DNA of 40,819 nucleotides from Octopus bimaculoides (Eukaryota). The position numbers and the translations under genes are program-made. Positions 1 through 40,819 of the stretch are shown here, in pieces. Under the pieces are notes generated by a model. That model did not search any database, was not told the origin of the DNA, and worked only from the letters and a program-made list of their open reading frames with translations. Position 1 is the stretch's first letter. Every line of letters begins with the position of its first letter. Location: assembly GCF_001194135.2 (NCBI RefSeq), contig NC_069000.1, positions 16,152,396 through 16,193,214 of the forward strand, in the 5' to 3' direction.

Positions 1-275
1 TGATTGTAGGTTTGCTAGTTCAGGACTGGTCTAGGTTAAATAATCAAATAATTGTTGAGTCGAGATCAAACGAGCCTTGACTATGTAAATTTCCATTCAT
101 TTTCTTCAACTTGGTTAAAGTTGCATATACGTTATGTTAAAATATTCTTTGTATTGTAAAATCTATTTTTATATAAGTTTTATTGTATTATAATGAGTTA
201 TATTAATTAATAATTCTTTTAACAATATTTACATAAAGAACCTCTTCATATTCACATTTCGCTTTGGTTTTCGTC

Positions 276-277
<2 letters not shown>

Positions 278-349
<72 letters not shown>
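278..349. repeat. (ATT)n microsatellite
   Basis: Direct reading. Confidence 0.98.
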
Positions 350-350
<1 letters not shown>

Positions 351-950
351 CAACCTGGCTCTATTGTCTCTATTTGCTTCTCTGGCAGCGTTCCAACTGT
401 TGCCTCAATATTTGTCCATTTTCGTTTTTTTCAATACTTCTTTGTGTTTACCTGGTCACCCCCCTTGTCTAATTATTATGTGAGAGATCTGAAAACAAAT
501 GTTTTATTTGTATCCCTCATTTATTTTAAATACAAAATTATTAATGTGTTTATATTGTCTAAAATATAATTTGTACAATATGTAATATCATTTGCATTGC
601 TTTTTGCCACATTGAACCAAATCAAATGAAATGAAAAGCCTCCTATGCAAAAAATATATATATCTGAAATTAAATATTGCTTGATTAATACAAAATATAT
701 GATTCAATATGAGATCAATAATAAGCATAAATTTCGGAGTGTAATGCTTTAGATAATTGGTGAAGTCGAAATTAATCCTGCCAAGAATCACTTCAACGTG
801 GTATGGGGGTGAACCAGAAATTAGGCTTTCGATGGGAATGGTATTTGAGTGATAATCTAAATATTAAAGGATATGATATAATCTTTAAAAAATTTAAATG
901 GAGAAAAATTCCTGTTTTGTAGGAAGAGAGTTCATTAAAATGTTCAAACG

Positions 951-1072
951 TTAAATTTTTCTTGAATAAGTAAGAATCAATTCTCATGAAACAGATGCTC
1001 CGAGAAACTTAGAACGGGAGGTTACTCCATAATCTTTTTTGCAAGGAAGATCGGTCAGCTATCTTGCTATCC
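951..1072 (+). repeat. Short direct repeat, copy 1 (copy 2 at ~1888-2005)
   Basis: Shared TTCTTGAATAA..TAAGAATCA..ACAGATGCT.CGAGAAACTTAGAACG..TTGCAAGG.AGATC. Confidence 0.7.
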
Positions 1073-2065
1073 TTTAGGCAGAGGTAACGGTATACAATAA
1101 CAGTAACAAAAAAGTATACATCATAAAATATCAAAAACTGATGAAAACAGAATGGAATAAATGCAATATTTCAGGTCCAAACTGAAAAATCAACGTTCAA
1201 ACTTCTGTAACGTGTGTGTTTGTGCATGCAATATGAAGGTAGAGAAAATTGTGCATCTCGGGAAACCGAATCCAAGGAAATGTATAGAGAACAGGATTTA
1301 TTTGAGACAGTCCAAATAGCAGTGTCGTTTTGCGTGCAAAGAGGGCAGAAAATGCCAGTCAGAGCGTGACTGAGGCAGGGAGTGTGTGCACACGAATGGC
1401 AAAAAATGACAGTGACATGCTGGCGCGTTGCAAGAGACAGGCAACTTTCTATTTATAACGTGACCATCCAGGGTTTTAACAGATCAGTAGGTTGCGTGTT
1501 CGTATCACGTCGGGGTCACCAATTTACGTAGTGGTTATATTGAGTCAGTACCAGGTGTTGATGGGGCTACGTGTATATTATTGCAAGAGTTCATATAGAA
1601 ATGAAGAATAAATTCAAGGACTATATATTTACTGCATAAAAATATATTTTATATAATGGTTGATGATGATACATAATCAAACTAGTCGAATGAAGTAATC
1701 TATGCAAGAAAGTTCAGAGACAGGAAATATAGAAATAACAGCTAAGTCATGTGGCATAGAGAAATAGACGGACATAGCAATGACGTGAATGGCTCTAAGT
1801 TTAATCGATTAAGAAGAGAAGAGCCGGGTTAGCAGGCTGTTTTTATTAATGGAACGCTATACATTCTAGAAACTTCCAAGAGTTACGCTAAATTTCTTGA
1901 ATAATTAAGAATCACATCTTATGATACAGATGCTTCGAGAAACTTAGAACGCTAATTATTCAATAAACTTTCTTGCAAGGGAGATCATTCAACTGTCTTT
2001 GCTACCGCTACGAATCCAACCTAGGAGTAGCAGCACAAAAAACAGGAAATAAACAGAACTGTTAG

Positions 2066-2067
<2 letters not shown>

Positions 2068-2156
<89 letters not shown>

Positions 2157-2295
2157 AGGGTGTGTGTATATGTGTGTGTGTATCTGTGTGAATGTGTGTG
2201 TATCTGTTTGAGCATGTGTGTATGTCTGTGTGTGCTTGTCCATGCGCGTGTGTATATGTGTGTGGGCCTCTGTGTGCGTGTGTGTATGCGAGTGT
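2068..2295. repeat. (GT)n microsatellite, pure then degenerate; homologous position to the (GT)-rich tract 18600-18745 upstream of gene B exon 3
   Basis: Direct reading. Confidence 0.95.
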
Positions 2296-2456
2296 AAGTT
2301 CACAGGGTCCAGCATGAAGATCAATTCGTATGGTGTTAACCATTTTAGTTTAGTATGAAGATTCTAGTTTATATTAGTGAAACCACCCAATAGTCTTATT
2401 AATATGCAAAGCATATTGTTCTAACATTTTGCTATATTAGATTGTTATCTTTGCAG

Positions 2457-2770
2457 CAAAATCTACCTTAGAGAGTCTCGATGTTGCCGAAGGATTTAAT
2501 GAAGGAGGCAATGAAATAAGACACTTAAGATGTATAGCAGATATTGGCGTACCTTTTAAATCGCATGAAACCTTTATGTGGATTGTAACAAAACCTGGTA
2601 AATCATACAATTTCACCAAAAAGGAGGAAATCCCGCTTACTTCGAGCTGTTATTCTCTGGTATCATCAGATTATACTTTCACTTTACCAGCCAAAGACCT
2701 ACATGACACAAATATCACATGTAAAACAAATTTTGCTTCACTTGATGTACAATTCTCCAATGAGATGTAA
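2457..2770 (+). CDS. Gene A, second Ig-like domain exon (KSTLESLDVAEGFNEGGNEIRHLRCIADIGVPFKSHETFMW...SSCY...TNITCKTNFASLDVQFSNEM*); upstream exons lie outside the window
   Basis: Acceptor ttgcag at 2451-2456, phase-1 start, open frame to TAA 2768-2770. R-C...W...C...C pattern aligns with exons 18910-19234 and 36233-36535. A donor AG|gtaaat follows at 2784/2785. Confidence 0.8.
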
Positions 2771-4034
2771 AATCGTTAGAAAAGGTAAATTGATTTTCTA
2801 TTTCGTACCCTGCTTAGTGTTTTCCCTTTTCTTGTAACAACGGTTACTTAGCCTCAGCTCAACCGCTCTCTAAGAGGCCGATGATCGAAGGTATTCTGGG
2901 TGTGACAATCACATCCGTTCTTTTCAGGAATAGTATAACTACGACTATAATATCCAACGTGTACAACTTAATTTTAAGACAGGTTTCGTGATATGTCCGT
3001 GATCTGGATACTTTTTTTTTTTTAGTTAAAATGCCACGTAAAGGTATTTTCTCTTTATATATGCTTTTCATACATGTGTATGTGTGTGTATGTCTGTGTG
3101 GGTGGGTGTCTTTGTGCATCTGTGTGTACGAATATGCTTTCATGTTTTTATACGCGTGGGTGTTTGCACACAAGCTATGCTTATGTGGTTATATGTAAGT
3201 GGTTGCCGTGCATTTGCATTTGTGAATATGGATATGTTTCGTTGTTGCAGGGTGCAAATATCTGGGCAAAGTTTCTTTTAGATATACGCGTGCATTCATA
3301 TTTGTATATGGGGCATGCATATTTTGTGTACGTTTACAGACACGCGTGATTTTGAATATATGCATTCATGCGTATTTCCATGTATGTATATAATCTTTTC
3401 ATCAAAATACACTTATACCCTAGAAAGAAAACTAGATAGACAGAAAGAAGAGGAAAGCAGCAAAAGGGAAGAAGAAAGAAGAAAGGAAAGACAGTCATAA
3501 AGAAAGAAATAAAAGAATAATTGATTTTTCTTTCTTATCCAATTCCTTTCCTTCTATTTCCTTACCAAAATACTTACAACATGCCTTGCCGTCCATCCAA
3601 CTCCAGACATCACATCTGTAAATTAACGAAATAAATTGCTCCCTGTCAACATGTAATGTTTGAGTATATAAATGTCCTTGATACACCTATTGTAGAGATC
3701 CAAACAGATCCGCGTAGGAGCTATAATATAAACTTGTACTTATCTTTATTTCCCTACATTTTCTCTACATTTTCTGTGAATTAAAAACTTTTCAGAAGTT
3801 ACTTATCGAATCTAAAGGAAGTGGGCCTGAGCTCTAAACATATCAATGACAGTTTTACATGTATTTGTACACACAATATCAGATATATTCATCTATGTAT
3901 CTATCTATGTATTTATGTATTTATATTCATAAACACACACATACAAGCGCACGCGCGTAAATATGTCTACTTGTTACCTTCTTCATAACTTAAGTATAGT
4001 TTCTCTCTATTATTGCAATTCTTCCCTTTTTCAG

Positions 4035-4160
4035 ACTGCTGTTTGCTTAACAACTTTTCCAAGACTTCGAAGTCAACTTCACAGTTAACTCTATTGGTAA
4101 TAAATGATATTTCCTCTATATAGTGTATTGAGTCCTTTGTTCAGCAGTTACAGCTTGTTT
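4035..4160 (+). other. Gene A probable terminal (3' UTR) exon with AATAAA at 4099-4104
   Basis: Acceptor tttttcag|ACTGCTGTTTG. Sequence is homologous to 26117-26250 downstream of gene B. The 3' end is approximate. Confidence 0.55.
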
Positions 4161-4177
4161 TTCAGTATTAAGAATGA

Positions 4178-4253
4178 ATGTATGCATGTGTGTATGCATG
4201 TATGTATGTATGTATGTATGTATGTATGTATGTATGTATGTATTTATGTATGA

Positions 4254-4306
<53 letters not shown>

Positions 4307-4319
4307 GCTAGCTATCTAG

Positions 4320-4350
<31 letters not shown>
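4178..4350. repeat. Compound (TATG)n-(TATC)n microsatellite
   Basis: Direct reading. Confidence 0.97.
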
Positions 4351-4351
<1 letters not shown>

Positions 4352-5559
4352 TATATCAGCCAACTACGATAGTAATTGAATAATATTCTTAAAACCGCAA
4401 TTTATTCACACGCAGCATATTTCAGAGCTTGTAGCTAATTCAGTTCTTAACCTAATTAAAACAGTTAACATTTTCGTAGATGGCGGGTCCCGAGCTACAT
4501 TTTGGCATAAAGAGATTGACTTTTGATTCCCTAGAAAAAAAACTTTGCTTTAAAATTTGTAGCAACGTTATAGGAGTGTAAGTTACGCCACCAATCAAGT
4601 TTGGATCTGAATAAATTCTTTTATTTTAAAAGCAAAATATATTTATCGTAACTTTAATGATAGAAGAAAACATGAAGTATTTCATTGTTTCGTTCTCATG
4701 CAACAAAAATTTGTATGAAAAGATTTGTGAGGTAAAACATCATGAAAGAATATATGTAAGGCAAAAAAATTGGATTTAAGTATAATTAAGTTTTCTATTT
4801 TCAAAGAAACTATATTTTAATTAAGCTTAAATGGCAGAGGTCACTTCGAGGAATTTCATGGTATCAATCTCATGGAGTGAAAATTTAAAAGAAAGCAGTT
4901 ATGAGTGTTTGTATCTCAAATTCGAAGGTGATAATATAGTTCTATACATTTTAATATAATTATTAACACATTTCCATAATTTCGCTAATGTATATCGTGT
5001 CTCCATTATTATTGCATATCAAATCAATTTATATCACATCCTGGACTTGTAAAGTGAGTTTCATGTAAGTCGATATGAATATTTAGTAATTCGTTCTACT
5101 TATCTCACCACTGCTCTACTTTGTTATCTTAAGAAATTAGAAGTTGCTGCAAAATGTCATTGTTTTGTTATTAATGCGGATTATTCTGGAAGATAACCAG
5201 TCGTTTTGTTTTCAAGTATTATTCCAAAATAGTGTGAGGAAATATATTTGATATCATCATTTGACGATAACTTTCAGTTTCGATTTATGCGTATGTGATA
5301 TGTCTGACCAAGAACCGAAAACAATTTCGAATTTCAGAATTAAAGCATTTTACACTTTGAGATATTTTAAATGGAAGACATCCAACGGAATAAAACTCAG
5401 ACATAATATTCAGTAAGCAGTATGATGTTGATAGAGTATTGACTAGAAATGTGCACGGCATATCTGTAGTTGAAGTAGGAGAGTAAAGGAAGTTAACAAA
5501 AACTTACTCTAGACAGGACGTATTTACTATATATTGTACGAACAATTCCAACGTTTGAT

Positions 5560-6090
5560 CCCAAACCCTGATTATCTCACCTTCCACGCATCCAAAGAAG
5601 TATCTGTTAAATTCCATTAATAGAACATCAGACATTTTTTATTGTATAATGTTTGCTTACTGCACTGACTGACATATAGTTAACTTTAACTGAGGAGTCT
5701 ATCGGATAATTACATATACGTATTTCTCATTTGGAGACTCGACAGGAATCACTAATGAACCTCAGTTTACAAGCGGTGCTAAGAGTGTTACACTTGATAA
5801 TTGATCAATTCTTCATTTTCAACGTTACATAACTACCCCCCTTTGTTTTGACTTGCATGAATTACACAAGTGTGGATGTTTAAGGAGTTTCCATAAATTA
5901 TTTTATGTATGGTACATCACAAAGCGAATGGTAAAAATCACTATGGGATGTCAACAGCTTGTAACAGCTTGTAACATTTCCTACAAATGCATCAGTCCAC
6001 CTTGCTGAAAGTGAATAACAGGGATGCAAAACAATTTAATCACTAAAAACTACACTAGAATTGTAAAACTGACAAGTGATTATCACAGAA
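5560..6090. repeat. Diverged ~0.5 kb block, copy 1 of 3 (unclassified)
   Basis: Shared motifs AATAGAACATCA, AACTGAGGAGT, GGAATCACTA, TTTTATGTATGGT and AACAGCTT in the same order at 8920-9395 and 12240-12720. Confidence 0.8.
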
Positions 6091-6578
6091 TTTTACTTGT
6101 GTATATACATACATACATACATACATACATAAAAGAAGAAAAAGTAAATGGAAATTGGGCAGTTAAGTGTTTATTATTAACTTTCTAGTCTATTTTCTTT
6201 TTCTTCTTTTATATGAATATAAACTATATATTTTATTTTCATACATATATATATATATATATANNNNNNNNNNNNNNNNNNNNNNNNNNNNNNNNNNNNN
6301 NNNNNNNNNNNNNNNNNNNNNNNNNNNNNNNNNNNNNNNNNNNNNNNNNNNNNNNNNNNNNNNNNNNNNNNNNNNNNNNNNNNNNNNNNNNNNNNNNNNN
6401 NNNNNNNNNNNNNNNNNNNNNNNNNNNNNNNNNNNNNNNNNNNNNNNNNNNNNNNNNNNNNNNNNNNNNNNNNNNNNNNNNNNNNNNNNNNNNNNNNNNN
6501 NNNNNNNNNNNNNNNNNNNNNNNNNNNNNNNNNNNNNNNNNNNNNNNNNNNNNNNNNNNNNNNNNNNTATATATATAT

Positions 6579-6688
6579 ACATAAATTGAAAACAGAACAC
6601 AAAGGATATCGCGATACACGTGTTTCAAGCTTTAAAGCTTGAAACACATGTACCGCGATATCCTTTGTGTTCTGTTTTCAATTTATGT
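6579..6688. repeat. 110-bp near-perfect palindrome (55-bp arms, no loop, 2 mismatches)
   Basis: Arms 6579-6633 and 6634-6688 are reverse complements except for pairs 6614/6653 and 6619/6648. Confidence 0.95.
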
Positions 6689-8331
6689 TTCATAAATCAT
6701 CAGCGGCATCGAGTCCAAGAGACTCAACACGTCATACTGATATCACTACTCACTTCAAGGCAGGAAATATATCCATGCATAACCTTCAAGATATTTGTTG
6801 AGGTATGCAAGTCCCCCATACTTTGGTTCAGAATGGAAGTTACCAGGATGTGAAAACGTTATGAAGAGTTCATAACCAACCCTAGCCTATAATACCTTAC
6901 ACATGTGCTATCCCTTATAAATCTAAGTTCTTATTTCTATATAATAAATCAATCTCTTATAGTTATTTATAATTTGATACAAGTTATGAGAGCACAAGTA
7001 GCTGTATTGTGGTTAACAAACCGAGCGGTCAGTGTTTCCTATACTGGTACTGGTAGTTTTCTCAGTTGTCCACCTAACTGAAAATAAATACCACCGATTA
7101 TGATTTTGCTTGCCTTTAGGCACTAGCATGAAGTTCGATGTCTTCGATGGATGAGATTGAAATTATTCGATATGCTAAACACCACTATTCTTATCAAGAA
7201 GTCAAGATTATCACCCATTGATGGATATCTCCGCTCGTGGCCGAAAGGATCGACTAAAGCAAGTAATATTGCCTAAAAAGTTAAGACTTTGTGTACAATT
7301 CATTTGCAGCATAAACTTTAACTTTTTTAAAGCATCAAACTGTCTGCAATAATTTGATACTTAAAATTGATCAAACTCATCCCCAAAAAATGTCGCAGTG
7401 GTAAAAGAAAAATGGGAAGCACTAATCGAAAACGTTATTCACACACGTGTCATCGACTCCGAAGAAAAACCTTCTTATTTCGTGATGCTAATAAAGGTTT
7501 TATTGCAGCTATACCTAGTGGAAATAAAACATTTTATTTATTTATTTATTTTTAACATTCCCACGTTTAACAAAACCTAAAATACCAAATTGACAAAAAA
7601 GATTTTGTGCTACAGATTTCACCGCACCGTTTGTGCAAATACGAGTCGTCTGTATATTAATTACTTCGTGGTGGTGCAGTGGCTGATCATCTGACTAAAC
7701 TACATTACAAAATTTTAGCTTCGTAGCAGATTTCTTTTTTTATGTTCTGACTTCAATCCCTCCGTAATCGGCTTTGAATTTAATAGCGTCGACGGCATGT
7801 AAGGCCTCTAAGAGAAATTTTGCAAGGGAGATCTATGTAAAGCATAAAATATATCCGAAAAAAATATTAGAAAGAATGTTAGGCCCTTGAATACTAGATT
7901 CATCAAAGTTTATGTGTGGAATTAAATAAATTGTTTGTTGGAGTAAAAGATAGAACAGTGAGCGTATTATTTTTATCCCATGCGATGGGGTTGGGGGAAC
8001 GTAGAAGGGATACGTTCTGATAAATACAATCAAAATAAAATCAAAGTAAGTTTATGGGAGGAAGTTTTGCTGTAAAGGATCAGTGTTAAATGTTGCAGAT
8101 ACAAATGCTAAAGGTAGAAGAAGAGCGCGAGAGAAAAAACTAAGCTAAAGAAAGTTTCCTGTTGAATTTATACGGGTACTTTAACAGAATCTATTTACGT
8201 TTAAGTAGATGATCTCTTGTATTTATGATGTCAGGTTCCCCCATGGAGCACAGAAGGTAATTACCAGGTAATTACAGACCAAGATATTTCTAATGGGAAT
8301 TCCCTCAATTACAATTCATATATCAGTTCAA

Positions 8332-8377
<46 letters not shown>

Positions 8378-8919
8378 GGGTCTTGTAGATAAATTGAGAC
8401 AATTTTTACGCTGCATAAAACTGGCTATAAATAATGGTAGATGTCATATATAATTTTAATGTAACATTTATTACGACGAAAACATTTGTCACTCAATATG
8501 GCCATCCTTTTGGGAAATTACTGTCTCCACAGTAATATATTTATAATTTTTTAATTGAAAACTTTTTCAATGTTCTCGGTTCTGCTAACGGCTAGGCGTT
8601 CAGGCGAGTATACGTAGCAACATTTGAAATATTGTCCAGGTAAATTTAGCTGAAGATGGCTAATCAAATTTACGATAACAAACGTATTTGAAGAGTCCGA
8701 AACCTCGGTACTAGATTATCCGATCATGGGTTGTCTATTTATCTAATGTTCTTCCTAGAGGTTAGACGAAATTTGACAATTTCTTACCGAACAACCATAT
8801 AGATGATTTGTTTATAGGGATCAAATGTTTGTGTAGGGATAAGCTCACTCCCTCCATCAGATGTTGATACACTTCCTATAAACATGTGTTTAGTGCATAT
8901 TGAAGAAGAGATCTAATGT

Positions 8920-9395
8920 TTCAATCCCTCATTACCTCACCATCCTTGCATCAAAAAGAGTATCTCACGAGGTTAATCAATAGAACATCATATATTTTGC
9001 ATTGCCTGATGTTTGTTTGCTCCACCAGCTGACACATTGTTAACTTTAACTGAGGAGTCCATGTGGTAGCATTAATTACATATATTGCTCATCTGGAAAC
9101 TCTACAGGAATCACTATTCAATGTCAGTTGGCAAACAGCTGCTAATATTTTTAGTCCGAGTTAATGAGCACTTTTTCATTTTCAATGTAACATGGCTACC
9201 TCGCTTTGTATTGGCTTTCATATTTCTTTTCACAGATGTGATTGACTAAAGAGTTTTCCCTGAATCATTTTATGTATGGTATACAACAAAATGAATGGCT
9301 AAATAAATATAGAATATTAACAGCTTGAACGTATCTGTACTCAAGAAACAATTAATCACTGTAAAACTGTAAAACTGTAAAACTGACAAGTAATA
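8920..9395. repeat. Diverged ~0.5 kb block, copy 2 of 3 (unclassified)
   Basis: Same motif order as copies 1 and 3. Confidence 0.8.
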
Positions 9396-9398
9396 ATT

Positions 9399-9755
9399 GC
9401 TTTCTCAACCACATGGTTCCAGGTTCAGTCCCACTGCGTGGCACCTTGGAATACTGTCTTCTGCTAGAGCCTCGGGCTGACTGAAGCCTTGTGAGTGGAT
9501 TTATTAGACGGAAACTGAAAGAAGCCCGTCGTATATTTATATATGTATATGTCTTTCTGTGTGTGTGTGTTTTTGTATCAGTATTTGTTCACCCCACCAT
9601 CGCTTGACAACCGATGGTGGTGTGTTTATGTCCTCGTAATAGAGACCGATAGAATAAGTACTAGGCTTACTAAGAATAAGTCCTGGTGTCGATTTCTTTG
9701 ACTAAAAGACCCTTTAAGTGGTGCTCCAGTATGGCTGCAGTCAAATGACTGAAAA
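9399..9755 (+). mobile_element. tRNA-derived SINE (octopus-type family 1), 5'-eroded
   Basis: GGTTCAGTCCCACTGCGTGGCACCTTGG head, internal (TA/TG)n, CAGTCAAATGACTGAAA tail; near-identical to 12876-13416 and 24875-25280. Confidence 0.85.
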
Positions 9756-10159
9756 GTGTAAAACTATAAAAGGGTGTATATATATATATANNNNNNNNNN
9801 NNNNNNNNNNNNNNNNNNNNNNNNNNNNNNNNNNNNNNNNNNNNNNNNNNNNNNNNNNNNNNNNNNNNNNNNNNNNNNNNNNNNNNNNNNNNNNNNNNNN
9901 NNNNNNNNNNNNNNNNNNNNNNNNNNNNNNNNNNNNNNNNNNNNNNNNNNNNNNNNNNNNNNNNNNNNNNNNNNNNNNNNNNNNNNNNNNNNNNNNNNNN
10001 NNNNNNNNNNNNNNNNNNNNNNNNNNNNNNNNNNNNNNNNNNNNNNNNNNNNNNNNNNNNNNNNNNNNNNNNNNNNNNNNNNNNNNNNNNNNNNNNNNNN
10101 NNNNNNNNNNNNNNNNNNNNNNNNNNNNNNCAAATTTGAACTATATATAAAATAATTAA

Positions 10160-10494
10160 TGCGCCCTTTTAAAGCCTAGCTCGGCTCATGGACCCGGTTT
10201 CCCGGTTTCTATGGCGTATGTGTTCCCCAGCTGGACGGGACGCCAGTCCATCGTAGCATTATTCATTTTTGTCAGCTGAGTGGACTGGAGCAAATCGACC
10301 CCAGGACTTATTCTTTGGAAGCCTAGTACTTATTGCATCGGTCTCTTTCGCCGAACCGCTAAGTTACGGGGACGTAAACACACCAGCATCGGTTGTCAAA
10401 CGATGTTGGGGGGGGGGGAGAAACACAGACACAAACATATACACACACATATATATATACATATATACGAAGGACTTCTTTCAGTTTTCCGTCT
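10160..10494 (-). mobile_element. Composite/partial SINE (family 1 body)
   Basis: Contains GCCGAACCGCTAAGTTACGGGGACGTAAACACACCAGCATCGGTTGTCAA, shared with 12876-13416. Confidence 0.75.
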
Positions 10495-11292
10495 AAATAC
10501 AGTGTACATTTAAACACATAAGAGGTCTTTCAGCAGGACTGATGTTGAATATTAGGTTCTCTTGGTCGATAGTAACTAAAAGTTTGAATGTTTCAAAACT
10601 GCTTTTGAGATGAGGTGCCGTTTCGTGTTTGGGTTGAGTTTTATAGTCATGACTATGATGGTGCAACCAACAACCGAACTTGCCTAGGAAGGCTACAGTG
10701 TGACGTAACCGTATAGTTCAAACATGATCAGTCAAAGCTTTTCAGCGATCAGATGCATCAATTAAAGGGTCACCAAAATGCTTCATTTTTGCAAGCAAAA
10801 GTATGAATTCATCCTTTCCTGCCTGGTGGTTATGATAAATGAATTGATAATATGGACTAGGTTGAAAGACTTGAGAACACAGGTTCTTTTTGCTATCAGA
10901 CCAACTGTACTGGGAATTCTGGAAGGGTTATTTGAAACGAAATGTAAAGTGGGGTTACTGTCCTTCGTTATATGCTAAAAACGTTGGGAAGAAATGACGA
11001 ATTTACCGCGATTAAAGGGGTAATGTGACTATAGGTTGGTGGTAAGGGAAGAAGGAATGGGTTTTCATTTGATGTGTAAGATTAATCAGGTTTTGTCACC
11101 CCTTATTTTCTAGACTCGTTATTGTGTTATTATTAATTGATATAAATTTAATAACTCCTAAATTTAATATATATATATGTGTGTGTGTATGTGTGTGTGT
11201 GAGTGTGTGTGTTTATGTGTGTGTGTGTGTGTGCATATATGCGCGTGTGTGTGCATGTATTTATGTACATATATATATGTATTTATGTATAT

Positions 11293-11323
<31 letters not shown>

Positions 11324-12239
11324 CACACAATCATAAATAGGGAAAAAAGAAATTTTCTTTGCCAGTATGCTGAAAAATAGACGCCAAGAATTCTTTTTTT
11401 CTTTTGCCCTTATTTTTAATTGTATAACTTTTACCTTAAACGGTATTTTTCATATGCTGGCCACAAATAAAATCTTTTTAATAAANNNNNNNNNNNNNNN
11501 NNNNNNNNNNNNNNNNNNNNNNNNNNNNNNNNNNNNNNNNNNNNNNNNNNNNNNNNNNNNNNNNNNNNNNNNNNNNNNNNNNNNNNNNNNNNNNNNNNNN
11601 NNNNNNNNNNNNNNNNNNNNNNNNNNNNNNNNNNNNNNNNNNNNNNNNNNNNNNNNNNNNNNNNNNNNNNNNNNNNNNNNNNNNNNNNNNNNNNNNNNNN
11701 NNNNNNNNNNNNNNNNNNNNNNNNNNNNNNNNNNNNNNNNNNNNNNNNNNNNNNNNNNNNNNNNNNNNNNNNNNNNNNNNNNNNNNNNNNNNNNNNNNNN
11801 NNNNNNNNNNNNNNNNNNNNNNNNNNNNNNNNNNNNNNNNNNNNNNNNNNNNNNNNNNNNNNNNNNNNNNNNNNNNNNNNNNNNNNNNNNNNNNNNNNNN
11901 NNNNNNNNNNNNNNNNNNNNNNNNNNNNNNNNNNNNNNNNNNNNNNNNNNNNNNNNNNNNNNNNNNNNNNNNNNNNNNNNNNNNNNNNNNNNNNNNNNNN
12001 NNNNNNTATATATATATGCATGTATTGTACCTCTTTAAATTAATTAAGTAGTCTTTATATTTTAGCAACTCTTGTATTTTAGAGAATGCCGTTTAATAAA
12101 CTTCTGAGGAACATCGAAATTACAGTAAATATTTTTGTAATAAATGAATAAAGTGAATAAACAAATAGATAATATTTGGCTCCATTACTGTACTGATTCA
12201 CATGTTCGGCAGTTATTTTGCGCTATTTTTCATAATTAA

Positions 12240-12720
12240 AGACTCCCTCCACGTTTCCAAGAAGTATCTGACGAGGTTAAACAATAGAACATCAAATATT
12301 TTTTAGTGCATAATCTTTGTTTGCTGCACTAGTTGACATTTAAGTTTAATTGAGGAGTTTATCTGATAACATTAATTGCATATATTTTTCATTTGGAGAC
12401 TATAGGAATCACTACTGGAAGTAATTTGGGAAGCAGCTGCTAATATTGATACACTTGGTTATTGGTCAAATATTCATTTCCGATGTAACATAGCTACCCT
12501 CCCTTTTGTAGTGCCTTTCATACTTGACAGATGTGGGTCATAAAAATTTTTTCTCTAAATCATTTTATGTATGGTGCACAAAAGAAGAATGGCTAAATCA
12601 ATATGGAATATTAACAGCTTCAACGTATCTCTTAGCCAAGAAATACTACAAATGTTTCAGTTCACGTTGCTGAAAGTGAATAACGTGGATGAGAAACTAT
12701 TACATGAATGACAGTTGTCC
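12240..12720. repeat. Diverged ~0.5 kb block, copy 3 of 3 (unclassified)
   Basis: Same motif order as copies 1 and 2. Confidence 0.8.
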
Positions 12721-12875
12721 ACTCGAGTACAAGGAAGAACTTTACTGTTTCCGTAAGTTGATTATTTGTATGAGAAGACTTCAATTTCTGTTGGAGGAAT
12801 TTAGAAAAATAATGTACGTATGGGCTCACTACTTCTTGCCAAATTATACTCTTTTACTCTTTACTCTTTTACTTC

Positions 12876-13219
12876 TTTCAGTCATTTGACTGCGGCCATG
12901 CTGGAGCACCGCCTTTAGTCGAGAAAATCGACCCCCAGGACTTATTCTTTGTAAGCTTAGTACTTATTCTATCGGTCTCTTTTTGCCGAACCGCTAAGTT
13001 ACGGGGACGTAAACACACCAGCATCGGTTGTCAAGCGATGGTGGGGGGACAAACACAGACACACATACATACACACACACACACACACACANNNNNNNNN
13101 NNNNNNNNNNNNNNNNNNNNNNNNNNNNNNNNNNNNNNNNNNNNNNNNNNNNNNNNNNNNNNNNNNNNNNNNNNNNNNNNNNNNNNNNNNNNNNNNNNNN
13201 NNNNNNNNNNNNNNNNNNN

Positions 13220-13258
<39 letters not shown>

Positions 13259-13416
13259 GACGGGCTTCTTTCAGTTTCCGTCTACCAAATCCACTCACAA
13301 GGCTTTGGTCGGCCCGAGGCTATAGTAGAAGACACTTGCCCAAGATGCCACGCAGTGGGACTGAACCCGGAACCATGTGGTTGGTAAGCAAGCTACTTAT
13401 CACCAGCCACTCCTGC
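12876..13416 (-). mobile_element. tRNA-derived SINE (family 1), full length, with internal microsatellite/gap
   Basis: Reverse complement begins GCAGGAGTGGCTG...GGTTCCGGGTTCAGTCCC (B-box-like) and matches 24875-25280. Confidence 0.9.
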
Positions 13417-13442
13417 ATTCGACTATATATGTTTGTTTGTAC

Positions 13443-13475
<33 letters not shown>

Positions 13476-14124
13476 TGTGCGTGCGTATCTTTGTGACTGT
13501 GGATGTGTTTGTACATGCGTGTGTACATGTATGTGTATGCGTGTGCACGTATGTGTGTATGTGTATGTAACTTACAAGCAACATTTCACAGGGTCCGGCA
13601 ACAAGAACAGGTGGAATGCCGTTGCTCCTATATTGCATGTTCTTCAAAGTCAATATTCTTTTACTCTAGTTGCTTTACTACTTTCTTTTACTTGAGCTGC
13701 CTTTACTAGTTGCTTTTCTTGTTATCTCCCTTTCTCACTCCCACTCTCTTTCATCTTTCCATCTTTCTCGTTTCACGCATTCTTACTCTCCGTGTCTTTC
13801 TTAAACGCTGTCCTTACTCTCAGTCATTCACTCGGTATGGCCAATTCACATTGTCCCATCCCCTTCTCTGTCTGTCTGTCTATCTCTGTATGTCTCTGTA
13901 TGTCTGTATGTATGTCTCTGTCTATCTCCCCGCTTCCTCTCTGTATCACTCTTTCTTTGTCACTCTCTCTCTCTCTCTCTGTCGCGTTGTTACCTCCTCG
14001 CAAATTTCTTTTGTACATTCTACTTTGTCAACTTCTCGAAATACATATATATATATATATATATATATANNNNNNNNNNNNNNNNNNNNNNNNNNNNNNN
14101 NNNNNNNNNNNNNNNNNNNNNNNN

Positions 14125-14157
<33 letters not shown>

Positions 14158-14338
14158 GAGAGAGAGAGACGAAAGAGAAAGAGAGAGGAAAGAGAGTGAA
14201 AGAATAAAGGCGTGAGAAACAGGGAGATCAACGATTTCACTACTTTCGGTACATTCTATCTATGAATTTTTCGAAGCACACAGAGAGTTAGGAAGAGATA
14301 GATTGAAAATGAGAGAGAAAGAGAGAGAGAGAGGGGGG

Positions 14339-14387
<49 letters not shown>

Positions 14388-14399
14388 AGAAAGAGGAAA

Positions 14400-14628
14400 G
14401 AGAAAAAAATAGAGAGATGAACAATCTCACATTAATTCACACTTCAAACCTCATTTTCTCGATTATTCACGCTTATGAATGTTCTATCATTCTCTCAATT
14501 TTCCTTATTCTTTTGTTGTCTTAACCCCAGATTTTATCTGTAGCTGACATATCTTTGGTTATTTTTCAGTTACTAGGAGCCGACGAATATTCCTCCGTCT
14601 TCCTTATACTTCCCTGCTAACTTCAAAG
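14400..14628 (+). promoter_or_regulatory. Gene B putative promoter/5' UTR, downstream of a (GA)n tract
   Basis: Alignable with 30390-30605 upstream of the gene C ATG (e.g. GGAGCCGA...CCTGyTAAnnTCAnAGATG). Confidence 0.45.
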
Positions 14629-14677
14629 ATGTTGTTAACTATAATTATACTGACGATGGCTTCTTACTCTTCTGCCT
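14629..14677 (+). CDS. Gene B exon 1, signal peptide MLLTIIILTMASYSSA
   Basis: ATG at 14629, hydrophobic core ending in S-S-A, canonical phase-1 donor T|gtaagt. An identical-length (49 nt) homologous exon is at 30606-30654. Confidence 0.8.
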
Positions 14678-14779
14678 GTAAGTTAAGATTAAAGAAATTA
14701 ATATTTTCTTTTCAGCTCCAACACTCAATCTTCCTCTTCAAGATTTCATACATTGGTTGCCAGACTTACTGTATTTTTG

Positions 14780-14970
14780 GTCTCATGTGATCCCACTCGC
14801 GATCGGGAGATCTTGGTATCAATGCCTGTACCTGGTGGTGCGTTATATTCTTGAACAAAACATTTATTCTGAGGTTGTTCTGCCATTACATCGACACCTG
14901 GCATGTGGTAAAGCGTGCACCTTTTCAGGCAATGTCGATTTGATGGAGGGAGTGAGTTAACGCACAACAA
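14780..14970 (+). mobile_element. Decayed SINE in gene B intron 1
   Basis: Degenerate tRNA-like head followed by GGTGCGTT.T.TTCTTGA.CAAAACA core-like motif. Confidence 0.5.
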
Positions 14971-15139
14971 ATACATTATAAACAAATTATTTGTGCATGA
15001 TGTTCGGCCAAAACCTGGGGAAGCGTTTTCTGAAATCTACGAGAGACAATTATCATCATTCATTCCTTCATATTCTTTAATGTCTTTCTTCTTCTTCTTA
15101 TATTTCTCTGATTTATGCTTCTCTTATTTTTACTTTTAG

Positions 15140-15463
15140 CTATTACGATTTCAAGAATAACACCATCTGATGGTATTGTCGCAATTAGAAAGACAGGAAA
15201 TATTACAATAACATGCCAGTATGAGGTGAATAGTCTTCCTGACTTCAAACTCCAACGAAACGGAGAGACAGTTGTACATATACAATATTCCACAAGCGAC
15301 CATAAATATGAAAAAATACAAACTACCAAAGGTTTCGACTGTAGTTTACCTACAGGTAACGCGGGTAATATTGTCTGTTGGAAAGCCACTCCCAAATGCA
15401 ATGATATAGCAAACTACACGTGTGTAACACCCGAAGAATCTTCATCCCCGAAAAGGTTTAAAG
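15140..15463 (+). CDS. Gene B exon 2, V-like Ig domain (ITISRITPSDGIVAIRKTGNITITCQY...GFDC...IVCWKATPKCNDIANYTCVTPEESSSPKRFK)
   Basis: ttttag acceptor and G|gttagg donor, 324 nt, phase 1-1. B-strand Cys and D-x-x-x-Y-x-C F-strand motif. Paralogous to 34883-35200. Confidence 0.85.
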
Positions 15464-16569
15464 GTTAGGGTTACTCGACTTTTTCACTTATTCACCTGCG
15501 TTATTATTAATTTTCAGTAGTTTAGACTGTGTATTTTTACTGCACTGTCAAGTACAGATGTGCAGAATTTTTTGTGTAGATATTCTGTACCTGCCATATA
15601 TTTTGTTGTATAATACCTAGTTGCTCCATTTTCAGTAGAGTGAAGTATACAATAGGATAGCTGATGTAGAAGGACAAGAAATTTTAATTAGTCAAATTTA
15701 AACAAATTTATAAGAACAACTCTTTATGTAAATGATAAATTCGGTCAAATTTTTATCCTTGTTTAGTCACGGTGAGATTATGTTTTAAGGATAAGATTTA
15801 GGGATAAGATTAAATCATATCCTTAGTAATCACCGTACTGCTGCTAAATATTAAATTCACTTCTCATTACTTTTCATTTCTAATGAATTATAATTAACTA
15901 TATTTCCGAGATTATCTCTCCTGCTTCAGACCGGAGTCAGTAATTTACGTAAAATGTGTTCTCATCAATAAAGATGTGACTTCATTAAAAAAATTGCTTC
16001 GATTATAGCAAGCACACAACTATTAACTTTCATGATTATCTGTAAGAATAAACCTAAGTTTTGCAGATCACGACTAACAAAATCAAAATAGTTTTGCCGG
16101 TGTTTCAGCACAAATAAAGACAGCCCGAATAAAGACCCATGCTTTGCTGCAGTCTACATTTAATAAATTTTAAGCAAAATATTGGCTTGTCTCCCTTTTT
16201 GCTTTTCTTAGCAGTGAATGAAATTAGTCATTTATAAAATTATTTATTCTGATAACAAAGGGTATTATTTTTAATTATAATATCTTGAACAGCCATATGA
16301 AGTTTACTATCACCAACTTTACTAAGTTTTCTTTAAGTAACCGTCCCTAAATATTTTCTGTATGTTGTATAAATTGGAATTTGGTTTATGCTTTTGGTGT
16401 ATCTTTTTCAATCATTCCCAAAACATCTATTACTATTGGAAATGTTTCTGTCCTCATTTCCTACAATTTAGATGTCTCTTATTAAATTAACATTTGGAAA
16501 ATTTCTCGATTTTTAATTTAGAAATAAATTATGATGTGTTGGGATTGGTATTTTGGTAAAAAAAACAAA

Positions 16570-16721
16570 AAAAACAAAACAACAAAAAAACAATAACTTG
16601 CCTTGCAATCTTTGATAATGCCAGGTCGATTAATGTTGATCACCAGGTCTGTGTGAACTGACAGATCCCAGAGTGTTGTTTTGTTGCTCGCAGGGTCCTT
16701 TTCTGATGTAACTTTAAACAC
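16570..16721 (-). mobile_element. RLE-type non-LTR retrotransposon endonuclease fragment
   Basis: Minus-strand TTLWDLSVHTDLVININRPGII resembles the ILWDxxxQTDxxIxxxRPDI motif at 27317-27739. Confidence 0.6.
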
Positions 16722-16753
16722 CCTCGTTATGTTTGTATTAATATAAAGCCAAT

Positions 16754-16890
16754 AAGGTAGCTGAGGAATTTCTTCCCTATTTAAGTTCTGATTTCAAATT
16801 CCACGGAGGTTGAGTTTTCGTTTCTCTCTTTCTGGGTCGATGAAATAAGTACCGATCAAGTACTAGGGTCGATGTAATCGACTAGACTCC
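16754..16890 (+). mobile_element. Decayed SINE (family 2)
   Basis: GGGTCGAT.AAATAAGTACC...GGGTCGATGTAATCGACT motif, the reverse complement of 17925-18147. Confidence 0.65.
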
Positions 16891-16929
16891 AATCCAAAAA
16901 TTTCATGCCTTGTTCCAACAATTTCTTCT

Positions 16930-17840
16930 AATGTCGTCGTAGTGGTGGTGGTGGTGGTGGTGATGGGCGCTGGGATTATAATCTCTAGCCCTTGGCCCCG
17001 CCAGTTCTGTTGTATTCTGGAAGCTTCAATCATCTTGATTTTATCCTCAAGCCCCATTAGAAGGGCTGAGATAATCCAGATGACACTTATTTCTGGTGGG
17101 ATTTCCTCAATAACTATTTTGGATGTTCTCCTACCCATATAAGTTGGTAATAAAATGACTTCATTGGTTTTTATCGGTTGGGGTGAGTGTTTTATAGCCT
17201 TTTCCTTATTTTTGAAGTACACCACTACTGTGGCGTATCCTCTCCCTCTGGTCAAGAACTCGATGTCTTGCCAGATGGGTTGTAGACACTTTTCGATTTG
17301 TTCTTTGGATGCTTTGTCTATTTTCTTGTCTTTTATTATCATTGTCATATATGTTATTATTTTTCTCATTGTGAGTTCGTTAGAGAGGGTGGCTTTAACA
17401 TCAAAACCTTCCCATTCGAACATACCTCTGTGTTGCCGCAGTGAATCTAGCTCTATATTCAATTTATATTTTCTCACACCGGCTGCAGTGGCAAAATTAA
17501 TCTTCTTTTGGTTGTTTTATGTTGGGTTTACTTTCCTGTTATTCATTTTATCGTTTTCAGCATTTATTTTTCTTTCTTGGTTCCTTTTTCCGTTTAGTGC
17601 ATTTACGTGGCTTTCGTTCACATTTTCGTTCATTTTATCTTGTTTTGCAGTTGCTCTTTGGTTAGCTTGGTCAGGGTTAGAAGACTTGTCCTCCGAATTC
17701 ATTTTCACAAAAAAAACAAAAAACTTTTTTTCAAAAATATTTTTTCAAAAATTATTTTAAAAATTATTTTCCCCTTCTTACGGAAGGGCAGAACAATCCA
17801 CTACGTCTGTTAAAACAGAACGTAGGTCAATAAGAAACGT
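16930..17840 (-). mobile_element. 5' portion of a LINE: 5' UTR plus disrupted ORF1/gag-like reading frame
   Basis: ORFs 17517-17708 and 16863-17477 form a broken frame with a charged low-complexity N-terminus and an RRM-like stretch (IEFLTRGRGYATVVVYFKN...SKIVIEEIPPEIS). Family assignment is inferred. Confidence 0.5.
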
Positions 17841-17924
17841 TCAAAATTTAACAATAAATGGTAACAATATACAATAACACTAACCAAATTCTTGCAGAGA
17901 CAAATTAACAGCAGCGTGCAAACG

Positions 17925-18147
17925 ATTCTTATTTTTTATTGCCCACAAGGGGCTAAACATAGAGGGGACAAACAAAGATATTAAGTCGATTACATCGATC
18001 CCAGTGCGTAACTGGTACATAATTTATCGACCCCAAAAAGGATGGAAGGCAAAGTCGACCTCGGTGGCAATTGAACTGAGAACATAACGGCAGACGAAAT
18101 ACCGCGAAGCATTTCGCCCGACGTGCTAACGATTCTGCCAGCTCGCC
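17925..18147 (-). mobile_element. tRNA-derived SINE (family 2)
   Basis: Near-identical to 20400-20620 (GGGGCTAAACATAGAGG..ACAAACAA..GTCGATTACATCGA..GCAAAGTCGACCT..GACGAAATACCGC). Confidence 0.85.
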
Positions 18148-18909
18148 ATGTGGGTGTGTGTATATATATATATATNNNNNNNNNNNNNNNNNNNNNNNNN
18201 NNNNNNNNNNNNNNNNNNNNNNNNNNNNNNNNNNNNNNNNNNNNNNNNNNNNNNNNNNNNNNNNNNNNNNNNNNNNNNNNNNNNNNNNNNNNNNNNNNNN
18301 NNNNNNNNNNNNNNNNNNNNNNNNNNNNNNNNNNNNNNNNNNNNNNNNNNNNNNNNNNNNNNNNNNNNNNNNNNNNNNNNNNNNNNNNNNNNNNNNNNNN
18401 NNNNNNNNNNNNNNNNNNNNNNNNNNNNNNNNNNNNNNNNNNNNNNNNNNNNNNNNNNACTGTGTATCAAAGGAATATTTCCGACAATTGATTATTTTTA
18501 TTGCAAGACTCTTCAATTTAGTTTGGAAAGTGTAACAATTAAAAAGTGTGCTTACGTGTACATCAAATATTTGCTGAAATGTATAGTTTTTGCTGAAGTG
18601 TATATTTGTGTGTGTATGTTTGTTTTTGCGTATGTGTCTGTACACATGAGTGTGCGCATGTGTGTGCGTGTGCGTGTGCGTGCGTGTGAGTGCGTGTGCG
18701 TGTGTATGTTTGTGCGTATGTGTGTGTGAGTGTGTATGAGCATGTAACTTAGAAGCAGTAGTTCACAAGGCCCATCATGAAGAATATTTTGAACGTGTGG
18801 ACCTTTTAGTTTAGTAAAGAAATTGCGTTTCATATTAGTGAAATCCCTAATATGCTTAGTAATATGCAAAACCAATTATTCTAACTTTTTTAACGTATTT
18901 TCTTTTCAG

Positions 18910-19234
18910 CCATATCTACCCCTCGGACAATCACAATTTACAACCGAACGAGGGAATATAACATGTTATATACAGTCTTCAGATGTGTAGTATTTGTCGT
19001 CCCGCCTAGTCCTCAAAATTTAACGATAATATGGACATTGTTCGGTCCTAATATAAACAATGTAACAAAATATGATTACCCAGTAGTTCCTGCTCCGAAG
19101 ACATGTTTTTCTCGGGTAACATCAATTTATTCTTACTCTGAGGATACCAATGACCAATATTTAAGAACCATCGCATGTCAGACACCTTATGGTTTAGTTG
19201 ATTCAAAAGTGAGCAAAGTAATGTTTACTCAGAG
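18910..19234 (+). CDS. Gene B exon 3, second Ig-like domain (ISTPRTITIYNRTREYNMLYTVFRCVVFVVPPSPQNLTIIW...KTCF...TIACQTPYGLVDSKVSKVMFTQ)
   Basis: ttttcag acceptor, phase-1 start, three conserved Cys and Trp. Donor AG|gtaaat is homologous to the gene A donor; an alternative donor AAA|gtgagc at 19208/19209 is possible. Confidence 0.8.
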
Positions 19235-19606
19235 GTAAATTAATTTTCTAATTGTTACCTTAGTGTTTTCGTGTTTTTCTTGTAGCAGTGCTTATTTAGC
19301 CTTAGGTCAGCCCAGATCTAACAGGCAGATGATCTAGGGTATTCTAGCCGTGAAAATCCCATCTGTTTTGTTTTTTTCCTTTCAGGAAGACTATACGACT
19401 ATAATATCCAACGTATACAACTTAGTGTTAAGTCAGATTTTGTGACGTATTGAAGATTTGGTTACTATTTCTAACTGGTCAAAATGCCACATAGATGTTT
19501 TCTTGTTTATATATGTCGATCACTAGTTTAAGATTTCACTGTTTACAGTTACTCTATGCTATTGTAGGTACTCATCCTTTTGATACCTTTCTTTTGTGTA
19601 ATCATA

Positions 19607-19647
<41 letters not shown>

Positions 19648-20399
19648 ATGAGTAGTCATTTAAATATCTATACCTGTGTGTCTTTGCATACACGCTTGGT
19701 TTATGCATTTATACGTGTGTGGGTGATATGCATATGTATACGTGTATATGCACATGCTTTGATGTTGGATGGTGCGTGTATTCGTATGTGCGAGATGGTA
19801 ACATAAATGCACATTATTAATAACAAGTTGGTTGGCTATCGTTTAAAATTTTAAGGACTGGTTCAATCCATATTTCCATGTTAATTAAAATTGAAAGGAA
19901 TTTGTAAGCATCTTAAACAGTTTATCAAAAATGGGTTGAGCGAAATATGGTCTTGAATAATTGGGCGGTGGTAATTAATATATTACCGACTGACTGTTGA
20001 CCTTGCCATAAGAACCCTCTGAGTAGATTGAAACCAATGCCCCTTCTTTCTCGTCAGAGGAACAGGTTTCTCTGTTCAATAGATGCATCTGCTCATGACA
20101 CCCATTTCAAGTGGAGTTGTGGAGTGGTGTGACTGATGATGCGAAAGTATGTGAAAATACTCTACAAAGGCTTTCAAATAAACAAGTCAGGCAGACGTGG
20201 ACGTCGGTTCTGAAAGGTATCTTTGTGCAGCTGTTCTCCTTCACCCAGCTGTATTCTTGGGACAAGTGCTGATAGAAGTATAGGAATTTTTTTTTCCATC
20301 TTGAAAGTTGCCAGGCACTCACTCACCCTCCTGGCAATGAGGTTGGTGAAGCATCGAATGGATTAGAAAAATTTCATCTGACGATGAAATAGAAAATAT

Positions 20400-20620
20400 C
20401 TATTTCTTTATTGCCTACAAGGGGCTAAACATAGAGGAGACAAACAAGGACAGACTAAGAGATTAGGTCGATTACATCGACCTCAGTGCGTAACTGGTAC
20501 TTATTTAATCGACCCCGAAAGGATGAAAGACAAAGTCGACCTTGGCAGAATTTGAACTCAGAACGTAACGACAGACGAAATACCGCTAAGCATTTCGCCT
20601 GGCTGCCAGATCACCGCTCT
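20400..20620 (-). mobile_element. tRNA-derived SINE (family 2)
   Basis: Homologous to 17925-18147. Confidence 0.85.
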
Positions 20621-21529
20621 TGGCATCTATAATACGATGCTGAATAGTACATTCTGCTTGACGCCAACGTTATAAATATGAGTGCCTTTATGCATCACGA
20701 ATCCATAACCACAGTATTGTGTGTTCTTACGCAGCAACCAAATTAAGTTGGGGAATAAAAACTGCCTTTTGGTATTAACACTGCTTCTGTCGCTATCAAT
20801 TAATTTTAATAGCCCTAGTGGCTACTTGCGACATTATTTCCTTAATAGACATTAATATCCTACTCATCGTTGACGGGAGATTCGGCTGATTATTTTGCTA
20901 CTGGATCTCTGTCATTGAGCAAATCACATGACCTGGCAGTTCTAGTGACCGTAGCAGACGGTTCACGTCTGTCAAAGATATAAATACGAGTGCTTTCATG
21001 CAGCACCATTTCATATGAAGTAAAGAACGCAGTATTCTGTGTTCAATATGTCTTTATGGTCATTGTTGATCTTACCCTTTTACTCGATGTAAACCCCTTT
21101 CTGCTTTCATGTTTTCTTTTTACTTCGTCCATGCAGCAGTAAAAGGAAATTGTTAGTATCATCACCCTTGTTGCGCCGTCATCATTAGTCTTCTAACGCA
21201 ATAATGGAGTTTCTTTGGAGTCATTCAACCTGTTCAAAATGTCAGCGAAGTTTTTATCAAAGTACATCTCCATACATCTTAAATAAATATACAATGGTAT
21301 CTGATAATGTAGTTTTAGACATAAAGAAAACACTTCATGGTTATGGTTGAAATGCCTTTCGTGATTGGTTTACGCAATCGCAGCTGACCTAGACGTTACA
21401 AAATATAGATCAAGTTTGACGTGCAATTATATTTAAGTTATACAACATTTAACACAAAGCTTCAGAATTGAGTAGATTTTTGTTTATGCAAATTACGATT
21501 GTAATGTATATCGCTTTCATATATCAGCC

Positions 21530-22937
21530 CCTAAATAAATACTGCTGCCATATTTCATTTTCCACTCCTTGGTAGAGTTGTTAAAGTCCTGTATATTCTG
21601 ATGGAAGCTTTCGGCTAGCTCTTCTGAGTACATCTTCATGTTCTCCTTGAAGTTATCAAGATGAATGTTAGGGACATCTTGCAAACGATTTTGTTTAAGT
21701 GCCTCACCAAAGTCTCAATCAAACTCGCTTAATTTTCTATCTTGTGAGTAAGCAGGAACCATGAATCACCGTCGCAAACTGTTTTCAAATTCTTGTTGAG
21801 TGTCTTGGGAGATTTCTTGTTTTATTTTATCTGGTCTAACAAAGGGTCTTCTTTATTTGTGTTCCAACAAAAGACACCTGCTTCGACCTTTGACGCAGAG
21901 AGCTTTAGAAAGAATTCTTGAATGTGCTTAAAGTCTGCAGACTCCTTATAAAGAGACGTTAGTAATCATTTCAGAAGACTAAATATCATGTGGAATGATG
22001 GGAACATCACCTTCCAGAGGGTCTACTAATTCTTCACGCTTACTGTTGTTCTTCACAAGTAATATGACCCGCTGTGTTTAGTACCGCCTTCGATAGTACG
22101 GCACGATGTTACTGAATCACAAAAGAAAGGACTAATAAATATGCTTCAGAAATCATTCATGAATGCCATTCTGAAATCTCCGATAACTTCTCAGCCAACC
22201 TCTACACCACATTGCTCGTGGACGTCGACTCCAACTCGATTGGAGGTTTCATAAACACGATCGTGGAGCTACTGCACAGTTTTCAGTGAATGAGCTAGGG
22301 AAAGATACAGACACATATCTTCATGGCGTAGCATGCCTTTGAGGCAGCTGCTTGAGCTGTTAATGAAGTAGTGCTGCTCGTTGAGTAAAGGCGATTCTCA
22401 AAGAGACAAGCCATATTTTGGCCGAAGCAGGGACTATCTTTCTAAATGAAAAACCTTGAAAAACCCAGGTGACATTTTTTCTACATTGTGACTAAACTTT
22501 CATCTAACCAGTGCAATTATTTGAGCTAAAACATCGAAATCTCAGAATTGGGCTTTACGCAACTAAGGTTTCTGATAAACTCGTGGAGTTGTTGGGGAAT
22601 TTTGGTTGGGGTAGTATGACTTTTTCTCATTCAAATCTGAAATTGCAATCTATTTCTACAATGCCTTCTTGTTTTCCTTGCTGCTCTCTCCAGCACAGTG
22701 GGCACGAAAACGTCAGGGCGATATGACACCGATTCGATGGATGATGGAACCTCTATTTATATCACAATGGAAAAATTCCTGCCAAATGGTCTGTATGGAA
22801 GGATATAACTTGCAGAAGTAGCAATTGCTTGAGTAGTCAACAGGTTCCTGACAAATGCTTGGAATAACGAACTTCATGGTTCTTTTTTCCCTTCTATACA
22901 ATCCTGCCAAGGAGTAAAATGGAATTGCCATTAACAA
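21530..22937 (-). pseudogene. Heavily decayed DNA transposase, CMC/Chapaev3-like
   Basis: Motifs recoverable in order across frameshifts on the minus strand: MKFVIPSICQEPVDYSSNCYFC; FINSSSSCLKGMLRH; LVDP...IIPHDI; KLSASKVEAGVF; a C-terminal MSL...FHQ.I...YQG-like segment. Family name is from recalled consensus. Confidence 0.6.
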
Positions 22938-24874
22938 AAACTAAATTTATTTTACTCATCATTAATGTGCAAAATATTTCATATTTGATATATTTTTCTA
23001 TAATACTGGAGATAAAAACATTTTAAATTAATTTTATATTATAATTTCCAGTATTGAAGTAGGCAAGAGTTTTACATCTTACCCTCGAGAGTTCTTTTGC
23101 ATTACTTTCGGACGAGGTAAGAAATAAGAAGCCCAAATTTTTTCTTGATCCCCAAAATATGTCTTGCAAAGTCATATATTTTGGCTGATTCTACCTCAAA
23201 GTACTTTTTCACTTTGACTTGATTATATTAACCAAAGACAACAAAGTGCCCCTGCGGTATAATAGCAGCCGCTTGACCTCATTGATTTTAATTAAAGCTA
23301 GGCTTACACAACATTGGTAGACGGAACAAAACTGAAATTGTCAGCTTAAGATCTTTGCATTTACATTGCGACTTCCGTTTTTGTAAGTTATAGGAAAATA
23401 TAGAAATTTCTTGAAAATCCTAAAAGATTCTGAAAAGTTCTTGAAATTTCTCGATAATTTGAGAAAATTCTCCATAAGCTTCCTGAAGTGTTCTGGAAAA
23501 TAGATAAATTTCGAAATATCATTATTGAGAACACAAAAGCAAACTTTGAAGAAGATAACCATCTCCTATAAATGTTTAGGCAGAGGCAATAAAGAAATAA
23601 CACTTACTGTCCTGAATAAACAAAATATAAAAGAAAAAATCCAGTAAACATTTTGTTACATAATGAAATTCACTTCTATAAACTGCTTCCATCACTCGTC
23701 ATCATTCTATGCTGCCACCATTCTACAGACCTACTACCAACATTCATTCATACAAACTATCACCATCACTACCATGACCATCATCAATACCATTTCAACT
23801 CATTCACATACCACTACGTGAGGTAACCATGTAAATACGCCATTTAAACACCACGTTAAAGTGGAGTATTCATTGAAATTCTCTTCATTTACGTGAACGG
23901 CAAGTAAATCATCAAGCATATGTATTGTTGCCTCTCTATTGCAAGTAACTATGCAGTATATATTTTATACACAGCTTTGTTCAACAACACATTTTAGTGT
24001 CACTTTGCAATTAATTTTTGCTTTAAAGTTATTGAAAGTAATTCCACTTTTACATACACTACACATTCCACTTTGATTCGAATTATAAAACAATACATCC
24101 GCTTTAACATTCCAGTTTTTCATATTTGAAAGCAAAATTAAAGTCTTAAATGTTCCGTCTTTATATTGAAGGAGGAACCCAAAAGAAATGGAATGACTGC
24201 GACAAAGAAATTAGGTAAATAATTTTTCTCTTTTTTACATCTCGTTCCATAACATCCAAAACTTTTTTTTTATGAGGATGAAAGTAGATGACAGAAATAA
24301 AAGAGCGAAAAATGCTTTGCTTATGCTAGCAAGACTTCCCTCTTTGTGTCACCAATATTCTCCAAGTGAAAGGCAAAGCAATGTGTGTGTATGTACGTAT
24401 GGCATATCAGGTAACTCTAGTACTGCTGGTAATATATAACCCATGGTATGTTATGTCTGTAACATTATTAAGTCTGTTTTGTAAGGAGGGTGATTTTTGT
24501 TGGTCGTCCTGCAGAACAAACAATAAAATCTGTCAAAGGGCGGATAGACTCAATAGCGTCAAAGACCATCGAATAGATGTGAGAGACTCTCTAGTCTTTG
24601 CATAGTCATCTCTCTGGGGAAAGAAAACTTTGATGTAACACAAGCGACTTCATTTGCGTCCAGTGATGTAGACTACACCATTCGAAAGCATAAAAGCCCC
24701 AAAGTAAATGTAAAATCAAGCTATCAAAAATAATCTCATATATAAGAAAAAAAAACTGCAATGCCCAAATATAATATGTCACACATATGAACTTATGTAC
24801 AAATATCAATATTACAATGAAAATTACAATCAAAATATTAAATATGCTATGAAATATAACATTACTATAAAATA

Positions 24875-25048
24875 GGCGCAGGAGTGGATGTGTGGCAAGT
24901 AGCTTGCTTACCAACCACATGGTTCCGGGTTCAGTCCCAATGCGTGGTACCTTAAGCAAATGCCTTCTATTATAGCCTCGGGCCGAGCAAAGCCTTGTAA
25001 GTAGATTTGTTAGACGGAAACTGAAAAAAAGCCCGTCGTATATATATG

Positions 25049-25089
<41 letters not shown>

Positions 25090-25280
25090 ATGTAGGTGTG
25101 TGTGTTTGTGTATCTCTGTCCCCCCCCACCATCGCTTGACAACTGATGTTGGTGTGTTTACGTCCACGTAACTTGGCGGTTCGGCAAAAGAGACCGTTAG
25201 AATAAGTCCTAGGGTCTATTTGTTCGACTAAAGGCGGTGCTCCAGCATGGCCGCAGTCAAATGACTGAAACAAATAAAAG
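24875..25280 (+). mobile_element. tRNA-derived SINE (family 1), full length
   Basis: GGCGCAGGAGTGG...GGTTCCGGGTTCAGTCCC head and CAGTCAAATGACTGAAA tail. Confidence 0.9.
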
Positions 25281-26116
25281 AATTGGAAAATATAATAAAA
25301 CATAAGAAAATAGCAGGAAAACAATAGATAAATATTAGCAAAATATAAAAATATATCCGAAAAAATATTACAAAACATGTCAAGCCGTTTTATATGATAT
25401 GATTTATTTGTGGGATTAAAATAATCACATATGGAGGATAATGATGGATTCTATACGGTCTATACGAACGACAGAAGAGGCAGAAGATTCAAGATTCTAT
25501 GACTCTTGTCTCCATATTTGGTATAGGTTTGAAGTGATATGTCTTTATCAATGCTATCTGAATGAAGCAGTGTGTTTATGTGAGGGAGAGAGGATGTAAG
25601 AGATTAAAGTTAAAGATTATACCAAGGTGCAAGTGAAAGTGACAGAATTGGAATAAGAGAAAGAGAAAGAGAAAGACAGAGAGAGAGAGAGAGAGAGAAT
25701 GAGAGAGTGAGAGTGATAGAGTGAGAGAGTAAGAGTGTGTGAGAGAGAGAGGACAACTAGAGAATAAGCAAAGAAACAAAAAGAAAATTGAAGCGAAAAA
25801 AGTAAAATGGAAATTAGGAAGAAAGAAGAAGAAAAAAGAAAAGCGAGAGAACCATAAAGAAAGAAATGAGATAATAGTTTATATTTTCTTCTCATCCAAT
25901 CACGCTCTTTCTATTTCCCTCTCGAAATACTTATAAAATGGTTCGCCATTTACCAAACGGTAGACATAGTTATCTGTAAAAAGACCAAATAATATGTTCC
26001 CTGAAGACCTTCTCATTCACTATATATTTACCCTTGCAACACCAGTTACAGAAATCCAAACAACTATAATGGTATGAACTATAATATAATACGTCGATAA
26101 TTCTTTGCTTTTGCAG

Positions 26117-26250
26117 ACTGCTGTTTGATGAACATCTTTCGCGCATATTCGAAATAAAGTCAACTTTTTCTGTAATAAATAAACATTTCCACTCTATAGT
26201 GTACTGAGTTCTTTGTTCAATAGTTATTATTTGTTGTTTTTTCAGTCTTA
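26117..26250 (+). other. Gene B probable terminal exon (short C-terminal tail plus 3' UTR; AATAAA at 26153 and 26174)
   Basis: ttttgcag|ACTGCTGTTTG acceptor, homologous to 4035-4160. Stop position depends on the donor used (TGA 26126-26128 if phase 0; TGA 26205-26207 if phase 2). Confidence 0.5.
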
Positions 26251-26539
26251 AGAACACTTGATTCTATGTATGTCATTGTTCGGTTTTATTTCAAGATTTA
26301 TTGCCAATAGAAAAAGAGTCGGTTTCTAACCTAGATTCAAGGCTCCATCATTGGAACTTCAACATCAACAACAGGGTATTTTGTATGTATGTATGTATGT
26401 ATGTATAGGTGCAGATTTGTATGATTTGCTTTATGTATGTATTCTCATGCATATAGTTGCATATCTAGACGTGCTCATATATATTTAAATGATAAACTTC
26501 TGGAAAGTTTTACAGATTTTTACAGTTCCAGTAAACCAT

Positions 26540-27822
26540 GGTGGAAACGACGCATTGAAAGGGACATAATGCGGGCAAGGCAAGATCTAGGAAAATTTGA
26601 GCAATGGTTAAAAGAAAACTGGAAAAATGGGGAAAAGACCGACCGAGAAAAATTAGAGAAGAAATATGAAATACAGAAGGACGGGTTTGATGCAATAATA
26701 GAGCAATTAAAACAGAGGATCATGGCAAAAATACAGAAGATCAAAAGATTTGTGAACAGAAATAAGCAGTTCGAGGAGAACAGATTGTTCAACAATAACC
26801 CGAAGCAATTCTTCCGAACGTTAGAAGGAGACAATGGGGAAAATGTTGCTCCTGATGTAAATCAAGCCAAGGAGTTCTGAAGCAGATTATGGGGAAACAA
26901 TGTGGTGCGTAAAAGGGATGCAATGAGGATAGGAACTATCAACATAGAATTACAAGGAGGAAAGAAATGAAGGAATAAGCACGAATGATGTGAGAGAACA
27001 AGTGAGTAAAGTGCCTAACTGGAAAACCCCCAGACCAGATAGCATTCCTGGCTTCTGAAGCGTACCACCGAAAGCCTGATCATTGCTGCACAAGACCAGG
27101 CTCTCGGTATCGATTCAGTGAAATATAACATCTATAAAACTTCTGACACCCAGAAATGCAGACTCTGTGGATAGAGTGTGGAAAATGTGACCCACTTGGT
27201 AAGTGGATGTGAGAGCCATACACAAAAAGAATGCAAGCGCCGCCACGATAAAGTGTGTGTGTATCTTCATTAGCTCTTATGCCGTAAATACCAATATGAA
27301 GTAACAGAGAACTGGTATGAGCATGTATGTACCAAGTAAAGTTATGCAGGAGGATGGAAAAGTAACGATACTCTGGGACTATGATTTTCAGACGGATCTT
27401 GTAATCGAACACCGTCGGCCGGATATTGTCACATTGAGTAAGAGAGACAAATACTGTCAGATCATTGATGTAGCCACACCAAATGACATGAACGTTGTGA
27501 GTAAAGAGGTTGAAAAAATCACCAATTACTCCGAATTGAAAGTGGAAATGGTCAGACTGTATAGAATGCGAGAGGGTAATGTAAAAGTGATACCACTGGT
27601 GATCGGAGCCTTGGGCTCAATCCCATTGAAACTTCAAGACTTCATAAGGCAACTGGAAATCCCATGCAAGATTGATGTCTTGCAAAGAGCAGCTTTATTG
27701 TGCACAGAGCACATCTTAAGGAAAGTATTATCCATCTGAGGTCCTTGATGTGACTTGACAGAAGACTGAAGATTCCGGTGCATTTTTACCTACACTGTGT
27801 TACGAAGGAATAATAATGATTA
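26540..27822 (+). mobile_element. R4/Dong- or NeSL-like RLE non-LTR retrotransposon with internal deletion of the RT core
   Basis: IEQLKQRIMAKIQKIKRF...NWKTPRPDSIPGF joined directly to LKRTTESLIIAAQDQAL, CRLCG..HLVSGC knuckle, ILWDYDFQTD..RRPDI..IIDVATP RLE domain, stop 27737-27739, 3' UTR and (AAT)n tail. Confidence 0.85.
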
Positions 27823-27859
27823 TATTACATGAGCAAAACCTCAGATAAATCGAAAGAAA

Positions 27860-28290
27860 AAAATGACAAGATCAATACTTGGAGATGGTTAAGAAAAAGT
27901 GATATGAAAGGATGCACTGAAGCATTGATATGCATTCCCAGGAGCAAGATCTGGGAAATATTTACACCATGTTCCAAATAGATAAGGGTAGTGAATCGTC
28001 CCTTTGTAGGATGTGTGGCAGCAGAAACGAAACAATCTTACATATTGTGAGTGGGTGAGCTGGCCCAAAAGCACTACTAAAGGAGGCACGATAACGTGGT
28101 TAAGTTTGTCCACTGGAGGCTATGTGGAAAGTACGGCCTGAACAGAGCCCGGGAATGATACGAACAAAAACTAGGTGTTACCGAGAAGTGACATAAGATA
28201 GTGTGGGATTTTGCAATCCAGTGTGACTCCCTAGTCAAGGTTCGGAAACCAGATGTTGTTGTAGTAGATAAAGGGGAAAAAAGCAACCAA
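27860..28290 (+). mobile_element. Second RLE-LINE C-terminal fragment (different subfamily), decayed
   Basis: TWRWLRKSDMKGCTEALI...CRMCGSRNETILHIVSG...RRHDNV..VHWRLC..IVWDFAIQCD..RKPDVVVVDK with frameshifts. Confidence 0.8.
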
Positions 28291-28771
28291 GGCCATAGAT
28301 ATTGAATGAAATTTATCTTTCTACTTGTTTTATATATATATANNNNNNNNNNNNNNNNNNNNNNNNNNNNNNNNNNNNNNNNNNNNNNNNNNNNNNNNNN
28401 NNNNNNNNNNNNNNNNNNNNNNNNNNNNNNNNNNNNNNNNNNNNNNNNNNNNNNNNNNNNNNNNNNNNNNNNNNNNNNNNNNNNNNNNNNNNNNNNNNNN
28501 NNNNNNNNNNNNNNNNNNNNNNNNNNNNNNNNNNNNNNNNNNNNNNNNNNNNNNNNNNNNNNNNNNNNNNNNNNNNNNNNNNNNNNNNNNNNNNNNNNNN
28601 NNNNNNNNNNNNNNNNNNNNNNNNNNNNNNNNNNNNNNNNNNNNNNNNNNNNNCACACACACACATGTATGTAAGTGTAAGATCTAAGGATCAAGGTGGT
28701 GGAAGTTAATGAGCTTCACGCGATCCGTAGAAGATCTATAAAACGAACTTTTAGTGGTTTATCGGCGCACG

Positions 28772-28806
<35 letters not shown>

Positions 28807-30279
28807 ACACATACATATATGCAGGAGGACTTAGAAATTTCTGGTGTGGTAACAGACTGTGCAGGTAGATTACCAGGGTAAGTTGAAATCTAAACCGTGG
28901 CGAAAAGAACAGACATACTCTAATAGAAAATACTGAGATAGGTCGTTCGTTGAGTTTGTGGAAAACGTTTGCAACAACTTTCTTCTATTAGTATTTTCAA
29001 ACAGCGTGGCTGGTACTACACAAGCGTCGGCTCATAAAATCATCTGGCTATCATCTTAACTGATACATTACACATACACGACGAAATGACAGTAGAATCT
29101 ACCTATGGATTTTCCAGGTACTGTTTCATCGATGTTAGGTAACACCAAGACGTTATGCAACAAAATCTGCTCGGTTACCAAATGTAATTGTTGCAGGAAC
29201 TGGGAATGCAGTACAAAGGATTCAATGAAGAAGAACAGCAACCCATTAAGATATTCTTAGGAAGAATGTCATGGAATTCGTAGAGAAAGGGGCCAGAGTA
29301 ATACAGCTTTCGTTTCCGACCTATTTAACTCTACCAAGAAGCTACTCGTGATGTGGGTTTCTCGAATGCTTGGTGGGTGAAGTATATACTTTTTATTCTC
29401 GACTGCCTGGGTGACCCTGCAGTAAAAAAGGAGCATGGACAAGGTATAAACCTGATAAACCTTACATCGCCAACGATTGAGTTTTACATGAAGCAATTGA
29501 GCATGAAGAAAGTTCAGGATGTTGTTAAGGCAGTAAGTTTAGCCTCTGCTACCGGGGCTCTTTGCAGTAGCCTACTGAAAGCCAATAAGGNNNNNNNNNN
29601 GGGTTTCTCGAATGCTTGGTGGGTGAAGTATATACTTTTTATTCTCGACTGCCTGGGTGACCCTGCAGTAAAAAAGGAGCATGGACAAGGTATAAACCTG
29701 ATAAACCTTACATCGCCAACGATTGAGTTTTACATGAAGCAATTGAGCATGAAGAAAGTTCAGGATGTTGTTAAGGCAGTAAGTTTAGCCTCTGCTACCG
29801 GGGCTCTTTGCAGTAGCCTACTGAAAGCCAATAAGGAAAAATATTAAGATATTTCAACAAATAAAGAAAATGTGCCGCTTAAATCATACTATCTTTGCAT
29901 TCTGTCTCTTTCTCTCTCTCTCTCTTTCTTTTTCTCGTTCGCTCTCTCTTTTCCTCTTGGTGTTATATTCTTTCATTCTATCACTTTGTCGATTTTCTCA
30001 CGTTCACTTCTTTATTTTTCCCTCTCTTCCTTCTCACGTATTCTTAGTCGCCGTCTCTTTCCTAATCACTTTATTTTCCCCCTCACTCATTCTACTCTGT
30101 GCTGTTTGTGTCTGTGTGTGCGTGTGTTTTGGTGTGTGTGTGTGAGCACGCGCGCGTACTGCGTGAGCCTGTGTGTGTAGGCGCGCGTGAGTGTCTTGTT
30201 CTTAGTTTCTTTTAAACTGTTCTTTTTATATATATATTCTACCTGTCTACTTCTCGAAGCAGAAAGAGAGGGAGTAAAG

Positions 30280-30283
<4 letters not shown>

Positions 30284-30357
<74 letters not shown>
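30284..30357. repeat. (GA)n microsatellite upstream of gene C; equivalent tract at ~14125-14400 upstream of gene B
   Basis: Direct reading. Confidence 0.95.
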
Positions 30358-30364
<7 letters not shown>

Positions 30365-30389
30365 GTAGAGAGAAAGAGAAAGAAGGAGA

Positions 30390-30605
30390 AAGTAACAGAA
30401 AATGGAAAATCTCAGCTTCACTCACACTTCGAATTGCACTCCCTCTCTCATTCACACTTACATATATTGTGTTTTGTCATTATCCTTGTTGTTTGACCAT
30501 TTCGACTTCACATTTCGAATCAGACACGTCTTTTCGTTGTTTATTGTTGCTGGGAGCCGAATATCATTTCCCTTTCTGCCTAATACCTGCCTGTTAAGAT
30601 CAGAG
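30390..30605 (+). promoter_or_regulatory. Gene C putative promoter/5' UTR, downstream of a (GA)n tract
   Basis: Alignable with 14400-14628. Confidence 0.45.
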
Positions 30606-30654
30606 ATGTTATTAGTTATATTAATGTTAATGATGGTTCCTTACAATTCAGCCC
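30606..30654 (+). CDS. Gene C exon 1, signal peptide MLLVILMLMMVPYNSA
   Basis: ATG at 30606, hydrophobic core, phase-1 donor C|gtaagt, homologous to 14629-14677. Confidence 0.8.
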
Positions 30655-30814
30655 GTAAGTTAAGATTCACGACAATACTCTCTTTTCAGCTCCGACACTC
30701 AATCTTTCTCTGTGAGATCTCATTCTTACATTCTCTGGGTGCCTGTGTTTACTAAATATTTCTATCTCCTCCTAATTGCTCTTTTTCGATCTCGTTTTCT
30801 TCTGCACACACACA

Positions 30815-30873
<59 letters not shown>

Positions 30874-31360
30874 NNNNNNNNNNNNNNNNNNNNNNNNNNN
30901 NNNNNNNNNNNNNNNNNNNNNNNNNNNNNNNNNNNNNNNNNNNNNNNNNNNNNNNNNNNNNNNNNNNNNNNNNNNNNNNNNNNNNNNNNNNNNNNNNNNN
31001 NNNNNNNNNNNNNNNNNNNNNNNNNNNNNNNNNNNNNNNNNNNNNNNNNNNNNNNNNNNNNNNNNNNNNNNNNNNNNNNNNNNNNNNNNNNNNNNNNNNN
31101 NNNNNNNNNNNNNNNNNNNNNNNNNNNNNNNNNNNNNNNNNNNNNNNNNNNNNNNNNNNNNNNNNNNNNNNNNNNNNNNNNNNNNNNNNNNNNNNNNNNN
31201 NNNNNNNNNNNNNNNNNNNNNNNNNNNNNNNNNNNNNNNNNNNNNNNNNNNNNNNNNNNNNNNNNNNNNNNNNNNNNNNNNNNNNNNNNNNNNNNNNNNN
31301 NNNNNNNNNNNNNNNNNNNNNNNNNNNNNNNNNNNNNNNNNNNNNNNNNNNNNNNNNNNN

Positions 31361-31444
<84 letters not shown>

Positions 31445-31774
31445 TATATATACATTTATATACATACATACATTCACATGCAAGCACGCACAGACCCAAA
31501 ACACACACACACACACACACACATGTTCTTTTTCTTTTACTTCTTTCCAAATAAGTTTTCCTATCGAACTGTATTTTCTATGCATTTTGATCGAATCCCC
31601 AAGGTGTTAACATGGGATCTCCTAATAACAATGCAAGCTTCATAAAATCAAGATATCATTGACCTGGAAAGTAGCTTCGATTGTATTTTATGTACTTAAT
31701 TCCCTTATTTTTGGATGTTTATTCGTATACAGTTCTATATTTAAGAGATAGGAATTATGTATATTATTTACATT

Positions 31775-31912
31775 ATTTACATTTGACGGATATTTGTCCT
31801 CATCTTGTTTGTTGTTAACACAACGCTTCGGCTGATATACCCTCCAGCCTTCATCAGATGTCTTGGGGAAATTTCGAACCTTGCGTTCTCATTCCTAAGG
31901 TATTTTTCGATG

Positions 31913-31915
<3 letters not shown>
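31775..31915 (-). mobile_element. Penelope-like terminal fragment containing a degenerate minimal hammerhead ribozyme
   Basis: Minus strand reads GACAT-CTGATGA-AGGCTG(N10)CAGCC-GAA-GCGT-T-GTGTT at 31862-31817. Confidence 0.55.
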
Positions 31916-31963
<48 letters not shown>

Positions 31964-31974
31964 GCCCACTGGCA

Positions 31975-32045
31975 AATGGCGTAGTGGTTCAAAGCGCGGG
32001 TTACTAACCCCAAGATTCCGAGTTCGATTCCAATCAGTGTCCTGA
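31975..32045 (+). mobile_element. tRNA-like SINE head (not a functional tRNA)
   Basis: TGGCGTAGTGGT A-box-like and GAGTTCGATTCC B-box-like motifs, flanked by (ATT)n and (AAT)n; acceptor stem incomplete. Confidence 0.55.
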
Positions 32046-32056
32046 ATAATAAGAAT

Positions 32057-32102
<46 letters not shown>

Positions 32103-32104
32103 TC

Positions 32105-32968
32105 AACAAGCGCAGAAATGTCAGCTCTTCATGGATTGATTATATTAAAGCCTTTGACAGTATACCATATTCGTGGATTCTGAAATCGGTGGGCATTTTC
32201 AAAATTTTTCCTGTGATTTCAGATTTTTTAAAGTATAATATGTCACTACGGAACACGAAGCTCCAATTATATCATTCTAATGGAGTATTGCGCTCAAACA
32301 ATATTAGCATAAACTATGACATTTTCCAAGGTGACTCACTTTCACCACTAATTTTCTGCATAGTACTAATACCACTCTCAACTGAACTGAATAAAACAGG
32401 GTAAGGCTACAAAATTGACAACAGGAAAACAAGCCATCTGTTTTATATGGATGATTTAAAACTATATGACAAAGATGATGAAGAGCTTGAAGGACTACTA
32501 CACAGTGTGAAAGGATTCAGTGATGATATCGCGATGGATTTTGGCATTGAAAAGTGTGCCAAAGCCACTTTTAAGAAAGGGAAACTGGTAAAGTCAAGTT
32601 CAATAGAATTAGATGTCAAAACAGTAATAAAGGAATTTGGGCAGGAACAAACCTATAAATACGTAGGAATTAATGAAGGCTCTGGTATCCAGCATGCAAG
32701 CATGAAAGAGAAGGTTAGGAAGGAATGTTATAGAAGAGTTCGAGCATTTCTGAAGACTGAGCTGAATGCATATAATAAGGTGTTAGCCATAAATTCCTTA
32801 GCAGCCCCAGTTGTTCTTTATAGCTTCAATGTGCTTAACTGGAATACCAGTGAAATAATGAAAATTGATAGAAAAATCCGCAAGCTACTGACTTGTAATA
32901 TGATGCACCATCCAAAGGCAGACGTGGATCGCCTTTACCTTCCCAGAGCTCAGGGAGGTCGAGGTTTG
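32105..32968 (+). mobile_element. RLE-clade LINE reverse transcriptase fragment
   Basis: WIDYIKAFDSIP...IFQGDSLSPLIFC...LFYMDDLKLY...YKYVGI...LYLPRAQGGRGLL; one in-frame stop. Confidence 0.9.
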
Positions 32969-33242
32969 CTGGACAGCTGCCCAAAGGAATGCTGGACGGT
33001 TGCCTGTATCACTATAGTACCTGATAGGACATGCTAATCTCAGCCCGCCAATAATTAGATTGTGGCAGTACTACACACCCTTCGCCACGTAAAATCATCT
33101 GGCTATCATATCAACTGATACATAACAAATACACGAGGAATTGAAGGTAGAATCTGCTTTTCCGCTCTTTCACTCTCAGTGTCTCCCTCTCCCCTTCAGC
33201 GCACGCGCGCAAACACATGAGATAGACAGATAGACAGAGAGA

Positions 33243-33962
33243 AAAGATGGCTATGAATGATTAAAAGTGATTTAAAACCGGAAACGGAGGCTCTAATCTG
33301 TGCTGCCCAAGAGCAAGCCCTAAAAACGAATTACATCAAATACAGAATAGATAACACATCAGAAAGTGCAGAACTTGTTGACAAAATGGTGAAACCGTAT
33401 GGCATATTACCAGTCAATGTACGCCACTAACCCAGAAAGAATAAAAAAAAAGATGGCTAAGGATGATTAAAAGTGATTTAAAACCGGAAACAGAGGCTCT
33501 AACCTGTGTTGCCCATGAGCAAGCACTAAGAACAAACTACATTAGATACAGAATAGACAACACAGCAGAAAGTGATAAGTGCAGAATCTGTGGACAAATC
33601 AGTGAAACTGTATGGCATATTACCAGCCAATGTACGCCACTAGCCCAGATAGAATATAGAGACGCCACGACAATATAGCCAGGCTTGTCCATTGGACACT
33701 TTGCAACAAGTATGGACTTGACAGAACCAAAAATTGGTCCGACAACAAACCCGAAGGTATCATCGAAAATAAAAATGCAAAGATCCTACGGGAATTTATG
33801 ATTCAGTGCGACCATGAGATAGAGAATAGGAAGCCAGACATAGTGTTAATTGAGAAAGAAAACAAACTATGCTGGATAATTGATATAGCATACCTAGCAG
33901 ACAACAAGGTATGCGATAAGGAAGAAAGAAAAGTTGAGACATATGACAGATTAGCTTGGGAA
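33243..33962 (+). mobile_element. RLE-LINE C-terminal fragment with a tandemly duplicated 5' part (33243-33450 and 33451-33962)
   Basis: Two copies of KSDLKPETEAL..AxEQALxTNYI; the second continues CRICG..HITSQC..RRHDNI..IQCD..RKPDIVLIEK..IID. Confidence 0.85.
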
Positions 33963-34366
33963 GAGGACTTATTGGATGCGAACACAGCATTAGGGGTTTC
34001 ATACGAGTAAATTTATATGTAAAAAAAGAGATCAACAGGATGAAAATACTTAGAACACTGTACCATGTCTAAAAGAAAGAAAGTGTTTAAATTTCTATCA
34101 AAATTTGCTACTGATTTCAGTCGCTTAAAAAGACAATTATGACATGCTGAAATAAAGGAAGAATAAATTTATGCACACACACTCACACTCACCCACTCAC
34201 TCACTCACACACACATACACACACATACACACACACACACACACGCACGCATGCACGCACATACACACACAAACACAAACACACACACACACACACGCAC
34301 GGAAAAGCTATGTATATTGTTACCAGGTATATGTGTGTGCGTGTGTGAGTGTAATACTGAGAGAGA

Positions 34367-34437
<71 letters not shown>

Positions 34438-34724
34438 CGTGTGGATGAGAGAGAGAAAGAGAAAGTGTAATGAACTGAATTTGAATTTTACGTAGGGATT
34501 TTAATATTACTCAGAAATTTCCCAAGTAATTTTGGGAGTGACTGTAACATAGGGAAAATTGGGAGTTTCATTGTGCCCTAAATGACGACAACAATAAACA
34601 TTAAAAAAGAGCATTACAAGACATTATGCAAAATTTATTTGAGCACAATGCAATCCATATTCAAATTTACACTCATAATTTCTATTGGTCATCTTTCTCC
34701 TACTTTTTTATAGTCATCATTATA

Positions 34725-34801
34725 TTCTTCTTCTTCTTCTTCTTCTTCTTCTTCTTCTTCTTCTTCTTCTTCTTCTTCTTCTTCTTCTTCTTCTTCTTCT
34801 C
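34725..34801. repeat. (TTC)n microsatellite just upstream of the gene C exon 2 acceptor
   Basis: Direct reading. Confidence 0.97.
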
Positions 34802-34882
34802 TCAAATTGTTCTGTAAATGCAGTTGTGTTTTATTACAAAACACTTCCTTTGATTCATTCCTTTTTCTTTTTTTCTACACAG

Positions 34883-35200
34883 TTGTTGAACTTATCGATA
34901 TATTCCCTCTTGTGGGTATCGACTTTGTAACCGTTGGTGAAATTGGTATAATATGTGTCTATGATGTGCCAAATCTTGTTGAGTTTTTTCTGGTGCAAAA
35001 TCAAAACCATACCGTTGTAAAATTTAAATACAAGAAGGGTGTCTATGAGAAAACAATCATGCAGGAAGGTTTCGACTGTACTGAAATTGTAGGTGATAAA
35101 GGTCAGGTTTTATGCTGGAATTACAATCCCACTTGCGAGGATGCGACATACTACACATGTGAAACACCTTTGGAATCTTCAAAACCTAAACTTCTGAAAG
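34883..35200 (+). CDS. Gene C exon 2, V-like Ig domain (VELIDIFPLVGIDFVTVGEIGIICVY...GFDC...VLCWNYNPTCEDATYYTCETPLESSKPKLLK)
   Basis: Polypyrimidine-cag acceptor, G|gtcagt donor, 318 nt, phase 1-1, same five Cys as gene B exon 2. Confidence 0.85.
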
Positions 35201-36232
35201 GTCAGTTTTACTAGTTCTATTTGTTTTCACTTATTAAGCCCCAATATCATTAATTTTATCCCTATTGCGTGTTTCTACTGCACTATCGGGAACACATTTG
35301 TAGCATTTGATATATGCAATATTTTACTCTGGTTTTGTATTTTCTATTGCAGAAATATTCTACTTATTGGGTACAGCACTAGTTGTGCAATTTACTCGTT
35401 TTAAAAATTAATTATTTTCCCCATTGAAATTAACTGCAATATAATTAATCCGTTCCAGGCTCCCCAAACCATCCAAAAACAATTTTTTATGAATTTTAAG
35501 ACAGAAAAGGTGTAGTTACAAGTAAAAGGANNNNNNNNNNNNNNNNNNNNNNNNNNNNNNNNNNNNNNNNNNNNNNNNNNNNNNNNNNNNNNNNNNNNNN
35601 NNNNNNNNNNNNNNNNNNNNNNNNNNNNNNNNNNNNNNNNNNNNNNNNNNNNNNNNNNNNNNNNNNNNNNNNNNNNNNNNNNNNNNNNNNNNNNNNNNNN
35701 NNNNNNNNNNNNNNNNNNNNNNNNNNNNNNNNNNNNNNNNNNNNNNNNNNNNNNNNNNNNNNNNNNNNNNNNNNNNNNNNNNNNNNNNNNNNNNNNNNNN
35801 NNNNNNNNNNNNNNNNNNNNNNNNNNNNNNNNNNNNNNNNNNNNNNNNNNNNNNNNNNNNNNNNNNNNNNNNNNNNNNNNNNNNNNNNNNNNNNNNNNNN
35901 NNNNNNNTATATATATATATATATATATGTATGTATATATGTATATATATATATATCTTTATATAAGTATAAATATGTATTATTCATGTGCTTGTATGGT
36001 TATTGCTATTGACTCGGCTCCACAACGCTCTAGGACCGCCTTTATTAAAAAGTTATACAGTTGAACACTTAGAAGCAGTATTTCAAAGAGCTTAGTATCA
36101 CAGATAGTTTGAGTGTTGTTATACACTTTGGTTGAGTATGAAGATTGTAGTTTATATCAGTGAAACTACTCAATATATTATTGTAGTTCTATTATCCAAA
36201 AATTAACCAAAGTTAATTTGCTTATTTTTCAG

Positions 36233-36535
36233 CAAAATCTTTCATGAAGAATCTGGAACTACTTAACCCGCCCTTTGAAGAGAATAAGACATCGATCTTC
36301 AGATGTACAGCATATGTCGGTACACCTTTTGGTCGTCATGCCTTTGTTTGGATTGACGACACTTATAGCGGCAAAATTAGAAATCATCATTATGTGAATG
36401 TTTCAACTAGTGACAAATGTTATGTTCTAGCAGAGTCAATTCATAATTTCACTGTAAAACTGGACGACCTTGATAGCTCAGTCATCTCATGTGCAGTGTT
36501 TGACAACATACTTCATATACCAATTACCTCAAAAG
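36233..36535 (+). CDS. Gene C exon 3, second Ig-like domain (KSFMKNLELLNPPFEENKTSIFRCTAYVGTPFGRHAFVW...DKCY...VISCAVFDNILHIPITSK)
   Basis: tttttcag acceptor, G|gtgag donor, 303 nt, phase 1-1, three conserved Cys and Trp. Confidence 0.85.
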
Positions 36536-37533
36536 GTGAGCAAATGTTTAATTTTCTGTTAATGTTGCTGTTGCTATGTAACCTCAGATCTTTACTAATA
36601 GAAGTTGGGGATTTTGAAAGATTTAAGTACCGTATCTGCATTAGAGGACGATGTCACCATTATAGTATAGGATACAAAGACAAACCAAAAATGGTCTATT
36701 CCCTATCGACTAGGTGATTAGATTTCGAAGGCTTTGGTTCGATTTCGATTTCCAGATTGATTGAGAAGTATTTGCGAGGTAAATGGCCTGACTCTTTCAG
36801 AAATTCACTGTGTGAAAGCAGTCCTTGTAAGGTTGAAACGAGCGGGGTTAATATATTTGCGTGATTGTGATGCAGTTAATGAAGAATCGACAATAGAGAA
36901 CATGTGTTTCGTGTTCAATTCTTAAAATCACACTAAATTGAACATAATATTTCATTTTGTTTATTTAACCAGGAACATAATGTGTACATTTTTACCGCTG
37001 TTGTACAGATGACATTTTAGAATTAACAAATAAACGAACATGTAGTTACTTTAACGTGCTGTTATATAGCACCAAAATAATGTATAATTGGGGAGGATAG
37101 ATTAAGTTAAAGAAATAAGGGAATATGAGATTTACCAACATAAATTCGTGGTGTTTCCCATTGTTGTTAATATTTGAAGATAGAAAAAACGACATATCCT
37201 CTTGTAGAATCTGATATCTGTCCATTTGTTTAGGCTGGTTCGCCTTCAATATTTCGACGGCAAAGTTCTAGAACATTCTATAAGTTATTTGGGAATAATT
37301 TTAACTCACCATTCGATGTGATTGGCTGAGCTACAATCGCCTGGGTTTGTTTATGGCAGCCATGGTAAAAAGCTGGGAGCTATGAATATGATGGTTCAAA
37401 ACAACTGTAATCTCGCTACAATGTCAATATTGCCTGACTGTTGTGCTTTGCTGTAGGAAACATCTAATCAGAGTGAAGTGTTTGTGTTTTTGCTTTCGAA
37501 GGGACAGGTTCCGCAGGCCAAGAAACTCATCAA

Positions 37534-37640
<107 letters not shown>

Positions 37641-37643
37641 GCA

Positions 37644-38068
37644 TTTTGCTTTGATTTCACTTTCCAGTTTGGAATAAAAATCTGTATTAAAACATCAAAT
37701 ATTGTGTTTCTAAATACTATTTAATTTCAATTGTTTACATTTTATTCTAGGAAAGGTGCACACACTGACGGAACTACAAGGTACTCCAGGTATATTATAT
37801 CTTTTAACTTTTGCTACTTTCACTTATTTCCCTGTGGCCATGCTAAGTCATTACTCTAAAGGGTCTTCGTCGAACAAATCGACACCAGTGCTTATTGTAA
37901 CGGTCTGTACTGACGAACTGAAAAGCTACGGGTATGTAAACAAACCAACACTGGTTCCCAAGTGTGGGGAACGAATGATAAGACACATACATACGCACGC
38001 TCTCTCTCTTTATCTCTTTCTTTCTCTCTCTCTCACTCTCTCTCACACACACTCTCAACACGCACACG

Positions 38069-38110
<42 letters not shown>
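37644..38110 (+). repeat. Local duplication unit 1 carrying mini-exon 1 and a decayed SINE
   Basis: Aligns with 39965-40410 (offset about 2.32 kb); 52 of 60 nt identical immediately after the exon. Confidence 0.85.
37751..37789 (+). CDS. Gene C candidate 39-nt mini-exon 1 (GKVHTLTELQGTP)
   Basis: ttttattctag acceptor, CAG|gtatat donor, phase 1-1 compatible with the exon 3 donor, no stop. Duplicated at 40073-40111. Confidence 0.55.
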
Positions 38111-38113
<3 letters not shown>

Positions 38114-38269
38114 TCACACATGAACACAGACACACAAGTACACACGATCGCGCGCACGCGCGCACACACACACATGTATACACTCTTTCGGTTCTCTCTT
38201 GATTCTTCACTAAAGATCGGTTTTTTCATAGGAGGTAGGTACCTCAGAATAGAGCGTGTCTCTCCTCAT

Positions 38270-39050
38270 AGGTGTACATTTCGAAGGTTTTAATGATTTT
38301 TGAATTGTTTTTATTCGGAGTGTTCATTATTCCATATGTTTTTGAAAACGTCTGCCTGCCTCCAGTGTTTAGTTCCCATAATATTGTTGCGAAGAGTGAA
38401 TTCCTATTCATTTGGGTTCTTGCTATTACTGTTCTTCATGACTCTCAATGTTTACACTGGGTGTGGTTGGGGGAATGAGAGAGTTCTTCGATCCCTTGGC
38501 TAGTTCCTAACAACGAAGAGAGAATTATCAATTTTGATGACTTCCATGTTGTATTTAGTACCACCATATGACCAGCATCTTCCATCATTTGAAGCTGTTG
38601 ATTTTGTTTTTCTTTCAAGTCTTCAGAAAAGAAAGTCTTGAAGTGGATCTATCTGCCACGTGTTTGTTAGCCAATCTCTCTGCCCTAAATGATGAGCTTT
38701 AAGTTCTTCTTCTCATTCGTTTCTGCCATACACAAATTTGATATCGTTTTGTGATTTTGCAGAGTTCTGAGAAATTACTCCCAACCACATATCATCGAAA
38801 TTTAGGTCGGCACGGAGAAACGTGCCAATATTATTCAACGAAAGTTAGTACGAGCCAGGTCTCAAAGTCACCAGCAGTGTCCTTGATGGTGTCTTTGTTT
38901 TCTCATCCCTGAATATTGTGGGGTAAGATTATAGGCGGGTGTGACTCGTATATTTTGGGTTTGCGTCCTCTATTCTGAAGATGACATTTAAATAGTGTTC
39001 ATACGTCCTCCTCATAATAAAAGGGGTTTCAATTTAAGTGTTGGGCAAAA
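38270..39050 (-). mobile_element. Decayed ORF1/gag-like LINE fragment
   Basis: Frameshifted minus-strand peptides (YNLTPQYSGMRKQR; GRCWSYGG) loosely resemble the 16863-17477 ORF and a zinc knuckle. Confidence 0.35.
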
Positions 39051-39922
39051 CTGCAACCGAATCTACCATAGATGAAACAATTTAAAAAGACTTGACATTA
39101 GGTTTTGGTGAGGCAGAGGTGCGTTAATCTCTTTCTTTATATATATATATATCTTTGTAACTTTGTGACAGATTGTGAAATGGTAGTAACCGTCCTGTGG
39201 ACATAATGTTACAATGCTTTATTTCTTTAATCAAAGTGTTACATAATCAGAGTTTTCTTTTTTGAAATTACACTTGCGAACGATTGAGTTTGCTTAATAA
39301 ACTACACAATATTATTTGAGTATGTAAGTGTTTACTGGTATTCTTTTTGTTGTCTTCAATCGTGCCGTTTGTTATGCTGGTCAACGCCACAATATCATAG
39401 ACTATGGATCTGTTTGAGCAGAATAGACCTGAGGTTAGACAGCTAAAATAAAGAGAAAGTCGACTTCGGTGTAATTCGAACTTATGATATAGCCACGACA
39501 TATTCTGCCTCACGAAGGAGTTTCTATGTGCTAAATAACATCTAACTCTCTCTGAAACGCATTCTGTCGTCTTAGAAAAAGTAAGTTACATTGGACAATG
39601 AAGTCCTACTGATAAAATAAGAGTACTCCCCGCCACCAAAGATTTCCATCCAGTCACACCTTATCATTTAAACAAAATGGCATAACTCTGGCTCAAGCAA
39701 TATGAAATAGGTACTAGTTCATATTTTAAAGTCGATGAGCTAGCAATAGGAAAATATAGCGCGGCCCATATTGACAAATATATAAGAACACTTTCTACAA
39801 AGAAAATCTTTACAAATAAATCGTTATAAAAATTTTTTATACAAAACAACGAGATAAAAGTTATTGACTGAATTTCAGTTCAAGATCGAAATTTGATTCT
39901 AACTCTCGATTGTAGCTCTAGT

Positions 39923-39964
<42 letters not shown>

Positions 39965-39965
<1 letters not shown>

Positions 39966-40410
39966 TTTGCTTTGATTTCACTTCCCAGTTTGGAAGAAAA
40001 AACTGTATTAAAACATCAAGCATAGTGTTTCGAAATACTATTTTGTTTTTAATTCATTATAATTTATTCTAGGAAATCTGCCGCCAACAATCGGACACAC
40101 AGATAATGCAGGTATATTTTATCGTTTACCTTTTGCTTCTTTCACTTATTTCACCGTGGCCATGCTAGATCGTTACTCTAAAGGGTTTTCGTCGAACAAA
40201 TCGACACCAGTGCTTATTGTAACAATCCCTTCTGCCGAACTGAAAAGCTACGAGTATGTAAACAAACCAACACTGGTTCTCAAGTGATTGTGGGGAACGA
40301 ATGATAAGACACATACATACATACATACATACATACATAGGCTCTCTCTTTATCTCTTTATTTTTTCTCTCTCTCTCTCTCTCACACACACACATACACA
40401 CATACACACA
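39965..40410 (+). repeat. Local duplication unit 2 carrying mini-exon 2 and a decayed SINE
   Basis: Aligns with 37644-38110. Confidence 0.85.
40073..40111 (+). CDS. Gene C candidate 39-nt mini-exon 2 (GNLPPTIGHTDNA)
   Basis: tttattctag acceptor, CAG|gtatat donor, same length and phase as 37751-37789, with homologous flanking introns. Confidence 0.55.
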
Positions 40411-40450
40411 CAATATAAATGTTACCTTCTTTACTATGTATGTATATATT

Positions 40451-40765
40451 TTGTTGGTACTCCGTGGCTTACGACGTCGAGGGTTCCAGTTGATCCGATC
40501 AACGGAACAGCCTGCTCGTGAAATTAACGTGCAAGTGGCTGAGCACTCCACAGACACGAGTACCCTTAACGTAGTTCTCGGGGGTATTCAGCGTGACACA
40601 GTGTGACAAGGCTGGCCCTTTGAATTACAGGCACAACAGAGACAGGAAGTAAGAGTGAGAGAAAGTTGTGGTGAAAGAGTACAGCAGGGTTCACCACCAT
40701 CCCCTGCCGGAGCATCGTGGAGCTTTAGGTGTTTTCGCTGAATAAACACTCACAACGCCCGATTT
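40451..40765 (-). mobile_element. SINE-like interspersed repeat (third family)
   Basis: GC-richer segment with GTGAAATTAACGTGCAAGTGGCTGAGCACTCCACAGACAC, recalled as a common octopus SINE body; not verified. Confidence 0.55.
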
Positions 40766-40819
40766 TTCCCCTCCTCTGAAACTTCTGACATTATTCCAAA
40801 TTTAGGAAGGAATATATCT

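Follow-up and report, generated by a model that had tools for sequence, protein, structure and literature searches.

In human IGHG3, several hinge exons of ~45-51 nt, which derive from tandem exon duplication, are spliced serially, with the spacer between the Ig-fold modules being lengthened. In the venom genes of the snake PLA2 and conotoxin type, exons outpace their adjacent introns, and non-synonymous exceeds synonymous change. For the primate IgA hinge, bacterial IgA proteases have reportedly been proposed as the driver. Cephalopods are not known to possess antibodies, and their fast-evolving surface receptors have been little studied. Adaptive evolution of the primate IgA hinge was described by Sumiyama, Saitou and Ueda (2002, Mol Biol Evol 19:1093; as given in the references of PMC516797). 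A previous, sequence-only reading of the Octopus bimaculoides DNA considered here had called accelerated change in a 13-aa linker unusual; such change is uncommon, but the primate IgA hinge provides a precedent.

The window, that is, the whole stretch of DNA analysed, comprises 40,819 nt of O. bimaculoides (assembly GCF_001194135.2, contig NC_069000.1, positions 16,152,396 to 16,193,214) and carries LOC106880707 (Table 1). Splicing of the window sequence yielded residues 1-317 of XP_014786268/9, and in both of these NCBI isoforms the mini-exons follow the second Ig-like exon in series as ...ITSK-GKVHTLTELQGTP-GNLPPTIGHTDNA-, so that the two 39-nt phase 1-1 exons postulated from the letters alone are borne out by the predicted gene models. 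Both are bounded by TTCTAG on the acceptor side and GTATAT on the donor side. The true start of the gene is probably the Met at 30606, which would open the signal peptide MLLVILMLMMVPYNSA; upon sequence comparison with this start, the orthologue and the paralogues were found to begin with MLL... The window ends at an assembly gap, ~20 nt short of the expected acceptor of the GPI-signal exon, and the GPI-signal-like exon of O. bimaculoides probably lies inside this gap, just past the window end.

Table 1. Features of LOC106880707 in window coordinates (a slash marks the exon-intron boundary).
Feature	Position	Strand	Remarks
Annotated first coding exon	30402..30654	+	Donor C/GTAAGT; spliced translation matches XP_014786268/9
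Exon A, first Ig-like domain, phase 1-1	34883..35200	+	AF2 beta-sandwich; Foldseek Ig-superfamily matches
Exon B, second Ig-like domain, phase 1-1	36233..36535	+	Ends ...ITSK G/gtgagc; AF2 and Foldseek
(CA)n microsatellite, 5' edge of duplicated unit 1	37535..37643	+	
Unit 1 upstream flank, unique	37644..37750	+	Polypyrimidine tract, acceptor TTATTCTAG; 13% different from unit 2 copy
Mini-exon 1 (u1), 39 nt, phase 1-1	37751..37789	+	GKVHTLTELQGTP; in XP_014786268/9
SINE-like repeat, antisense 3' part, co-duplicated with u1	37797..37990	+	Begins ~8 nt past donor
Compound microsatellite (CT)n(CA)n, 3' edge of unit 1	37991..38190	+	
(CA)n, 5' edge of unit 2	39924..39962	+	
Unit 2 upstream flank	39965..40072	+	Acceptor TTATTCTAG
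Mini-exon 2 (u2), 39 nt, phase 1-1	40073..40111	+	GNLPPTIGHTDNA; in XP_014786268/9
SINE-like fragment, copy 2	40119..40320	+	Followed by (CATA)n(CT)n(CA)n to ~40412
Homologue of the 60 nt directly upstream of the GPI-signal exon (O. sinensis, X1 model)	40760..40819	+	

The O. vulgaris model likewise splices both orthologous mini-exons together. In O. sinensis, the u1 orthologue is annotated as GDVQAVRELKANA, and the Gnomon model terminates in an exon located between u1 and u2; the u2 orthologue of O. sinensis/O. vulgaris reads (G/S)QVQIPIEHKDNA. Skipping or swapping of a mini-exon was found in none of the annotated isoforms of LOC106880707 and LOC106880715, and the protein collection searched held no transcript-derived proteins with mini-exon junctions. 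On these gene models, both mini-exons appear to be constitutive, serial stalk exons.

A direct duplication pairs 37603-38078 with 39924-40412 at an offset of 2321-2326 nt (2322 nt for the exons), in agreement with the ~2.3 kb offset reported before. Its structure is that of a tandem exon duplication, with exons of the same length and phase, direct orientation and flanks of ~90% identity. O. sinensis has a larger tandem duplication, which runs head to tail over at least 1.4 kb, and since both units are present in this species, the duplication is older than the O. bimaculoides/O. sinensis split. SINE-like homology starts at ~37797 in copy 1 and at ~40119 in copy 2, and within the window at least four more copies, which lie on both strands, match the downstream flank (~9675-9772, 10325-10411, 12850-13072 and 25124-25297). 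No other copy of the 110 nt upstream of the mini-exon was found within the window. Repeat-derived sequence is limited to the downstream flank; of the SINE-derived flanks that had been claimed, the downstream one is indeed an interspersed SINE-like repeat, and the upstream one is not repeat-derived. A tRNA-like or pol III head of the repeat was not found within the window by ARAGORN or Rfam, and since the window copies are fragments, the repeat is termed SINE-like only. The two unit copies share derived states of the SINE fragment that are absent from the other SINE copies, and these states, together with the non-repeat upstream flank and the head-to-tail repeat of O. sinensis, rule out independent SINE insertions as the origin of the two units. 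The SINE was also rejected as the source of the mini-exon, as repeat homology begins ~8 nt past the donor.

The AF2 model of the protein (mean pLDDT 89.4) revealed two beta-sandwiches, which correspond to the large exons A and B; the mini-exon residues are predicted to be disordered, with residues 217-232 falling below pLDDT 50. The best Foldseek matches in the PDB were CD4 D1D2, TCR chains, light chains and butyrophilin (probability 1.00), and the Cys and Trp columns are invariant in 19 family members. As modelled, the two-domain ectodomain is an immunoglobulin superfamily fold. A Pfam search of the protein returned no family at E<=1 except one unrelated sub-threshold match. Some family members are labelled 'Ig-like domain-containing' in UniProt.

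Isoform X1 terminates in DKLNGADMITKILTFAAILLFMGNFP, which resembles a GPI-attachment signal; its ending ...DKL-NGA-DMITK-ILTFAAILLFMGNFP (stop) matches the omega-site/spacer/hydrophobic pattern as judged by eye. The same GPI-like ending is kept in paralogues and in O. sinensis, with DKLxxAxIITKIL...hydrophobic being found in X1 and many paralogues, and an intact orthologous GPI-signal-like exon is located downstream of u2 in O. sinensis. From these endings, we infer that the anchor is GPI-like, with neither a transmembrane segment nor an ITIM/ITAM tail. The sequence-only reading had placed serial stalk units between the Ig pair and a membrane anchor; the Ig pair and the serial stalk hold, whereas the anchor would be GPI-like and not of the transmembrane type with ITIM/ITAM motifs. 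A look for more units in the next window had been suggested; none follows u2, and a search behind the window's other family gene likewise turned up no additional mini-exon unit.

Comparison of u1 with u2 revealed differences at 18 of 39 nt (46%) versus 32 of 309 nt (10.4%) in the co-duplicated flanks (Fisher p=2.5e-7), and a 39-nt scan statistic with 100,000 permutations gave p=4e-5. The first 60 intron nt downstream contain 8 differences; both this count and the exon count of the sequence-only reading were reproduced exactly. Between O. bimaculoides and O. sinensis, each orthologous mini-exon differs at 11 of 39 nt, with the orthologous flanks differing at 26/309 and 33/309 (8-11%), and if the exons changed at the flank rate, 22/78 or more differences would arise with a binomial probability of 2e-6. 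Introns of the locus have a background substitution rate of ~9-12%, and the dS of the large exons is 0.134. As the flank rate equals both, the flanks are not unusually conserved and can serve as the neutral reference that they had been presumed to be; conserved flanks in place of an accelerated exon are ruled out on the same grounds. A small inversion or alignment artefact in the exon was also rejected: a compensated 1-nt shift is possible near CGGA(A)C, yet it would only turn the 18 mismatches into ~15 plus 2 indels.

Parsimony assigned ~5-7 mini-exon changes to each terminal branch and ~6 to the internal branch. The O. sinensis branches alone hold 10/78 changes versus ~5% expected (p=0.005). 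These branches are data that the sequence-only reading had not seen. In the exon, 4/39 sites unite the u1 copies with each other and the u2 copies with each other, versus 1/305 in the flanks (p=7e-4). In LOC106880715, the two units differ at 14/39 nt of the exon versus 14/123 nt of the downstream flank (p=0.001); no clear O. sinensis orthologue of this gene was found, the best match having 52% identity. Between deep paralogues, the u2-type exon shows no excess divergence over its flanks (0.24-0.38 vs 0.27-0.45), and the mini-exon has kept its last ~8 nt and its ...DNA motif. The acceleration is thus not uniform over the family or the exon.

With orthologues pooled, 20.5 non-synonymous differences over 59 sites versus 1.5 synonymous differences over 19 sites were counted (p=0.017), a dN/dS contrast from a small sample of 13 codons per exon, two species and ~22 substitutions. 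The non-synonymous rate also exceeds the rate of the flanks (59/618; p=4e-7), and the synonymous rate of the mini-exons equals the flank rate. Mini-exon dN is ~0.46 versus 0.125 for the large exons, the omega of which is ~0.93; with a whole-gene omega near 1, a background of weak constraint also has to be reckoned with. This faster-than-neutral amino-acid change in the mini-exons points to positive selection on the linker. Relaxed constraint would instead have a disordered spacer tolerate nearly any residue, with the excess being due to chance or a local mutational hotspot and non-adaptive, a reading with which the predicted disorder of the stalk, the gene-wide omega, the mere 39 nt per exon and the CA-rich, microsatellite-like runs in the exon all agree. 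Its ceiling is the neutral rate, yet on every branch the exon changes at 2.5-4x the rate seen in flanks, introns and dS, the synonymous sites are not raised (1.5/19), the exon substitution spectrum is unlike that of the flanks, and frame, length and splice sites are kept in 11 units. We regard relaxed constraint as an unlikely explanation.

Transitions and transversions stand at 6:16 in the exon versus 33:26 in the flanks (p=0.026). Of 8 polarised exon changes on the O. bimaculoides branches, 7 are from purine to C, as against 1 of 24 in the flanks (p=2e-5), and exon GC is 0.49-0.51 versus a flank value of 0.34. Selection on the RNA might account for the purine-to-C shift equally well. Very short exons rely on enhancers, and exonic splicing enhancers (e.g. 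A/C-rich ones) might have been selected for recognition of a 39-nt micro-exon, with the protein being largely irrelevant; the parallel C gain in both O. bimaculoides exons, the exon GC content and the general enhancer dependence of very short exons are consistent with this. However, the O. sinensis exons are accelerated too, without C enrichment, the changes avoid synonymous sites, and the shift yields Thr/Pro/His codons, as in the T/P-rich stalks of relatives, which a protein-level reading explains equally well. RNA-level selection is for these reasons considered improbable.

Among 1.84 billion proteins, the family amounted to 44 representative clusters and did not extend beyond octopods; judged from its sequences, it is octopod-restricted, tandemly arrayed and fast-evolving, the O. 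bimaculoides cluster being located on chromosome CM046620.1 at ~16.1-16.4 Mb. The mini-exon with its SINE-like flank recurs in paralogues at 33, 36 or 39 nt, and all 11 distinct family units have one of these lengths, phase 1-1 and no stop codons. The retention of length, frame and splice sites noted previously for the two exons extends to these 11 units, none of which has lost the frame; the O. sinensis orthologues likewise measure 39 nt. Other family members have overtly T/P-rich stalks; the 3' ends vary between GPI and a secreted tail, and one isoform omits exon B. A literature search for the LOC identifiers retrieved no papers, and general searches returned nothing specific.

Given the many homologous modules with similar flanks in the cluster, ectopic micro-gene-conversion could have inflated the apparent rate through short tracts from neighbouring paralogue mini-exons, and over its 3' 21 nt O. 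bimaculoides u2 departs from the mini-exon of the next-but-one paralogue at only 1 position, as opposed to 3 for the O. sinensis orthologue. Against this, the flanks bear gene-specific signatures, change at the neutral rate and give a star-like tree, no imported tracts being seen in them, and the hypervariable 5' and central core of the exon matches no sampled paralogue. Moreover, the tracts would have to end exactly at the splice sites unless they were filtered by selection, which leads back to selection. Such conversion is quite improbable as the cause.

As its other option, the sequence-only reading had offered cassettes, alternatively spliced or mutually exclusive, by which the length and sequence of the stalk would be tuned, in place of constitutive serial units. 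Each exon is a multiple of 3, so that skipping would preserve the frame, and alternative 3' ends as well as the isoform without exon B occur in the family. However, both exons are found in the O. vulgaris model and in all isoforms annotated for LOC106880707 and LOC106880715, and exclusivity is enforced by no steric, frame-based or inverted-repeat mechanism: inclusion of both exons is in frame, the intron between them measures 2.28-2.3 kb, and the flanking inverted repeats are only microsatellites. As no skip or swap isoform exists among those annotated, mutual exclusion is without support and we consider the cassette reading highly improbable. Least probable of all is an old duplication with introns homogenised by gene conversion and exons that escaped it without being accelerated, which would suit a paralogous flank divergence (~10%) not above the orthologous one (8-11%) despite a duplication predating the split, as well as the clustering of paralogue units by gene and not by position, but which leaves the post-split orthologue excess (11/39 vs ~9.5%) unexplained and is at odds with within-species paralogue distances that equal cross-species distances.

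The reading that we hold to be fairly probable is that both are constitutive stalk exons on which positive selection has acted recurrently, and that in O. bimaculoides they shifted in parallel towards Thr/Pro. A head-to-tail tandem duplication of intron, mini-exon and SINE-like fragment took place before the O. bimaculoides/O. sinensis split, and both exons would be spliced in series to give a 26-residue, intrinsically disordered stalk. This stalk would link the Ig-like pair to a C-terminal signal of the GPI-attachment type or, in isoform X2, to a short secreted tail. Acting on the protein, positive selection would have exchanged the stalk codons repeatedly, on the post-duplication branch and in all four later lineages, with the splice sites, length, phase and last 2-3 codons being kept throughout. 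The exon structure, the duplication, the rates, the fold and the family distribution were observed directly, whereas selection as the cause of the replacements, GPI anchoring and the constitutive inclusion of both exons are what we infer. In O. bimaculoides, both exons would have shifted in parallel to Thr/Pro/His codons, which suits an extended, possibly O-glycosylated spacer.

A bolder proposal, which we consider decidedly unlikely, is that the mini-exon and its conserved intron form a family-wide diversification cassette, in which a hypervariable 20-30-nt core between invariant splice sites and homologous flanks is renewed by short-tract exchange or targeted mutation followed by selection, and that the stalk, not the Ig domains, is the arms-race interface (host-pathogen or self-recognition). 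If this were true, the stalk might be, e.g., a protease target or a glycan-display site and would constitute an invertebrate counterpart of antibody-hinge evolution.

The co-duplicated repeat fragment, only a few bases from the exon, acts as an internal neutral yardstick and makes this a compact, well-controlled case, in which a 13-residue linker, in both species and both exon copies, turned over at several times the rate of neutral DNA. In practical terms the gain is modest, since gene models already exist and vertebrate precedents are known. If confirmed with more species and RNA data, the octopod Ig-like GPI-type family would become an immune or recognition candidate with a stalk that is selected and not passive.

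With its signal peptide, two Ig-like beta-sandwiches with conserved Cys and Trp, phase 1-1 domain exons, stalk and putative anchor or secreted tail, the octopus protein resembles two-Ig GPI-anchored or secreted proteins (CD4 D1D2/butyrophilin-like V-C pairs); unlike these, its family has no detectable similarity to any Pfam Ig family and is octopod-only. Hypervariability affects the folded, active toxin in the venom genes and the disordered spacer of a surface protein in octopus. Tandem-duplicated serial mini-exons that lengthen an Ig spacer are shared with the human IGHG3 hinge, the repeats of which are nearly identical, whereas the octopus copies differ at 46% of nucleotides. The primate IgA hinge shares with the octopus stalk a short, flexible linker of the Pro/Thr/Ser type beside Ig domains that evolves faster than its surroundings while the folds are retained, and it differs in belonging to a vertebrate antibody heavy chain and not to a separate, duplicated mini-exon pair.

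The window is eukaryotic, AT-rich and microsatellite-laden with ten runs of N, and lies on chromosome CM046620.1 of GCA_001194135.2 (a coordinate in the O. bimaculoides locus L002 equals the window coordinate minus 20401). Splicing of the proposed exons gave a protein 100% identical, over its full length, to 'uncharacterized protein LOC106880707 isoform X2' (XP_014786269.1), and residues 1-317 of both annotated isoforms were reproduced exactly by joining five window exons. Both isoforms read ...ITSK GKVHTLTELQGTP GNLPPTIGHTDNA... in series, as does the UniProt entry of the original genome submission. No transcript-derived protein for LOC106880707 was present in the protein collection searched, and a literature search on these loci returned no paper mentioning them.

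Exons of LOC106880707 (window positions) and mini-exon units in related genes
Gene or species	Feature	Position	Remark
LOC106880707	exon 1	30402-30654	part of the join for residues 1-317
LOC106880707	exon 2	34883-35200	part of the join for residues 1-317
LOC106880707	exon 3	36233-36535	part of the join for residues 1-317
LOC106880707	mini-exon 1	37751-37789	part of the join for residues 1-317
LOC106880707	mini-exon 2	40073-40111	part of the join for residues 1-317
LOC106880715	two mini-exon units		EIEEERRGETNTI and GSEQKELVEIDNA
gene at locus L005	one mini-exon unit		GNDWNHFGQTDNA
LOC106880709	one mini-exon unit, 36 nt		GWKQREIGQNNA
O. vulgaris	three 33-nt mini-exon copies		GTEQKAIRDNA

The annotated N-terminal 68 residues (MENLSFTHTS..., 30402-30605) are of low complexity and have no counterpart in the orthologue or the paralogues; translation probably starts at the Met at 30606, where a typical signal peptide begins. 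Upstream, two identical 236-bp blocks (29355-29590 and 29601-29836) flank a 10-N gap; they almost certainly arose during scaffolding or gap closing and do not reflect a biological duplication. The window holds a second Ig-like family member, LOC128250267 (proteins P0018/P0048; 15140-15463 and about 18963-19238), whose models finish in a short hydrophilic tail and downstream of which a mini-exon unit was looked for and none found. Between the two family genes and within intron 1 of LOC106880707 (26437-27739 and 32189-34010), several ORFs resemble retroelement fragments; their one Pfam match was a weak, sub-threshold zf-RVT.

The duplication at an offset of about 2.3 kb described in the sequence-only reading was reproduced, together with its counts of 18 differences between the 39-nt blocks and 8 within the first 60 downstream nt. 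It is direct, with an offset of 2321-2326 nt, and pairs 37603-38078 with 39924-40412. Each copy consists of (CA)n, about 107 nt of unique sequence to TTATTCTAG, the 39-nt block, GTATAT..., an interspersed-repeat fragment and a compound microsatellite. Between copies, the flanks differ at 32 of 309 alignable positions (exon versus flanks, Fisher p=2.5e-7), and a scan for the 39-nt window richest in differences, with 100,000 permutations, gave p=4e-5. The flanks had been called SINE-derived. This stood for the downstream flank, which from about 37797 matches repeat copies at no fewer than four (>=4) unrelated window sites on both strands, so that 'decayed SINE' is a reasonable, if putative, label, no tRNA-like head being detected in the window; the upstream flank is not repeat-derived. 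Both unit copies have derived states in common that are absent from other repeat copies; the repeat was thus already present when the unit duplicated and is usable as a neutral yardstick. Another interspersed repeat follows unit 2 at 40440-40760, with copies at 8191-8303 and 14433-14535 of the O. sinensis locus L001 and at about 24900-25100 of L002.

The excess over the flanks was also found between orthologues of a second species, in line with the accelerated change proposed for the 13-aa linker. Between O. bimaculoides and O. sinensis, the mini-exons differ at 11/39 positions each and their flanks at 26/309 and 33/309. Since other intron segments of the locus show about 9-12% substitution difference and the two large exons a dS of 0.134 (dN=0.125, omega about 0.93), the flanks behave as neutral sequence and the mini-exons change 2.5-4 times as fast; at the flank rate, 22 or more differences in 78 sites have a binomial probability of 2e-6. 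The four-unit flank tree is almost star-like (1/305 sites by orthology, 0 by species), and 4/39 exon sites split the first unit from the second in both species (p=7e-4 versus flanks). By parsimony, every terminal branch received some 5-7 changes and the internal branch about 6. The two O. sinensis branches, which are independent of the data open to the sequence-only reading, show about 10 changes in 78 sites where about 5% would be expected (p=0.005). Pooling orthologues, Nei-Gojobori counts were 20.5 non-synonymous changes per 59 sites and 1.5 synonymous per 19 (p=0.017). Stalk dN is about 0.46, nearly four times that of the large exons, in a gene that is fast-evolving as a whole.

The best-supported account is one of serial stalk exons under recurrent positive selection: a tandem duplication not long before O. 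bimaculoides and O. sinensis separated would have produced two stalk exons spliced in series, and the encoded peptide would then have been selected recurrently. That positive selection caused the fast change we consider rather probable. Short-tract conversion from paralogues possibly contributed to the exon change, the 3' 21 nt of the second O. bimaculoides unit showing one difference from the L005 mini-exon, and selection on splicing enhancers is likewise a possible contributor. A mutational hotspot is argued against, since it should also lift synonymous change and preserve the local mutation spectrum: the synonymous rate of the mini-exons is indistinguishable from the flank rate, and transitions:transversions are 6:16 in the exon versus 33:26 in the flanks (p=0.026). 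Homogenisation making the flanks look young cannot explain an excess between orthologues, which arose after the split. Relaxed constraint alone cannot account for the divergence, as its ceiling is the neutral rate, which the mini-exons exceed.

On the O. bimaculoides branches, 7/8 polarised exon changes turn a purine into C, versus 1/24 in the flanks (p=2e-5), and this shift rendered both exons Thr/Pro/His-rich. Thr and Pro make up 8 of the 26 stalk residues in this species versus 1 in O. sinensis. Overt T/P-rich, mucin-like stalks occur at the same position in other family members.

The O. sinensis orthologue LOC118766816 (L001) has both units; the first mini-exon is annotated as GDVQAVRELKANA, and the second, (G/S)QVQIPIEHKDNA, is open with intact splice sites and is joined to the first in an O. 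vulgaris model. A phase 1-1 mini-exon with the acceptor context, GCAG|GTAT and the same repeat fragment recurs as a module among cluster paralogues. Frameshifting indels, looked for in other octopods as the sequence-only reading had suggested, were not found; every length change in the family's units is in frame, and none contains a stop codon. Its statement that length, frame and splice sites are retained agrees with the intact O. sinensis units and with the NCBI models, on which the mini-exons would be used as coding exons. Its serial stalk-unit interpretation likewise gains model-based support, both exons standing in series in a stretch predicted to be disordered; mutually exclusive cassettes gained none, the annotated isoforms carrying both exons.

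The unit pair of LOC106880715 repeats the pattern more weakly (exon 14/39, downstream flank 14/123, p=0.001). Family-wide, conservation covers the last ~8 nt of the mini-exon and the C-terminal (D/A)NA motif, and the part that varies is the 5' and central core; when deep paralogues are compared, the exon preceding the anchor exon diverges no more than its own flanks. Units cluster by gene and not by position, so the unit may have been duplicated separately in different paralogues, or homogenised there.

Near-identical 33-nt GTEQKAIRDNA units lie 11-25 kb apart at 22013-22211, 47482-47680 and 58302-58500 of locus L004. The O. vulgaris models P0005, P0006 and P0010 chain units and domains of neighbouring gene copies, which suggests fused gene models in that cluster. 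In the O. sinensis Gnomon model, the terminal exon (L001 26537-26668) sits between the two units and is likely a product of misannotation or an alternative end specific to that species. The segment in which it falls precedes every family mini-exon unit (copies at L001 24248-24392, L003 8497-8559 and L004 21516-21584 and 57796-57870), has stop codons in other places and is deleted in O. bimaculoides LOC106880707.

Pfam returned nothing for the LOC106880707 protein, and a profile search against 1.84 billion representative proteins yielded 44 clusters only, all those looked up being octopod (O. bimaculoides, O. sinensis, O. vulgaris or Argonauta hians). An AlphaFold2 model (19 family members; mean pLDDT 89.4) has two beta-sandwich domains and a mini-exon part, residues 217-232, with pLDDT <50. 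Its top PDB matches were CD4 D1D2, T-cell receptor chains, antibody light chains and butyrophilins; the 'Ig pair' named earlier is therefore correct at the level of predicted fold.

The downstream membrane anchor expected earlier would be of GPI type. Isoform X1 has a putative anchor-type C-terminus, DKLNGADMITKILTFAAILLFMGNFP, in which a triplet of small residues is followed by a short polar spacer and, at the very end, a hydrophobic stretch; it lacks a cytoplasmic tail and, judged by pattern, appears to fit a GPI-attachment signal. This ending is kept in many paralogues; X2 has a short hydrophilic tail in its place. O. sinensis has an intact GPI-type exon 3.9 kb past the second unit, with an X2-type tail exon after it. 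The final 60 nt of the window (40760-40819) match the sequence directly upstream of this GPI-type exon and of the one used by X1. The window stops at an assembly gap (L002 20419-21586, just past it), ~20 nt short of the expected acceptor, so the gap probably conceals the anchor exon that belongs to this gene. For X1, the model takes a paralogous copy 20 kb downstream, followed by a second X2-like tail. This GPI-signal exon with its copy of the X2 tail exon (L002 39976-41236; tail copy 75% identical) may be what is left of a further paralogue, or a paralogue that is poorly assembled; no domain exons are visible among the many gaps. The 29 kb beyond the window contained no further mini-exon units of the kind envisaged there.

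The original observation is thus confirmed and now covers a second species and paralogues, with the stalk-unit interpretation supported. In venom genes, exons evolve faster than introns, and human IGHG3 carries duplicated hinge exons in series; these are among the closest parallels to the exon excess and to the mini-exon pair, respectively. The octopus stalk exons are a fresh instance of a known phenomenon in an unstudied, lineage-restricted family and not a new mechanism. Among the closest parallels to the stalk itself is the primate IgA hinge, which evolves adaptively (Sumiyama et al. 2002, as cited in PMC516797).
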